Shown here: in pieces, positions 1 to 64,000 of the stretch
Layout of the letters: each line of letters starts with the position of its first letter
How positions within the stretch are numbered: the first letter of the stretch is position 1
Origin: Promethearchaeota archaeon
Lineage (GTDB): Archaea; Asgardarchaeota; Lokiarchaeia; Sigyniarchaeales; SOKP01
NCBI GenBank assembly: GCA_030599585.1
Contig: JAUVNS010000013.1
Location: 32,001 to 96,000 of the forward strand
Length of the DNA stretch: 64,000 nucleotides
Reading direction: 5' to 3'
Notes under the pieces: generated by a model
Told to the model about the DNA's origin: nothing
Databases searched by the model: none
The model's input: only the letters and a program-made list of their open reading frames with translations
Program-made: the position numbers and the translations under genes

Positions 1-2
1 AT

Positions 3-1142
3 TGGCCTAGCTCTCCTTCTAACGGCTTTGTGGGGAGTAGCCTTGGAACTAAAAATTCAAATTCACCAGATACTGGCGATTCACACTTTTGGGACGTTTG
101 GCATAGAAATAAACCGTTTAGAGCCTATCGAAAATTTTATTCGCGTTTTATGTCAGAATTCGGTTATGAATCCTTCCCTTCCATCAAAACAATTGAAGAC
201 GTCTGCCCTACTGATCAATTTGATTTCTTCTCGCCTATAATGGAAAGCCACCAAAAAAATTCTGCGGGGAATAAGAAAATATTAAATTATATGAAAAAAC
301 GATTTGAAATTCCTCCTGAGTTTGAAAATCAAGTTATTTTATCTCAAATAACGCAAGCAGAAGCGATTGAATATGGAGTTGAACATTGGCGCCGAAATCG
401 AAACCAAAATCACTGTATGGGTACTCTTTACTGGCAATTAAATGATTGTTGGCCAGTAGCTAGTTGGTCATCATTGGATTATTACGGTCGTTGGAAAGCG
501 TTACATTATTATGCGAAAAGATTTTACCATCCTATTTTTCCGAGCGTTAAAGAAGATAAGAAATCTGTAGAGTTTTGGGTGTCAAATGATCTTCAAATAG
601 CTAAGAATTTACAGTTTGAATGGAAAATACTTAAGTCAGACGGAAGAGTCGTAAAAAATGGCTTGTATGAATTAAATATTCGTCCTTGTTCGTCAAAAAA
701 ACTAGGTATTATCGATGTTTCAAATTTAAATCGAATTAACGATAATTTAACGGATTTTATAATCTTTTATACCTTGAAGTTTACCAGCCTTGAAGGTGAA
801 CGGGAATTTCATGGATTTAGGTTGTTTTCAGCTCCAAAGAAATTTCCGTTAGAAAATCCTAATATATCGTGGGAACTCAACGAATACTTCTGCGAAGAAT
901 CCGATGAAAACAAATATGAACTCAAACTATCGACAACTCATATTGCGTTGTACGTCCACATAGATTCTAATAAATTCGATTTTATAGCGTCGGATAATTT
1001 CTTCTCCTTAGCACCAGGTGAGACGAGAGTTATTACTATAAAAGACTTAGGTTTAATATACTCCTCGGAACCTGCTTATCGAGATGTTAAGAAAGAAGAC
1101 TTTTCAGTGAAATCATTGTACGATTTGTTGGAGAATTCATAA
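3..1142 (+). CDS. GH2 beta-mannosidase-like glycoside hydrolase, C-terminal part (5' truncated by window edge)
   Basis: Frame open from position 3 (WPSSPSNG). Contains [22 protein letters not shown] (nucleophile Glu motif), [27 protein letters not shown] and C-terminal [11 protein letters not shown], all typical of GH2 beta-mannosidases. Confidence 0.85.
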
Positions 1143-1203
1143 GCTTTTTACTTTCTAATTAAATATATTACTTAATTTAATTAGGCAATCAAGGATTGAG
1201 ATT

Positions 1204-2508
1204 TTGACAAAAAAGGAGAAAATAGTTATAATAGGGGCGGGCTCTTTACAATTTGGATTGGGTTCAGTTGGTAGTATAATGAATAGCGACGTTTTACAAG
1301 GTTCTACAATAAGTTTACACGATATTAATCAAACTAATTTAGATTTAGTAACCCAAGCTTGTCGAGCAGCTATTGAAAAAAAAAATTTCGACATAGAATT
1401 AGAAGCAACCACAGACAGGATAAAAGCGCTAAAAAATGCTACTTTTATAATTAATTCTATTGAAGTTGGGCCTAGATTTGAATGGTTTGATCTAGACTAC
1501 GAAACTCCTCGTAAATATGGTAATAAACAGGTAATGGGCGAAAATGGAGGACCTGGCGGTCTTTTTCACTCATTAAGAGTTATTCCCCCAATCCTTGAAA
1601 TATGTGATGATATTCAGAAAATCTGTCCAGATGCCTTCCTCATTAACTTTTCAAACCCTATGAGCAGAATTTGTTTAGCAATAAAAAGAAAGTATCCAAC
1701 TTTAAGATTTGTTGGACTCTGTCATGAGTTATTTGGGTTTCAAATGCACTATAGTAGAATACTTGAAACTCCTCTTAATAATCTCAAGATCATTGCTGGA
1801 GGATTAAACCATTTTGGAGTAGTATTATCTATAAAATATATTGACACCGGCAAAGATGCTTATCCAGATATTAGAAAAAAAGGTCCAGCTTATCTCAGCG
1901 AACTTAAAGGATTCGGGAATGATGTGGATTTAGTGAGATATATTCTTGAGAAGTTTGGATATATTGCTTACACCCCAGATTCTCATTATGGGGAATATAT
2001 AGGATGGGCATGGGAGAAGGCAAATTTAGAAGGTGTGAGATTATTTTATAACGGATATAAATTATATACAATTAAAGCAGGGGATCGATTGGTAAAGCGA
2101 ATAAAAAGAGGTAGTGGAGCAAATTTAGTAAAACCCGATAGCGAAAGAGCAATTCCTATTATTGAAGGGATTTTAACTGATTCGGGTCATGAAGAAATAT
2201 CTGTTAATTTGCCAAACGACGGAGTAATTACTAATTTACCTCAAGATTTGGTAGTAGAATGTCCGGCTATTGTTAATAAACATGGTATGGAGGCAATAAA
2301 ACTCGGAGAATATCCAAAAGGGTTAGCGGGGTTATTGAGAAATCAAGCCTCAGTTCAAGATTTAGTGGTAGAAGCCATTCTTAAAAAGTCAAAGGAAATC
2401 GCATTTCAAGCCTTACTTTTGGACCCAACCATAGAAAACACGTCAAAAGCCGAGGAGATGTTTGAAGAAATGATAAAGATAAATCAGGATTATATTGATT
2501 TACAATGA
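1204..2508 (+). CDS. GH4 NAD+/Mn2+-dependent glycoside hydrolase (alpha-galactosidase/alpha-glucosidase type)
   Basis: N-terminal IGAGS Rossmann motif, GENGGPGG, INFSNP, GLCH (catalytic Cys), GLNHF, VECPA, ALLLDP. Confidence 0.85.
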   Translation: MTKKEKIVIIGAGSLQFGLGSVGSIMNSDVLQGSTISLHDINQTNLDLVTQACRAAIEKKNFDIELEATTDRIKALKNATFIINSIEVGPRFEWFDLDYETPRKYGNKQVMGENGGPGGLFHSLRVIPPILEICDDIQKICPDAFLINFSNPMSRICLAIKRKYPTLRFVGLCHELFGFQMHYSRILETPLNNLKIIAGGLNHFGVVLSIKYIDTGKDAYPDIRKKGPAYLSELKGFGNDVDLVRYILEKFGYIAYTPDSHYGEYIGWAWEKANLEGVRLFYNGYKLYTIKAGDRLVKRIKRGSGANLVKPDSERAIPIIEGILTDSGHEEISVNLPNDGVITNLPQDLVVECPAIVNKHGMEAIKLGEYPKGLAGLLRNQASVQDLVVEAILKKSKEIAFQALLLDPTIENTSKAEEMFEEMIKINQDYIDLQ

Positions 2509-2525
2509 GTTATAAAAATATTATT

Positions 2526-4496
2526 CTACTTTTTTTTGATCAATTGCTCTTTTTCAAGATGATTTACTAAGATTTGTATCTTCTTAGGTTGAATTATTGT
2601 CTCGTATTCCAGCGACAGGAAAGCTGATATCATTAAAGTATTGTATCCTTTCCCGAGTAAATTAAATAACTCGTTAATAGGACCTAAAAATTCATATTTT
2701 AATTCTGCTATAAATTTTTCGAATTCTTGATATTTTACCAGTTTAAAAAGATTTCTAGCATATAATGGTCCTTGATAGGTGAGCTCGTAGATATTATTGA
2801 ATATCTGCTCTTCTTTTTTGAACTCGTCCTCATTGAAATCAAATTTTTCATTCCATCTTCTATTCTGAGAATCTTCTAGTTCTCCTATTTCTTTCTTCGC
2901 CATTTCAATTAGTTGGAGAGTTTCTGAAGAATTTTCAATTGATTTTATTCTTTCTAATAACTCAATTTCATATAGAAAAGAAGCCTTTATTAGAGCTTTA
3001 CCTAATAAGAATAAATCTATTCGAAATTCTGTTTTCTCTGTATTTTCTGAAGAATTAGTAGCTATTGATAATTCTTCTAGAAGTCTAACTAGTGTTCCGA
3101 TTCTTTTAAATAATCCTTGACGAATTACAGGCCAAAAGTTTTTTATGAGAGCTTTATCAAATATAGAAAAAACATAGGAAATACTTAGGGCGATCGCGAT
3201 TACTCTCTTTAATTCAGTGGAATCACAATACTCTACAGTATCGACGTTGGAATGCCAATTAGGATCATTGTGACCTAGCATTAGGGAGGGGATTCCAAAA
3301 TAGGAATCTATAAAAAGAAAATGATCACTACCACCGTCATAACTTCTCAAACGATAAGACATTGGATTTTTAGTTCCATTGATGGCAATTCCTTTAGGGT
3401 GGTCAGCGATTTTTTTCACAAAAGTGGTTGTGATATCGTTCAAAATTGAAGGTGTGGACCGAGGAGTAAAGTTCACCTCAAAGGGCTGTCCTATCTTTAA
3501 GGGATGTTCTCCAATCATATCTAAATTTATACAAGCTAATACATTTTTCATCTTATCTTCGTGAAACTTCATCCATGGAACAGTGCCGTTGAATTCTGGA
3601 ACCCACACAAATCTTAATGTCCGCTTGGGATTATCAATTATTTTGTTTTTAATCAAATATTTGAATGCTCTCGCTAACTCAAGTAAACCCGCAGCACCAC
3701 TAGCATTATCATTTGCACTCGGGAGAGGGTGGCACAAGTGAGCAATAATAATTATTTCTTGCTCTGGAAATTCCATTCCTTGAATAGAACTAGATAACAC
3801 TTCAAAGTTACCATTTAAAAATTCTGCTTTAATACGGGCGTGTACCTTAACAGGTCCTTTTTTCAACAATTCCTTTAGATGCATTGCTTGATTATACGAT
3901 ATGCTGAAACCAAATTTTGCATTATCCATTCTTTCCTTTGTGGTAAAGAAGCCATTATATATGCGACGATCGAGATTGTTCCTCGTTCTTCTCAAGTCAG
4001 GATAATATATCACACCTATAGCCTTGCTTTCTTCAATATAAGGACGATTCAAATAGATCGGTCCTGACATCAAAATAATTTTTCCTTCAATGTCATTTTT
4101 CTCATAATCTTCCTTATTATCACCTGTACCGATATCAACAATTTCTACAGTAATATCACATGGTTTTGAATGGGTTATGATAGAAACGGGGATGTCATTG
4201 AAATCACATAGTTTAATTTTTTCGGGTTCTTCAATCCATAATTCACCAGTTTCGATCTCCCATTGATATGACGCGGGATATCCCCAGACGGTTGTTTCCC
4301 CATCAGCGGGAGATTTAAAATGCTCTATATCGTCAAATCCTAAAGAAACTAGTTCTTTTTTTACTGTTTCAAGACTATCGTGATATCCATTAGATGCTTG
4401 AATCCGATTATATTGGGAAATCTTAGCAACCCAATCCCACGCTCTTTGACCATTTATTACATTAAGAATGTCAATGAGGAACTTTTCAATGTCCAT
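2526..4496 (-). CDS. M28-family zinc aminopeptidase-like protein with PA domain (DUF4910-like)
   Basis: AHLCH, ANDNASG, PEFNGT, NLDMIG, GSDH and WHSNVDT metal-binding motifs. Confidence 0.75.
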   Translation of the reverse strand: MDIEKFLIDILNVINGQRAWDWVAKISQYNRIQASNGYHDSLETVKKELVSLGFDDIEHFKSPADGETTVWGYPASYQWEIETGELWIEEPEKIKLCDFNDIPVSIITHSKPCDITVEIVDIGTGDNKEDYEKNDIEGKIILMSGPIYLNRPYIEESKAIGVIYYPDLRRTRNNLDRRIYNGFFTTKERMDNAKFGFSISYNQAMHLKELLKKGPVKVHARIKAEFLNGNFEVLSSSIQGMEFPEQEIIIIAHLCHPLPSANDNASGAAGLLELARAFKYLIKNKIIDNPKRTLRFVWVPEFNGTVPWMKFHEDKMKNVLACINLDMIGEHPLKIGQPFEVNFTPRSTPSILNDITTTFVKKIADHPKGIAINGTKNPMSYRLRSYDGGSDHFLFIDSYFGIPSLMLGHNDPNWHSNVDTVEYCDSTELKRVIAIALSISYVFSIFDKALIKNFWPVIRQGLFKRIGTLVRLLEELSIATNSSENTEKTEFRIDLFLLGKALIKASFLYEIELLERIKSIENSSETLQLIEMAKKEIGELEDSQNRRWNEKFDFNEDEFKKEEQIFNNIYELTYQGPLYARNLFKLVKYQEFEKFIAELKYEFLGPINELFNLLGKGYNTLMISAFLSLEYETIIQPKKIQILVNHLEKEQLIKKK

Positions 4497-4599
4497 ACTA
4501 TATAATTCACTTATTTATGAATTTAAAATACATTTAATATCAATAATGACTTTTTTCAAATAAATTTAATATAAAATTAAAATAAAGTAGAACTAAATT

Positions 4600-5268
4600 A
4601 TGAAATATTTCTTAGATAGTGCCAAAATAGACGAAATTAAATATGCTTTAGAAAATTGGGGAATTGATGGCGTAACATCCAATCCGAAACATATCAAAAG
4701 TTCGGGCAAATCTTTCTATAGCGTAATAAAAGAATTTGCTGAAGAGTTCAAAGACATTAATTTTCCAATTTCCGTTGAGATTAACCCGCACATAGTTAAT
4801 TCAAAAGAAATGGTAGCTTCAGCGAAAGATATTGCTAAATTATCATCTAATTTTGTCATTAAAATCCCTTGTACAGAGCAAGGATTAATTGCTACTAAAA
4901 AATTAGTGGAAGCAAAGATAAAAGTAAATGTTACCTTAGTTTTCACAACTTCGCAAGCGTTACAGGTAGGGAGAATTGGAGCAGCTTATTGCTCTCCTTT
5001 CATTGGGTGGCAAGAAAACTCTGGCGTCGATTGCGAGCTTTTAATCTCGGATATAATGCTACTCTATAATAATTATGATTTCGCCACAGAAGTTATAGTA
5101 GCTGCTGTACGAAACGCCAAGCAAATAGTTGAAGCAGGTCGTTTTGGAGCAAATATTGTTACTGCGGGATTCCAAGTTTATAAAGATAGTTTTGAGCATC
5201 CCTTTACTGATAAAGGCTTAAAAATTTTTCAAGATGCATGGGATGATACGGAACTCGGAACATTATAA
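4600..5268 (+). CDS. sqvA: Transaldolase family protein; probable 6-deoxy-6-sulfofructose transaldolase (SqvA/SftT-like)
   Basis: FLDSA, GVTSNP, Schiff-base VIKIP, NVTLVF, SPFIGW, AAVRN. The segments ENWGIDGVT, FPISVEINPH, KLSSNFVIKIPCTE and GWQENSG closely match the Bacillus SqvA sequence as I recall it. Adjacent to an isomerase and a YihQ-like gene. Confidence 0.75.
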   Translation: MKYFLDSAKIDEIKYALENWGIDGVTSNPKHIKSSGKSFYSVIKEFAEEFKDINFPISVEINPHIVNSKEMVASAKDIAKLSSNFVIKIPCTEQGLIATKKLVEAKIKVNVTLVFTTSQALQVGRIGAAYCSPFIGWQENSGVDCELLISDIMLLYNNYDFATEVIVAAVRNAKQIVEAGRFGANIVTAGFQVYKDSFEHPFTDKGLKIFQDAWDDTELGTL

Positions 5269-5277
5269 AACTAATCA

Positions 5278-6609
5278 GTGAGGATATGTAAATTGAAACA
5301 AAAAATTTGCGTTGGTATCGTTTGTTTAGCTCGAAAAACCTTCGATTATAAAGCAGCTGAAGAAATTTACAGCAAAATTAACGAGGATTTAAAGAATAAA
5401 GAACAAGTTCAATGGGAAATCATCCCGGATTTGCTTATCGAAGTAGAAGACGCTCAAGACGCGGCTCACACATTAGTTTCCAAAGAAATTGATGCTTTAG
5501 TATGTATTAGTGGGACTTTCGCATTAGGACATTTAATTTTAGAACTAAATAAAGTTATCAAAAAACCAATTTTATTATGGGGATTAGAAGAATTACCTTA
5601 TGACGGTGGAAAAATTCGGCTTAATTCTGTGTGTGGGATTAACTTAAATGCAAGTAATCTGTATAAAGCGGGTGTTAAGAATTACCAAGTTGTAATTGGC
5701 AACCAAATTGATGATGATTGGTTGAATGCAATTCGTATCGTTAAAGCTTTTTCTACAAATCGCATAGGAATTATTGGCTATAGAGCTAAAGGATTTTTTA
5801 ACTTAGATGTAGATGAATTGGATTTGTATAAGCAGGTGGGAGTTCTCGTTGATCATTTCGAGTTAAATGAGATTTACAACTATGAAGTTAACCAAGATAA
5901 AATAGAAGAAAGGGTACAGCAAATTAATTCGATTTTTGATGTATCTGACGTATCGGAACAACAAATACTTAAAGTTGCCGAGCTCACTACAAAATTTAAA
6001 GGGTTTATGAATAAACATCGATTAGATGCTCTCGCTATAAGATGTTGGCCAGAGTTCGCCGGAAATTTTGGCATTTCGCCATGTGCTGCGATGTCAATTT
6101 TACAATCAGAGGATAGAATTTTGACATGCGAAGGCGATTTGTTAGGATCTCTTTCAATGTTAGCTCATCAAGCGATAGGTGGTGAAACTCCTTTCTTAGC
6201 TGATTTTTCGCAAGTAGATATAAAAGAAAACTTCGGACTTCTGTGGCATTGCGGCGTTGCAGCATGTAATTTGTGGGATGGAAAGTGCATAAGATCGTTA
6301 GATACTTATTTTGCAGGGGGAAAAGGGGTAACAGCTGATTTTGTAATGAAATCTGGAGAGATTTCAATGCTTAGAATTGATTATACACCCGGAGAATATA
6401 GAATATTTTTACAGAGAGCGAGGGGTATCCCAATGGATAAGGATCTAAAGGGAACCTATGTTAAAGTAAGATTTGAAGATAATGTAAAGGATGTTCTGGA
6501 TAAAATTATTCAGAATGGAATAGCTCATCATGTATCTATTGTTTACGGAGAATATATAAAACCTTTAGAGATTTTTGCAAAGTTAAAAGGATGGAATATA
6601 ATAAAATAA
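5278..6609 (+). CDS. sqvD: L-fucose/L-arabinose isomerase-fold protein; probable sulfoquinovose isomerase (SqvD/SftI-like); start may be TTG at 5293
   Basis: AIRCWPEF, CEGD, WHCG and HHVSIVYG motifs of the FucI/AraA superfamily; RKTFD and RLNS motifs; about 440 aa; lies between the transaldolase and the GH31 gene. Confidence 0.65.
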   Translation: MRICKLKQKICVGIVCLARKTFDYKAAEEIYSKINEDLKNKEQVQWEIIPDLLIEVEDAQDAAHTLVSKEIDALVCISGTFALGHLILELNKVIKKPILLWGLEELPYDGGKIRLNSVCGINLNASNLYKAGVKNYQVVIGNQIDDDWLNAIRIVKAFSTNRIGIIGYRAKGFFNLDVDELDLYKQVGVLVDHFELNEIYNYEVNQDKIEERVQQINSIFDVSDVSEQQILKVAELTTKFKGFMNKHRLDALAIRCWPEFAGNFGISPCAAMSILQSEDRILTCEGDLLGSLSMLAHQAIGGETPFLADFSQVDIKENFGLLWHCGVAACNLWDGKCIRSLDTYFAGGKGVTADFVMKSGEISMLRIDYTPGEYRIFLQRARGIPMDKDLKGTYVKVRFEDNVKDVLDKIIQNGIAHHVSIVYGEYIKPLEIFAKLKGWNIIK

Positions 6610-6626
6610 CAAACTAAGGGCTATTT

Positions 6627-8600
6627 ATGTTAGAATTTAAAGAATTAGATAATGGTTTTAAGTTACTGTTTAAGAATTATTTATTCTTAACGCATAGTCA
6701 AGATAATCCTTGTTTCAAAATAGGAAAAGGGAAAGCAAGTTATAAAATACATCATGGTCATTTTAAAATTAGGGAAAAAGAATTAACTGAAATTCCTTTA
6801 AAAAACTTCAATATTTGTTCTAAGGATGAAAGCAAAGTAATTATAGAGTTCATTTCTGGAGAGGAAAAATTAAAAGTCACCTTTTTTGTGGAAAAAGATC
6901 ACTTTAAGATGCACTTTGATTGTCCAAATTCAGAAATTAATCGGTTTTGGATGAAATTGCAAGCTAAAACAGATGAAGCGATTCATGGTTGTGGAGAACA
7001 ATTTTCAGAAGTTAATTTAAGGGGTAAAGAAGTTCCTTTATGGGTTGAGGAGCAAGGAGTAGGACGAGGAGATCCACCAATTACTGGAGATTGGTATACT
7101 ACGTATCATCCACAACCTACTTTTGTGTCTTCTCAGAACTATTTCTGTCACTGTGCAAGCACAAGTTATGCGAAGTTCAATTTCATTGAAAAGAATTACC
7201 ATGAATTATATATTTGGAGCGTACCTAAAGAAATCACATTTGGTAAATTTGATTCAGCTCTTGAAACTGTAAGTAACCTTTCAAAGTTGTTAGGATTACA
7301 ACCCATATTACCCGATTGGGTGTACGATGGGGTTTGGTTAGGAATTCAAGGCGGAAAAGACATTGTAGAACAAAAAGTACAGAAATGCTTAGAAAAAAAA
7401 GTTAAAATTGCGGCAGTGTGGTGCCAAGATTGGCAAGGAATACACATGCAAGGCGCCCAGAAGAGGTTGATTTGGAACTGGGAATACGACGAGGATTTAT
7501 ACCCCGATTTACCGTCCTATATAAAAAGCTTAAATGGTAGAGGTATAAAATATCTTGGATATAATAATTCTATGCTAGCAAAAGGAGGTGAACAGTACAA
7601 CGACGCCCTCAACAAAGATTTATGTGTTAAAGATAAAAACGGAAACCAATACAAGATAATCACTGACACTGGGGAAAAATCTATGCTTGATCTTAGCAAT
7701 CCAAATGCACTCCTATGGTTTAAAGAAATTATAAAAGAAAATATGATAAAGATTGGATTGTCAGGATGGATGGCTGATTATGGAGAATATCTACCTATTG
7801 ATGCAGTACTATATTCTGGTGAAAGTCCCGAAACTTTTCACAATAAATACCCTGTAATATTTGCTAAAGTTAATTTAGAAGCAATACAAGAAACGAGAAA
7901 AGAAGGAGAAATTGTATTTTTCACTAGAGCCGGTTATTCAAATATATCAAGATACACAACTTCAGTTTGGGCAGGCGATCAGTTAATAGATTGGAGTTTG
8001 GGTGATGGTTTAGGAACTGTTATTCCAGCAGGTATTTCTATTGGAATCTGTGGGATAGGGTATTACCATTTTGATATTGGCGGATTTCACAGTCTCGAAA
8101 ATTATATTCGAACTAAAGAAATGTTTATGCGTTGGACAGAGGCAAGCGTTTTTACGATGGTTATGCGTACTCATGAAAGTATAAAACCATTTGATAATTT
8201 ACAATTTGATTACGATGAAGAAACGCTTGAGCATTTCGCTAAAATGATAGACATACACGTTCAGCTTAAACCATATTTAAAACATCTCTCTGACGAATAC
8301 CAGAAAAAGGGGATATCGCCATTCAGAGGGTGTTTTTTACATTATGAAAACGATCATGAATTGCATAATCTCAAATACCAGTACTTACTTGGTTCTGAAT
8401 TACTGATAGCTCCCGTAATTAAGCAAGATAAAAAAAAATGGGAAATATATTTTCCTGACGATGTTTGGATTCATATTTGGACAGGAAAAGAGTACCTTAA
8501 AGGATGGAACAATGTAGATGCCCCTATTGGGCAACCACCCGTTTTTTACAGAAAAAATTCCAGCTTCAAAAATCTTTTCCAGACTTTTAGGGAGTACTAA
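6627..8600 (+). CDS. yihQ: GH31 alpha-glycosidase, sulfoquinovosidase (YihQ) type
   Basis: EQGVGR, PQPTFVSS, LGIQGG, QDW, KRLIWNW (sulfonate-binding R and W), GWMADYGEYLP (nucleophile Asp), WAGDQ (acid/base Asp), MRTHE. Confidence 0.8.
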   Translation: MLEFKELDNGFKLLFKNYLFLTHSQDNPCFKIGKGKASYKIHHGHFKIREKELTEIPLKNFNICSKDESKVIIEFISGEEKLKVTFFVEKDHFKMHFDCPNSEINRFWMKLQAKTDEAIHGCGEQFSEVNLRGKEVPLWVEEQGVGRGDPPITGDWYTTYHPQPTFVSSQNYFCHCASTSYAKFNFIEKNYHELYIWSVPKEITFGKFDSALETVSNLSKLLGLQPILPDWVYDGVWLGIQGGKDIVEQKVQKCLEKKVKIAAVWCQDWQGIHMQGAQKRLIWNWEYDEDLYPDLPSYIKSLNGRGIKYLGYNNSMLAKGGEQYNDALNKDLCVKDKNGNQYKIITDTGEKSMLDLSNPNALLWFKEIIKENMIKIGLSGWMADYGEYLPIDAVLYSGESPETFHNKYPVIFAKVNLEAIQETRKEGEIVFFTRAGYSNISRYTTSVWAGDQLIDWSLGDGLGTVIPAGISIGICGIGYYHFDIGGFHSLENYIRTKEMFMRWTEASVFTMVMRTHESIKPFDNLQFDYDEETLEHFAKMIDIHVQLKPYLKHLSDEYQKKGISPFRGCFLHYENDHELHNLKYQYLLGSELLIAPVIKQDKKKWEIYFPDDVWIHIWTGKEYLKGWNNVDAPIGQPPVFYRKNSSFKNLFQTFREY

Positions 8601-8607
8601 TTTTTTT

Positions 8608-8633
8608 TAATACTATACAATGGTATAGTATTA
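8608..8633. terminator. Hairpin between convergent genes, likely terminator
   Basis: TAATACTATAC-AATG-GTATAGTATTA: perfect 11-bp stem with 4-nt loop, directly after a T8 run following the yihQ stop. Confidence 0.5.
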
Positions 8634-8695
8634 CATCCCATATCACTCATTTACTCTTTACTTATAAGATTTTATTTAAATAAAAAAAAAAAGGT

Positions 8696-11600
8696 TTAAT
8701 TATTTAATTTTAGGTTTTTTCTTTTCAGAAGGATTATCGAAATTCCAACTGAAAATAGAATTAGCAGTAGTGGGCTATAACCAGGTATTTCTGTTGTTGG
8801 ATCAGTCAAGTTAAAGATTTCAAAATATTCACTATCATCAAAAGTTCCAGGATATTCCGCATCACTTATTCTTATTTGATATAAATCAGAACTTTCTAAA
8901 AGAAGAGATATCTCCCAGCTAAACTCACCATCATTAGGGGTGCTAGGATCGATTATTGCTACGAATGTCCCATTCTTATAAAGATCAATTCTTACGCCTG
9001 CAATATTTCCCTCTGAATTCCAATAGACATCTTTAGATAATCCAGCTAGCCAAATGCTAGAATTATCAGGTGTAGTAACATTAATGGATGCGATGTAGAA
9101 AGTAGGATCGTAAAGTATTAAGTTTTCTAGTAATCTAGTATAGTTTTTATTATGGTTCCATTCCAGTGGTTGATTAGTTGCTATGAAAAAGCCATTTCCG
9201 AATTCAAATTCAACGAGCACAGGATTCAATGTATTTCCATCGAGTAATATTTCTTTTGCCCCTACAGGATAAGTATTATAGTATCCATGTGACGAATACA
9301 ACCAATTATCCAATTCGTCGTCTTCAATTAACGAAGGAGCCAGTAATACGGGGTGGTGTTGCAGATTTATAGAAACATTCTGAATAGTGGTAAAAGTTTT
9401 ATTTAATCCCCCTGGCAACAAGTATGTTTCATTCCAATAGCCCAAAGCAGAACCTCCATCAGCAGTTGAAAGCATTATTATGCCTCCATTAGCAACATAA
9501 GATTCAAACCAAGCAGTGTTAGTAACCAACCTATCATAGAACAATTGACTCTGATCTGAAGAAATTACTACTTTTTGATAAGAGGATAAATCTACCACGC
9601 CCATATCTGACGAGTTATACATCATATACGAAAGATCATTATCAACCAGTATTGGTTCAGTTACATTTAGACCCCAAGGAGCTCCATCCTGAAAAATAGC
9701 TACAGGACCAGTGATAGGTTCGAATGTTATATCAAGGTAAAAATACAGATAGTCGTCGTCTCCACGCCAGTTTATATAATCAACTTGAGAATCCATTACA
9801 AATGTAGGATGGGATACATTTACAGTCCACCACCCTATTAGCAATCCAGTTATGTTATAGAACCCAGAGCTATCAGTAAATCCCTCATCAACTAATTCTC
9901 CACTTGTAGTATTAAAGCACCTAACATAAGCGTCTGGAATAGGATTGTAGTTATATGCATCATACACTCTTACTTCGATCCATCCAGGAGGTTTAAGTTC
10001 CAGGTAAAATGTGATGTAGTCGTCGTCCCCGTTCCAATTGATGTAATTATCTTTAGAATCGCCACCGTAATCCGAATGGGAAACCTCTATGGTATACCAA
10101 CCAATGTATAATCCTGTTACATTAAATATCCCAGAATTGTCAGTATATCCACTCGTAAAGTATGTTCCATTCAAGTAGTTACAAACAACGAGCACATTCT
10201 CAATGGGGAGTAGCGTATCGTCATCTTTCACTGTAACTTCGATATAACCACTATCAGGTGGCATCTCGTCTAAATAGTAAGTCAAGTAATCGTCATCTCC
10301 AGCCCAATTAATATAGGTTTGTTTAGTTTGTCCATGATATCCGTTTCTTGTGACTTCAACAGAGTACCAACCTATTGTTAAGCCGGTAACTTTATAGAAT
10401 CCTGAACTATCCGTATATCCTGTATCGATGACTAAACTCGATGTTACATTAGTAACTTCTACATATGCACTTGAAATTCCTAAATATGAAACCGAATCAA
10501 ATACATTTACATCAATATATCCACTATCTGGAGGTAAGACATCAAGATAAAACGTAAGATAGTCGTCGTCACCTCTCCAATTTATATAATTTGACCTAGA
10601 TTGTTCAGCATACCCTACATGAGAGACATTAACAACATACCACCCAATAACCAGTCCAGTTACGTTATAAAATCCTGAACTGTCAGTGAATCCGAAACCA
10701 TGGAAAGTTCCATTATCGTGCCAAACATCCACACGAACGCTCGGTTTTGGTCCTCCTGTTTCATTGTATACCCTTACTTCTATGTAGCCACTATCAACAG
10801 GTTTTTGAACTAAGAAAAAGGTCAGATAATCGTCATCGTAATTCCAGTTAATATAATTTTGCTTCGTTTGTGTAGCATACCCTACTTTTGATACAGTCAC
10901 CTCATACCATCCAATCCACAGCCCTGTAGCATTATAGAACCCCGCACCATTAGTATATCCCGTTTGGATCACCAGACCCGAGGACATATTAACAACTTGG
11001 ACATAAGCACTAACGATGGGATTAGATGTAGAACTATCCTTAACATTCACTTCGATCCAACTTGAATCAGGTGCTTGAGGAACTAAGTAAAAGTAAAGGT
11101 AGTCGTCATCATAGCCTTTAGCAAGATTGTGAATGGTGTTGAATTTAGTTTGAGGCACATAACCATTTTTAGTCACTTTTACATCGTAACTTCCAACAGC
11201 TAAGTTGGTAATGTTGTAAAATCCGTTACTATCAGTATATCCCGAATCAACAAGAGTCGTAGTTCCAGCTTCGTAGCATTTAACATAAGCGCTTGAAAGG
11301 TAAACGGATGTATCACTATCTCTTACTCGTACTTCTATATAACTAATGTCGGGATTTAGTCCAGTTACAGTGACTGGTGTGCTATGATGACCCTTGTTAT
11401 TCCCTTCGTCGAATTCGTCCACGTTATCGTTTTTATCAATAATCCAACCAATGTAATAAGATCCACCTGGAATATCTGGAAAGGTTCCAACCCAAGTCGC
11501 AGCGTCTGTTCCGAAAGCGGGAGTTGATTCTGCTGAACTTGTTCCAATATAGTAATCCGATGTTGAAATGTAATCGTTTGTTGAGGCATAGTAATGAACA

Positions 11601-12895
11601 TAATAAGTACCAGAAGAAGCTGTTCCAACATTTCGAATATTACTATCTATATCAATACTGTCAACTCCGGCTGTAACCGTATAATCGTTAACAGCTGAAC
11701 CACCGTTGTCTATTAAATCGGCTTTATCTGTAGGAGCAGAATCCGCAGCTAACCAAGTAAAAATTCTATCATACTTATCAGTATTTAGTCTAGTCCCATA
11801 GTTTGCATCTGGATTTCCAGGACCATATGCATGCGTAGTCATTATGTATCGAGATCCACTTTCATATCTCCATACTGGTCCTCCACTCTCTCCAGGCCCA
11901 GTATCGGCCCAGTAAAAGTGATTATTGGTGGTAGCACCATCTCCATTATTGTCGTCCCATACTAAACGGTTACCACTCGCAAAATCACCCGGATAACCCG
12001 CGACATTCATAAGTTGGTCATATATTGCGCTTCCCGAACCAGCAGTCATTCGTCCCATCCAACCTGTAAAACTGCCAATATTTCGATCAAGAGTAAGAAC
12101 GGCCCAATCGTGTTGTGCGCTTCCACTTACTGTCCATCCCGTATAGGATCGCATATTTGTAACCCATGCAGAGCCATATGGATCAGAGGGTGTATCCGAA
12201 GTGTCCATTGCAGCAACTACCTCTATATTTGTGGCCCATCCTTCATTGGGACCATCACGTAAATAAGCACAGTGGCCCGCCGTTAAAATGTGAAAATTAT
12301 CGATCACTGCTCCTGAACCAGAATAAGTGCCACCCCAAGGAGCTGACATGTATAATTTAACTATGGTTCTCCATGGAAATACGTTTTGATTTGTGATGAC
12401 TGATCGTTGATCTCCAGGTGGGTTATCCGTAACTGCTTCAGCCCCACCTCCAGCCAGAAGTCCAGCATATGGTTCAACTTTCATAATTTCTGCAGAAGAT
12501 TCAGGTTTAGGAGTGAATTGTGGAGTAGTTATAGTCTCTATTCCAGTTAAAGCGTTATATGAGGCAGTTTCAATGCCGCCTACGCCTGATTCACTATCGT
12601 ATGGATTATATATCAATGTTTCACCAACAGGCTTCCATTCAAAGACGTTCCTATCGTAAGTTGATTCAGGGTTTTCTTCACCATAAAAATCTAGTTCATT
12701 ATATTGTTCATTTATTACAAATTCCTCGTCAATCGAGGATTGATCTGAATCAAAATTACCATCTAACTCTATAATATCCTCACTTTGTTCATCAAAAGGA
12801 TTGAAAGTTATAGCACTCGAAAAGAAAGATATAATCAGAAGTCCTAAGAAAATCAAAGATATAGCTTGTGTTGATTTGTTTTTTTTAATTAACAT
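8696..12895 (-). CDS. Secreted, membrane-anchored trypsin-like (glutamyl endopeptidase/V8-type) serine protease with CARDB-like domain, six beta-sandwich repeats and Loki-CTERM-type anchor
   Basis: N-terminal signal/TM segment; triad motifs LTAGHC, QHDWAV, GESGGP; CARDB-like NIRNVGT...VDEFDEGNN; C-terminal EIPGY + hydrophobic helix + KRK. Confidence 0.85.
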   Translation of the reverse strand: MLIKKNKSTQAISLIFLGLLIISFFSSAITFNPFDEQSEDIIELDGNFDSDQSSIDEEFVINEQYNELDFYGEENPESTYDRNVFEWKPVGETLIYNPYDSESGVGGIETASYNALTGIETITTPQFTPKPESSAEIMKVEPYAGLLAGGGAEAVTDNPPGDQRSVITNQNVFPWRTIVKLYMSAPWGGTYSGSGAVIDNFHILTAGHCAYLRDGPNEGWATNIEVVAAMDTSDTPSDPYGSAWVTNMRSYTGWTVSGSAQHDWAVLTLDRNIGSFTGWMGRMTAGSGSAIYDQLMNVAGYPGDFASGNRLVWDDNNGDGATTNNHFYWADTGPGESGGPVWRYESGSRYIMTTHAYGPGNPDANYGTRLNTDKYDRIFTWLAADSAPTDKADLIDNGGSAVNDYTVTAGVDSIDIDSNIRNVGTASSGTYYVHYYASTNDYISTSDYYIGTSSAESTPAFGTDAATWVGTFPDIPGGSYYIGWIIDKNDNVDEFDEGNNKGHHSTPVTVTGLNPDISYIEVRVRDSDTSVYLSSAYVKCYEAGTTTLVDSGYTDSNGFYNITNLAVGSYDVKVTKNGYVPQTKFNTIHNLAKGYDDDYLYFYLVPQAPDSSWIEVNVKDSSTSNPIVSAYVQVVNMSSGLVIQTGYTNGAGFYNATGLWIGWYEVTVSKVGYATQTKQNYINWNYDDDYLTFFLVQKPVDSGYIEVRVYNETGGPKPSVRVDVWHDNGTFHGFGFTDSSGFYNVTGLVIGWYVVNVSHVGYAEQSRSNYINWRGDDDYLTFYLDVLPPDSGYIDVNVFDSVSYLGISSAYVEVTNVTSSLVIDTGYTDSSGFYKVTGLTIGWYSVEVTRNGYHGQTKQTYINWAGDDDYLTYYLDEMPPDSGYIEVTVKDDDTLLPIENVLVVCNYLNGTYFTSGYTDNSGIFNVTGLYIGWYTIEVSHSDYGGDSKDNYINWNGDDDYITFYLELKPPGWIEVRVYDAYNYNPIPDAYVRCFNTTSGELVDEGFTDSSGFYNITGLLIGWWTVNVSHPTFVMDSQVDYINWRGDDDYLYFYLDITFEPITGPVAIFQDGAPWGLNVTEPILVDNDLSYMMYNSSDMGVVDLSSYQKVVISSDQSQLFYDRLVTNTAWFESYVANGGIIMLSTADGGSALGYWNETYLLPGGLNKTFTTIQNVSINLQHHPVLLAPSLIEDDELDNWLYSSHGYYNTYPVGAKEILLDGNTLNPVLVEFEFGNGFFIATNQPLEWNHNKNYTRLLENLILYDPTFYIASINVTTPDNSSIWLAGLSKDVYWNSEGNIAGVRIDLYKNGTFVAIIDPSTPNDGEFSWEISLLLESSDLYQIRISDAEYPGTFDDSEYFEIFNLTDPTTEIPGYSPLLLILFSVGISIILLKRKNLKLNN
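9730..11344 (-). repeat. Six tandem ~90-aa carboxypeptidase-regulatory-like repeats within the protease
   Basis: Each unit reads roughly (G/S)(Y/W)IEVxV...GYTDxxGFYNxTGLxIGWYxVxV...YINWxGDDDYLxFYL; six copies counted in the translation. Confidence 0.9.
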
Positions 12896-12922
12896 TTTTT
12901 TTAACCCTTTTTTGTAGATTAG

Positions 12923-12948
12923 ATTTCGTATTATGAAAAATACGAAAT
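12923..12948. promoter_or_regulatory. Inverted repeat upstream of the protease gene, candidate operator
   Basis: ATTTCGTATT-N6-AATACGAAAT, 28-53 nt upstream of the ATG at 12895. Confidence 0.35.
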
Positions 12949-13252
12949 TAAAATATACATAGAATTTGAGAATTTAAATATTTGCGATAATAGATGAGAA
13001 TTTGAACACTTATTGATAATTTTTGTACACTAAATGCTTTTAAATTACATTTTTGGCTCTTTTATGAATACCTATTCGATAATTATAATATTTAAGAACA
13101 AAAATTAGTCAACTTTGTCGTTGGATTATCTTAGAAATTACAACTCACATTCAAAATTGAATCTAGATAATTTTTTTATTCGAAAGTTGATTAACATAGT
13201 ATTATAAAAAGATAAATTTAACACCATAGCAATAAGATAAATATTATTTAAT

Positions 13253-13486
13253 ATGAGACCGCCAATTTGTTGTATTTGCGATAAAAAGTTAGACTACCCT
13301 AATGATGGTGGACTAATATATTTTAAGAAAAGAGCATCAGATATAGAATGGGGAAATATGATGGAAAGAGAGGGAATGGTAGGTCATCCCCCTTTTGCAG
13401 AGTGGTTTTGTGGAGACCATTATAAAAAAGCGTTTGAACTAAAAGATTTAACAATAGATAAGGCTATGAAACATTTACAACCCTAA
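13253..13486 (+). CDS. Small hypothetical protein, possible Zn-binding
   Basis: 77 aa, ATG start, CCIC near the N-terminus and WFCGDH near the C-terminus; protein-like composition. Confidence 0.6.
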   Translation: MRPPICCICDKKLDYPNDGGLIYFKKRASDIEWGNMMEREGMVGHPPFAEWFCGDHYKKAFELKDLTIDKAMKHLQP

Positions 13487-14629
13487 TTCCAATATTACAT
13501 CTTTCGGCTCATCGCGTAGTGTTGCTTGCGCAGAAAAAGGACTACCTCCACCTTTGCCCCCAAATTTTTTCAATAGCTTTTGTAATACTTCGTTGGCTCT
13601 CGCTTTTTCGGTATTTGAAAGAATTCGAATTTTGTTATTTTCTTCTAAAATAAGTAGTAGGTAATCTTTTGGAAAATCTTTAAAGGATTTTTGGATATTC
13701 TTATAGTCAAAATCCATCCTTATGCATCCAATTTTCACGTCATTTAGTATTTTTTTAGGATTCTGCGAGACAAGTTGCAATACTGTATTAGCTAGTATTT
13801 CGTAATTCTGTTGAACTACTAACTTTTTATCTAATTGTTTCTGGAAGTTTTCTACAATATCTATGGCGGGTAGGTTTAAGTTTCGACCGTAATTTAAAAT
13901 GCGATAGTTATCAGTTGTAAGTTGATTTAACGCTTTCGAGCCAACTATGAATTTGAAATTAGTTCCTTTGTTGAATTCATAAACAAAAATAGGTCCAATT
14001 TCTGAAGTATTTTTCACATGTGTCCCACCGCAACAAATTAAATCGTAATTTTTAAGCTCTACTAATCTGACTTTACCTTGCTCTGGAATCTTTCCGCGAA
14101 TTTGCTTTTCTTCATTATCGATTTCATCTCTATGAACAACCTTAGTTTGAAATTCATGGTTTTCAATAGTACATATTCGATTAAATTCCTTTAATACTTC
14201 TATAAATTGATCGTCACTTATGCTATGTGCGATTTGAAGTGAAACATCTTCAAATGAAATAGTCGCATGGGTTGTATCAATATCAAATTTGTTTTTGATA
14301 AGAGCTGATATGATGTGCTGTGACGAATGTGCTCGCATTACTCCGTATCTATAATTCCAGTCGATTTCTCCAGTGATAAGATCCCCAATTTTTATTTTAT
14401 TCTCGACATTAGAGGAGATATGATGTATGATCTCATTTTCCTCTTTAGAGACCGTTTCGACTTTTAAGATCAACCCTTCTTTATCTAACATTCCTTTATC
14501 GCTTACCTGTCCCCCACCTTGAGGATAAAAGAGAGTCCTGTCTAAAATTATTCCTTCTCTTTTCACACCAATAACTTTTGCTTTAAACGATGTTTCGTAA
14601 GGAGTTTTCCAGTATAATTTTTCAGTCAT
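13475..14629 (-). CDS. alaX: Alanyl-tRNA editing protein AlaX (long form with DHHA1-like C-terminus)
   Basis: LDRTLFYPQGGGQVSDKG, HSSQH and CGGTH zinc ligands, C-terminal GGKGGG. Confidence 0.9.
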   Translation of the reverse strand: MTEKLYWKTPYETSFKAKVIGVKREGIILDRTLFYPQGGGQVSDKGMLDKEGLILKVETVSKEENEIIHHISSNVENKIKIGDLITGEIDWNYRYGVMRAHSSQHIISALIKNKFDIDTTHATISFEDVSLQIAHSISDDQFIEVLKEFNRICTIENHEFQTKVVHRDEIDNEEKQIRGKIPEQGKVRLVELKNYDLICCGGTHVKNTSEIGPIFVYEFNKGTNFKFIVGSKALNQLTTDNYRILNYGRNLNLPAIDIVENFQKQLDKKLVVQQNYEILANTVLQLVSQNPKKILNDVKIGCIRMDFDYKNIQKSFKDFPKDYLLLILEENNKIRILSNTEKARANEVLQKLLKKFGGKGGGSPFSAQATLRDEPKDVILELGL

Positions 14630-14814
14630 TTTTTTTCACTTCGTGAAACGTTTCTTTTACGATCGATTCGATATATGTCTATATTATCTAAATGCATATT
14701 GCCATATTATTTAACAAGAATTTAATGTTAATTTTTTAAGAAAATTTATATACAAAAAAGACAAAATTATAATGATCCAATTTTAAAGAAAATTACAAAA
14801 AGTGAAAAAGGAAC

Positions 14815-15222
14815 ATGTTAGATAATATTGATCTTAAATTAAAGTTAAAAATAATGTATATCCTAACTATCGTTTTAGCAGGAGGCATTGGACTAATGAT
14901 GCTTATATCGCCAAGTTTTACAATGGCTCTGTTTTCACAACCAGCTCAAGATTTATACATTTATGGGGTTGCAGCAGCTATATGGACTGCATTTGGATTA
15001 TTAGCAATTTTAGGATTGCGTGACCCCATCAAATATATTCCTATACTTCTATTTCAGTTGATTTATAAGTTAATTTGGGTATTTGCTGTCTTTTTACCTA
15101 ATGTAATAGTTGGTGGAGTACGTTTTGATACTATTACATCATTGCTAGTTTTCATACTTTTTATTGTCGGAGATTTTCTTACAATACCGTTCAAAGATTT
15201 TTTTGGAAAGAAACCGGATTAG
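14815..15222 (+). CDS. Hypothetical membrane protein (about 4 TM helices)
   Basis: Four hydrophobic segments; no motif recognised. Confidence 0.7.
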   Translation: MLDNIDLKLKLKIMYILTIVLAGGIGLMMLISPSFTMALFSQPAQDLYIYGVAAAIWTAFGLLAILGLRDPIKYIPILLFQLIYKLIWVFAVFLPNVIVGGVRFDTITSLLVFILFIVGDFLTIPFKDFFGKKPD

Positions 15223-15270
15223 GAATTTCTGCTAAAATACAAATTTAAATTATTATTATCTTTTTTTATA

Positions 15271-16566
15271 TTATAATTTGCTGGAAATTAGTCGTTCATC
15301 TTTTATTTTACCATTTAAAAGTGGGTCGTTAGTTTCTTTCATCCAATCTAGGAGTTTTTGCCTTAATACGAATAGGGTATTTTCATAGGTGGGATTATTG
15401 ACAAGATTATTAACCTCGTTTGGATCTTTCTCCAAGTCGTAAAGTTCTTCTTCAGCTCTCTTCATCTTTATTTTATCCTTTAGTTCTTGCCCAGATAACC
15501 CCCTCTCAATATCTAATGGTATTTGATACAGATATTCGCATGGCTCAAAATTGCGAATATATTTAAACGCTCTAGTTCTGACGCTCCTCAGAGGATCATA
15601 CATATCGTGATAATTTTTTTCTGTAAAGATTTCACTTCTAAAAGGGAGCGTAGTATCTTTTAGAACAGGTAGAAAGCTTTTCCCCTCAATTTTTTCAGGA
15701 ATTTGTGCTCCAATAAAATCTAACAATGTCGGCAAAAGATCAATATTGCTTATCATTTGTTTAAAGACTTGTCCACCATTAAATAATTTTTGATTAGGAC
15801 AGTTCATTACGAGTAGAATTTTTATTCCCGGATCATATAGCGTACATTTAGCTCTTGGGAAAGGGCTTCCATGATCGGTAGTATATATAAATAGCGTATT
15901 CTCTCTTAAACCAGTCCTTTCTAAAATTTCAATAATTTTTCCTATTATTTCATCTACAGGATTGATAATTCCATAATACAAACTAAGATCTTTACGAACC
16001 TTATCGTTGTCAGGTAGAAATGGAGGGACTTTTACGGAGTACGTATCGTTAGCTTGGCTCCATATAACAAAAGGTCTGTGTATTTCTATTGTACCGATAT
16101 TGAGAAAAAAGGGCTTTTCGTCATTTCTATGATTTTCTAGGAAACTTTCGTATTCACTAAACATTCTATTCGTATCGTATCTGTAATCTTTCATTCTTTT
16201 GCTAACAGTATCGTATCCTAATGTCTTGACATCTATCGCTTCATGTTGTAAACCAATTAAATGGGTTGAATAACCAGCCTCTCTGAGGTACATAGGAATA
16301 GTTCTATTTCTGGAGGGTAGAGACCAACCGCGATTCACCAACCCCATTAAACCATTTTGATGCGGATAAAGAGATGTTTGGATACTTCCTCGACTTGGTG
16401 AACATTGCGGTGCTGTACAAAAATAATTCGTAAATCGTATTCCGTCTTTAGCAAGTTTATCCAGATTAGGTGTTTTTAGGGAATTTGGTGTTGCAGGTGT
16501 ATTGTAACATTTAAGAAATTGACCTTGATCGTGCGTTATAAATAGTATTATGTTCGGTTTTTTCAA
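15271..16566 (-). CDS. Formylglycine-dependent sulfatase (S1 family; N-sulfoglucosamine sulfohydrolase-like)
   Basis: KPNIILFITHD, CSPSR, TTDHG, RAKCTLYDPG, IDLLPT, EELYDLEKDP. Confidence 0.9.
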   Translation of the reverse strand: MKKPNIILFITHDQGQFLKCYNTPATPNSLKTPNLDKLAKDGIRFTNYFCTAPQCSPSRGSIQTSLYPHQNGLMGLVNRGWSLPSRNRTIPMYLREAGYSTHLIGLQHEAIDVKTLGYDTVSKRMKDYRYDTNRMFSEYESFLENHRNDEKPFFLNIGTIEIHRPFVIWSQANDTYSVKVPPFLPDNDKVRKDLSLYYGIINPVDEIIGKIIEILERTGLRENTLFIYTTDHGSPFPRAKCTLYDPGIKILLVMNCPNQKLFNGGQVFKQMISNIDLLPTLLDFIGAQIPEKIEGKSFLPVLKDTTLPFRSEIFTEKNYHDMYDPLRSVRTRAFKYIRNFEPCEYLYQIPLDIERGLSGQELKDKIKMKRAEEELYDLEKDPNEVNNLVNNPTYENTLFVLRQKLLDWMKETNDPLLNGKIKDERLISSKL

Positions 16567-16724
16567 ATATATTCACTTTTAAAAATAACGCTATATCAGA
16601 AATAAAATTACTTTCGATGCTAGAAAAAATAAAAAATAAGCTAATTAATTTATTAAAAATGAAAATTATAAAAAGATGGTCATCTAATATTTAAAAATAC
16701 ATAATAAATTATTTAACAAAAAAA

Positions 16725-18149
16725 TTGGCTAATATTATGGAAAAAGATGTTTTAGATATTAAACATAGTAAGTTGGGTATGGCGTCTTACGGTTTCAACT
16801 CCTTTTCTAGAGAAATGCTTAGAATTGCCTTTACAACTTTTGGGTTCTTTTTTTATGAGTCTGAACTAGGGTTAAATGTGTGGTTGATATTTTTAGCATA
16901 TTTAATTTTTGCGATTTATAATATGTTTAACGACCCGCTTGTTGGATACTTAACAAATAAGCCCTTCAAGTTTACTAAAAAATGGGGCAGAAGATTTCCC
17001 TGGATTTTACTTGGTGGGCTGCCTTGGGGTTTTACATATATGCTTATATTTACGCCACCAACTTATGATGCTGTAGGAGGTGCGTGGATTTTATTCGCTT
17101 GGCTTCTCTTTACTACGTGTTTGTTTGATACATTTCACTCAATCTTATTTGTTAACTTTCAGTCGTTATTCGTTGATAAATATCGATCAGTTCAGGAGCG
17201 TAGAACTGCCAGTGGTATATATATTATGATAGGCGTTATAGGGGTTGCTTTAGGCTCTATTCTACCACCTTTATTATTTCAAACTACAGAAGGTACAGTT
17301 ACAAACTACCCCTCTTTTGCTTTTCAAGGTCTGATAGTAGCTATTATTTCGTTTGTTGGTTTTGCGTTAGCTATACCAGGTTCACGCGAAGATCAAGTTA
17401 CAATTGATCTTTATTTGGCTTCACAAACGGGAGAACGAGAAAAAACTCCTTTTTTTAAAACCCTATGGACCGCATTAAAGCAGACGCCATTCGTTGCATT
17501 CATGATATTTTACCTACTCTACCAGACTTTAGTAGAAATGATGCAAGCTTCCGTCCTATACACGGTTAAATATTCCCTGAAAATGGACGACTCAGCCACG
17601 ACTCTAATATTTGCGGCATTTCTTATTGGAGTACTAGTTTCAACCCCCTTTTGGATTTATTATTCAAAGAAAGTCAAAAATAATAAAAAAGTAATGTTGA
17701 TTTCTGGTTTACTTCTGGCTGCTTTTACAATACCAATAACATTTTATAGAGACTACTGGTTAATAGTTTTTGAGATGTTATTATGGGGATTAGCTATGGG
17801 AGGTTTCTGGATAATGATATTCCCAGTATCTGCAGATGTAATCGATAACGCAGTAGTGGCAACAAAAAAACGCGAAGAAGGAGTTTATACGGGATTTCAA
17901 CAATTTTTTGGTAGGATGGGAATAATAATTCAAGCTCTCACATTTGCATTAATTCATGAGCTCACAGGTTTCGACGAAGCTTTAGGAACAGCTCAACCAG
18001 AATCGGCAATTTGGGGTATTCACTTTCATCAAGCTCTCATACCCGCGATCTTAGTTATTATAGGTGCTCTTGTCTTTTGGAAGTGGTATAAGTTAACTCC
18101 AGAAAAAGTGCTAGAAAATCAGGAAAAAATTAAAGAAATGGGGATATAA
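16725..18149 (+). CDS. MFS transporter, GPH/MelB (glycoside-pentoside-hexuronide) family
   Basis: NDPLVG...WGRRFPW, ADVID...REEGVY, about 12 TM segments. Confidence 0.85.
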   Translation: MANIMEKDVLDIKHSKLGMASYGFNSFSREMLRIAFTTFGFFFYESELGLNVWLIFLAYLIFAIYNMFNDPLVGYLTNKPFKFTKKWGRRFPWILLGGLPWGFTYMLIFTPPTYDAVGGAWILFAWLLFTTCLFDTFHSILFVNFQSLFVDKYRSVQERRTASGIYIMIGVIGVALGSILPPLLFQTTEGTVTNYPSFAFQGLIVAIISFVGFALAIPGSREDQVTIDLYLASQTGEREKTPFFKTLWTALKQTPFVAFMIFYLLYQTLVEMMQASVLYTVKYSLKMDDSATTLIFAAFLIGVLVSTPFWIYYSKKVKNNKKVMLISGLLLAAFTIPITFYRDYWLIVFEMLLWGLAMGGFWIMIFPVSADVIDNAVVATKKREEGVYTGFQQFFGRMGIIIQALTFALIHELTGFDEALGTAQPESAIWGIHFHQALIPAILVIIGALVFWKWYKLTPEKVLENQEKIKEMGI

Positions 18150-18211
18150 TAGCTTTCACCCATCTAAAACTTTTTTTTTATTCTATTAATTTTTAATGTT
18201 ATAAGGAAACT

Positions 18212-19477
18212 TTATTTTAAAGCAGTAAGTTTTTTGTCAACTATATTAACAAATTTAAGTGAAACATCAAGAAAATTACGCAAAATCTTTTTATCAATGT
18301 TTTCTGGAGCATCCTTTACAGAATGCCAGTTAACCGCTTTGTTTTTTTCATGTTCCATACCCATTAAAGCTGCTGCTTTGAATCCTTCGTGAATATAACG
18401 GCAAGCATCACATGCTCCAATTTTCAGACTTCCCGTTCGTATGTTTAATAAGTCGGGATTTTCAACTTTTGTCTCCGCATGGGCTTGTAATAGAAGGTTA
18501 TTGATATCTGTATCATAGACTGCCTGGTGCATATCTTTTTCAATTAAGAACATATCCTCTGCTGCTCCACAACATTCTAACACCACGGTATAAGAATTAT
18601 CAAGAACCCCTAACTTCCCATATTTTTCAACGAAAGCCTGAGCCCCTCGATCACCTACTTCTTCGCTTCCTTGTGATCCAATCCATACTTCCACGTTCTT
18701 CGGTCTATTTTCGCTCAGGTGTTTTCCTATTGCGACAGCAACGGCAGTGGCAGATAAATTATCGTTTGCTCCTAAAACTACTGTTTTACCCAAGAACCCC
18801 TTTAACAATAAGATGAAAAAGGGATAAATTATAATAAGCGGAATAAAATAAATAAGATCTAACACTGTTATAGAAACTACTCCCCAATTCAAAATTTCAA
18901 TTGAAGATCCAGAAACCAATTGAGCAATAAATTTCCAGAGCGAAAAAATAATGGTGTGAAGTAAGAAGTAAAGCCCTACTCTCCCTATTATTTTGCGCGC
19001 TCGGAGCTTATAGCTCGCAATATTCATTTCTTTTGCACTGTCGGTGTGACCTTCAAATACTATACGAAATTTAACTTCCTCTGTAGGTTTTATTATTCCG
19101 AATACATTACTAGATTTTTTAGTCTTAAATAGAAATCCAATCCATCCTTTCATCAAAAATAACTCGCTATAGAGCACAGTAATGCCGAGGATTACAAGGA
19201 TTAAAGATACAATAGGAAAAGGAAATATTAAAGGCATAAATAATGGAGAAATGCCTCCCAAGATTCCCGCTACTTTAGTAAAGCCTTGAGGATACATCGC
19301 AGGGCGCGTTTCAAACTCGTCGATGAAGGTTTCGTCGCAAAATTGGTCAAGTTCTTTCTTAATCCAAATATTTGCGTTTTTTTCAGCTTCGCTACATGAA
19401 TATCTCGGTCCAAACTTCTTACAGATTGTATCTATGAAATTAAACATGTAATCAGAATAAGACTCATCTGTTTTCAT
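18212..19477 (-). CDS. Membrane-embedded M28-family peptidase
   Basis: GHTDS, GANDNLS, SEEVGDRG and NWHSVKD motifs with inserted TM helices. Confidence 0.75.
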   Translation of the reverse strand: MKTDESYSDYMFNFIDTICKKFGPRYSCSEAEKNANIWIKKELDQFCDETFIDEFETRPAMYPQGFTKVAGILGGISPLFMPLIFPFPIVSLILVILGITVLYSELFLMKGWIGFLFKTKKSSNVFGIIKPTEEVKFRIVFEGHTDSAKEMNIASYKLRARKIIGRVGLYFLLHTIIFSLWKFIAQLVSGSSIEILNWGVVSITVLDLIYFIPLIIIYPFFILLLKGFLGKTVVLGANDNLSATAVAVAIGKHLSENRPKNVEVWIGSQGSEEVGDRGAQAFVEKYGKLGVLDNSYTVVLECCGAAEDMFLIEKDMHQAVYDTDINNLLLQAHAETKVENPDLLNIRTGSLKIGACDACRYIHEGFKAAALMGMEHEKNKAVNWHSVKDAPENIDKKILRNFLDVSLKFVNIVDKKLTALK

Positions 19478-19755
19478 ACCAAATTCTCAACTTACACTTA
19501 GTAAAATTAATTACGATTAAGAATTCAACATAAATTTTATTTGTATCGCATTTTATTCGAGTTTTCTAAGAAGATATTTTCAAAGGAGGAGTAATTTTTA
19601 CCCTTTTTTTTTTTTTTTTTCTTAAATAATTATTGAGATTCTAAAATAGTTTATCCGTTAATAAAACTAGGAGACAGATTTTTATTCCAAATTAACCTAA
19701 TTTAAACACAATAACATCTAACCAAAACAATTGAAAACTTAAAAAAGGTGTAGAC

Positions 19756-20430
19756 ATGGTAAAAATGAGTCGTCTTTTGAAAAAAAAAACCGCGTACATC
19801 ATAATAGGTATAAGTATAGCGTGTTTGATACTTGGTCCAGTAATGGGATTATTATTAGATAAAATGACAATTTACGACAAAGATTCTGAACTCATACTAG
19901 AAGATAGTAGTTCAGGTCTGACGAAAGCATTCTATAAACCGGTGTCTTTAAGTAAAGATCAAAAACTCATAGTAGAGATTTCAGAATTTTACCCGAATAC
20001 AAGTATTACCATAAAAATTATTGCTAAGAGCGTTTTCGATCGAGCGTTTAGTTTGAATAGCACTCCAAGCGGAATTTCAGGGTTAAATTTTGTATATTCT
20101 GAATTTGGATGGGGGGCATCGCCTGCTGGCAGTACAAACGGAGCTACAGCACTATCCTTACCGAGTACCGGAATGTATTTCTATATCGAATTTATGGGAG
20201 ATAGAACAGGAGATTCGTTAATCTCGTGGCCAGGTGATTATTTCGTTATAGTTTACGGAACTAACTCAGGTCCAGCTTCAGTAAGAGATGTATATTTTGA
20301 TATTACCATAAAAGTTGATGGCCCGGGAGAGACTTTGAACAATTTTCTAATAATTATAGGAGCACTCATTCTAGTTGCTTACGCTATGTTAGCTTTAGTA
20401 TCAATATTAAAAGCAAATTATCTAAGGTGA
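19756..20430 (+). CDS. Hypothetical protein with N- and C-terminal TM helices flanking an extracellular beta-rich domain
   Basis: Two terminal hydrophobic helices; SD-like AGGTG upstream. Confidence 0.7.
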   Translation: MVKMSRLLKKKTAYIIIGISIACLILGPVMGLLLDKMTIYDKDSELILEDSSSGLTKAFYKPVSLSKDQKLIVEISEFYPNTSITIKIIAKSVFDRAFSLNSTPSGISGLNFVYSEFGWGASPAGSTNGATALSLPSTGMYFYIEFMGDRTGDSLISWPGDYFVIVYGTNSGPASVRDVYFDITIKVDGPGETLNNFLIIIGALILVAYAMLALVSILKANYLR

Positions 20431-20436
20431 TTAAAA

Positions 20437-20910
20437 ATGGGGACAGAAGAAAGAAAAGTAAGCTTATATGATATGTTACCAGTAATGAATAAAGAAAAAG
20501 CTACTAAATTCCTCATCTATGGATTATTAGTAGCAATCATTTTTGGTACTATACTCATGATTAGTAAATCAATTGCAGATAATGCTTCCATATGGCTATC
20601 ATTAGAAAACCAACAAAACGAAATGAACTATATGCAAGGATTATACGGGTATAACGATTACATCGTAAAGATTGAAAGAGCGCTTTTAATCAGATATTGG
20701 ATGGAATATCAAGTAATCATCGTTGGAAATATAGCTAGAATAGGTGTAAATGTTGGTTTATTCTTCATTGTTGTAGGATTTCTGAGTTTTGCTTTAAATG
20801 ACAAATTTGACGAAAAATCACGAAGAATATATCTTATTCTAGCCGGTGCTATTCTGTTTGTAATCATGGTGACCACATTTTTCTCTCAAATTGCGATAAT
20901 TGTATCTTAA
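20437..20910 (+). CDS. Hypothetical membrane protein (about 3 TM)
   Basis: Hydrophobic helices; GGTGA SD; 6 nt after the previous gene. Confidence 0.7.
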   Translation: MGTEERKVSLYDMLPVMNKEKATKFLIYGLLVAIIFGTILMISKSIADNASIWLSLENQQNEMNYMQGLYGYNDYIVKIERALLIRYWMEYQVIIVGNIARIGVNVGLFFIVVGFLSFALNDKFDEKSRRIYLILAGAILFVIMVTTFFSQIAIIVS

Positions 20911-21016
20911 ATCTAAATAATTTTTTTCTTTTTTTTATATCTTTAACTAAGAAAGAATATATATCATACATCAATTAACTATAAATTACTCCTAATTTCA
21001 GTAGGTAAATCTCACT

Positions 21017-22231
21017 ATGAACTCTGAACAGGATGATACAAAAAGACAGGAACTAGTTAAGGGTTCGTTCTTGGTGGAATTTATTATATATTTGCTTTTT
21101 GCACTAGGTCCTTTAACGGGTAATGTCATTCTTGTCTTATTTGGAGTACTGTCTGCTGATTTTTCTGTTTTACCAAGTGATTTGTTAATAACCATCCCCT
21201 CGTTTATGTTCCCATTTGCCTTCGTGCAATTATTTTCAGGGGCAATTTCAGATGTAAAGGGCAGATACACGGTAATTTTATTAGGTCTGTCAATTTTTGG
21301 AATGGGAATGATTCTAGCGTCTTTATCGTTCTCCCTAATAATCTTTGTTTTAGCTAATGTATTAGGTGGAATTGGTTTTGGTTTTGTAAACCCAGTTTTA
21401 ATAGCGTTAATCACAGATATAACCCCCGGACCGAAAATCTCGAAAAAAATGGGATTACTAGGCGCTGTTGCTAATTTAGCAGTTGGGTTTGGTCCTTTAT
21501 TAGCTGGACAAATATTAATAGTAGGGTGGAGGTATCTTTATGTAATTTTTGTTGTTATCACTGTTGTAGGTTTCATAATAATCTTTAGTCTAAAAAGAAG
21601 CCAACCAAAAACTTCATCAGAAATGGAAATCCGAGAATTTTTCTCCCACTTGAAGATAGAAATTCGAAGACCTGTAGTACTACTGTTGATTTTGTCAGCT
21701 TTTTTAGTTTCCCACACTTCTATCGCAGCGATTATTTGGACTTCGCGATCGTTTACGCATATAATTCCTGAGAATATTTCAGGTGTGGTTCTATTACTTT
21801 ATGGGATCATGGGTTTCGTATCTGCAAATATTGCGGGGATAACGATTAAGAAGAGAGGAATTAGGTTTACGCTGTCTATTGCATTGATTTCACTTATTAT
21901 AGGTGACATAATTTTAGTTGTATTCGGTGATAATAGTTTGGAAGCCCTAGTTTTAACCACTACAGGTTTGATTTTTATGGGCTTCGCGGGCGGATTATTA
22001 TTTACTTCTCTCATGTACTACAGTCAAACGTTATCTAAAGAAAGGAGAGGTGCTCTAGCTGGTTTAACTACAGCAGGGCAATTTATTGGAATTGCTTTTG
22101 TTACGATAACTCTTGAACCTTTTTTTAATTCTGGTGGAATTTCCTTAGTTTACCTGATAATTCTAATGATTTCTATAATACTTTGTGTTATTTTACTATT
22201 GTTAGATAAATTCGCAAAAAAGACAAAATAA
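21017..22231 (+). CDS. MFS transporter (DHA1/efflux-like)
   Basis: Motif A GAISDVKGR, GPLLAG, about 12 TM. Confidence 0.8.
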   Translation: MNSEQDDTKRQELVKGSFLVEFIIYLLFALGPLTGNVILVLFGVLSADFSVLPSDLLITIPSFMFPFAFVQLFSGAISDVKGRYTVILLGLSIFGMGMILASLSFSLIIFVLANVLGGIGFGFVNPVLIALITDITPGPKISKKMGLLGAVANLAVGFGPLLAGQILIVGWRYLYVIFVVITVVGFIIIFSLKRSQPKTSSEMEIREFFSHLKIEIRRPVVLLLILSAFLVSHTSIAAIIWTSRSFTHIIPENISGVVLLLYGIMGFVSANIAGITIKKRGIRFTLSIALISLIIGDIILVVFGDNSLEALVLTTTGLIFMGFAGGLLFTSLMYYSQTLSKERRGALAGLTTAGQFIGIAFVTITLEPFFNSGGISLVYLIILMISIILCVILLLLDKFAKKTK

Positions 22232-22260
22232 CTAGTTATCATTTGTAAAATAAATCTATA

Positions 22261-25023
22261 TTAATTTAGAACGGTAACTTCTTCTTTATCGCTCATTTTT
22301 TCCTCGGTTTTCACTTTATCTAAGAAGTATGGATCCATTATAGTGGAAATTTGCTTAAAATCGTAATGCGTGGCCTCAATTGCTTTTAAGTGACAAGTTG
22401 CAGAACATTTTCCACATCCTTTGCATAATGATGAATTAATAACAGCTTTTTTAACTGGTATACTCACATCTTCAAAGGTTTGTTTCATATCTACAAGTGA
22501 AATTGCTTTAAAGGCACACACTTCCGTGCAATTGCCACATCCATTACACTTTTCAATAGTTATTTTCATATCTTTAAAGTAGCATTCTATAGATAATAGA
22601 AACGATAGAAATTCTAATTTGGATGTTGATATTTCCTTTATACTTAAAAATCTACTTGCACGACCTGCGGCCCCATTTGACTCCAACATAGAATCTTGAA
22701 CATTTTTTGGCCATAGAGCACAGCCACATACAAAAATCCCTTGCCCTGCAAAATCTAAAGGTCGTAATTTCGTATGAGCTTCAATAAAAAACCCATTTTC
22801 ATCCAAGGGTATATTCAAGATATTTGACAAAGACTTAATATCAGCAGGAGGAACCATAGGCGTAGAGAGTATAACAAGATCAGTGTTGAAGTTAAGAATA
22901 TTATTATTGTTAAGATCATCATGTAAGGTTATTTCATATTTTTCTGGATCACTATTCAGTTTTGCTATCTCAGGAATATTATCTATGTCGTATCTTAAAT
23001 ATTTAGCTAACGATTTTCTTTCACTGAAAATCTCTTCGAATTCTTTTTTAGCCATATGAAGATCGCGAAACAACACTAGAATGTTGAGATTAGGTTTAAG
23101 TTCTTTTAGAATTTCAATGTTTTTTATGGCGTTACTACAACAGACATTTGAACAATAAGTAAATCCATTTACTTGTCTTGATTTTACACAAAGTATTACT
23201 GTAACATGTTTAATCTTCCTTAACCAAGATTTATCTACAGTTTTTAATTTCTGTTCCAACTCTAAGAGTGTCACGACATTTTCATTTTTTTCACTATACT
23301 GAAATTGTCCGTGTGGTTTAAACTCCTGACTCCCTGTTGCAACAATAATAACACCAACTTTAATCTCGTGAACATCGTTAGCCTCATCTACGAATACAAT
23401 TTCATAATTCCCAATTGAACCCTTTACCTCCTTAATTATAGAATTTAAATATACTTTAATCCTCGAATTCTTCTTGATTTTATCTTCGATATTATCCAGA
23501 AATTCTAAAGAATCTTGTTTCGCCGGATATAAAAGGTTTATAAATTTTAAATTTCCTCCTAATTGGTCCTCTTTTTCAATAATAATCGTATCGTATCCTT
23601 GTTTACTTATATTTAATGCCGCTCCCATCCCTGAAACTCCACCACCTATTATTAAAGCTCTTGGTGTTATGGTAACAGTTTTATCTTTTGATTGATGGTC
23701 TTTTACACTTGCTTTTACCTGGGAATATCTTGCAGAATTTAATAAAGTTGCTACATGTCCTGCTACTCCACTAGCATCAGCAGCAGTTTCTGTTATATTC
23801 ATCGGACCCTGACAGAAGCCACATAAAAAGATTCCTTCCTTCATAGATAGAGATTTATTGAAGTAGGATTTAGATTTAAAAAACCCGTAATTATCTAATT
23901 CAATTCCTAGTTTTTCAGCTAATAGATTTGTTCCTTCGGAAGAAGTTGTTGGAGCAGCTAAAACTACCATATTTGCTCTAAAAGTCTTATCCTCTTCGGT
24001 TTTTAAATCCCTATAATGTATAAGTAAATCTTTTGTATCCGGTTCTTCTTCAATTTTATAGATCTTTGTGTGAAAATATTCTATGCCAAAGTTTTCTTGG
24101 GAACTTCTAGTATATTCGTAAAAGTTTTTACCAAAAACTCTAATATTATGCCTGAAGATTGAAACTTGTGTGTTTTCCGAATAGGTTTTAGTTAAAATTG
24201 CATTTTTTACAGTATACATGCAGCACACACGTGAACAATATGGAATATCTCCTTTTGAATTATTAGAACTAACACAATTGATAAAAACTATTTTTTGAGG
24301 TTCTTTTTCATCGCTAGGTCGTAAGATATTTCTACCGAAAGGTCCAGTAGGACTAATGAATCGTTCATATTCTAAACCAGTGACAACATTTTTATATTGA
24401 TAACCCCACTTTTCCGGTAAATTGTCACCAGAAATATCAAAACCAGTTGCAACCACAATAGCTCCGACTTTGAATTGAATTTCCTGTGTTTTTTGGTTAA
24501 AATCTATCGCACCCACCTTGCAAACTTTACTACAAACTCCACACACATCTCTATTTAGATATAAACACATCTTTGGATCAATTAGATATACTGGTGGGGT
24601 TGCCTGTAGAAAAGGTATATAGACCGATTTTCTTTTTCCCAAATTCAAGTCAAATTTATTAGGAGCTTCAATCTTTGGACATTTTGCAGCACATTCGCCA
24701 CAACCTCTGCATTTTGTTTCATCAATAAATCGGGGTTCCTTTTTAATGGTTACGTTGAAATCTCCCAGAGTTCCTGTAATTTCTTGAACCTCTGAAAGAG
24801 TGTATAACTCGATATCAGGATTTTTATATACCGAAACCATTTTAGGAGCCAATACACATAAACTACAATCATTATTTGGAAAAAGCTTGTCAAATTGTGC
24901 CATTCGGCCTCCGATGGATGGTTCCCTTTCAACTAAATAAACTTTAAATCCAAGTTCGGTTAAATCTAGGGAGGTTTGAATTCCTGCGATGCCTCCCCCA
25001 ATAACTAACACAGACCCTTCCAT
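22261..25023 (-). CDS. hdrA: HdrA-like flavoprotein with two FAD modules; divergent duplicate of the 25827-28913 gene
   Basis: MEGSVLVIGGGIAG, IGGRMAQFDKLFPNNDCSLC, ferredoxin motifs, second GGGVSG module, C-terminal 2x[4Fe-4S]. ATG at 25023 with AGGTG SD is preferred over GTG at 25035. Confidence 0.85.
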   Translation of the reverse strand: MEGSVLVIGGGIAGIQTSLDLTELGFKVYLVEREPSIGGRMAQFDKLFPNNDCSLCVLAPKMVSVYKNPDIELYTLSEVQEITGTLGDFNVTIKKEPRFIDETKCRGCGECAAKCPKIEAPNKFDLNLGKRKSVYIPFLQATPPVYLIDPKMCLYLNRDVCGVCSKVCKVGAIDFNQKTQEIQFKVGAIVVATGFDISGDNLPEKWGYQYKNVVTGLEYERFISPTGPFGRNILRPSDEKEPQKIVFINCVSSNNSKGDIPYCSRVCCMYTVKNAILTKTYSENTQVSIFRHNIRVFGKNFYEYTRSSQENFGIEYFHTKIYKIEEEPDTKDLLIHYRDLKTEEDKTFRANMVVLAAPTTSSEGTNLLAEKLGIELDNYGFFKSKSYFNKSLSMKEGIFLCGFCQGPMNITETAADASGVAGHVATLLNSARYSQVKASVKDHQSKDKTVTITPRALIIGGGVSGMGAALNISKQGYDTIIIEKEDQLGGNLKFINLLYPAKQDSLEFLDNIEDKIKKNSRIKVYLNSIIKEVKGSIGNYEIVFVDEANDVHEIKVGVIIVATGSQEFKPHGQFQYSEKNENVVTLLELEQKLKTVDKSWLRKIKHVTVILCVKSRQVNGFTYCSNVCCSNAIKNIEILKELKPNLNILVLFRDLHMAKKEFEEIFSERKSLAKYLRYDIDNIPEIAKLNSDPEKYEITLHDDLNNNNILNFNTDLVILSTPMVPPADIKSLSNILNIPLDENGFFIEAHTKLRPLDFAGQGIFVCGCALWPKNVQDSMLESNGAAGRASRFLSIKEISTSKLEFLSFLLSIECYFKDMKITIEKCNGCGNCTEVCAFKAISLVDMKQTFEDVSIPVKKAVINSSLCKGCGKCSATCHLKAIEATHYDFKQISTIMDPYFLDKVKTEEKMSDKEEVTVLN

Positions 25024-25368
25024 AATTTTAAACACCTTTTTAAAAAACAGAGTTTGTAATTGAAAATCTTTAACAACTCTGTCATGAATCTTTTTTAATT
25101 AAGTAATGGAGAGTTAAAATTATTATATAAATATTATCGTGATAAATTATCACAAAACGACAAAACAAATGAAATATTTTTTGTTTTATGACATGATTTC
25201 GATTTTTTTGATCAATTATAAACATTTATAGAATAAAAAGTGATTTAAAGTGACATTTTAAAATTAATAAATTCTTTTAAGTTTAAAATTGAAACTCTAT
25301 TCATAAAAAATTGAATTTTAAATAATTAGATTCGAAGATTCCACTAGACTTGGAAGGAAAATAATGTT

Positions 25369-25806
25369 TTAAAAAAACTTAAGAGGCCCTAATCCTTTAA
25401 TTTCGTTAGTAAACTCTGTGATTAAATCAGCAAATCTCCTACCCTCAGATGCGCTAACCCATTCTAGTCGTACTCGCTTCTCATTGATTCCTAATTGTTT
25501 TATTATAATTCTATGTAATTTTTCAAAGCGGTCTTTTGCGTATTCGTTTCCAGTTATATAATGACAATCACCTATATGACACCCTGTTATTAAAACTCCA
25601 TCAGCTCCTTCCTTTAAAGCTTTTAAAACAAACGAAGGATCAACTCTCCCTGAACACATGACTCTCACAATTCTCATATTAGGAGGATATTGAAATCTTG
25701 AGACTCCTGCTAGATCAGCTCCAGCGTACGAGCACCAATTACAGCAAAATACTAGGATTTCAGGTTCAAAATCTTGTTTTACTGCTTTATTTTTTGCTTC
25801 GGGCAT
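25369..25806 (-). CDS. mvhD: MvhD/FlpD [2Fe-2S] subunit, Cys form
   Basis: FCCNWCSYAGADLAG, RVMCSGRV, GCHIGDCHY, WVSASEG. Confidence 0.95.
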   Translation of the reverse strand: MPEAKNKAVKQDFEPEILVFCCNWCSYAGADLAGVSRFQYPPNMRIVRVMCSGRVDPSFVLKALKEGADGVLITGCHIGDCHYITGNEYAKDRFEKLHRIIIKQLGINEKRVRLEWVSASEGRRFADLITEFTNEIKGLGPLKFF

Positions 25807-25826
25807 AATTTTTTATTGCTTTTTTT

Positions 25827-28800
25827 TTATTCTAATAGATAAGATTCAATCATTGCATAAATCTGGTCAAAATCATAATGTTTCACAGATATAGCACCAT
25901 TTTGGCAGGTTGCAGCACAAGTACCACATCCTTTACATAAGGCTGAATTTATAAAAGATTTTGAAACTTTTAAGCTGACTTCTTCAAAGTCCAGCATTGC
26001 ATCTATAAGTTCAATCGCATTATATGGGCAAACGGATTCACATTTCCCACAGCCAATACATCTCTCTTGATTTACTTCCGCTATAAGCCCTGACGTTTTA
26101 ATTGTTTTAGCACTTAAAAATCGACTAGCGCGACCTGCAGCACCATTTGCTTGAGATATTGAATCTTGGATATTTTTTGGCCATTGCGCACATCCACATA
26201 GAAAGATACCCTCTGTTGCAAAATCCAAAGGACGTAATTTAACATGTGCTTCTAAAAAGAATCTGTTTTTATCTAATGGTACTTTTAGCATTTTCGCTAG
26301 TTCCTGTAGGTTTTCTGGAGGGACCATGGGAGTTGATAATACAACCAAATCCGTTTCAAATTGAAGTTGATCTTGTAAATTTGTCTCAAATACGGATACT
26401 TGATATTTTTCAGGTTTTTCGTTTATTTTCACAATCTCTGGTTGTCCTTCTAAGTCATATCTTAGGAGCATACTCTCCTTTCTCCTATCACGATAATATT
26501 CTTCGAACTCTTTTTTAGCCATCTGAAAATCGCGGTATAACGCAACTATTTCAAGCTCGGGCTTTAATTCTTTTAAAATGCTTATATTTTTTAAACTCAC
26601 GCCACAACATACATTTGAGCAATAAGTAATACCTTCTTTCTGTCTGGCATTAACGCAGAGGATTACTGTTATGCGATTGATTCCATCGAGCCAAGATTTA
26701 TCATCACCTTTCAATTTTTTTTCTAATTCTAATTGAGTAATGACATTTTTATTTTTCTCACTATATTGAAATAAACCTTCTGGTTTTAACTCAAGGGCGC
26801 CAGTTGCAACTATTATTGTGCCGACTTTTACATCTTGAATGTTTTCTTCCTTGGAATCAATAATTGAGACATTATAATTACCAATAAACCCCTTAATCTC
26901 TTTAAATTTTGAACTTAAGAAAACCTGGATGTTTTTACTTTTCTCAACTTTATTCTTTATCTCGTTTAAAAATTTTGTTGCGTCTTCATGTATAGGATAT
27001 AAAATATTAAGATCGTTGAGATTTCCTCCTAGTTTGTTTTCTTTTTCAACAATATAAGTTTGAAATCCTTGACTAGCAAGATTGAGAGCAGCAGTCATTC
27101 CAGATATACCACCACCTATAATTAATGCATTTGGGGTAATATCTAATAACGCTTCGGTTAGCGGTTTCAACAACCGAGCTTTAGCCACGGCCATTCGTAT
27201 TAAATCTTTAGATTTTTCGGTAGCAAATTCATATTCATTCATATGTACCCAAGAACATTGATCTCTTATATTTACCATTTCAAATAGGTATTTATTTAAG
27301 CCAACTTCTACACAAGTTTCTTGAAATAAAGATTCGTGAGTTCTTGGAGTACACGAAGCTATTATAAATCTATTAAGATTATGTTCTTTAATTATCTCTT
27401 TTATTCTTATTTGTGAATCGCTGGAACATGAATACATGTTATCTTCTACGTGGACGACGTAAGGTAGAGTTTTGACATATTCAACTGCACTTGAAACATC
27501 TACATATTTACCTATGTTGATTCCACAGTGACAGATAAGAACCCCTATCCGTGGTTCATCCGTTATTTTTATTTCTCTTTCAGGCTCAATACCTTCTTTT
27601 TCTCTAATTTCGTTGAATTTCACCGAGTTTAGTATCATTGCGACTTGAGATGCTACTCCGCTCGCGTCAGCAACAGTTTCAGGTATATCCATTGGCCCTT
27701 GACAAAAACCACATAGAAAAATTCCTTCTTTTGATGATAAAGATTTATTAAAATATGATTGTTCTTTGTAGAAATTATATTTATCTAGCTCTACATCTAA
27801 AATTTCAGCCATTTCATTTGTTCCCTTTGTAGGAACTAAGGGTGTTGCTAAAACAACTAGGTTAGCTCTAAAATCAGAAAATTTGCCAGTTTTTAGATCC
27901 TCATAACGAATAAGTAAGTCGTTATTTTCCTTATCCTCTTCGATTGTACTTATTTTCGTCTGAAAGTATTTTACTCCGTATTCGTCTTGAGCTCTTTGGG
28001 TAAATTCATAAAAGTTTTTACCATAGGCTCTAATATCATGCCTAAAGACATAACAATCGGAATTATCTGAGTGTTCTTTTGTAATAATAGCTTCTTTTGC
28101 AGTATACATACAACACACACTTGAACAATAAGGCACATTCTCATGGAGATCTCTTGATCCTGCGCACTGAACGAAAGCAATTTTCTGAGGTTCTTTCTGA
28201 TCACTTGGCCGCAAGACATGCCCTTCAAATGGTCCGGAAGCGCATAGTATCCTTTCGTATTCTAGTGCGCTCACTACATTTTGGTATTTATATCCCCATC
28301 TTGAAGATAACTGTTCAGCTGGCATGTCAAATCCAGTTGCTACTACGATTGCTCCGACATTGATTTCTATATCTTGAGGTTTTTGTTCATAATCAATCGC
28401 TTCCACTGTACATACTTTTGCGCAAACTCCGCATACGCCTTTTGTCATCTTCAGGCAGAGTTCTGGGTCAATTAAATATACTGGTGGAACTGCTTGAGGG
28501 AAAGGAATGTATATGGACTTTCTTTTACCTAGGCTCATATCGAACAAATTAGGAACTTCAATCTTTGGGCATTTTGTTGCACAATCTCCACATCCTTTAC
28601 ACGTTGTCTCGTCTACATATCGAGGTTTTTTCAAAACTGTTACAGCAAAATTACCAACTTCTCCACTAATCTTTTTAACTTCATGAAAAGTCATAAGTTC
28701 GATATTAGGATTTCTAAATACTTCGACCATTTTTGGTGCTAGGATACATAGCGAACAGTCATTTGTTGGAAAGGTCTTATCCAACTGCGCCATTCTTCCT

Positions 28801-28913
28801 CCGATTGAAGGTGTTCTTTCCACAAGATATACTTTAAATCCAAGCTCCGTTAAATCTAATGAAGTTTGGATCCCAGCAATTCCCGCTCCAATTACTAGTA
28901 CTGAACCTTCCAT
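25827..28913 (-). CDS. hdrA: Large HdrA-like heterodisulfide reductase flavoprotein (two FAD modules, all-Cys form)
   Basis: GAGIAG, LDKTFPTNDCSLC, QCAGSRD...YCSSVCC, internal RIGVLICHCG...YSCS...ASCTPRTHE...NIRDQCSWVH, C-terminal ferredoxin. Confidence 0.92.
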   Translation of the reverse strand: MEGSVLVIGAGIAGIQTSLDLTELGFKVYLVERTPSIGGRMAQLDKTFPTNDCSLCILAPKMVEVFRNPNIELMTFHEVKKISGEVGNFAVTVLKKPRYVDETTCKGCGDCATKCPKIEVPNLFDMSLGKRKSIYIPFPQAVPPVYLIDPELCLKMTKGVCGVCAKVCTVEAIDYEQKPQDIEINVGAIVVATGFDMPAEQLSSRWGYKYQNVVSALEYERILCASGPFEGHVLRPSDQKEPQKIAFVQCAGSRDLHENVPYCSSVCCMYTAKEAIITKEHSDNSDCYVFRHDIRAYGKNFYEFTQRAQDEYGVKYFQTKISTIEEDKENNDLLIRYEDLKTGKFSDFRANLVVLATPLVPTKGTNEMAEILDVELDKYNFYKEQSYFNKSLSSKEGIFLCGFCQGPMDIPETVADASGVASQVAMILNSVKFNEIREKEGIEPEREIKITDEPRIGVLICHCGINIGKYVDVSSAVEYVKTLPYVVHVEDNMYSCSSDSQIRIKEIIKEHNLNRFIIASCTPRTHESLFQETCVEVGLNKYLFEMVNIRDQCSWVHMNEYEFATEKSKDLIRMAVAKARLLKPLTEALLDITPNALIIGGGISGMTAALNLASQGFQTYIVEKENKLGGNLNDLNILYPIHEDATKFLNEIKNKVEKSKNIQVFLSSKFKEIKGFIGNYNVSIIDSKEENIQDVKVGTIIVATGALELKPEGLFQYSEKNKNVITQLELEKKLKGDDKSWLDGINRITVILCVNARQKEGITYCSNVCCGVSLKNISILKELKPELEIVALYRDFQMAKKEFEEYYRDRRKESMLLRYDLEGQPEIVKINEKPEKYQVSVFETNLQDQLQFETDLVVLSTPMVPPENLQELAKMLKVPLDKNRFFLEAHVKLRPLDFATEGIFLCGCAQWPKNIQDSISQANGAAGRASRFLSAKTIKTSGLIAEVNQERCIGCGKCESVCPYNAIELIDAMLDFEEVSLKVSKSFINSALCKGCGTCAATCQNGAISVKHYDFDQIYAMIESYLLE

Positions 28914-30184
28914 TACTTACTCTCCTCCTTCATATTGTTGGTATCACTAATCCTAATATGTTTAATTAAAAATTCAGAGAAATCTACAATTTCAATTGAG
29001 GAAATATTTTCATAATCTTTTTGGAGACATGAGAGGTGAATTCTACACTTTGGGCAAGAGGTTACCATTACTGTTCCAGCGTCTTTAGCTTCTAACATCC
29101 TTTTGTACCTAAGAGCTTTTGATTTCTCGTTACAATTCATCCAAGAATTTACACCACAACATAAAGAATTTGATTTGTTATGTTCCATTTCATTAAAGCT
29201 GTAGTTCAACTTTTCGAATTCTTTGAAAATTTCCCTAACCTTTTCAGTGATATTATTTTCTTTAGGTAGAAACCTGCTCAATCTACATGGGTCGTGATAG
29301 GTAAACGATATTTCTTCGTTGAGCTCGCTACTACTTATAAATTCAATTTTACCTTCTTTCCACATTTCATAAATATACTCGATAATATGCTTTACTTCAA
29401 ATTTATCGTTAAAATCTTCAAAGATTTCTGGATAATCAATTTTAAGAGTTCTATAACATTCAGCACAAGCTGTAACAATAGTGGAGACTCCGGCATTCTC
29501 AAACATCTCGATATTTTTCTTTGCTAGTTTAATAAAGGTTTTCAATTTTCCTTGACCCCAGTAAAGATCGTGCCCGCAACAAACTTCATCTTTAAAAACA
29601 ACTATAGGTTCTTTTTCGATTTTACTTAAAATCTGTAATGTACTTATAGCAATAGAGTCTAAATTATCGTGTTCGTAATTAAAAAAAGGTAAGCAACCAA
29701 CATAATATAAAGTATTACCTTTATCTGATATAAGGCAGTCCTTAGGAACCCAATCGAGCGATCTATCGGGATTTATATATGGTCTACTCATTATCTCTGA
29801 AATCGTTGTATAAACTCCTTTGTGTGCTATTAACTCATCAACATTTTTATTTGTTGTATGCCTCATTTTGTATCTAGCCATTCTCGCTAAATCGGCAAAA
29901 TTAATATCTTCGGGACAATCTTTGAGACATTGATTACAGGTTAAACAATCCCATAATACCTCGCTCTCCAATACCTTTTTTTCAAAACCCTCTAAAATTA
30001 ATTGAATTATTTTACTTGGAGTATATATCTGCACTTTACTTAATTGACAAACCCCGCTACAACGACCACATTGATAGCACCTCTTTAAAAGATTTCTTAA
30101 ATTGGGTTCGTAAATTTTATCTAAATATTCTAAAGTATCTCCAAATAACTTCTTTCTTTCAGCTTCTTTTTTTGTTTCTGTTAT
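28913..30184 (-). CDS. HdrD/GlpC-like Fe-S oxidoreductase (2x[4Fe-4S] plus two CCG domains); inferred ATA start
   Basis: The frame is open upstream of the called GTG (30034) to a stop at 30203-30205 and encodes CYQCGRCSGVC there; second motif CLTCNQCLKDCP; CCG, ACAEC, YHDPC, CCG, SCPKC. GAGGAG lies 6 nt before ATA at 30184. Confidence 0.85.
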   Translation of the reverse strand: MTETKKEAERKKLFGDTLEYLDKIYEPNLRNLLKRCYQCGRCSGVCQLSKVQIYTPSKIIQLILEGFEKKVLESEVLWDCLTCNQCLKDCPEDINFADLARMARYKMRHTTNKNVDELIAHKGVYTTISEIMSRPYINPDRSLDWVPKDCLISDKGNTLYYVGCLPFFNYEHDNLDSIAISTLQILSKIEKEPIVVFKDEVCCGHDLYWGQGKLKTFIKLAKKNIEMFENAGVSTIVTACAECYRTLKIDYPEIFEDFNDKFEVKHIIEYIYEMWKEGKIEFISSSELNEEISFTYHDPCRLSRFLPKENNITEKVREIFKEFEKLNYSFNEMEHNKSNSLCCGVNSWMNCNEKSKALRYKRMLEAKDAGTVMVTSCPKCRIHLSCLQKDYENISSIEIVDFSEFLIKHIRISDTNNMKEESK

Positions 30185-30197
30185 TGTACACTCCTCA

Positions 30198-31310
30198 CTA
30201 GATTAAATTATTCATAAAGTCTTCCTTACGCTTGATTTTAGATTGAGAAAACTGAGATATCAACTCAATCATCTTATGTTTTTTGTTCGCATCTAAATCT
30301 GCACAACTGATAATTCCACTTTCAAGAACTTGAGAAAATATCCTACTACCTTTTTCTGTTCGTGGAATAACAGTAGTGTATTTATCAGACGATCCTAAAC
30401 CCCCAAATGATATATCCGCATAAATATTAGTAAAATCATCACAAGCGTTACAAGCTGGACGCATATATTTCTTCAAATGATTAAATGGAATATGGATAAT
30501 TTTTTCCCCATTTCCATCGTCTTTTAATTTTAAAATAACGTCTTCTTTAATATTAATTTTTTTAATATCAGAAAATTTGATGTTAAAATCCTTCTCAAAC
30601 CTTTCTAACTGTGATTTTTCAAAAAAAAAGTTTTCGTAGCAAAATAATCCAAGACAAATTTCTACATTTTCAGACGGAGTAACCCCAAGGTCTTGCATAC
30701 ATCTAATTGTATAAAGTTGACAAGGAGTGCCTACTACAGCTAACTTTTTGAATTTATAATAATTTAATTCAGAAATTGAACTTGTATATGTAGAAAACTT
30801 CTGGATTTCATCTAACTGTGGTGTAATATCTAACATAGTTCCAGAGGCCTTTAATAAATCATATTTACTATCAGCAAAAGTTGCTTCCCTTACAAAAGGG
30901 GCATCTGTCTTAGAAACAATTGCACCATCAATCATTTTTTTTTCAATCATAAAATTAATTATTGAATTAACCACGCCACCATCAGTGCCATTTTCTAAAA
31001 AATTTTTATCTATAGCTTGGCAGGAATATATATCTTCATAATGCCCTATTGGCAAGGAAGAAAAATTAGTAAATTGGTATGTTTTATTGAGATCATCATC
31101 TAAAACATGGGTTTGTGGGCATATATAATAACAGATACCGCATTCAAGACACTTATCCTTATGAATGTATTCCGGAGGCAAGTAAGGGTCTATAAATCCT
31201 ATAACTTCGTATTCTGCTGCATTACAAAAAGACACACATCCTCCACATTCCTCACAAATGCCTCGATTGTGGACTTCCTCAATTAAATCCTGAAATGTTT
31301 TTAAACTCAT
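30198..31310 (-). CDS. FrhB/FdhB/FpoF-family (F420-interacting) subunit with ferredoxin domain
   Basis: CEECGGCVSFC, CLECGICYYICP, DGGVV, VGTPCQ, GLFCYENF, CNACDDF...ADISFG. Confidence 0.9.
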   Translation of the reverse strand: MSLKTFQDLIEEVHNRGICEECGGCVSFCNAAEYEVIGFIDPYLPPEYIHKDKCLECGICYYICPQTHVLDDDLNKTYQFTNFSSLPIGHYEDIYSCQAIDKNFLENGTDGGVVNSIINFMIEKKMIDGAIVSKTDAPFVREATFADSKYDLLKASGTMLDITPQLDEIQKFSTYTSSISELNYYKFKKLAVVGTPCQLYTIRCMQDLGVTPSENVEICLGLFCYENFFFEKSQLERFEKDFNIKFSDIKKINIKEDVILKLKDDGNGEKIIHIPFNHLKKYMRPACNACDDFTNIYADISFGGLGSSDKYTTVIPRTEKGSRIFSQVLESGIISCADLDANKKHKMIELISQFSQSKIKRKEDFMNNLI

Positions 31311-31319
31311 AAGTTTAAA

Positions 31320-32819
31320 TTAACTCTCCATCTTGTTTTGTTTTAAATTAATTGGTTTACATTTTTTTCTTTTTATTCCTGCAATTCTTTCGAGCAATCC
31401 CTGACCTGGTTTAACTTCTTTTAAACTTTTTGTTTCTATTAACCCAGCTCCAACAACATCATTAAATAACTTTTCGCCTTCTTTTGTTCGAGTTATAACG
31501 GAAGAAAATCCTGCTTGCGAACCAATTGACCCAACAGATATATCAGCATAATCAGAAGTTAAATCTTCACAAAAATGACAATTATCTCGGGCATAGGATT
31601 GGATTTCTTTCAGATCAACTTTTAATTCTTCTCCTGATGTTAAATTAATTATAAATTTACCTTTATCTATGTTCATTTTTGTTAATTCGTCAATCTCTTT
31701 ATCAAATTTATCTTTTATCAGCTCTATTATGTCTGAATAAGGGAATGACTCCATACAGAAAAGCCCTATTTTATATTTTATATTATCAAAAAATGGCAAC
31801 CCACTTGGAAATAAGGTGCCTTTCTCAATTGCTTTCATCATACAAGGAACACCCACAAAGGCTAAATTCTTATAATTTTTTGCTTTGTCAATAATATTCA
31901 AGGAAGGAGAATTTGCGTATTTAGTTCCTCCTGTTTTGTAAAGATCTTTAACATCATCTACAATAATAGGTTCAGGTCTCCATATATCTTTCGAATGTTG
32001 TACAGCTATAATTGCATCAACAATCTTCTTTTCTAAAAGGTACTCCAATATGGAAGTTACTACACCTCCATCTTGACGAACTTCCTTAATTTCATCTATA
32101 GTAGTAGAAGCTGTGTATGTATTTACATAAGCTCCAATCTTATCTGACCAAATCAAAGACTTATCTAATTTTTTAATACTTTTATATGCCTGATCTATTG
32201 AAAAGGATCTAGGACAAACTGAGAAACACAGACCACATTTCATACAAGCTTCGTTGTCGATATCAAGCGTATCTGCAGTTACTTCAATGGCATTTACGGG
32301 GCATACTGCCGAACACCAACCACATTGACAGCAAACACCAGCATTGAATACAATAGAGACTGGTTCAAAATATTGTTCAATCGGAAATTTTTTTGCTTGA
32401 TATCTATAAAAAAATTCCTTGACTTCTACTTCTTTTTCTTCTCCTTTAATTTTTTTTACAACCATTTTAGTCTTAACTTCTACATGCTCTTGAACAAATC
32501 CTTGCTCTTTTAGATAGATTACATCTCTTATTACATTATCAGCGGGAAAATCTTTGATTTCTTTAACAATTTCTTCTAGGAATAGCGGATTCCTATCTTT
32601 AAGCATCTCTAGTACTAGTTTTCGCTCTGTTTCAGCATCCACCATCGCATCTAGGATTTTGTAAAAGTCATTTTCTGAAAATTTACCAGCTTTCAATATT
32701 TCATCTTTAGCTTCAAAAACAGCTCTAACTTGAAAGTTCCCTGAAGCTTGATATGTGGCTTCCATTAAATCCTTGGGAGAAATTCCTTTAAATGAATTAT
32801 TATTTACAACTTGAACCAT
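31320..32819 (-). CDS. FrhB-family subunit with ferredoxin domain and ~150-aa N-terminal helical extension
   Basis: CCQCGWCSAVCP, CMKCGLCFSVCP, QDGGVVT, GTKY, VGVPC, GLFCMESF, CHFCED...ADISVGSIGS. Confidence 0.9.
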   Translation of the reverse strand: MVQVVNNNSFKGISPKDLMEATYQASGNFQVRAVFEAKDEILKAGKFSENDFYKILDAMVDAETERKLVLEMLKDRNPLFLEEIVKEIKDFPADNVIRDVIYLKEQGFVQEHVEVKTKMVVKKIKGEEKEVEVKEFFYRYQAKKFPIEQYFEPVSIVFNAGVCCQCGWCSAVCPVNAIEVTADTLDIDNEACMKCGLCFSVCPRSFSIDQAYKSIKKLDKSLIWSDKIGAYVNTYTASTTIDEIKEVRQDGGVVTSILEYLLEKKIVDAIIAVQHSKDIWRPEPIIVDDVKDLYKTGGTKYANSPSLNIIDKAKNYKNLAFVGVPCMMKAIEKGTLFPSGLPFFDNIKYKIGLFCMESFPYSDIIELIKDKFDKEIDELTKMNIDKGKFIINLTSGEELKVDLKEIQSYARDNCHFCEDLTSDYADISVGSIGSQAGFSSVITRTKEGEKLFNDVVGAGLIETKSLKEVKPGQGLLERIAGIKRKKCKPINLKQNKMES

Positions 32820-32880
32820 ATTTCGCTCATTTACTTTATTATTTACATTATTTTTTATTATTTAATAAAAATATTGTTAA

Positions 32881-32950
32881 ACTCCTATTCCTTCGCAAGG
32901 TAAGTCATCCTATAACTAGTATTTGATTATAGGATTCATCCTACAGGAGT
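32881..32950 (-). promoter_or_regulatory. Eukaryote-type SECIS element
   Basis: RNA: ACUCCUGUAGG-AUGAA-UCCUAUAAU-CAAAUACUA-GUUAUAGGA-UGAC-UUACCUUGCGAAGGAAU-AGGAGU. AUGA/GA kink-turn core, 9-bp stem, AAA in the apical loop, lower helix; lies directly 3' of two UGA-containing genes. Confidence 0.88.
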
Positions 32951-33388
32951 AATTACTTCTTGCTTTGCTTTTTCAACAACCATGGACTTTATCGGATTGG
33001 GTCCAGACCGTTTGATTTTTTCGTAAGCATCTTCTACGCTTTTAACTAGTTTGTCGGCTTCTGCCCCACTTAACCAGTACATGTTAATTCTTTGGTTTCC
33101 GTAACCCCGAGAATCCAATATTCTATTAGCTAAATCAACATGTCTTTGAGCATTAAAATTGCCTTGCTTGAACTCACATTCATTTGGTCGTCATCCAACA
33201 ATCATAACTCCGTCAGCTCCCGATTTAATTCCGTATAAGATATGTCTTACATTGACTCTTCCAGTACATTTAACTTTTATGATCTTTACTGATGTCGTAT
33301 ATTTCATTCGAGAAACTCCAGCCAGATCAGCAGCAGAATACCCTCATTTCAAACAGGCAAACATCAGAATTTTCAAGTTATTCTCCAT
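32936..33388 (-). CDS. vhuD: Selenoprotein VhuD/MvhD (150 aa; Sec15, Sec66)
   Basis: Manual translation MENNLKILMFACLK-U-GYSAADLAGVSR...VKCTGRV...GADGVMIVG-U-RPNECEF...WLSGAEA. TGA codons at 33344-33346 and 33191-33193 align with Cys of CCNWC and GCH in the Cys paralogue. Confidence 0.92.
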
Positions 33389-33393
33389 TTTCT

Positions 33394-35334
33394 TTAGCCT
33401 CCTTCTAATATCCCGTCAATTTCAGTAAATAATTGATGATCTCTAAAGTATCTAATATCTATTGCGTTAGTTGGACAACAAGAAGCGCAGATTCCGCACC
33501 CATCGCAATTAATTTCGTCAACAATTGCTTTTTCTTCGTCAACAACAGTAATCGCATTTTTCGGGCATGCTTTTTCACATCTCCTACAAGCAATACAGAT
33601 CTCATTAGAAACTTCAGCAATTATTAGCTCTATTTCTACTTCCCCAGGAGCGGTTAATTCAGCTACCTTACTTGCGGCCGCTCTAGCTTGAGAAACTGAA
33701 TATGCGATATCCTTTGGACCCTGAGCAAATCCGGCAATGAAAATACCCTTTGTTTTGGTTTCTTGTGGCATTAAACCAAAGTGAGACTCCGTTAAGAAAC
33801 CATTACGATCAGCGTCTAAGCTTAAAATCTTAGAAATCTGCGCGGTACCCTTTGAAGGCAACGCAGCAGTAGATAAGACTACTAAATCCGCGCTAATTTT
33901 AATGATTTCGTCGGTTAAAGACGAATACACTCGGATATTTACGTTTTTAGTCTTTGGATCTTCAGAAAATTCGCCAACTTTTCCCCGAATCATTCTGATA
34001 TCCGACTGCTTAGCCCTTTGATAATATTCTTCGAAGCCTTTTTCGTTAGTTCTCATGTCAATATAACAGATGGTAATGTTCGCGTTAGGGAATTCTTCTT
34101 TAAGTAATTTACCGTTTTTTAGAGCTAACATGCAACAAACGCCGCTACAATATGGTCTTTCTGTGTCACGACTTCCTACACATTGAATAAACACAATTTC
34201 TTCGGGTTCCTTAGCGTCTGAAATTCTGTGAACATTTCCTTCTAAAGGTCCATTTGGAGATAGAATCCTTTCAAGTTGGGGTTGAGTAATAACATTTTCA
34301 AACTTTCCGTATCCATACTCTCCGTATGGTTCATAAATATCCCACCCTGTCGCTACGATAATTGATCCTACCTTAAATGTGACTTCTTCAGGCACTTGGC
34401 TAAAATCTATCGCATCTAATTCACAAGCTTCAACACAACTAAAGCATTCTACGCACACATCTCTGTTAATGTCATATAAGAAAGGAACGGCTTGTCCGAA
34501 AGCTATATCTATTGCTCTTCGTGGTCCTAAGTGTTCGTCAAAGTAATTTGAAGTGATAATGGGACAAACTTCTGTACAAGCCCCGCATCCATTACAGTCA
34601 TTGTTTACAAATCGTGGTTTCTTTTCCACGGTAATATTATAATTTCCAACATAACCATCAACTTTTTTCACTTCACTATAGCTTAATATTTCTATATTCT
34701 CATTTCGATTGACTTCGAGCATCACAGGGCCACAGATTCATATAGAACAGTCGTCGGTAGGGAATGTTCTATCTAATTGGGACATCCTCCCGCCTATTGT
34801 TGTTTTACTTTCAACAAGAAAAACTTTGATTCCTTCGTTTGCTAAGTCCAACGCAGCATTCATTCCAGCTATCCCCGCACCCACAATTAGAGTGGCTTTT
34901 TCAACGGGAACTGTTCTCACTGGAACAGCTTTTAATGTTTTTGCTCTATTTATTCCACTATTAACCAAAGTTTTAGCTTTTTTTAACGCTTCTTCCTTAT
35001 CTTCTGTACACCAAGCACAATGTTCTCTTACATTGACCATTTGAAAATGATAAGGGTTTAAATCCGTTTTGGCGAGAGATCCTCTGTAAATTGGTTCGTG
35101 AGTTCGAGGAGTTCAAGCGGAAGCAACAATACAATCTAAATTTTTCTCATTTATATCATTTATGATTTCTTGTTGTCCACTTTCAGTTCAAAGGAACGGA
35201 TGGGTTTTAGATATCACAACATCATCCAAATCTTTTGCAAATTCGACGAGTTTATCGCAATCTACTTTTCTTTTTATGTTGATTCCTCACTGGCAAGCAT
35301 AGTATCCAATCCGATGATTTTCAGATTTTTCCAT
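33394..35334 (-). CDS. hdrA: Selenoprotein HdrA (646 aa; Sec16, Sec49, Sec74, Sec199)
   Basis: One frame from ATG 35334 to TAA 33394 with TGA at 35287-89 (ACQ-U-GINI), 35188-90 (PFL-U-T), 35113-15 (ASA-U-TPRTHE) and 34738-40 (DDCSI-U-ICGP); each is Cys in the neighbouring HdrA. SD GAGGTGGAG upstream. Confidence 0.92.
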
Positions 35335-35651
35335 TTTCTTTTATACTCCACCTCAATTGTTATAATTTTGTATTTTTTTTCCGTAGTAAATTAAATTTCG
35401 TTCTGTATCATTTTCTGACATTTTTGACCGAATTTGTGTCGGAAAATTTACTTTTATTAATGAATTTTTATTTAATTCACTATTTAAGTTAGTTTTTATG
35501 TGATATATTATATTGTTTTCTATTTAACCATATAAGAAAAAGGTAATAATCCAATTAATGAGAAGATCAAAAATAACTGATTCTTCGATCTAAGACATTA
35601 TATTGCTTCTAAATAAGAAAAGCGCTAGATTCACAACTTGTTAGTATTTAA

Positions 35652-36794
35652 TTACACTGATTGAATTTGATTTACATTTGAGATTTCTTCTTCGCCTTCG
35701 AAAGAATTTGTTGATAGTTTTTCTAACTTTTCTATTTTTTTTTCTAGAAGTTCTATTCGATTAAAATTCGCAGCTAAGATTTTTCTTATAAGTTTATTTT
35801 CTGATATTGTAAACGCTCCAGCTTTTTTCCTGAAAAATTTATGTCTTTTATATGGTTCTGATCTTTTTAAAAGGTTTAACCGAATCATCCATTTAATAGC
35901 GGGCATTAAATGTTTTTTAGGACCAATTTTCCTTTTGACATCCTTATAGTAATCTTCAAGTGTATGTTTTTGGTATTTTAGGAGGTTTTGAGATTTTTTA
36001 GTATTCATAAAGCCACAATGGAAGTCTTTTTCAGCAAATCCTTCTTCTGGTAAAAAATTTCTTCCCAATCCAAAAAGCTCCATCATATCGTTAAGGTATT
36101 CTCTATAAGTTATTCGACATTCTTTTCCACCAGCTAAATTGAAGGTTTCACCCCATACCTCATCACACTCAATTGCATTGACTAAAGCTAATCCCACATC
36201 TTTAGTATCACAGATTTCTATAGAAGTATCTAAAGGCATGTGAAACATTAGAGGATCCATATTAAGCTTATCAATAGATGTTATGTAGGTTAATCTAAAT
36301 ATTGCGAAATCTACACCCGATTCTCTAATCAACTTTTCAGCAGTGATTTTGGTTATTGCATAATAATCTCCTTTGCTAGGGGCGAGGGGATCGGTAACTT
36401 CTATCATTGGATTGTATCGGCGATCTCCATAAACAGCTACCGAGGACGTGAATAGCAATTTTGGTTTGTGTAATTGTTTCTTCATAGAATCTAGGATATT
36501 TTTTGTGCCTTCAACATTTACAGATTCAGCCAATTCAGGATTACCATCTGCTAACGGTGGAATAATTGCGGCCAGATGGATTACAATATCTTGATTTTGT
36601 ACAGCAGTATTTACATCACTCCTATTTCTAAGGTCACCCCAAGTAATCTCTATTCTATTTTTGAATTTTTTAGCGATCTTTCTGTTTTTTCTGTTATAGA
36701 CTTCAAAAACTCTCACGCCATAATCTTTCTTTAGTAATTCCTTTAAAGTACTTAACCCTACATTTCCAAAAGCACCTGTTAATAATACATTCAT
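35652..36794 (-). CDS. Extended SDR, NAD-dependent epimerase/dehydratase (3-beta-HSD-like)
   Basis: TGAFGNVG, HLAAII, FTSSVAVYG, YAITK. Confidence 0.85.
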   Translation of the reverse strand: MNVLLTGAFGNVGLSTLKELLKKDYGVRVFEVYNRKNRKIAKKFKNRIEITWGDLRNRSDVNTAVQNQDIVIHLAAIIPPLADGNPELAESVNVEGTKNILDSMKKQLHKPKLLFTSSVAVYGDRRYNPMIEVTDPLAPSKGDYYAITKITAEKLIRESGVDFAIFRLTYITSIDKLNMDPLMFHMPLDTSIEICDTKDVGLALVNAIECDEVWGETFNLAGGKECRITYREYLNDMMELFGLGRNFLPEEGFAEKDFHCGFMNTKKSQNLLKYQKHTLEDYYKDVKRKIGPKKHLMPAIKWMIRLNLLKRSEPYKRHKFFRKKAGAFTISENKLIRKILAANFNRIELLEKKIEKLEKLSTNSFEGEEEISNVNQIQSV

Positions 36795-36892
36795 ACTAAT
36801 CTCCTTATTTAACTTATAATTTTGTTTTTCTTACCTAAACTGAAACAAAATCCCTACTATATAAGAATTAATCCTAACTAAATAGTTGAATG

Positions 36893-36906
36893 GTTGCGAT
36901 CGCAAC
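36893..36906. promoter_or_regulatory. Perfect 14-bp palindrome in a divergent promoter region, candidate operator
   Basis: GTTGCGATCGCAAC, GC-rich within an AT-rich spacer between the SDR gene and an HTH regulator. Confidence 0.5.
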
Positions 36907-36969
36907 ATATAATAGATTATAGTTATTTTGCAATTTATATAGCAAAATTAACATTGTAACTAAATTCTA

Positions 36970-37650
36970 ATGAAAATCATACGATTACAGATACCGGGCA
37001 ATTTTTTAGAACATATAGGGTTTGCTGATTTGTTTCAACATCTTGAATTTATAGAAATTTTAAATGCTTTCCAATACGACCAGAATCACTTCTTTGCTCT
37101 TCAGAGGATAAGGTTTAAACCGAATATAGTTAAGGATCTGGATGAATACATTAAGAAAAAATTTAATCCTCAATCTTTCCAGTTATTAAATCAGACTAGG
37201 GACGAAATTATTTGCATTATGAATCAGAATAAAACATCTGGATTCTTTCCGATTGTTGACTCAGGTCCATGGGCGTTTCTTTTTCCTATTCATGTTTCTC
37301 AAGAAGTTCTATTAATCAATATTATCTCTCAAAATGAATACGTCAATAAATTATTCGATGTTATTAATTCATTTACTGAGAAATATAAAATCATAGGAAT
37401 GACCGATTTGGATAAAATTGATGAAGTAGATCAAACTATTTGGAGATCCGCAATTCCTTTCCCTAAATTTACGAAAAGACAGCAAGAAGTAGCTTCATTC
37501 GCAGCAAAAAAAGGGTTCTTCAAAATTCCAAAAAAAATACGTGCAGCTCAAATTGCTAATCATTTTGGGATATCAGAATCAGCTGTTAATAGATTACTTA
37601 AATCAACAAGAAATCTGGCAATGGAATACTTTTTCGGAACTTTCCTATGA
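36970..37650 (+). CDS. Transcriptional regulator with C-terminal HTH_10 (bacterio-opsin activator-like) domain
   Basis: FTKRQQEV...AKKGFFKIPKK...AQIANHFGISESAVNRLLK. Confidence 0.8.
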   Translation: MKIIRLQIPGNFLEHIGFADLFQHLEFIEILNAFQYDQNHFFALQRIRFKPNIVKDLDEYIKKKFNPQSFQLLNQTRDEIICIMNQNKTSGFFPIVDSGPWAFLFPIHVSQEVLLINIISQNEYVNKLFDVINSFTEKYKIIGMTDLDKIDEVDQTIWRSAIPFPKFTKRQQEVASFAAKKGFFKIPKKIRAAQIANHFGISESAVNRLLKSTRNLAMEYFFGTFL

Positions 37651-37796
37651 TTTTACATATGTTGATGAGTTTGAAGTAAGCACTCTGGATTTAGAGTATA
37701 ATTTATTTTGAAAATATTTTTATTAGCGTATAACCTAATAATTAAAATAATCAGATTTAATGTAAAAAGAAACTCAAAGGAAATTTCTAATTAATT

Positions 37797-39410
37797 ATGC
37801 CAGACTCAAATCTTTTACCACAAGAAATATTTGATAAACGAGAAGAGTATGGATTAGAAAAGTCCTTTGAAATGCTAACAGATATTATTGAAACTGATAA
37901 AGACAATAGTAAAAGAAAAGGAGCAATAAAATTCCTTAGCAAGATAATAAAATTAGTTCCTAGTTTAAACAACGAATGCTTTGCTACATTGGAAAATATC
38001 CTCATTTCTGAACTTAATATTGATGTAAAATGTGAAGGGGCAGAAGCTTTAGGAAAACTGAAGAACGATAAAGCACTCAAACCCTTAAAATGGACATTAG
38101 AACAGAAATCAGCTGGTGTTGACCTAAGATTGATAGTTTTGAAGGCAATAATGACAACGAAATTTAAAGAACCTCAAATTACAATTTTTATAAATGAATT
38201 AAATTCTGAATATAGTTCCATCAGAGAATATGTCACGAGTCAACTAGTGGGGCTTGAACCTGAAATTCTTACAAGGATATTATTGGAAAATTTAGAGAGT
38301 GAGAGCATCTCAAATAAACATAAATCAGAAATAATCAAACTAATTGGATATGAACTTTCTAGCATAAATGTTTCATTTCAAGATAGAGATTATATTAAAG
38401 TGAAATATCCTGAGGTCGTTTCCAGTTTACTTCGTAATAAAACAGTATTATTAGAACAAATTACTCGAAACTTAAAAACCGAAGATACTGAGTTAATTGA
38501 CTCAGCAACTTTGATATTGAGACTTTTAAGCCCCGAGATTAACAAGGATGTAATCAAATTACTATTAAGTGACGACTTCATAATTAGGAAAAACGCTATC
38601 ACTATAACTGGAAAGCTAAAGATAAAGGATGCTGTCGAACCTTTATTTTCAGGCTTAGATAATATTTATAGAGAAGTTAGCATAGCCACGATTGAAGCTT
38701 TAGGAGAAATTGGTGATCTTTCTTCTGTTTCCGAGTTGCTTGATGTTTTGAACGTTGAGGATATAAGCTTTGAATACACTGACATAGACATGAAGTTTTA
38801 CATAATGGATGCTGTAAAGAAAATTTATTCGAGCAATAAGGGGTCTAATTACGATTATCTGTTAACCAATTTAGAATCAAATAGCGAAACACTTAAGGAA
38901 AGTATCGCATTCATACTAGGAGAAATTGGAAATGAGGAATTTTCCGACCCTTTAACTAAATTACTGAAAACTAGGAATTTAGATGTTAAGAAAAACGCGA
39001 TTATAGCTCTAGGTAAAATTGGAAGCATTGATCCTATTTCACAATTAATAGAGATCTTAGAAAATCCAGATTCCTACTGGTTGATTAAAAAAGTAGCAAT
39101 GGATGCAATATATTACATTTTTCAGAGAAATTGGTATCGAATAAAGGATAATAATGTAGAATTTAAAAGAACATTAACCAAACACATCGCCACCTTAATT
39201 GAAGTTTTAAAGAAAAGCGAAGCAGAAAACGCTAAGGTTAAAATTAGTCTAATAAAATTCCTAGAGTTTTATGGTGATGAACCAGCTTTGAGTGCTTTGC
39301 TCGCAAGAGTAAACGATTTTCCTAGAATAGTTAGGATACACGCAAGCAATGCGATTAAAAAAATCGAAGATAAGATAGAGGAACGACTCGGCCTCGATAC
39401 AGTCGATTAA
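37797..39410 (+). CDS. HEAT/PBS-lyase-like repeat protein
   Basis: Repeated AxxALGxIG...AxxPL helical units. Confidence 0.8.
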   Translation: MPDSNLLPQEIFDKREEYGLEKSFEMLTDIIETDKDNSKRKGAIKFLSKIIKLVPSLNNECFATLENILISELNIDVKCEGAEALGKLKNDKALKPLKWTLEQKSAGVDLRLIVLKAIMTTKFKEPQITIFINELNSEYSSIREYVTSQLVGLEPEILTRILLENLESESISNKHKSEIIKLIGYELSSINVSFQDRDYIKVKYPEVVSSLLRNKTVLLEQITRNLKTEDTELIDSATLILRLLSPEINKDVIKLLLSDDFIIRKNAITITGKLKIKDAVEPLFSGLDNIYREVSIATIEALGEIGDLSSVSELLDVLNVEDISFEYTDIDMKFYIMDAVKKIYSSNKGSNYDYLLTNLESNSETLKESIAFILGEIGNEEFSDPLTKLLKTRNLDVKKNAIIALGKIGSIDPISQLIEILENPDSYWLIKKVAMDAIYYIFQRNWYRIKDNNVEFKRTLTKHIATLIEVLKKSEAENAKVKISLIKFLEFYGDEPALSALLARVNDFPRIVRIHASNAIKKIEDKIEERLGLDTVD

Positions 39411-39531
39411 ATGTGCAAAAAGACCCTTTTCCCTTTTTTTAGTAAATTTTAATATATGTAATCCATAACCATAACATAATTATCAAATTATTAAATCTGG
39501 CTAATAGAAAGTTTTTGATGATTAATAGAAA

Positions 39532-41031
39532 ATGACGGAAAATCCAACTGAACACGAGTCAGAATCTACTCAATATGATTATTCCTTTGATTATATTCAA
39601 AAGAAACTCGAGGGGAAAAAAGACTCCTATGGAATGTTAATGAAGGAAATAGTTCGAGCAGGTATCTGTACTGAGTGTGGAACATGTGCCGCCGTTTGTC
39701 CAGTGCTCGAATGGGACCATTTGGCTGGACAACCTAAGTTAATAGGCAAATGCACTGGCTGTGGAATTTGTTACAATCAATGCCCCCGAACTATTACCGA
39801 CCCGATTCAATTGATGGGAGAATTCAAGACAGGGTATGTGTCGAATACAAATATTCCAGAAGTAGTTGGAGCTCAAGATGGAGGGACTGTGACTTCTTTA
39901 TTATGTTATTTGTTCGCTGAGCATTTAATTGATGCAGCAATTGTTTCAACAAAAGATCCTAAAAATCCATGGCATCCAGTTTCACAAATTATTACAAATA
40001 AAGAGGAGGCCATTAAAGCAGCCGGTTCCATTTATTGCCATTCTCAAACTGTTGAAGCTCTAATGGACGCAATACGAGAAGGTTATCGCTCGATTGCTTT
40101 TGTTGGCACACCCTGCAATATCGATGCTGTTGATAAGATGACGAGCTCTCCAGCAGGCATGTTAAAATATTTCATGCGAGCACATATTCTTAAGATTGGC
40201 TTATTCTGCATGGATTCGTTTGCTCCTGAAACACTTTATCCGTTTTTTGAAACAGATGGCATAGAATTAGCTAAAGTAGTAAAAATGGATATCAATAAGG
40301 GAAAGTTCCACATATATTACGATCACGATGGAGAACCAGTAAAATCATACTCCATTAGGGAATTACACAAATTCAAATCTTCGAGTTGTAATTTCTGTAC
40401 AGATCTGACTGCTGAAAATGCAGACATTTCAATAGGTTCTGTCGGAAGCGGTCCTAAGAAAAACACGGCTTTTGCAAGAACTGGGATTGGAACAGAGATA
40501 ATTGAAGATGCTGCGAAAAAAGGGTATCTACAAATCGAACCTTATAACGCTATTAATTTAAACGCAGTATTGTTTCTAGCCAAACTTAAAAAAGTTTCTA
40601 AATATAATATTCAAAAACGTAAAGTTTTTATCGTCCAAGACTCTCAAAAACAAGAGGAACCAAAATTTGAAACAAAACCGGAAGCAGAGCAAACAATAAC
40701 GAAGCCGTTGGGTTCCAGAAAATTCTTGAAAGTCTCAAAAAGTATTAACGAGGAAGACGTTGTGCTAAAGATTTCGTTAACCAATTCTGTTGGTTATCTC
40801 TTGGAAGATATAAAGATTAGGATTGTCATAGTCGAAGAGCTTTTTGAAAAGAAGCCATGGATAACTTCAATCAGAGAATTATTTCCTTACGAAACAATAG
40901 AAATAGGTTATCCTTTAGAAACCGTTAATAACGACATAGTCTACTCCAACGTACTAGTAGAAGCATCAACGGAAAAATTTGGAAAAATTTTCTCAAGAAC
41001 CTTTAAATTAGCCCCAAAAGAAGAAAAATGA
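39532..41031 (+). CDS. FrhB-family protein with ferredoxin domain and unusual C-terminal beta-rich extension
   Basis: CTECGTCAAVCP, CTGCGICYNQCP, QDGGTVT, VGTPC, GLFCMDSF, CNFCTD...ADISIGSVGS; about 130 extra C-terminal residues. Confidence 0.85.
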   Translation: MTENPTEHESESTQYDYSFDYIQKKLEGKKDSYGMLMKEIVRAGICTECGTCAAVCPVLEWDHLAGQPKLIGKCTGCGICYNQCPRTITDPIQLMGEFKTGYVSNTNIPEVVGAQDGGTVTSLLCYLFAEHLIDAAIVSTKDPKNPWHPVSQIITNKEEAIKAAGSIYCHSQTVEALMDAIREGYRSIAFVGTPCNIDAVDKMTSSPAGMLKYFMRAHILKIGLFCMDSFAPETLYPFFETDGIELAKVVKMDINKGKFHIYYDHDGEPVKSYSIRELHKFKSSSCNFCTDLTAENADISIGSVGSGPKKNTAFARTGIGTEIIEDAAKKGYLQIEPYNAINLNAVLFLAKLKKVSKYNIQKRKVFIVQDSQKQEEPKFETKPEAEQTITKPLGSRKFLKVSKSINEEDVVLKISLTNSVGYLLEDIKIRIVIVEELFEKKPWITSIRELFPYETIEIGYPLETVNNDIVYSNVLVEASTEKFGKIFSRTFKLAPKEEK

Positions 41032-41050
41032 TACTATTCCCTACGAGTTC

Positions 41051-42238
41051 CTATGCTGAATTTTCAGGGCTAATCAAGATAGTATCTTCGCAAAAAATTT
41101 CAAACACTACTTTACAATACCTAAGTTTACTATTTAGTAGTTTTAAAATGTTTTCACCAAAATGTCTAAGGTTTTTGGAATAATAGATTTTTTGATTACC
41201 TTGTTCGATTATGTACGAGTGAATCAATTCTCTGGTTTTGTCGTGTCCTTGCTTTTTTAAATATTTTTTCCAATGAACCGATACTCTAGTAATTTTCTCG
41301 ATTTTAGTATCTGGGTAAAAAATTTTATCAAAAATCAAATCGTGAAGATGGATTAATATATTACCCAGTTTTTCGAGATAATCAGAAATCGCATAAGAAT
41401 GTCTTACAAGACTGATCATATTCGAGATGATTCTGGTACTCCTAGTATTCGCGCACTCTTCAAATGATTTCCAGCTTTCATACCATTCGTCGATAGAAAA
41501 TCCTTCTGATTTACTGAAAACCATTGCAACATTTATAATATCACTGAGATCAACATTATGACCTCTATTCAGTTTCTTCTTAAAAATATCTTTTAAATCT
41601 GAGCCATCGAGATATGTTCCTGCTCCAAAATCAAGCCCTTGATTTATATCATTGGATGCAATAAGTACGTGTTCCTTGGTAGCATGTGAAATTGGATCTT
41701 CCCAGTAAACTGTTTTTTCCCATTCTTTCGTAATTTTATTTTTTATCCATCCGTTCGTTTCCAAGACGTGTTCGAGTAAATCAATCGTGTAAATCCAAAG
41801 ATCAATGTCATCCGTAAATCTTTTTCTTCTCCAATCTCGGGATGTATATTTTCCCAAATATAATTTCACCGTTCCTCTTACCAATGCAAATTTTCCGTTT
41901 TTCATTGCTTCGACCGCGTCCGTATGATACGGAGCATTAGTATTGTTAGATATTTTTACAATTTCATTCAAAATGACCCTTGCTTCTGTGGCTACTATAT
42001 CTGTTGGAATGTTTCCGTCTGACGGATATTCCCTTGATCCACCCTCTATAAATTTTTGAAATAACTTAAAATCATTTGAAGGAATTGAATATCGTGAATT
42101 TTCAAACATTTTTTTAGTAAAAACATAATGCGTAAAACCATCGAGATCTTCATAAGTATCTTTCGTTATTGAATTAATAATTCTAAGGTTATCACCTTTT
42201 ATCATTTCATCAGCATTACAATCCCAAATATCGTTCAT
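41051..42238 (-). CDS. Hypothetical protein with nucleotidyltransferase-like motif
   Basis: RFTDDIDLW and KKLNRGHNVDLSD resemble motifs of the AbiEii/DUF1814-type Pol-beta superfamily. Confidence 0.55.
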   Translation of the reverse strand: MNDIWDCNADEMIKGDNLRIINSITKDTYEDLDGFTHYVFTKKMFENSRYSIPSNDFKLFQKFIEGGSREYPSDGNIPTDIVATEARVILNEIVKISNNTNAPYHTDAVEAMKNGKFALVRGTVKLYLGKYTSRDWRRKRFTDDIDLWIYTIDLLEHVLETNGWIKNKITKEWEKTVYWEDPISHATKEHVLIASNDINQGLDFGAGTYLDGSDLKDIFKKKLNRGHNVDLSDIINVAMVFSKSEGFSIDEWYESWKSFEECANTRSTRIISNMISLVRHSYAISDYLEKLGNILIHLHDLIFDKIFYPDTKIEKITRVSVHWKKYLKKQGHDKTRELIHSYIIEQGNQKIYYSKNLRHFGENILKLLNSKLRYCKVVFEIFCEDTILISPENSA

Positions 42239-42449
42239 GACAAAAACCTATTTTTTAACTACTTATATGTCAAGTGGCTTTATAATTTTATCTATGGTTT
42301 CATTATTTAATATTTTTGAATGAATTTCATAAGTAATTGATTGATTTAAATTATCAAATACTCAAATCCTATACTTTTTTAACACTTAATTCATTGCAAA
42401 AATTAATTATTAAATGTTAATAAGTAATAATTGCTAAAGGTGATTAATC

Positions 42450-43358
42450 CTGAAGATAAGCTTAGTTGGTTTGGGGGGCTGCGGTAAGACGAGTCTTTAC
42501 TCCGTAGCATTTGCTGAGACGAAACCAGAGGATACCAAGAAATTGAGTCCAACAATTTTATATGAAACGAGAAGGCATCCCTTTCTTGGACTTCAAGTTG
42601 GAATTTTCGATTTCGGTGGCCAGGAACAATATCGAAAAGAGTATATGGACCGGCCAGACATCTTCAAAGGAACCGATGTATTAATTTGTGTCGTTGATCT
42701 GCACGATCCGAATTCTTTTGATCAAGCGAAAGAGTATTTTGAGGGCTTATTGGATATCCATCGGAAAAATAACGAAAAGCCTAAAGTCCTATTGTTCTTG
42801 CATAAGTACGATACTGAGGACTATCAGAAAGAAATGCTGGATACTAACGTAAAGAACGCTAAGGAACTCTTTTTAGATGTCTTTAAAGATTACGATTTCG
42901 AATCAAAACTCACGAGTATTTATCAGCAAGATGAATTGGCTAAAATTTTCCGCGATATATTGATTTCCTCGTATAAAGACCTAAAGAAATCTGTAGAAAA
43001 GGCTGAAAGTCAACTTGAGGAAATAAAAGCAAAAATAATAATTTCTGATGTTTCTGGTAATGTATTGGTTCATAACGTTCAAGGTGTTAGTAGTGGTTTG
43101 ACATTAAGGGGGGACTTAAGGGATTTTATTGACGCATGTAATACCGTAAGAGAGAATATTTTTATGTCCGATTCATGCCGTTTCACGGGTCAAAGTGAGG
43201 ACGGAAAAGGGATCGAGCTCCATATCTTTAAATATATTATCTCCGTATTTGTTATGAAGTCAGGAGAATTAGAAAGAGAATCTCAGGACAAGTTAAATGT
43301 GCTACTTAACGATATGAAATTATTTGCAGATTTGATCATTTCTGCGCATAATGATTAG
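42450..43358 (+). CDS. Small GTPase of Rag/Gtr-like type with C-terminal roadblock/longin-like domain; inferred CTG (or ATC) start
   Basis: KISLVGLGGCGKTS (G1), SPTI (G2), DFGGQ (G3), HKYD (G4), TSIY (G5); about 115-aa C-terminal alpha/beta domain. Confidence 0.8.
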   Translation: MKISLVGLGGCGKTSLYSVAFAETKPEDTKKLSPTILYETRRHPFLGLQVGIFDFGGQEQYRKEYMDRPDIFKGTDVLICVVDLHDPNSFDQAKEYFEGLLDIHRKNNEKPKVLLFLHKYDTEDYQKEMLDTNVKNAKELFLDVFKDYDFESKLTSIYQQDELAKIFRDILISSYKDLKKSVEKAESQLEEIKAKIIISDVSGNVLVHNVQGVSSGLTLRGDLRDFIDACNTVRENIFMSDSCRFTGQSEDGKGIELHIFKYIISVFVMKSGELERESQDKLNVLLNDMKLFADLIISAHND

Positions 43359-43497
43359 AACTTGAGAAATAAGTATTAATTTTTTCTTTTAAATTTCTAT
43401 TATTGAAAATTGTATTTAAATATAATTTTGAAATCTATCTCCTTTAATAATTATTAAAAAAAGAGCTCTGATTCTAAAAATCTTAATAATAATAAAT

Positions 43498-44895
43498 CTA
43501 GTTTTCTAACAATTTGCGAATGTATCTATCTTTATTTTTATTAAAAAATTCTGATATATCGTTATTTGTCGGATTTGTATCCATAATTTTATCTATAAGC
43601 AAATCTCTAGCTTGAGCAAATGTCTTATCCCATAATTTATAAGCTATGTGATCTAGATTGACTACATTAAGTATTTCTTTTATCTGTTTTCGTGAAGCAT
43701 TGATTAAAATAAGATCTTTAAAAATATAATTGAAATATGCTAATTTTGCTTTATAATATCCTCCCCAAAAATTAATAACATAATGTCTCAACGCCATTCT
43801 CGATAAAGCAGGAAAAAATTCAATCATTCTATCATAATCATAACCTTCTACGATATATGTTGCTATTGTTTCTTTTAAAAGCTTTAGTCTTACTTGCGTA
43901 AAACTCATGTTATATATTATTTGACACCATCTCCCAATTTTTTGCTCTGTAACTCTATTTCCATCTAAACCAATCATTGGGGCAATAGCTATTTTGCGAT
44001 ATCCTTTTTTAATAAGTGGTTCAATCGTGTCTTTGATAAATTGATATCTTAATTCCATATAAGTGAATGAATATCCTGATTTTGGTTTTTTATATTCTCT
44101 TTTTATTCTATCTAAAATTGTTTCTTTTGTAACATTAAAATGTTGAGCAATTTGCGTTAAAGGAGCCTTCATCAAATCAATTGTAATTGACTTTCGCAAC
44201 ATTGTATCTAGTTCCTTCATCGGTATTTCAATCCATGAAGGGCTTTTGTTCCCAATCAGGGGAAGTTTTCCATCTAAATCTCCTATTATTTCATTATAAC
44301 CTTTTCTAAGATCATAGCCATCTTCATTATCAGTCCTAAAAAAATACAATTGCCAAAAAATTTCTTTAGCACTAAGATTTTGCTCATTACAACAAACATC
44401 TAAGATTTCATAACTAAAAGATTTTGGTTCGTTTAAAGATTTGCGTATAATTCGATTAAAGCGTGCATTATTTATGTATTCACTGTTGTTATTTACTCTA
44501 AATGAGTCTGATTTATATATATTCCAACGTTTTTTAAAAGTTAATATTGTCTTCCCTATTCGGTTTTTATTTCTTTTATTGTATGTGATTTTATAAATTA
44601 TTCCATAATATTCTTTGAATCCTTGAATAAACTCCTTATACAGTTCATTTATCTCATCCTGAGAAAGCTTTACTCTACTTTTGGAAAAATCTAAATTAAA
44701 AGTTTTTAGGTATTTAGAGAAGATATTATCAAATTTTCTTAGATAATAGTCTAAAAATTCTAATGCATCACTATAACAATGAGAAACAAGTTTTTCATCA
44801 CAATTCAAGAAGGGATATTTAGGTGCGACAAAACTATCTTTATTGAATCGATTGCCTTTCTTTTCCATATCTAACTCTTTTTTTATTTTCCTCAA
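43498..44895 (-). CDS. GIY-YIG-like endonuclease with C-terminal tandem helical/HTH-like repeats (homing endonuclease-like); start may be ATG 44868
   Basis: GIIYKIT...RIGKT...FKKRW, FSYEILD...LSAKEIFW...GYN; later TQIAQHFNVTKETI HTH-like segment; visibly AT-richer than its neighbours. Confidence 0.65.
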   Translation of the reverse strand: MRKIKKELDMEKKGNRFNKDSFVAPKYPFLNCDEKLVSHCYSDALEFLDYYLRKFDNIFSKYLKTFNLDFSKSRVKLSQDEINELYKEFIQGFKEYYGIIYKITYNKRNKNRIGKTILTFKKRWNIYKSDSFRVNNNSEYINNARFNRIIRKSLNEPKSFSYEILDVCCNEQNLSAKEIFWQLYFFRTDNEDGYDLRKGYNEIIGDLDGKLPLIGNKSPSWIEIPMKELDTMLRKSITIDLMKAPLTQIAQHFNVTKETILDRIKREYKKPKSGYSFTYMELRYQFIKDTIEPLIKKGYRKIAIAPMIGLDGNRVTEQKIGRWCQIIYNMSFTQVRLKLLKETIATYIVEGYDYDRMIEFFPALSRMALRHYVINFWGGYYKAKLAYFNYIFKDLILINASRKQIKEILNVVNLDHIAYKLWDKTFAQARDLLIDKIMDTNPTNNDISEFFNKNKDRYIRKLLEN

Positions 44896-45108
44896 GCATA
44901 TTTAGCTAATTAAACTTAAAATTTAATTACCCTCCTCTAAATTTCTAAAATAATCTTTATCTATAGATTTAATAATTTCAGCTCACAACGACTAACCTCA
45001 ATATCAATTTATTTATTTTTACTTTTATCTCTTTTTTAGTATTTAACTCTTTGAGTAAATATTTTCGAAAAATTTTTTGTATTTGCATTATTATTAAAAT
45101 TGTATCAA

Positions 45109-46245
45109 ATGTCGGAAAAAGTAGAAGATCGAATTAAAGAATTAGAAGAACGATTGGCTTCCACGAAGGTAAATAAGGCAACGCAAAAAAGTATTAACTT
45201 CATTAAAGCACAGCTAGCGAAACTCAGAGAAGATCTGATTCGTATTGCCAGTTCTAAGAAAGGCGGTGGTGGTGGCTTTGGAATTAAAAGAACCGGAGAT
45301 GCTCAAGTGGCATTCATTGGATTTCCCTCAGTTGGGAAATCTTCTTTATTAAATTTGCTAACTGAAGGTAATACTAAATCTAAAGTTGCAGCATATGATT
45401 TTACTACTGTTACAGCCATACCGGGCATGATGGATATCGAAGAAGCGAAAGTTCAGCTTATAGATTTACCGGGAATAATTTTAGGTGCTGCGGCTGGTAA
45501 AGGAAGGGGAAAAGAAGTATTAGCAGTGGTACGCTCGGCAGAGTTAGTGCTAATTATAATATGTTTTCGTTCTGATGGGACAATTAATTTTTCTGATTTG
45601 AAATCTATTAGAATGGAGTTAAATAACGCAGGGATCCGGTTAAATACAAGACCACCTAGGATTGTTATTAAAGAGCGTACGCGCGGAGGAATTTATTTTA
45701 CTTACAAAGGCCATCAAATCATGGATACAGACGAAGTAAAAGCTCTAATGAACGAACTGAAAGTCAGAAACGCTGGTGTTTATTTCTCTGAACCAGATAC
45801 TACGCCAGATCAATTAATAGATTTTGTATTTGGAAATCGTATCTACACAAGAGAATTTGTTGTCATAAATAAATCAGATCTAATGAAAACACCAATTTCC
45901 CCTGTAGAGATTACAGAAGCAATTGGTCACGAACATTGGGTTATGATCTCAGCTAAAAATAAAGAAAATATTAACACACTTAGGCATAATATCTTCACTG
46001 AGCTAAATTTGATCCGCGTATTTTTAAAGCCACCAAGAGAGGAGGCTGATATGGATGAGCCAATAATTCTCCACCACGGCGATACGCTGGAGAAACTCTG
46101 TCGTAAGATTCACAACCGATTCATAAAAGATTATCGCTACTCGTTAGTCTGGGGTAAATCTGCTAAACATCCAGGTCAAAAATTTGAGAACCTAGATCAT
46201 GTTATTGAAGATGGAGACATCATCTCGATTTATTTGAAGCGATAA
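45109..46245 (+). CDS. drg: DRG/Rbg (OBG superfamily) GTPase with TGS domain
   Basis: NKATQ, GFGIKRTGDA, GFPSVGKS, YDFTT, DLPGII, NKSD, VWGKSAKHPGQ. Confidence 0.92.
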   Translation: MSEKVEDRIKELEERLASTKVNKATQKSINFIKAQLAKLREDLIRIASSKKGGGGGFGIKRTGDAQVAFIGFPSVGKSSLLNLLTEGNTKSKVAAYDFTTVTAIPGMMDIEEAKVQLIDLPGIILGAAAGKGRGKEVLAVVRSAELVLIIICFRSDGTINFSDLKSIRMELNNAGIRLNTRPPRIVIKERTRGGIYFTYKGHQIMDTDEVKALMNELKVRNAGVYFSEPDTTPDQLIDFVFGNRIYTREFVVINKSDLMKTPISPVEITEAIGHEHWVMISAKNKENINTLRHNIFTELNLIRVFLKPPREEADMDEPIILHHGDTLEKLCRKIHNRFIKDYRYSLVWGKSAKHPGQKFENLDHVIEDGDIISIYLKR

Positions 46246-46279
46246 TTGGAATTTTCATAGTTTGTATAATTAATAAAAC

Positions 46280-46918
46280 CTAAGTGTAAAAAATCCTATA
46301 TAACTCATCATAAATCTCCGCAAGTTTGGAGATTCTATATGGATCGTTTTCCTGTAATGATTGAAGGAGATAAGAATTTAAACCTTGAGGATTTTTAATC
46401 CACTCTAAAAAGCCTTCCACTTCCGCCTTAAGATATGGATCAACTGAGGGTTGTGCTAATCTACTGCTCATATCAGCCAAATCATTGTCACCGGAATCAT
46501 CTACTTTGGTTTCACTAAATTGTAATTTTGATCCTTTTCTCATCATAGCGGCTGCCCTCGCTATAGCGGGGTACGCCATATGCATCCAATTTTTTGCTTT
46601 GTGCTTGATATGAGCTATAATATACACATCAGTTCCTGGTATGGATGAACCAACTAAGTGTCCCTTTTTCTGTCGGTTAGTAGCTATAAATCTTTCAGGT
46701 TGCATTTGAAGAACTGAATATCTTATGCGATTCATATTCACAAACTGAGCACTACCGCTACTCCAACTATCTAATACTCCTTTAACGTCTTTTGATACCT
46801 TCCAGTTGGCAGTTGAGTGAAGAACTTTTGCGTTACTATTAATCACAACTACTTCTGTCGCATCTGAATAATGTTTTTTTAAGCTTTTTACAATTAATTT
46901 ATAATTGACTATACTCAT
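46280..46918 (-). CDS. Asgard profilin-like domain with ~85-aa C-terminal extension
   Basis: VVINSNAKVLHSTANWKVS and IRYSVLQMQPERFIATNRQKKGHLV parallel the Loki-profilin pattern as I recall it (TENWxIS; KYMIV...ERKIGTN..GKGH). Confidence 0.6.
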   Translation of the reverse strand: MSIVNYKLIVKSLKKHYSDATEVVVINSNAKVLHSTANWKVSKDVKGVLDSWSSGSAQFVNMNRIRYSVLQMQPERFIATNRQKKGHLVGSSIPGTDVYIIAHIKHKAKNWMHMAYPAIARAAAMMRKGSKLQFSETKVDDSGDNDLADMSSRLAQPSVDPYLKAEVEGFLEWIKNPQGLNSYLLQSLQENDPYRISKLAEIYDELYRIFYT

Positions 46919-46926
46919 CCACCAAT

Positions 46927-48306
46927 TTAAGATGTTTGCACATTACTCATTAAATTAATCCATTTTTCGATTTTTTCTCCTAATTCGAATTTCTCTTTAG
47001 AGCTTAGCCCTACATTCGGCTCTACTTTTTGATAAAGATTAATATATCTACTCATTTCCCATAAAACATGTGAATGCAAAATCATACTCCTAATATAATC
47101 TCGGGCAATTTCAAGTGCCCTTCCTATGGACTTAATATCATAATCTTGATTTACAACGTCTTTAATTACAAGAAGAATCTCTCGAGAATTACTCATTGGA
47201 ATGATAGGGAGTATTTTTATATCTACTGAAGGTCGTTTCATGCTTCTAATCTTGAATTCCTCCTGTTCCACTCCAAATTCCTCAACTCTAATAGTTTCTT
47301 TATTAACTTCTTTTGGTTGATATATTTTACTTTTTACTAGAACAACCGATCTCTCCAACTCATCCTTCGTTCTTCTCCTAAAACTCTCTGGCCAATCGAC
47401 AAAAGAATTCATCCTTGGTTCAGCAGAGAGAAATATTGATTCCTTTGGCATTCTTTCATTTGATCTCTCAACTTTCTGAACATTAGAAGAACTCGTTTCT
47501 GATTTTAACCTTAAAGCCGCATTCACCAATATTGAGAACAAATACATTGGGTCGTAATCTATCGTAGAATAAACTCTTTTAAGTTTTAATATTAATTCTT
47601 CAATGTACTGTAAATTCTGATATGAGAAGTATTGCTCTAAGTGCTTTTTAGAGTCAAGTGTAATTCCGCTTAATCCTGCGGTTGGGCTTAAGAATTTAGT
47701 TTTCATTTCATAGTCCATTTCGGTAGAAAGCAAGATTTGATTAAAAGAATCCTCATGTGAGCTTAAGAGGATTGGTCCTGTTTTGTCTACTTGAAAAGAT
47801 TGTGGATTTCTCAATGTTTCCATAAACTCTAAGATAATGTCCTTATAAGGAATGAACAGATTTCTCATCAGAGTTCCTTGAATAAACGTACGCTTGTTAT
47901 CAGATTTGAAAGATAAATCTACAGGTAACTTAAAGAGATTTTCGCTTACGATTATATCACGATCGTTTTCTAGAGTTACATTTTTTGAGGTCGACAGATG
48001 ATCGTAAACGAAATCTGAAAGCATCAATCCCGTTAATTGTCGATTATCAGTAATATATCTTCCACTTTGAAGTTCAAATTTAGTGTAATAATATCCTAGA
48101 CCAAACAAATAATAAAAGGTCCCCTTTTCTGTTTGAACAGAACAATCAGCACCACTGAAAAAAATAACAAGGTCATGAGATATTTTCGACACATTGTGGT
48201 TAGAATACTTGCCTAAAGTGGGATAGCCGAGCAAATGTCCCCAACTAGGTATCACAAAAAAAGTATAATTTTCCACGATATTAAGTTCCATTTTAGCGGT
48301 GGCCAT
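46927..48306 (-). CDS. Hypothetical protein, 8 nt upstream of the profilin-like gene
   Basis: 459-aa ORF; no motif recognised. Confidence 0.7.
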   Translation of the reverse strand: MATAKMELNIVENYTFFVIPSWGHLLGYPTLGKYSNHNVSKISHDLVIFFSGADCSVQTEKGTFYYLFGLGYYYTKFELQSGRYITDNRQLTGLMLSDFVYDHLSTSKNVTLENDRDIIVSENLFKLPVDLSFKSDNKRTFIQGTLMRNLFIPYKDIILEFMETLRNPQSFQVDKTGPILLSSHEDSFNQILLSTEMDYEMKTKFLSPTAGLSGITLDSKKHLEQYFSYQNLQYIEELILKLKRVYSTIDYDPMYLFSILVNAALRLKSETSSSNVQKVERSNERMPKESIFLSAEPRMNSFVDWPESFRRRTKDELERSVVLVKSKIYQPKEVNKETIRVEEFGVEQEEFKIRSMKRPSVDIKILPIIPMSNSREILLVIKDVVNQDYDIKSIGRALEIARDYIRSMILHSHVLWEMSRYINLYQKVEPNVGLSSKEKFELGEKIEKWINLMSNVQTS

Positions 48307-48551
48307 ACAGAATACAACTGAGAGTTTTTAATTATGATCCTATTAAAATATTATAAAAATCAATAGGGCAATGATTTCGTCATACTAATCTGGATATACT
48401 ACTTAATATATAATCTTATTACGTATATTTAAGTTTCTGTTGGAGTTTTATCAATATCTACGATACACTCAATTAATGGTCTCCTACAACAATATTAGTT
48501 GACAAAAAAATACGAATCATAAGCATTCAAAACTTAGATTTGTAAAGTAAA

Positions 48552-49298
48552 ATGACTGATATTGGTATTAGAAAAAATTTTCTTGATTTTGGAAAAAATA
48601 TACAAATAGTAGCAATCTGTACTGTTTTAAGCATAGCAACGGGAATTACGGGGTTTATTGCGTTGATTTTCATTTTTATTGCCTTAGATAATATTAAAAA
48701 GGTAAACGTTCTGTTAAACAACGCTTCTTTAGAACAATTCCGTTCAAAATATATTCGAGGTTTTATTTCGAGAGTAGTGGGGATTATGATATTAATTACT
48801 GGAGGCGTGAATATTGCAGTCTATTTCATTTTCATGCCATTCCCGATATCGTTTTGGACCATGCTTTCGCTATCTATCATACTCTTGTCCGCTGGGTTAA
48901 TCTTTGTTATTGTCGGGTTATCTTCAGAAATTAAAGCTTGGAAAAATCTGAAGGATTTCTTTGAAAATAATAGTAGTTTATTCCCAAATGACTTGTCCAG
49001 CGAATTGATAGATGGCTGTGATAAATTAAAGAAGGGTACATTATTGAGCGCATTCGGATTTTTAGTTATTCCTGGAATCATAGGTTTTATATTTCAAGCT
49101 ATTGGGTTCTTTAAACTAGCAAAACTCAACACATTAAGCGATTTTGACGCACCAAAAGAACTTGTAATAGTAGAACAGACTTACATTCCTAAAAAAGTGA
49201 GTGATATTAAAAGTTCTATTAATTTTTGTCCAAATTGCGGAACCAGATTATCGGGTTTAGGAAAATTCTGTGCTTTATGCGGTTCAGAAATCAATTAA
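48552..49298 (+). CDS. Membrane protein (DUF996/DUF973-like) with C-terminal zinc ribbon
   Basis: Several TM segments; FCPNCG...FCALCG. Confidence 0.75.
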   Translation: MTDIGIRKNFLDFGKNIQIVAICTVLSIATGITGFIALIFIFIALDNIKKVNVLLNNASLEQFRSKYIRGFISRVVGIMILITGGVNIAVYFIFMPFPISFWTMLSLSIILLSAGLIFVIVGLSSEIKAWKNLKDFFENNSSLFPNDLSSELIDGCDKLKKGTLLSAFGFLVIPGIIGFIFQAIGFFKLAKLNTLSDFDAPKELVIVEQTYIPKKVSDIKSSINFCPNCGTRLSGLGKFCALCGSEIN

Positions 49299-49411
49299 TT
49301 TTTTTTTTCTTTATTAGAAATTATGCGCTTACAAATTAAAAACAAAATTATTAAAACTGTAGAAATTAAATATAAAATTAAACCTAATTAGATTTGCTAG
49401 AGGTTTCTAAA

Positions 49412-50164
49412 ATGTCAAATATAGATGTTAGAAGTGAGTTCTTCGAATTCGGAAAGAAGATGAAAATTGTAGGCATTATGACCATTTTGGTTATTATTCC
49501 TTATGTTGGTGGTTTTTTAAGTTTTATTGGATTTATTTTTGGACTTATGGCTCTTACAGACATTAGAAACGCAAATAATAAGCTGAATCAGAGTTCGCTT
49601 GAAAATTATCGTTCGAAATATATTTCTGCTCTCGTAATCAGAATAATTAGCACTGCTATATCAGTAGTAGGATCTTTTTACACTTCGAATTGGGTAATAG
49701 ATTTCGTATTTACATTTAATTTAGCAGCAATAATTGGCAGTACCATAATTCTACTCATTACTTTTGTGCTCAATATTATAGCAGCGGCAATTGAAATGGA
49801 TGCTTGGCGTAGTTTAACAGATTTCTTTAACCAAAATCGGACCATGTTTCCACAACATATTGCGACGGAAGCTGCTGATGGCAGCGATAAATTACGTTCC
49901 GCAGCTTTAATGAACATTCTCTCGTTCTTAATCATCACTATTTTAATCGGTTGGATACTCCAAATCATAGGGTACTTTAAACTAGCAAAATTTGAAGAAA
50001 TTACGCTGTATTCTGATACAATTCCAATAACATCAGCCCCAGTAGAAGAAGTAATGTTTCAACCTACAACTTCCACATCGAGACTTAATTTTTGTCCTAG
50101 CTGTGGAGCAAAGGTTTCGGGTGAGGGTAAATATTGTGTAGAATGTGGTTCAGAGCTCAAATAA
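49412..50164 (+). CDS. Tandem paralogue: membrane protein with C-terminal zinc ribbon
   Basis: Shares LExxRSKYI, AWxxLxDFF, DGxDKL and IGxFKLAK with the previous gene; FCPSCG...YCVECG. Confidence 0.75.
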   Translation: MSNIDVRSEFFEFGKKMKIVGIMTILVIIPYVGGFLSFIGFIFGLMALTDIRNANNKLNQSSLENYRSKYISALVIRIISTAISVVGSFYTSNWVIDFVFTFNLAAIIGSTIILLITFVLNIIAAAIEMDAWRSLTDFFNQNRTMFPQHIATEAADGSDKLRSAALMNILSFLIITILIGWILQIIGYFKLAKFEEITLYSDTIPITSAPVEEVMFQPTTSTSRLNFCPSCGAKVSGEGKYCVECGSELK

Positions 50165-50246
50165 ACAAACCATTAAAAACACTTAATCATTTATTTGGGG
50201 GTTTTTTATTTTTACTTTCAATGACCTCCCTCTCCCTCTGTTATAT

Positions 50247-52082
50247 TTAGAACGCGATGAAATTCCGTCTCTTTACGGCCTCAATGATGTACTCATCTAC
50301 TTTTATATCGCTTCTTTTTCGCTTTACACTTCGAATGATTTTTAGGATTTGCGCTAAAACAAAAAATTCAAATTTTGTCCATTTCATAGCGAACGGTTTC
50401 TTAGTAGGTTCAATAGTTTTGTAAGGAATGGGTTTATCCTTAGCAGATTTATCTTTGTTATAAATGTATTTTTTAAATGGTTCTTCTTTAGGATACCGAT
50501 TGAATGGATCTAATAAGTTTTTAATTTTAAACTTCTTAGCTCGTTTCTCGGTTATTTTTGATAAATAGATCATAACAGGAGTCGGTTCACCAATTAAACG
50601 TCGATATTTTTCGTCAGTTTTTCGAACTCTTCTCCTGACTACTCCATTTGGGGCAAATCGATCCATAGTTTCTATTGAAGTCCACAAGAGAGCAGCTTGA
50701 TTTTTATAAAAAAGAGCTTTATGGTCTCGCATGATGGGATTTTTGGATTCGAAACAAAATTCATAACCATTCAAAGTTACATCTAATTTGCGAAGTATGG
50801 AGGGGCCCCATGTTTTGTAAAGCAGATCGTATCCATATTCCGTTAAATTAAGAGTTTCATGCGTTTCTAATGCGACATTTTCTTGTGCTCCGCTCCAAAA
50901 ATGCACATCTTCCCAAGGAACATCCCTAACTCTATTTTGTTCCATTAATTCTTCGTATAATACAGTACCCGGAAAAGGTGATAACCTAGTTAATTGTTGA
51001 AAAGTAGGGTAACACGCGACGAAATAATTAAGGTCCTCATAAATGTTTGAATGATCATGGAAGTCCCAACCACAGACCCACGCCCCCAAGGTTCTTATCC
51101 CCATTGAATGAAGCTTATCAAATACCTCACGGGCATCCACCTCTTGTCGCTTCTTATATCCATGCTCTCCAGCAAATTTCGACTCTACACCTATAAAGAT
51201 AGCACCTACCCCTATTTCAGCGATAGTTTCCCATCCATATTTCTGGGCAAAATTATAGATATTATCCACAGAGCCAAAAGCAAGCCAATCTAAGGATTCT
51301 ACCACTTTAGGGCTGGATTCCCAATATTTCTTGGTTTCGAATAAGTATTCTGGATGACGGAAGTGATCTTCTTCTATAACAAATATTAACCGAACATCGG
51401 GAAAATGTTTGTGGTAAAGATATATATGTGAAACAAATTCCTTTGGTGATAACAGCTCAATGCGTTTAAAACCAAACATTTCTGTAGAAGAACAGAAATC
51501 ACATCCCCCAGGACAACCTAAGCCAGTCACAACGAAACCTACATTACCAATTGGATATCTATTAATAAACCACGGAGCACCACCACATTTTGGCATTAGT
51601 TTTTGTTCAATTGGTTGATTAGTGTCTTCTCCTAAAAATTCTCTAAGGAACTTTACACCTTCTCCTTTCACTACATAGTCTACATATTTTTTTTGAGTTT
51701 CTTCGTCGTATTTGGCTTTGAAAGCTTGAGCAGCATAAGAACCTAACATAATTGTAGTATCCGGAGAAGTTTCACGGATATATTGGCACATTTTCATAAC
51801 ATTATCTAAATGGGGGGGGTATGCGCTTATTCCAATGATGCTGTAACCTTTGTCAACTTCTTTTATAAAGTCTTTCCATCGAGGATATTCTAACAAAGTT
51901 GCTGGTTTACTGATATTTTGAGCTAAAATGTGATTTGCGTAGCAATGAGTGTGAGATATTAAAGTAAATATATCATCTCCCTTTGTAAACCTTTGCCCAG
52001 TAGCATCCGTCAAAGAATCATTAGCGGGTAGAGTGGGATAAGGATAAGTAGGAGTTGTTAGTAAAATACGATTTTCGATCAT
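50247..52082 (-). CDS. Cobalamin-binding-domain radical SAM protein (class B-like)
   Basis: VDYVVKGEG, GCPGGCDFC (CxxxCxxC), FIGVES, SPFPGTVLY. Confidence 0.85.
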   Translation of the reverse strand: MIENRILLTTPTYPYPTLPANDSLTDATGQRFTKGDDIFTLISHTHCYANHILAQNISKPATLLEYPRWKDFIKEVDKGYSIIGISAYPPHLDNVMKMCQYIRETSPDTTIMLGSYAAQAFKAKYDEETQKKYVDYVVKGEGVKFLREFLGEDTNQPIEQKLMPKCGGAPWFINRYPIGNVGFVVTGLGCPGGCDFCSSTEMFGFKRIELLSPKEFVSHIYLYHKHFPDVRLIFVIEEDHFRHPEYLFETKKYWESSPKVVESLDWLAFGSVDNIYNFAQKYGWETIAEIGVGAIFIGVESKFAGEHGYKKRQEVDAREVFDKLHSMGIRTLGAWVCGWDFHDHSNIYEDLNYFVACYPTFQQLTRLSPFPGTVLYEELMEQNRVRDVPWEDVHFWSGAQENVALETHETLNLTEYGYDLLYKTWGPSILRKLDVTLNGYEFCFESKNPIMRDHKALFYKNQAALLWTSIETMDRFAPNGVVRRRVRKTDEKYRRLIGEPTPVMIYLSKITEKRAKKFKIKNLLDPFNRYPKEEPFKKYIYNKDKSAKDKPIPYKTIEPTKKPFAMKWTKFEFFVLAQILKIIRSVKRKRSDIKVDEYIIEAVKRRNFIAF

Positions 52083-52244
52083 TATTTAATATATTTTTCG
52101 TCATAAGTATTTAAATTTTATTTAAGAAAGCTAGTCTCGACTTTTTTTTATCTTTTCTATTCTTGTTTCAAGGCTTCAACTAAAAGAGCGGTCAATATAA
52201 AAACTTTTAATAGTCGTAGGATTATTTTTAATGGCTTAGATACC

Positions 52245-52823
52245 ATGCAAAGAATTAAAAAATTCTTTAGTCGAACATTTTCCGGATTAGTAGAAAGAGA
52301 TCCGAACTTTATTCAAATGAGACTCAATGTAAAATCGATTACCCCCGAGTTTGAAAAGAGTCTTGAAGGAAAAATAGAGCATAGTATCCTTCAAGCGGAT
52401 GTTCGGGAAGCTTCAGAAGAGGATATAAGGTCACTTATACATCTGCACGATCTTGCTTGGCATTCAACACCTATGCCTTATCGTCCACTAAAAAAAGACT
52501 CAATATCTAACTTATTAAATGATCCTACGATTATTTTTCTGATAGCTAAAGTTAAAGGAGAGGATAGTGGTTTTGCTCTAATTTACTTTACTGGTGAAGA
52601 AAAACAGATAGGTATTATTGCTGGGATGGGGATTGTTCCAGATCTCCAGAGAAAAGGATTAGGTACAATTTTAGGTACGGCCGCTTGGGACTATTTCAAG
52701 AAGAAAGGCGTTGTAGAATTGCGTTGTAAAGTATATAAAGAAAATAAAATCTCTTATAACTTTATAAAGGGATTACACTTTGAAGAATATGATGATGATT
52801 TTGTACATTGGAAGTTATTCTAA
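52245..52823 (+). CDS. GNAT-family N-acetyltransferase
   Basis: IVPDLQRKGLGT acetyl-CoA motif; NxxSxxF. Confidence 0.85.
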   Translation: MQRIKKFFSRTFSGLVERDPNFIQMRLNVKSITPEFEKSLEGKIEHSILQADVREASEEDIRSLIHLHDLAWHSTPMPYRPLKKDSISNLLNDPTIIFLIAKVKGEDSGFALIYFTGEEKQIGIIAGMGIVPDLQRKGLGTILGTAAWDYFKKKGVVELRCKVYKENKISYNFIKGLHFEEYDDDFVHWKLF

Positions 52824-53044
52824 ATTAAAAGAATCAATGATTGCTAAAAATTATGGGACATTGCTGAATACCTAAAAATGGACTTTTAGTTTTAGTTTTA
52901 ATCACTCCTCCTCTGAAATATTTTTTTTATCGACTTTTTAAATTGTTCTACGCTCTTGTAGAAAACGAGCAAATTTAATAAACTTTAAAACGAATTAATA
53001 ATGTTCTTATCATGAGTTTTAACACTTTAACTTGTTGAGCTAAC

Positions 53045-53167
53045 ATGGATAGTAAAAACTCTGAAAGAGATATTTGGTTAACATATTGCGAAGAATGCGT
53101 AAAATCAAAAATCGACAAAAATGACCCTCAAGAATTTAAAGAAGACCCGAGGGAAGATACTACTTGA
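53045..53167 (+). CDS. Possible 40-aa small protein with CxxC
   Basis: MDSKNSERDIWLTYCEECVKSKIDKNDPQEFKEDPREDTT, ending TGA TGA, in an otherwise empty ~480-nt gap. Confidence 0.35.
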   Translation: MDSKNSERDIWLTYCEECVKSKIDKNDPQEFKEDPREDTT

Positions 53168-53308
53168 TGAAAAATATCTAATTTTTGTTAATTAAACCAC
53201 TTTTCTTCCTATATTTTAATAACAACACTGACCTATTTTAATTATTAAATACTCTAAATTAAATGTGAATAATTACTTTTATTCTAATTTAATGAAACAG
53301 GTTATATT

Positions 53309-54487
53309 ATGAATTCTATAGAACGCGTAAAAGCAGCTCTACAATTCAATAATCCAGACAAAGTACCAGTTTTTGATTTAGTACGTGGTGATCTTTTGCC
53401 TTTACCATTAACTTTTTCTAATAATTGGAAACCTGGATGGAAAGAAGGGGAAGAGAACTTGTTTCCTCATATAAGAGGAGGTTATAAATGGGATAGGCCT
53501 GATTGGGCTAACAAAGCAGAATTTGAGGGTAATAAGTGGAGAACTTTACATCACGAGGAAGTTGATGAATGGGGCTGTATTTGGAACATGCAGGGAAATG
53601 ATACAAATATGGGGCATCCTGGAAGGGCTTCTTTACCAGATTGGAATGATTATGAAAATTACATTGAGAAATATTCTCCTGATCCATCAGATAAATCTAG
53701 ATTTAAATTAGCATTTCAATTAAAAAAAAACAGTGATCCAGAAAAATATCGTGTTCTTTTACCAATGTATCACGGTCTCTCACAACTTACGTCTTATATT
53801 CGTGGATTTAATAATTATTTAATTGACCATAAAAGGAATCCGGATCAATTAAAAAGACTATTAGAACACATTGCAGATTATTATATCCAATTAATTAAAA
53901 GTTCAATAAAATTGGGATTAGAACCTCACGGTGTGTGGTTTACAGACGATCTTGGGCAGCAAAGTGGTCCTTTCATTAGTCCAAAGATGTTTGAATCTTT
54001 TTACGAATCATCTTATAAAAGAGTTTTTGATGTGGCTCATGATTTAGGTTTAGATGTCCACTTGCATTGTTGTGGAAAAGTTGATCGATTACTACCAATT
54101 TTTATTAAGTGGGGGCTAAATGCAATTGAATTTGATAGCCCTCGAATGAGTGGTTATGAGGATTTAAGACCGTATCGAGGTAAAATTATGTTTTGGGGTT
54201 GCGTGAATATTCAATCTATATATACATTAGGAACTCCTGAAGAAGTAAAAAGGGAAGTGTGGCATATGATTAGGAACTTAGGTACAAAAAATGGTGGTTA
54301 CGGTGCCTATTTTTATTCTGATTATAAAGATATTGGAGTTAGACGAGAAAATATTAAAGCATTTCAAAGTGGGTTGAAAGAATATGGTATATACTCAAAA
54401 ATTCCTCTCCATTGGTGGGATTATCCTACAATAGATAATTGGAAAGACTCTGAAGTTCCTCCTTTACCACCTTTGGATTCTAACTAA
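53309..54487 (+). CDS. Uroporphyrinogen decarboxylase (URO-D/MtaA-like) family protein
   Basis: ERVKAAL...PDKVP, DEWGCIW, DDLGQQSGPFISP, HCCG, GTPEEV. Confidence 0.8.
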   Translation: MNSIERVKAALQFNNPDKVPVFDLVRGDLLPLPLTFSNNWKPGWKEGEENLFPHIRGGYKWDRPDWANKAEFEGNKWRTLHHEEVDEWGCIWNMQGNDTNMGHPGRASLPDWNDYENYIEKYSPDPSDKSRFKLAFQLKKNSDPEKYRVLLPMYHGLSQLTSYIRGFNNYLIDHKRNPDQLKRLLEHIADYYIQLIKSSIKLGLEPHGVWFTDDLGQQSGPFISPKMFESFYESSYKRVFDVAHDLGLDVHLHCCGKVDRLLPIFIKWGLNAIEFDSPRMSGYEDLRPYRGKIMFWGCVNIQSIYTLGTPEEVKREVWHMIRNLGTKNGGYGAYFYSDYKDIGVRRENIKAFQSGLKEYGIYSKIPLHWWDYPTIDNWKDSEVPPLPPLDSN

Positions 54488-54509
54488 AAAAATAAAAAAT
54501 TTCTTTTAG

Positions 54510-57182
54510 TTATTTAAAGTTTATTACCCATGTTAACGGTTTATTAAGGTTACTTTCACCAATTAAAAATACTTGATTATTTTTTATCGTAAAATCCTTT
54601 TCAATTCCATTTATTAGAACAGAATCGATTTTATCAAGTTCCTTATTAACCAATTCTAAAGATAATTTCCACGTACCTTCTTTCACGGGATTATACCACC
54701 CTGAGTATCCATTTTTAGTTTTTTCTAATCCAATTAGAGAAGTTCTAAATTTATATTTATCTTGAAGGAGAGTAGGTCTTAATTCTACACCTTCAAGAAT
54801 GAAATTTATCCCTATTAAACGAGTTATGTCATAAAGTGGCCATGCATGAGGATGTAAGTTGAAAACTGGAAAATCAGTCCAAGCAGTTTCATAATGCCCC
54901 AACAATTCCTCTCCATCTACAGCTTCTCGTTCGCCACTTATTAAAGACTCATCAAAAACGGTTTGTCCGGGATACTTAGATAAATCCGAGTTATATGTAT
55001 CTGGTCCACTCCAAATACCATACCACACATCGGGAAAATTCTCAGCATGATAAGCAAGCGTATTTTTTTTCCATTCGTCCCATCCCATCTCGCTATTTAC
55101 TAAAGAAAGTGCCCAGATTAAAGTTCCATTTATCGATGGCCAAATTCCAGCGTTTATTCCCTGTCCCATATTTTTTATGCTCTCAATTCCTTTGCTATGA
55201 AGCCTCGCACCGATTTTTGAAGGTTTTCGTACTAATTCATTAATGGATTGAACTAAAACCTTCTTTTCCCTATCATCAAGAGCATTCCCAATAATAGCCC
55301 ATGGTTGAGGTTCTAACCACATCTGGTCCTCACCGACCCAGCCTATATCTTCTGTTAACCAGGCCCGTCTAAACCATTTTCCTGTCCACTGGGCTTTTAC
55401 TGCCTCCCTTTGTGATTCAGAATAATTCAGAACTTCTAAAGCTAATTCAGATTCGTTAACAAAACTTAACATCTCAGAGTAAATTTTAAGTGAGAAAATA
55501 GCCATTGCGGCATTTAAAACGCTTTCTCCTTCTTTTTGAATTTCTTTATGTTTCTCAGGTGGAATGTTTCCAATTACAACACCATCGTTCCAATCCCCAT
55601 TCGATATTCGTTGAAGCCCATGGCGTCCTGTTCCAGTTTTTTTAACTAAGTGACGATAACATCTTTTCAATATTTCTCCGACTGTTACTATCTCGACTCG
55701 AGATCCATAAACGGGATATCTCGAAATTTTCTCGGAAAGGAAATCTGAATCTCGCGAACCAAGAATATATTCGCTTGCCAGCCACAACAACCACATTTCT
55801 TGATCGCTCGGTTTGAAAGGAGCTGGTAAAATTTGTCCGCTACCAGTGATAGCGTAAGGTATTTCACCGCTTTTACGAACTGTTTTTAGAGTATACCTAA
55901 TTACATCCTTAACAATGTCAGGATCGTTGTAAATAAACGGTAAAGCGTGCTGTAAAGGATCTCGAGCAGCCCCTTGAAATCCAATTATATATTGATAAAC
56001 GTGACCCTGAGAGAGTATATGTTCTTTGAAAAAACTATCGTAAGTCATAGCGCTTCGTAAGTAGTAATAATGCCAAAACACCTCGCGATTTACCCAATCC
56101 TCGTCATTAATTTGTAATTGTATTCTACTTGCTTTCCATTTCTCACAAGATTCTTTAAACTTTATGGATGTGTTTGTTTTGTATTTTTTAATTAATGGTT
56201 CTAGTTCGAAATTATCGGGGAGATATCCGTATAAAAAAGATAATGTGCAACTTTCACCGGCGTCTAAGCTTACTTTCGTTTCTAAGAGCATGGAACTTTC
56301 TACTCCTGTTGAATTAATGCTATTAGTTAGATTGTTTTTCAAGCCATCAGGAGATTCAACGCCACCTATACCAAAAAAATCTTTACTGTTCGTTTGCATT
56401 CCGCTGATTTCAGAGTCTAAGGAAACTAAAAATGTTTTGGGAGGAAATTTATCGTCAAAACTAGGTTTAAGGTTGTTCGAATCATATATTGTTTTGTGGT
56501 CTTCGACGTATCTTTTATCTTGAATACCCATGCCTTTCTCAATTGATTTAAACTCATGTTTGAGTTTATCGCTTGATTCATGCCGGATGTCTCTTGGATG
56601 TTTATCGGATGTTTTCGAAAGGACTCCTGCAAATGCTGCAGCAGAAAACTGATATGTATAACAACCCCAATATTCGATCCAACGCAAGTCTGCTCGCTTT
56701 TCTCTATTATTGGTAATTTTAACTTGAGAAATTACTACAGGATCGTCCCCAAAAGGTGCGGATATAATTTGATCTATTAAATATCCTTTTCCACTTACTT
56801 TTTTTTGAAAATAACCGATTCCAAAAATTCGTTCGAATGAGTTTGCATTTCCGGGATAGTATGTGCTTAAATGATCGTCGTTATCTGTTAGATATCCAAA
56901 TCCTCCAGCAAATTGTCCTTGTTCTGGATTAAACTCATTCAAGTATTTTGGACCGCCCTCATCTTGTCTTACCTGGACATGTCCATAATTCGAAACTACA
57001 GCAACCAACCTGTCATTTCCAACTTGGTGAAGGTGTTCTGTTTTTGAACGCCACTTATCATTCATTGGAGTTAATGCTTTTGGGTCGTTTATTTGATCGC
57101 ATGTATACCGATATGCGGGCATTCCAAAATCGTCTTCAATCCACTCACCAAAATAACCTGAACCAAATTCTTTTTTTGACAT
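54510..57182 (-). CDS. GH94-like glycoside phosphorylase/(alpha/alpha)6 glycoside hydrolase
   Basis: N-terminal beta-sandwich (HQVGNDRL...NYG), GAARDPLQH, GDWNDG, GESV, WLEPQPWAI, NAGIW. Confidence 0.65.
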   Translation of the reverse strand: MSKKEFGSGYFGEWIEDDFGMPAYRYTCDQINDPKALTPMNDKWRSKTEHLHQVGNDRLVAVVSNYGHVQVRQDEGGPKYLNEFNPEQGQFAGGFGYLTDNDDHLSTYYPGNANSFERIFGIGYFQKKVSGKGYLIDQIISAPFGDDPVVISQVKITNNREKRADLRWIEYWGCYTYQFSAAAFAGVLSKTSDKHPRDIRHESSDKLKHEFKSIEKGMGIQDKRYVEDHKTIYDSNNLKPSFDDKFPPKTFLVSLDSEISGMQTNSKDFFGIGGVESPDGLKNNLTNSINSTGVESSMLLETKVSLDAGESCTLSFLYGYLPDNFELEPLIKKYKTNTSIKFKESCEKWKASRIQLQINDEDWVNREVFWHYYYLRSAMTYDSFFKEHILSQGHVYQYIIGFQGAARDPLQHALPFIYNDPDIVKDVIRYTLKTVRKSGEIPYAITGSGQILPAPFKPSDQEMWLLWLASEYILGSRDSDFLSEKISRYPVYGSRVEIVTVGEILKRCYRHLVKKTGTGRHGLQRISNGDWNDGVVIGNIPPEKHKEIQKEGESVLNAAMAIFSLKIYSEMLSFVNESELALEVLNYSESQREAVKAQWTGKWFRRAWLTEDIGWVGEDQMWLEPQPWAIIGNALDDREKKVLVQSINELVRKPSKIGARLHSKGIESIKNMGQGINAGIWPSINGTLIWALSLVNSEMGWDEWKKNTLAYHAENFPDVWYGIWSGPDTYNSDLSKYPGQTVFDESLISGEREAVDGEELLGHYETAWTDFPVFNLHPHAWPLYDITRLIGINFILEGVELRPTLLQDKYKFRTSLIGLEKTKNGYSGWYNPVKEGTWKLSLELVNKELDKIDSVLINGIEKDFTIKNNQVFLIGESNLNKPLTWVINFK

Positions 57183-57235
57183 TTGTTATATCATCTCTGT
57201 TTTTTACTAGTAATCACAAATTATTAAAAAATAAA

Positions 57236-58819
57236 TCAAAATCCACAATCTCGAATGACGGGATTTTTTTCTTTTGATATTTCTCTTCTAGTTAATCTTA
57301 AAAGAAGTTCTGTTTTGACTTCCAAATATTTATTATCATCCCATAAATTATTCATTTCATCAGGATCCTTTTTGAGGTTAAATAACTCTCCATGTTCTCT
57401 AAATACAGAAAGTCTCCACTTATCAGATATTAGTGTTCGTATTTTTTGATTGTTATGGTCGTCATCCATTTCAATCATGACATCCTCATTAATCTCTTGT
57501 TGGGGATCCTTAAGTAATAGCTCTATGCTTTTTCCCTGCATTGAATCGGGAATAGGGAACCCAGCTAATTCTAGAATTGTTTCAGGAAGATCTATTGAAC
57601 TAGTCAATGAATTGCAAATCTTATTTTGAATTCCTCCAGGCACTTTTATAATAAGAGGGATTTTAATTAAACCTTGATATAGAAAAGGTCCTTTGAAGAA
57701 GAATCGATGTTCTCCACCAAGATCACCGTGGTCAGTTGTATAAATTATTACAGTATTCTCTGCAAGACCGAGTTTTTCTAACGATTCTGTTATTTCCCCA
57801 ATCGCATCATCCATCATTTTTTCTGTACCATAGGATGCTGCTAAAATTCGCTTAGCTTCCATTTCTGTTAAATTTTTTGGTGTTGGGAATATGCTCTTTT
57901 CAGTACCTTCTGATCCTAGAAGTTCGTTGTAATGAGTCTTATTGAACTTCGAGCTATTTTCATGATTGTCGTTAAATGAGGACGGTAAGATAATATCTTC
58001 TGGTTTATACATGTCAAAATATTTGCCCGGTGGCGAGAACGGATGGTGTGGGTCAGGAAAAGAACAGAAAGCAAAGAAATTCGATTTATCATACTGCCCC
58101 GTGGCAAACCTTTCCAGAAATTCAATTGTATTTTCTTTTACAAATGTTGTTGAATATAATTCTTCGGGCACATTATGTTTAAGAACTTGTATCTTAACGA
58201 ATGATTTGTTAGTATTAATGCATAAATTGAGTTTGGCTTGCATCCTACTAATAGTATCTGACAATCTTATCCTCATGGGCTTTCTAAGCAAATCGTTTTC
58301 TTCTATTTTTCCCTTTACCCAATTCATGTAATCCGGATGACCACAAAGAGTTCCATGACCTGAGACAAGCTTAATTTCATCCAATCCAAAATAAGGAGAA
58401 TAGTTAGTTAAATCACTATATTGTTTAGGATGAGCAAATTCTTGGCTCACAGTGGGAGATTTAAATTTTCCAGAAGAAGCTCCAAAATAATTTAGATGAA
58501 TTTTACCGAAACTTGCCGTATGATATTCTCCAGATTCTAATAGCACATCTAAAAATGTTCTTGTGCCCTGTGGTAAATTTCTTCCATTTGTAGACACCCC
58601 ATGAGATGAAGGATATTGGCCAGTGAAGATTGTACTCCTATTTGGCATGCAAATTGGATTATTACAATAAAAATTCGTAAACTTAATTCCCTCTTTAGCG
58701 ATACGATCGATATTGGGCGTTTTTAAGACCATATTGTCATTGTAACAACTTAAATGGTCGCGACGCTGCTGATCTGTAAAGATAAATAAAAAATTTAATT
58801 TCTGGCTAATTTTAATCAC
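57236..58819 (-). CDS. Formylglycine-dependent sulfatase (S1 family)
   Basis: FTDQQR, CMPNR (CxPxR), GKIH, DPHHPF, TTDHGD, KGP, ELFNLKKDPDEMNNL. Confidence 0.9.
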   Translation of the reverse strand: MIKISQKLNFLFIFTDQQRRDHLSCYNDNMVLKTPNIDRIAKEGIKFTNFYCNNPICMPNRSTIFTGQYPSSHGVSTNGRNLPQGTRTFLDVLLESGEYHTASFGKIHLNYFGASSGKFKSPTVSQEFAHPKQYSDLTNYSPYFGLDEIKLVSGHGTLCGHPDYMNWVKGKIEENDLLRKPMRIRLSDTISRMQAKLNLCINTNKSFVKIQVLKHNVPEELYSTTFVKENTIEFLERFATGQYDKSNFFAFCSFPDPHHPFSPPGKYFDMYKPEDIILPSSFNDNHENSSKFNKTHYNELLGSEGTEKSIFPTPKNLTEMEAKRILAASYGTEKMMDDAIGEITESLEKLGLAENTVIIYTTDHGDLGGEHRFFFKGPFLYQGLIKIPLIIKVPGGIQNKICNSLTSSIDLPETILELAGFPIPDSMQGKSIELLLKDPQQEINEDVMIEMDDDHNNQKIRTLISDKWRLSVFREHGELFNLKKDPDEMNNLWDDNKYLEVKTELLLRLTRREISKEKNPVIRDCGF

Positions 58820-58940
58820 ACTTTAAAATTTAAATTTGTATTCAAAAAGATTACTAGAGTTAAAAATTAAAGCCAAAATAAATCTTTTTATAGTCTTAAC
58901 TCAAGAATGTATTAATAAAAAGAATTTTGAAATAAAGAAA

Positions 58941-60320
58941 ATGTCTGTTAATAAATTACCAAAAAAGCAAGTTTCGGGTTATATAATGGGAATGGTTCCT
59001 CTAACAATCATTCTTGGAGTCTTTCGCTTAGCTTACATAAAATTTTTCTTCGATTCTTTAGGCCTTGATGCGATTTTGTTTGTAATTGGTATGGTTATCT
59101 TCATGTTTATCAACATGACGAACGATCCAATTATTGGTCAATGGCAAGATAATACCAATGTGGAAAAACGAGGTAGTCGTCGGATATTTTATATAAAATA
59201 CTTCAGTCCACTTTTAGTAATTGTATTTGTTCTTATGTGGTTTCCATGGAGCACCGACAACGCATCTCCTTTAGGTCAATTTGTAATGTTTCTTCATTTT
59301 GTGATAAGTATCAGCATTTTTGATACGCTATCAAACATCGTTACTATGGCTTGGATGGCTCTACTGCCAGATATGACGGCAGACTTAGGCGAACGCACTA
59401 AAATTAACTTCTTTGGAAGCATATTAGGCCTATTCGCAAGTTTTCTTGTAATAACAGTGCCAACGATGGTAGATAATTTGCAGTTTTTTCAAATGTATAA
59501 TATTGTTGTTGCGGTTATTAGCTATACGTGTTATTTATTGGTTGTTAAATTTTCGAAAGAACGTCCAGAACACCAACATGATAAAAGTCCTCCTTTATGG
59601 ACTGCCATCAAGCAAACTATTAAATCCAAATCGTTCATGATGTATGTTGGATTTAACTTTTTCAAGACGCTCATTAGTTCAATACAACTCTCGTATGTCT
59701 TTCTATTTTTGATATTGATCGGTCCTGAGAATGTAGGATTATACTTTTTAATCGTAATTATAGTTGGTTGGAGTTCAAGTATTCTTTGCATGAAGCTGAG
59801 AAAGAAACATGGATTTAAGAAGTTACTACTTCGGTTCACAACTATTCAATTCGTGGGTGGATTTATTCTATTCTTTTTAGTTTTAATCCCTTCAATCTCA
59901 ATTCCCACTATGTGGATAGGACTTGCATTCTCGGCATTCTTTGGAGGTGCAGGTGTATTTGGAGTTATAATGCAGACGCTACCTATTGACGAAGATGAAA
60001 TAAAATATGGATCTAGGCGAGAAGGGATGTTTTATGGTATTAATGCATTGTTCACTAAACCAACTGAGAGTATTGGTCCTATCATTGTGACTATTGTACT
60101 TGGATTAACTGGATACGTACAAAACTCTCCCATTCAAACAGATTTGGCGATGTTTGGAATTATATTTGTATTTTATTTCATTGTCAACATTTTTGTAGCT
60201 TTAAGTTTAATATTTGCATACCTATTTCCACTAGAAGGCGAAAAATTAGAGCAACTCGAAACCGAACTTGAGGAATTACATAAGAAAAAACGAGAAGAAT
60301 TTGCTTCAAAAAATTTATAG
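58941..60320 (+). CDS. MFS transporter, GPH/MelB family
   Basis: NDPIIGQWQD...GSRR, IDEDE...RREGMFYG; about 12 TM. ATG at 58941 preferred over TTG at 58836. Confidence 0.85.
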   Translation: MSVNKLPKKQVSGYIMGMVPLTIILGVFRLAYIKFFFDSLGLDAILFVIGMVIFMFINMTNDPIIGQWQDNTNVEKRGSRRIFYIKYFSPLLVIVFVLMWFPWSTDNASPLGQFVMFLHFVISISIFDTLSNIVTMAWMALLPDMTADLGERTKINFFGSILGLFASFLVITVPTMVDNLQFFQMYNIVVAVISYTCYLLVVKFSKERPEHQHDKSPPLWTAIKQTIKSKSFMMYVGFNFFKTLISSIQLSYVFLFLILIGPENVGLYFLIVIIVGWSSSILCMKLRKKHGFKKLLLRFTTIQFVGGFILFFLVLIPSISIPTMWIGLAFSAFFGGAGVFGVIMQTLPIDEDEIKYGSRREGMFYGINALFTKPTESIGPIIVTIVLGLTGYVQNSPIQTDLAMFGIIFVFYFIVNIFVALSLIFAYLFPLEGEKLEQLETELEELHKKKREEFASKNL

Positions 60321-60389
60321 TAAAATAAGCACTAATCAGTTTGATATTTTGCAATAAATAACTACTTATTTTTTTTTATTGAGGTTTTT

Positions 60390-61637
60390 ATTATTACATA
60401 TGACTTAATAATTATCGGAGGTGGTCCAGGTGGAGCAACGGCAGCAAAAATTGCTGCAGAGAGCGATGCAAAGGTGTTGTTGCTTGAAGCTGCTGAGGAA
60501 GGACGGTATAAATGTTGTGCTGGAGGTATCCCAATTAGAAACGAGGAATTCTCATCAATTCCCCATGGAGTAGGTGATCGTGAAATAACTGGTGGAGTTC
60601 TATTCACACCTAAAAGTGGACCAATGGAATTCGATGCGTCGGGAAAAAACAACAAAGGTTTTTGTATGTTTCGAACTGACTTTGATAAACATTTAGTAAA
60701 TATTGCTCAAGACGCCGGTGCTCAAATAAAGTATAAATTCCGGGTTAAAAAAATAGAAATAAACAAGAGTTCAGGCGTAAAAGTGATAGGACTTAAAGAA
60801 TATCAAAGTAAGTGTGTTATCCTTGCAACTGGATTGGGAGGAGCTCAACTGCAAAGACAGGTTGGATTGGAGGTACCACCGATGATAAACGGAATACAAG
60901 CGGAATTTGAGGTTCCAGAATCAGTTATCGACGAACAATTCGGTAATCGAGTGTGGGAATTCTTCGATCGGAGCATAATTGATCACGGAATTGGGTGGGT
61001 CTTCCCGAAAAGTCAGGCATTAAGCATTGGAGTACTCGGTAAGGGTGTGAAAATGAGTCATTTTAAGTCTTTCCTACAAAATCCATTCATAAAGGAAAAA
61101 ATTCAGGGAAGAGAAATGAAAGTTTTTGGTGGTCGCAAAGTCTGGGCTGCTCCTATACCTGATCGTATGATCGCAAAACCCTATAGTGAACGAGTGATGA
61201 TAATTGGAGATGCTTGTGGAACAGCGGATCCAATTTTATACGAAGGAATTTATCAAGCGCGATTATCTGGCAAAATTGCAGCAGAAGTTTTTTGTCAGGC
61301 ACTTGAAGAAGAGGATTTTGGAGAATCTAAACTTGCAAATTACTACGCCCTCCTACTAAAACAGCTCTACGAAGAAGATTTGAGGTACTCCTATAAATTT
61401 CATTACCTTTTGTATCATAGTGGTCTCTTGGAACGAATCCTAGAAGCGTCCTATTCAATGGCTCAAGAAGATCCAGAGATGATGCAATCCACTATTGCTT
61501 TATTTACAGGGAGCGAAACTAGGAAGCATAGTTGGGAAGTTATGATGTCTCGTAAGATGAAACTAATCAAATTATTGGGTATTAAGAATAGTCTGAAACT
61601 TTTCCCAACTCTGGTTCATGCGCTACGTATCAAATAA
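60390..61637 (+). CDS. Geranylgeranyl reductase-family FAD oxidoreductase; inferred ATT start (60390 or 60393)
   Basis: YDLIIIGGGPGGATAA lies in frame upstream of the called GTG at 60474; also CAGG, RTDFD, GWVFPK, IGDACG...EGI. GAGGT SD at 60381-60385. Confidence 0.8.
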   Translation: MITYDLIIIGGGPGGATAAKIAAESDAKVLLLEAAEEGRYKCCAGGIPIRNEEFSSIPHGVGDREITGGVLFTPKSGPMEFDASGKNNKGFCMFRTDFDKHLVNIAQDAGAQIKYKFRVKKIEINKSSGVKVIGLKEYQSKCVILATGLGGAQLQRQVGLEVPPMINGIQAEFEVPESVIDEQFGNRVWEFFDRSIIDHGIGWVFPKSQALSIGVLGKGVKMSHFKSFLQNPFIKEKIQGREMKVFGGRKVWAAPIPDRMIAKPYSERVMIIGDACGTADPILYEGIYQARLSGKIAAEVFCQALEEEDFGESKLANYYALLLKQLYEEDLRYSYKFHYLLYHSGLLERILEASYSMAQEDPEMMQSTIALFTGSETRKHSWEVMMSRKMKLIKLLGIKNSLKLFPTLVHALRIK

Positions 61638-61782
61638 GTAAAAAAAAATTACAATTGTTTTTTTTATGAATTCATTTCATGGATTTTCTTTTTTATAAAA
61701 TAACAAATATGGAGATATTTATACCTAAATACTTAAAAAGAAATATTCTTAAGATAACCTAATACCTATGAACTAAAATGAT

Positions 61783-63282
61783 ATGACACTTAAGAAAAGT
61801 ATTGTGGTTATATTAATTATTATAATTTCACTAATCCTATTTACAAGTGAACTTATGATTCATTTTATCAATTTTCTTTATATTTATCCATTGGCATATT
61901 GGATCACCTATATCTCGGCGATCATTGGTGTTTTAACCGTTATTATTACTTTATTTTGGTATGCAAAGGCGAGAATAAGGTTTTCATCACCAATCAAAAA
62001 GAAGACATTTTCTTCCGTTAAAATAATTCTCACGATAATTACACTTTTAGGAATCATTCAGGTAATATTATCTCTATTTGCTAAAGAATTATTATACCAA
62101 TTAACTTCTATATTGTTTATCTCTTTATCAGTAATTTTTGGTTTTAGAACTTTTATTAATTTATCCACTTCACTCTTGTTTCGTTCGAATATTAAGGAGT
62201 TTGGGACAACACCCTCAGTTTCAATAATTATACCTGCCTATAATGAGGGTAAAGTGATTGAAAAAACAATAAGATCAGTTTTAGAACTGCGTTATAGTCA
62301 AAAAGAGATTATTGTTGTGGATGATGGCTCATGGGATGATACTTTAAAAATTGCAAAATTGATGGAAACTAATAATCAAATTAGGGTCATTTCAAAAAGA
62401 AAGAATGGAGGAAAGTGGAGTGCACTAAATGAAGGGATAGAATCATCTATATCAGATATAATAGTATGTATAGATGCTGATACAGTATTGGATAAGAACG
62501 CAATACAGCCATTAGTAAATCATTTCATTGATAGTAAAGTTGGAGCAGTAGCAGGGAATATAAAAGTTGGAAATCGAGATAAGTTACTTACAAAATTACA
62601 AGCTTTGGAATATATTTCTCAATTGAATATTCAAAGAAGAAGTGAGGCATTTTTTCAAAAAATAACAGTAGTTCCAGGTCCTCTAGGAGCTTTTAGAAAA
62701 TCTATAATTAAAGAAGTGGGTTTCTATACTGGAGATACATTTGCAGAAGATGCAGACTTAACTTTAAAAATTTTAAGAGCAGGATATAAAATAAAATACG
62801 AACCTAAATCAATTGGATATACAGAAGCTCCAATATTTTTTTTTGACTTAGCTAAACAAAGGTATCGTTGGTATAGAGGATTATTACAAGTAATAATTAA
62901 ACATAAAGGCATGTTTTTTAATCCAAAATATGGAACTACAGGATTGTTTATAATTCCTTGGATATCTTTGAATGGATTAATCTTTTCTTGGTTTAACTTT
63001 TTCGCAAGTGTATGGATTTTTATACTTATATTTAATCCATTTTCTGGATTTCTTATATATATACAAATTTATTTTTTCTGGTTTTTTTTCTTTCTGATAA
63101 TAGAAGTAGTTATGAGTATGTATGCAATATATGTGGATGTAAGGGAAAAGCCAAAAATTTTGTTTTATATAATCGCTTATAAATTATTCTACGGATACAT
63201 GACTAACACAATCAGAATTTTAAGTCAATTAGAGCAATATTTAAAATATCCTATGAAATGGGAGACTATTAGAAGAACTTGA
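61783..63282 (+). CDS. GT2 membrane glycosyltransferase (PgaC/IcaA/cellulose-synthase-like)
   Basis: IIPAYNE, VDDGS, GKWSALN, DAD, AED, QRYRW; N- and C-terminal TM helices. Confidence 0.9.
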   Translation: MTLKKSIVVILIIIISLILFTSELMIHFINFLYIYPLAYWITYISAIIGVLTVIITLFWYAKARIRFSSPIKKKTFSSVKIILTIITLLGIIQVILSLFAKELLYQLTSILFISLSVIFGFRTFINLSTSLLFRSNIKEFGTTPSVSIIIPAYNEGKVIEKTIRSVLELRYSQKEIIVVDDGSWDDTLKIAKLMETNNQIRVISKRKNGGKWSALNEGIESSISDIIVCIDADTVLDKNAIQPLVNHFIDSKVGAVAGNIKVGNRDKLLTKLQALEYISQLNIQRRSEAFFQKITVVPGPLGAFRKSIIKEVGFYTGDTFAEDADLTLKILRAGYKIKYEPKSIGYTEAPIFFFDLAKQRYRWYRGLLQVIIKHKGMFFNPKYGTTGLFIIPWISLNGLIFSWFNFFASVWIFILIFNPFSGFLIYIQIYFFWFFFFLIIEVVMSMYAIYVDVREKPKILFYIIAYKLFYGYMTNTIRILSQLEQYLKYPMKWETIRRT

Positions 63283-63424
63283 TAATAGTAATTTGAAAAT
63301 GGTAATAATTGTTTTTTTACTACAATTGTATATATATTGTTTGCTCAGATTCTGTATATAATTTCTATTCTTGATTTTAAATAGAATAAAAGAAGTAAAA
63401 GAAAATCGAATTTTGTTAAAAATT

Positions 63425-64000
63425 CTATCTGATTTTTTTATACATAGGATAGAAAATAGGTGAGATATAAGCTCCAATTACTTTCGAGTAAAACTTAACA
63501 ATATCTCCACCCACCCACATTATTTCACATTTATCTACGCCCTTTTGCTTTATATCCCATAAGCACCATAAAAAGAGTAGAGTCCCTATTCCTTTTCCTC
63601 GTAATGATTCTTTAACTCCTGTAGGCCCAAAAGAACCCGGAAAAAACTGACTATGTGTAGCCCATCCTACGATATTAAAGTTTGTATCTTTCGCAACAAA
63701 AGTCGTGGGAGGATTGAAAGTAAATGAGAATTTGACTTCAGCAGCCCAGGTATTATTAGGGAATTGTTGCCTTACGAAATCATAAGTTTTATCGAAATCT
63801 TCAGGTTGAACGCGCTCATACGTGTAAGCTTCTTTTTTCAACGCAGGTTCTTTTTTAATATCGTCTAAAGAAACTGTGAGGTTGAATATAGCCTTCTGGG
63901 ATTTAAATCCATGTTTTTTTAAAAAGAAATATAGACTAGTATTGCGTATATCAACACCGGGTTGCCAATATTCAGGAACGCTAGGACCATAAATTGCTTG
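63425..64000 (-). CDS. Tandem-domain GNAT acetyltransferase, 5' truncated by window edge
   Basis: Frame open to 64000 (...WQPGVDIRN...FLKKHGF...); C-terminal FGPTGVKESLRGKGIGT...FY. Confidence 0.8.
   Translation of the reverse strand, partial: QAIYGPSVPEYWQPGVDIRNTSLYFFLKKHGFKSQKAIFNLTVSLDDIKKEPALKKEAYTYERVQPEDFDKTYDFVRQQFPNNTWAAEVKFSFTFNPPTTFVAKDTNFNIVGWATHSQFFPGSFGPTGVKESLRGKGIGTLLFLWCLWDIKQKGVDKCEIMWVGGDIVKFYSKVIGAYISPIFYPMYKKIR

Follow-up and report, generated by a model that had tools for sequence, protein, structure and literature searches.

The closest described relatives of the locus reported here are the sulfoglycolytic transaldolase (sulfo-TAL, or sulfo-SFT) clusters of Priestia megaterium DSM 1804 (sqv), P. 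aryabhattai SOS1 (sftGITD) and Eubacterium (Agathobacter) rectale, a hallmark of which is the clustering of a sulfoquinovosidase (SQase), an isomerase and a transaldolase. Membranes of algae and plants are rich in the sulfur sugar sulfoquinovose (SQ), which has an output of about 10 billion tonnes per year and sinks to anoxic sediments, the habitat of the Lokiarchaeia; to our knowledge, the SQ-splitting transaldolase route has never been shown in archaea. Nothing relevant came up in literature searches for sulfoglycolysis or transaldolase in Asgard or Loki archaea, or for sulfolactaldehyde together with aldehyde ferredoxin oxidoreductase, in a coverage that took in few subscription papers. The window, the whole 64,000-nucleotide stretch of a Promethearchaeia genome that was analysed, contains three intact, co-oriented open reading frames with this same clustering, and we think it likely, judging from the sequences, that they encode the catalytic core of a sulfo-TAL pathway from SQ to fructose-6-phosphate (F6P) and sulfolactaldehyde (SLA). 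The features are:

4533..4571, + strand: AT-rich block, candidate archaeal promoter region common to the transaldolase and a divergent peptidase gene
4600..5268, + strand: sulfofructose transaldolase of the SqvA/SftT type, 222 amino acids (TAL_FSA family, 8bc3 match, tree)
5293..6609, + strand: AraA/FucI-fold aldose-ketose isomerase, candidate SQ isomerase, 438 amino acids (Fucose_iso_C, predicted fold, tree)
6627..8600, + strand: YihQ-clade GH31, candidate sulfoquinovosidase, 657 amino acids (PRK10426, PDB SQase matches, residue map)
8601..8633, + strand: T8 run (8601-8608) after the stop codon, a possible archaeal terminator, then an 11-bp hairpin; not conserved

An earlier note on this DNA had described three co-oriented genes, and frames at 4600-5268, 5278-6609 and 6627-8600 are all present, as is every one of the motifs that it listed (FPISVEINPH, GWxENSG, LGIQ, QDW, KRxxWNW and MRTHE) in their translations. 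The gaps it gave, 9 and 17 nt, need revision at the first: the isomerase frame is open from 5278, where a GTG start would yield 443 amino acids (5278-6609), but translation very probably begins at TTG 5293, because the three closest relatives begin at that position, and the first gap is therefore 24 nt, the coordinates otherwise standing. GAGG at 5280-5283 precedes this TTG. The closing hairpin exists as an 11-bp stem (8608-8633), but it lies 3' rather than 5' of the T-run, was not called by terminator prediction, is weak against shuffled sequence (z -1.86; 11 of 200 shuffles fold equally well) and is missing from the loci of the three closest relatives. The AT-rich block 5' of the transaldolase is near-identical in loci L037, L038 and L039, and a sigma-70 promoter scan of the window gave chance-level results. 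Values of dN/dS are about 0.05-0.10 for all three genes (about 0.05-0.08 for the transaldolase), indicating strong purifying selection.

With a bin contamination estimate of 8.9% for a source genome rated 100% complete, and with genes of bacterial type, the contig might be bacterial contamination in the bin; the chance of this is vanishingly small. Dozens of Promethearchaeota assemblies contain homologues at 73-89% identity, and a closed chromosome has one at 66%; the flanking genes are syntenic in independent Asgard relatives, which refutes contamination, and the three genes have a GC3 of 0.26-0.28, in line with the genome mean of 0.27. Closest homologues and flanking genes alike are those of Promethearchaeota, and the Asgard origin proposed earlier is upheld.

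The transaldolase is 64% identical to Priestia megaterium SqvA and 52% to its E. rectale counterpart, and its best PDB match is BmSF-TAL (8bc3), at 302 bits compared with 156 for TalC. A quick tree agrees, in that 34 Asgard copies and one SAR324 sequence form one clade (SH-aLRT 97) that nests among bacterial SqvA and far from TalC; by sequence the protein is an SqvA/SftT orthologue, and the previous placement nearer SqvA than TalC/Fsa was correct. Alignment shows that D6, E60, K88, N110 and S132 are kept, where the SF transaldolase has catalytic D6/E61/K89 and sugar-orienting N111/S133 in addition to W138 (PMC11659671). W137, A169 and R171 make up the sulfonate-orienting WAR motif, of which W138 is named in that paper and A170 and R172 are our reading of the alignment, and TalC has Arg where the Trp stands. 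Both W137 and R171 are invariant across all 34 archaeal transaldolases. A further residue, Arg30, reportedly belongs to an Arg-Trp-Arg triad of the SF transaldolase; the position is Lys here, as it is in Bacillus and Metabacillus clusters (L081, L084, L090 and L093), and Thr or Ser in TalC.

Alternatively, the gene might serve the pentose-phosphate pathway as a housekeeping enzyme, or encode a fructose-6-phosphate aldolase, its position in the cluster being coincidental; it is indeed the sole transaldolase found in the genome, and the SqvA type and TalC were not seen together in any of 41 relatives. We consider this highly improbable. No transketolase was found in the genome, and a pentose-phosphate role is therefore unlikely; transketolase occurs in 2 of 13 relatives with an SqvA-type transaldolase versus 7 of 8 with TalC, and where relatives have TalC, its gene sits apart, clustered with those for transketolase subunits. 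Trp replaces the phosphate-binding Arg, and the protein retains Glu60, a transaldolase trait, E61Q being regarded as aldolase-like in PMC11659671. A plasmid search with the transaldolase returned TalC-type matches only.

The second gene had been proposed to encode an SqvD/SftI-type isomerase, of which the AraA/FucI fold stands and the orthology does not. The protein matches Fucose_iso_C with a score at the cut-off, and its AlphaFold model (pLDDT 96.6) has a TM-score of about 0.85 to L-arabinose isomerases, although a PDB sequence search gave no match. It reaches 241 bits against NF048012 (SftI/SqvD), below the cut-off of 700. Its identity is 27% with Priestia SqvD and 24.5% with E. rectale SftI, and an AU test rejects its placement with Bacillaceae SqvD (p 5e-87). 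RKTFD and RLNS are held in common with Priestia SqvD, and the Priestia clusters likewise have a PF02952-family isomerase in the same co-oriented cluster. E285, D309 and H418 are invariant and, by analogy with FucI, are candidate Glu/Asp/His metal ligands. The same isomerase clade (55-61%) occupies this slot in complete bacterial sulfo-TAL clusters, and in Caloramator (55%) it is clustered with an intact YihQ, DUF4867, an exporter and SftR. The nearest bacterial transaldolases (62-69%) are encoded beside this isomerase clade (54-61%) in uncharacterised clusters of Caloramator, Clostridia and Spirochaetota (L063, L064, L070, L073-L075 and L087), which differ from the window in bearing DUF4867 and/or transporters and regulators. 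From sequence comparison, we regard the protein as a candidate SQ isomerase whose clade is separate from that of SqvD/SftI.

The GH31 scores 793 bits against NCBIfam PRK10426 (YihQ), above the cut-off of 553, 511-639 bits against PDB SQases compared with at most 143 for other GH31 proteins, and 630 bits against YihQ versus 125 against YicI, so that its assignment to the YihQ type rather than to alpha-xylosidases holds, with the qualification that Phe stands at the Tyr508 position. Identity is 43% to the Priestia enzyme, 42% to that of E. rectale and 43% to E. coli YihQ (PDB 5AED/5OHT). In the residue map D384 is the nucleophile and D451 the acid/base (D405/D472 in E. coli YihQ numbering), and Q241, Q267, R280, W283 and H516 match Q262, Q288, R301, W304 and H537. 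The SQase pocket has been described as including R301, W304 and Tyr508, the last contacting the sulfonate through water (PMC8006165). K300, R301 and W304 are kept here, whereas Y508 is Phe (F487), T509 is His, and a loop near 160-175 is about 10 residues shorter; the residue at 508 is Tyr in all solved SQases that we aligned. Among about 120 closest homologues, Arg301 and Tyr508 occur together in 15, the other combinations being RF (48), QY (34) and QF (19), and the copy in Ca. Lokiarchaeum ossiferum has lost both.

This variability of the sulfonate pocket among Asgard copies bears on the possibility that the cluster derives from sulfo-TAL with a shifted or broadened substrate, which might be neutral alpha-glucosides or a different hexose whose C6 is anionic or modified. 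An example of the latter would be a 6-sulfated sugar released with a nearby sulfatase, the isomerase-transaldolase chemistry being unchanged. The isomerase comes from an uncharacterised clade, SftI also interconverts F6P and glucose-6-phosphate (PMC7491151), a sulfatase lies within 8 kb at 10 of 34 archaeal transaldolase loci compared with 0 of 47 in bacteria, and genes for GH2 and GH4 glycosidases are often nearby. We nevertheless judge such a shift unlikely. Against it stand the invariant W137 and R171 of the transaldolase, the K300/R301/W304 kept in this GH31, the occurrence of Arg301 to Gln in otherwise complete clusters of gut Firmicutes, and the SftR-type reductases that accompany the archaeal cluster; moreover, the His following position 508 co-varies with Phe (58 Phe-His, 0 Tyr-His) and may compensate for the missing Tyr.

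The sulfo-TAL arrangement recurs in related archaea. Of 91 family genomes, 24 have the transaldolase. Within 8 kb of the 34 archaeal transaldolase genes are found the isomerase (28 loci), the GH31 (18), all three together (17), an AEC-type transporter (9) and an SftR-type reductase (7), the last an orthologue of E. rectale SftR (44-48% identity) that shares its PVVKS motif and is restricted to genomes with the transaldolase. DUF4867 adjoins none of the 34, as opposed to 27 of 47 bacterial loci. The acquisition of the genes from bacteria that had been suggested is consistent with the trees but gains no statistical support, since a monophyletic grouping of the bacterial sequences in the isomerase clade is not rejected (AU p 0.275).

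The cluster in the window has no transporter or regulator, and differs from those of Priestia in lacking DUF4867, SLA dehydrogenase, importer, exporter and GntR regulator, and from that of E. rectale in lacking SftR, SftX, transporters and glycerol kinase. No SftR or SftD orthologue was found in the source genome, the best matches being 27% to the SLA dehydrogenase (an aldehyde dehydrogenase) and 32% to the reductase, this one without PVVKS; DUF4867 (SqvB/SftX) gave no tblastn match with the Priestia protein and none in a family search that had no positive control. Among the 24 transaldolase-positive family genomes, SftR occurs in 3 and a clade of tungsten-type aldehyde:ferredoxin oxidoreductases, a gene of which sits inside some archaeal clusters, in 9 others. 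The source genome has no orthologue of this clade (best 32-35%), and with SftR likewise missing, the cluster could be a truncated remnant that stalls at SLA, with the remaining genes in side roles. This is decidedly improbable: all three frames are unbroken, strong purifying selection acts on them, neither enzyme is present in 12 of the 24 genomes, the source genome among them, and the three-gene form recurs in several relatives that are 95-100% complete (G011, G013 and G024).

Further genes of sulfonate metabolism were sought in the source genome. Five glycyl radical enzymes all fall short of the HpsG/HpfG cut-offs, two Ldh_2 proteins reach 259-268 bits where the L-sulfolactate dehydrogenase cut-off is 500, and an AEC transporter at C20 that groups with cluster exporters is weak evidence because it is present in 16 of 24 genus genomes. 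No matches were found to sulfo-EMP (YihS/T) or sulfo-TK, nor a UDP-SQ synthase-like motif by a simple regular expression, a weak test. As for complete desulfonation, a split UxaA/SuyAB-like pair (C24:324400-325874) is divergently paired, head-to-head, with an aldehyde:ferredoxin oxidoreductase gene, but we give it no weight, since it is present regardless of SQ genes (22 of 24 genus genomes) and is annotated as altronate dehydratase.

The observations concern gene content, family membership, residues, synteny, selection and distribution, and from them we infer all of the enzymatic activities, uptake and what becomes of SLA. In the proposed sulfo-TAL pathway, the GH31 would free SQ from alpha-SQ glycosides, and the isomerase, probably Mn-dependent like FucI, would turn SQ into 6-deoxy-6-sulfofructose (SF). 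The transaldolase would form a Schiff base at Lys88 and move dihydroxyacetone from SF onto glyceraldehyde-3-phosphate, giving F6P and SLA. F6P would enter glycolysis and regenerate the acceptor, phosphofructokinase and class I aldolase-family genes being present, and SLA would most likely be oxidised by one of nine aldehyde:ferredoxin oxidoreductases or a generic aldehyde dehydrogenase, or exported. The sulfo-TAL operon proposed in the earlier note is supported, in that the transaldolase and the GH31 group with SqvA and YihQ and not with the generic families that would have refuted it, with the qualifications that the isomerase is not an SqvD/SftI orthologue and that no orthologue of the SLA dehydrogenase or reductase was found. 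These points weaken the reading, as do Phe at Tyr508, Lys at Arg30, and the missing DUF4867, transporter and regulator.

More tentatively, Lokiarchaeia could possibly ferment SQ by a sulfo-TAL variant that combines a second SQ isomerase clade with ferredoxin-linked, tungsten-type SLA oxidation in place of NAD-linked enzymes, performed by a dedicated oxidoreductase with a LarA-like partner in relatives and by a generic paralogue in the source genome. If true, this would be the first archaeal sulfoglycolysis, with a ferredoxin-linked end step absent from the literature searched, and the isomerase clade and the oxidoreductase link point to candidate new sulfoglycolysis enzymes, although surprise is limited because the core chemistry is already known. 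If the pathway is active, Lokiarchaeia would be primary SQ degraders, perhaps of algal or cyanobacterial material, passing C3 sulfonates to sulfite-respiring partners, and Asgard physiology would gain one more sugar along with a new form of cross-feeding. A test is feasible, in that the cultured Ca. Lokiarchaeum ossiferum B35 carries the genes, those for the transaldolase, reductase, transporter and isomerase side by side and one of the YihQ type elsewhere.

Three co-oriented genes of the window, intact and carrying all the motifs cited in the earlier note, would by their sequences probably break down sulfoquinovose (SQ) to F6P and sulfolactaldehyde (SLA) by a route of the sulfoglycolytic transaldolase (sulfo-TAL) type. 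The cluster is real, sulfoglycolysis is its most likely role, and it is a variant of the known pathway.

4600-5268, plus strand: transaldolase gene, intact ORF
5278-6609 as an open frame (likely start TTG 5293), plus strand: isomerase gene, intact ORF
6627-8600, plus strand: GH31 gene, intact ORF

The cluster lies between a divergent M28 peptidase gene and a convergent gene for a large secreted protease-like protein. The probable start codon of the isomerase is TTG 5293, with GAGG ahead of it as in the three closest relatives, making the first intergenic gap 24 nt and not the 9 nt reported earlier; the closing hairpin described with it exists past the GH31 gene, but comes after a T8 run, stands out little from shuffled sequences (z -1.86) and shows no conservation among relatives. 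Contamination is scarcely credible: the nearest homologues and syntenic flanks come from Promethearchaeota assemblies and GC3 of the three genes equals the genome mean, which makes the host a Loki-type archaeon of the Promethearchaeia, in agreement with the Asgard assignment made earlier.

The best solved relative of the transaldolase is the B. megaterium 6-deoxy-6-sulfofructose (SF) transaldolase at 302 bits, against 156 for TalC and ~50 for Fsa, and the P. megaterium enzyme is 64% identical. Residues D6, E60, K88, N110 and S132 agree with a published list (PMC11659671), A169 and R171 are retained, and TalC has Arg where the window enzyme has W137; position 30 is Lys and not Arg; sulfo-TAL clusters of Bacillus and Metabacillus can have Lys too, whereas TalC has Thr or Ser. 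A quick IQ-TREE reconstruction places 34 Asgard copies and one SAR324 copy in a single clade (SH-aLRT 97) among bacterial SqvA and far from TalC, and the proposed affinity to SqvA over TalC and Fsa is thus upheld. We regard a housekeeping transaldolase as very improbable, although this SqvA-type gene is the sole transaldolase found in the source genome. No transketolase was found there (the positive control was detected in 13 of 14 genomes); among 41 relatives the SqvA type occurs in 13 (2 with transketolase) and TalC in 8 (7 with transketolase, in a cluster apart), never together, and a pentose-phosphate role is therefore unlikely. In the genus (L028-L035) TalC sits in a conserved cluster with a split transketolase and with neighbours resembling heptose kinase, isomerase and phosphatase by their sequence starts only, which probably supplies heptose for glycosylation. 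SqvA-type transaldolases of soil deltaproteobacterial and spirochaete MAGs (L082, L083, L088, L092; 70-75% identical to Priestia) have a different conserved context, with neither isomerase nor SQase within 8 kb.

The GH31 protein passes the NCBIfam YihQ-family cut-off (793 bits; cut-off 553); solved sulfoquinovosidases match it at 511-639 bits and other GH31 enzymes at no more than 143. It shares Q262, Q288, K300, R301, W304, D405, D472 and H537 with E. coli YihQ, whose sulfonate pocket is formed by Arg301, Trp304 and, through water, Tyr508 (PMC8006165); Y508 and T509 are replaced by Phe and His. The YihQ-type identification made earlier stands, qualified by the Phe at Y508. Among the ~120 closest homologues the Arg301/Tyr508 pair is RF in 48, QY in 34, QF in 19 and RY in 15, and the next residue is His 58 times after Phe and never after Tyr. 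This variation means that the pocket is drifting within the archaeal clade, and it gives the chief ground for doubting strict SQ specificity; a shifted substrate is nevertheless unlikely in our judgement.

The isomerase has the expected FucI/AraA fold, its AlphaFold model (pLDDT 96.6) matching L-arabinose isomerases (TM ~0.85) and fucose isomerases, with E285, D309 and H418 invariant. Its top NCBIfam model is SftI, yet at 241 bits it falls below the cut-off of 700; it is 27% identical to Priestia SqvD and 24.5% to the isomerase of an E. rectale-type cluster retrieved via its GH31 matching PDB 6PNR. Grouping with Bacillaceae SqvD was rejected by the AU test. The protein falls instead in a distinct clade with strong support, and the bacterial proteins of this clade (48-61% identical) fill the same slot in sulfo-TAL clusters, as in Caloramator, where one lies beside SftR (SLA reductase), DUF4867, an intact YihQ and an exporter. 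T21, R114 and R255 never vary within this clade or the SftI/SqvD clades, but only 33-50% of other homologues have them. By its context the enzyme would be SqvD-like in role; by sequence it is not an SqvD orthologue, contrary to that part of the earlier proposal.

Characterised examples of sulfo-TAL come from Priestia and gut Firmicutes, the pathway is predicted in five further bacterial phyla (PMC7491151), and a 2026 review lists no SQ pathway characterised in archaea (PMC12890257); our literature search found no paper on one in Asgard archaea. The SqvA type was detected in 24 of the 91 genomes of the family sample and in 17 of 301 from the phylum, of which three lie outside the order. Of the 34 archaeal transaldolases, 28 have the isomerase within 8 kb, 18 the GH31 and 17 both, so that all three genes are together; a reductase of the SftR type is as near in 7 cases, an AEC transporter in 9 and DUF4867 in none. 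These reductases share the PVVKS motif and show 44-48% identity to SftR of E. rectale. In Ca. Lokiarchaeum ossiferum B35 one locus holds transaldolase, isomerase, transporter and a reductase annotated as 3-sulfolactaldehyde reductase, and a 53% GH31 with a Gln/Phe pocket lies elsewhere. Because the archaeal distribution is patchy, and from the trees, acquisition from bacteria, as earlier suggested, is the simplest reading, albeit without statistical support. An amidohydrolase gene and one for a 282-aa protein without Pfam match stand directly upstream of the transaldolase at 9 of 34 loci (L040:5667-7292 and eight others), and not near it in the source genome.

The source genome has no orthologue of SftR (best match 32%, generic motif) or SftD, the SLA dehydrogenase (27%), and no DUF4867 match. 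Three of the 24 transaldolase-positive family genomes have SftR, and nine others have, among the candidates scored, a single clade of aldehyde:ferredoxin oxidoreductases (67-73% identity) together with a 4Fe-4S subunit and, in most cases, a Lar_N-domain protein next in line; the 67 transaldolase-negative genomes yielded neither SftR nor this oxidoreductase clade. This candidate SLA oxidation module, of tungsten type and often with Lar_N, separates the transaldolase gene from the isomerase gene in L042, L059 and G332, and is found inside or near Asgard sulfo-TAL clusters at:

L042:8769-11079
L059:10402-13999
L155:7956-12632
L157:12119-14367

Its placement and mutual exclusivity with SftR suggest ferredoxin-linked oxidation of SLA to sulfolactate; the hypergeometric p of 2e-6 makes the association look stronger than it is, as kin are non-independent and up to 14 candidates were scored per genome. 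Twelve of the 24, the source genome included, have neither enzyme, its nine oxidoreductase paralogues being at most 35% identical to the cluster-linked clade. That the cluster is a remnant is quite improbable, each of its genes having dN/dS of ~0.05-0.10 against three relatives.

In the sulfoglycolytic reading GH31 would release SQ from an alpha-SQ glycoside, the isomerase would convert SQ to SF, and the transaldolase would turn SF and GAP into F6P and SLA. F6P would be split via PFK, which is present, and probably a class I aldolase, regenerating GAP; the genome has four PF01791 genes (class I aldolase family), and no class II aldolase was found in it. A generic oxidoreductase may oxidise SLA, or the cell may export it, possibly through an AEC-family transporter (G000:C20:133266-134198; L127:7267-8199) that groups with exporters of Asgard sulfo-TAL clusters and lies beside a 3-keto-5-aminohexanoate cleavage-type gene.

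Elsewhere in the genome, a split UxaA/SuyAB-like pair (96 and 395 aa) lies head-to-head with an aldehyde:ferredoxin oxidoreductase gene (G000:C24:322438-325874; L126:10439-13875); 22 of the 24 genomes of the genus have the pair, including ones without SQ genes. The top model for tandem Ldh_2 dehydrogenases (G000:C22:28650-31047) is L-sulfolactate dehydrogenase, at 259-268 bits, below the cut-off of 500. In the window, 8696-12895 (minus strand) encodes a secreted trypsin-like protein of 1399 aa that bears carboxypeptidase-regulatory repeats; the gene has a higher GC (~0.39) and is missing at the matching position in the three closest relatives. A sulfatase gene with a CSPSR motif (15271-16566, minus strand) is divergent from a GPH/MFS transporter gene (16725-18149, plus strand); sulfatases lie within 8 kb of the transaldolase at 10 of the 34 archaeal loci, at positions that differ from locus to locus, and at none of the bacterial loci. 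Upstream of the cluster (1-2508) are GH2 beta-mannosidase-like and GH4 glycosidase genes, which are near the cluster in 8/34 and 6/34 Asgard loci, respectively.
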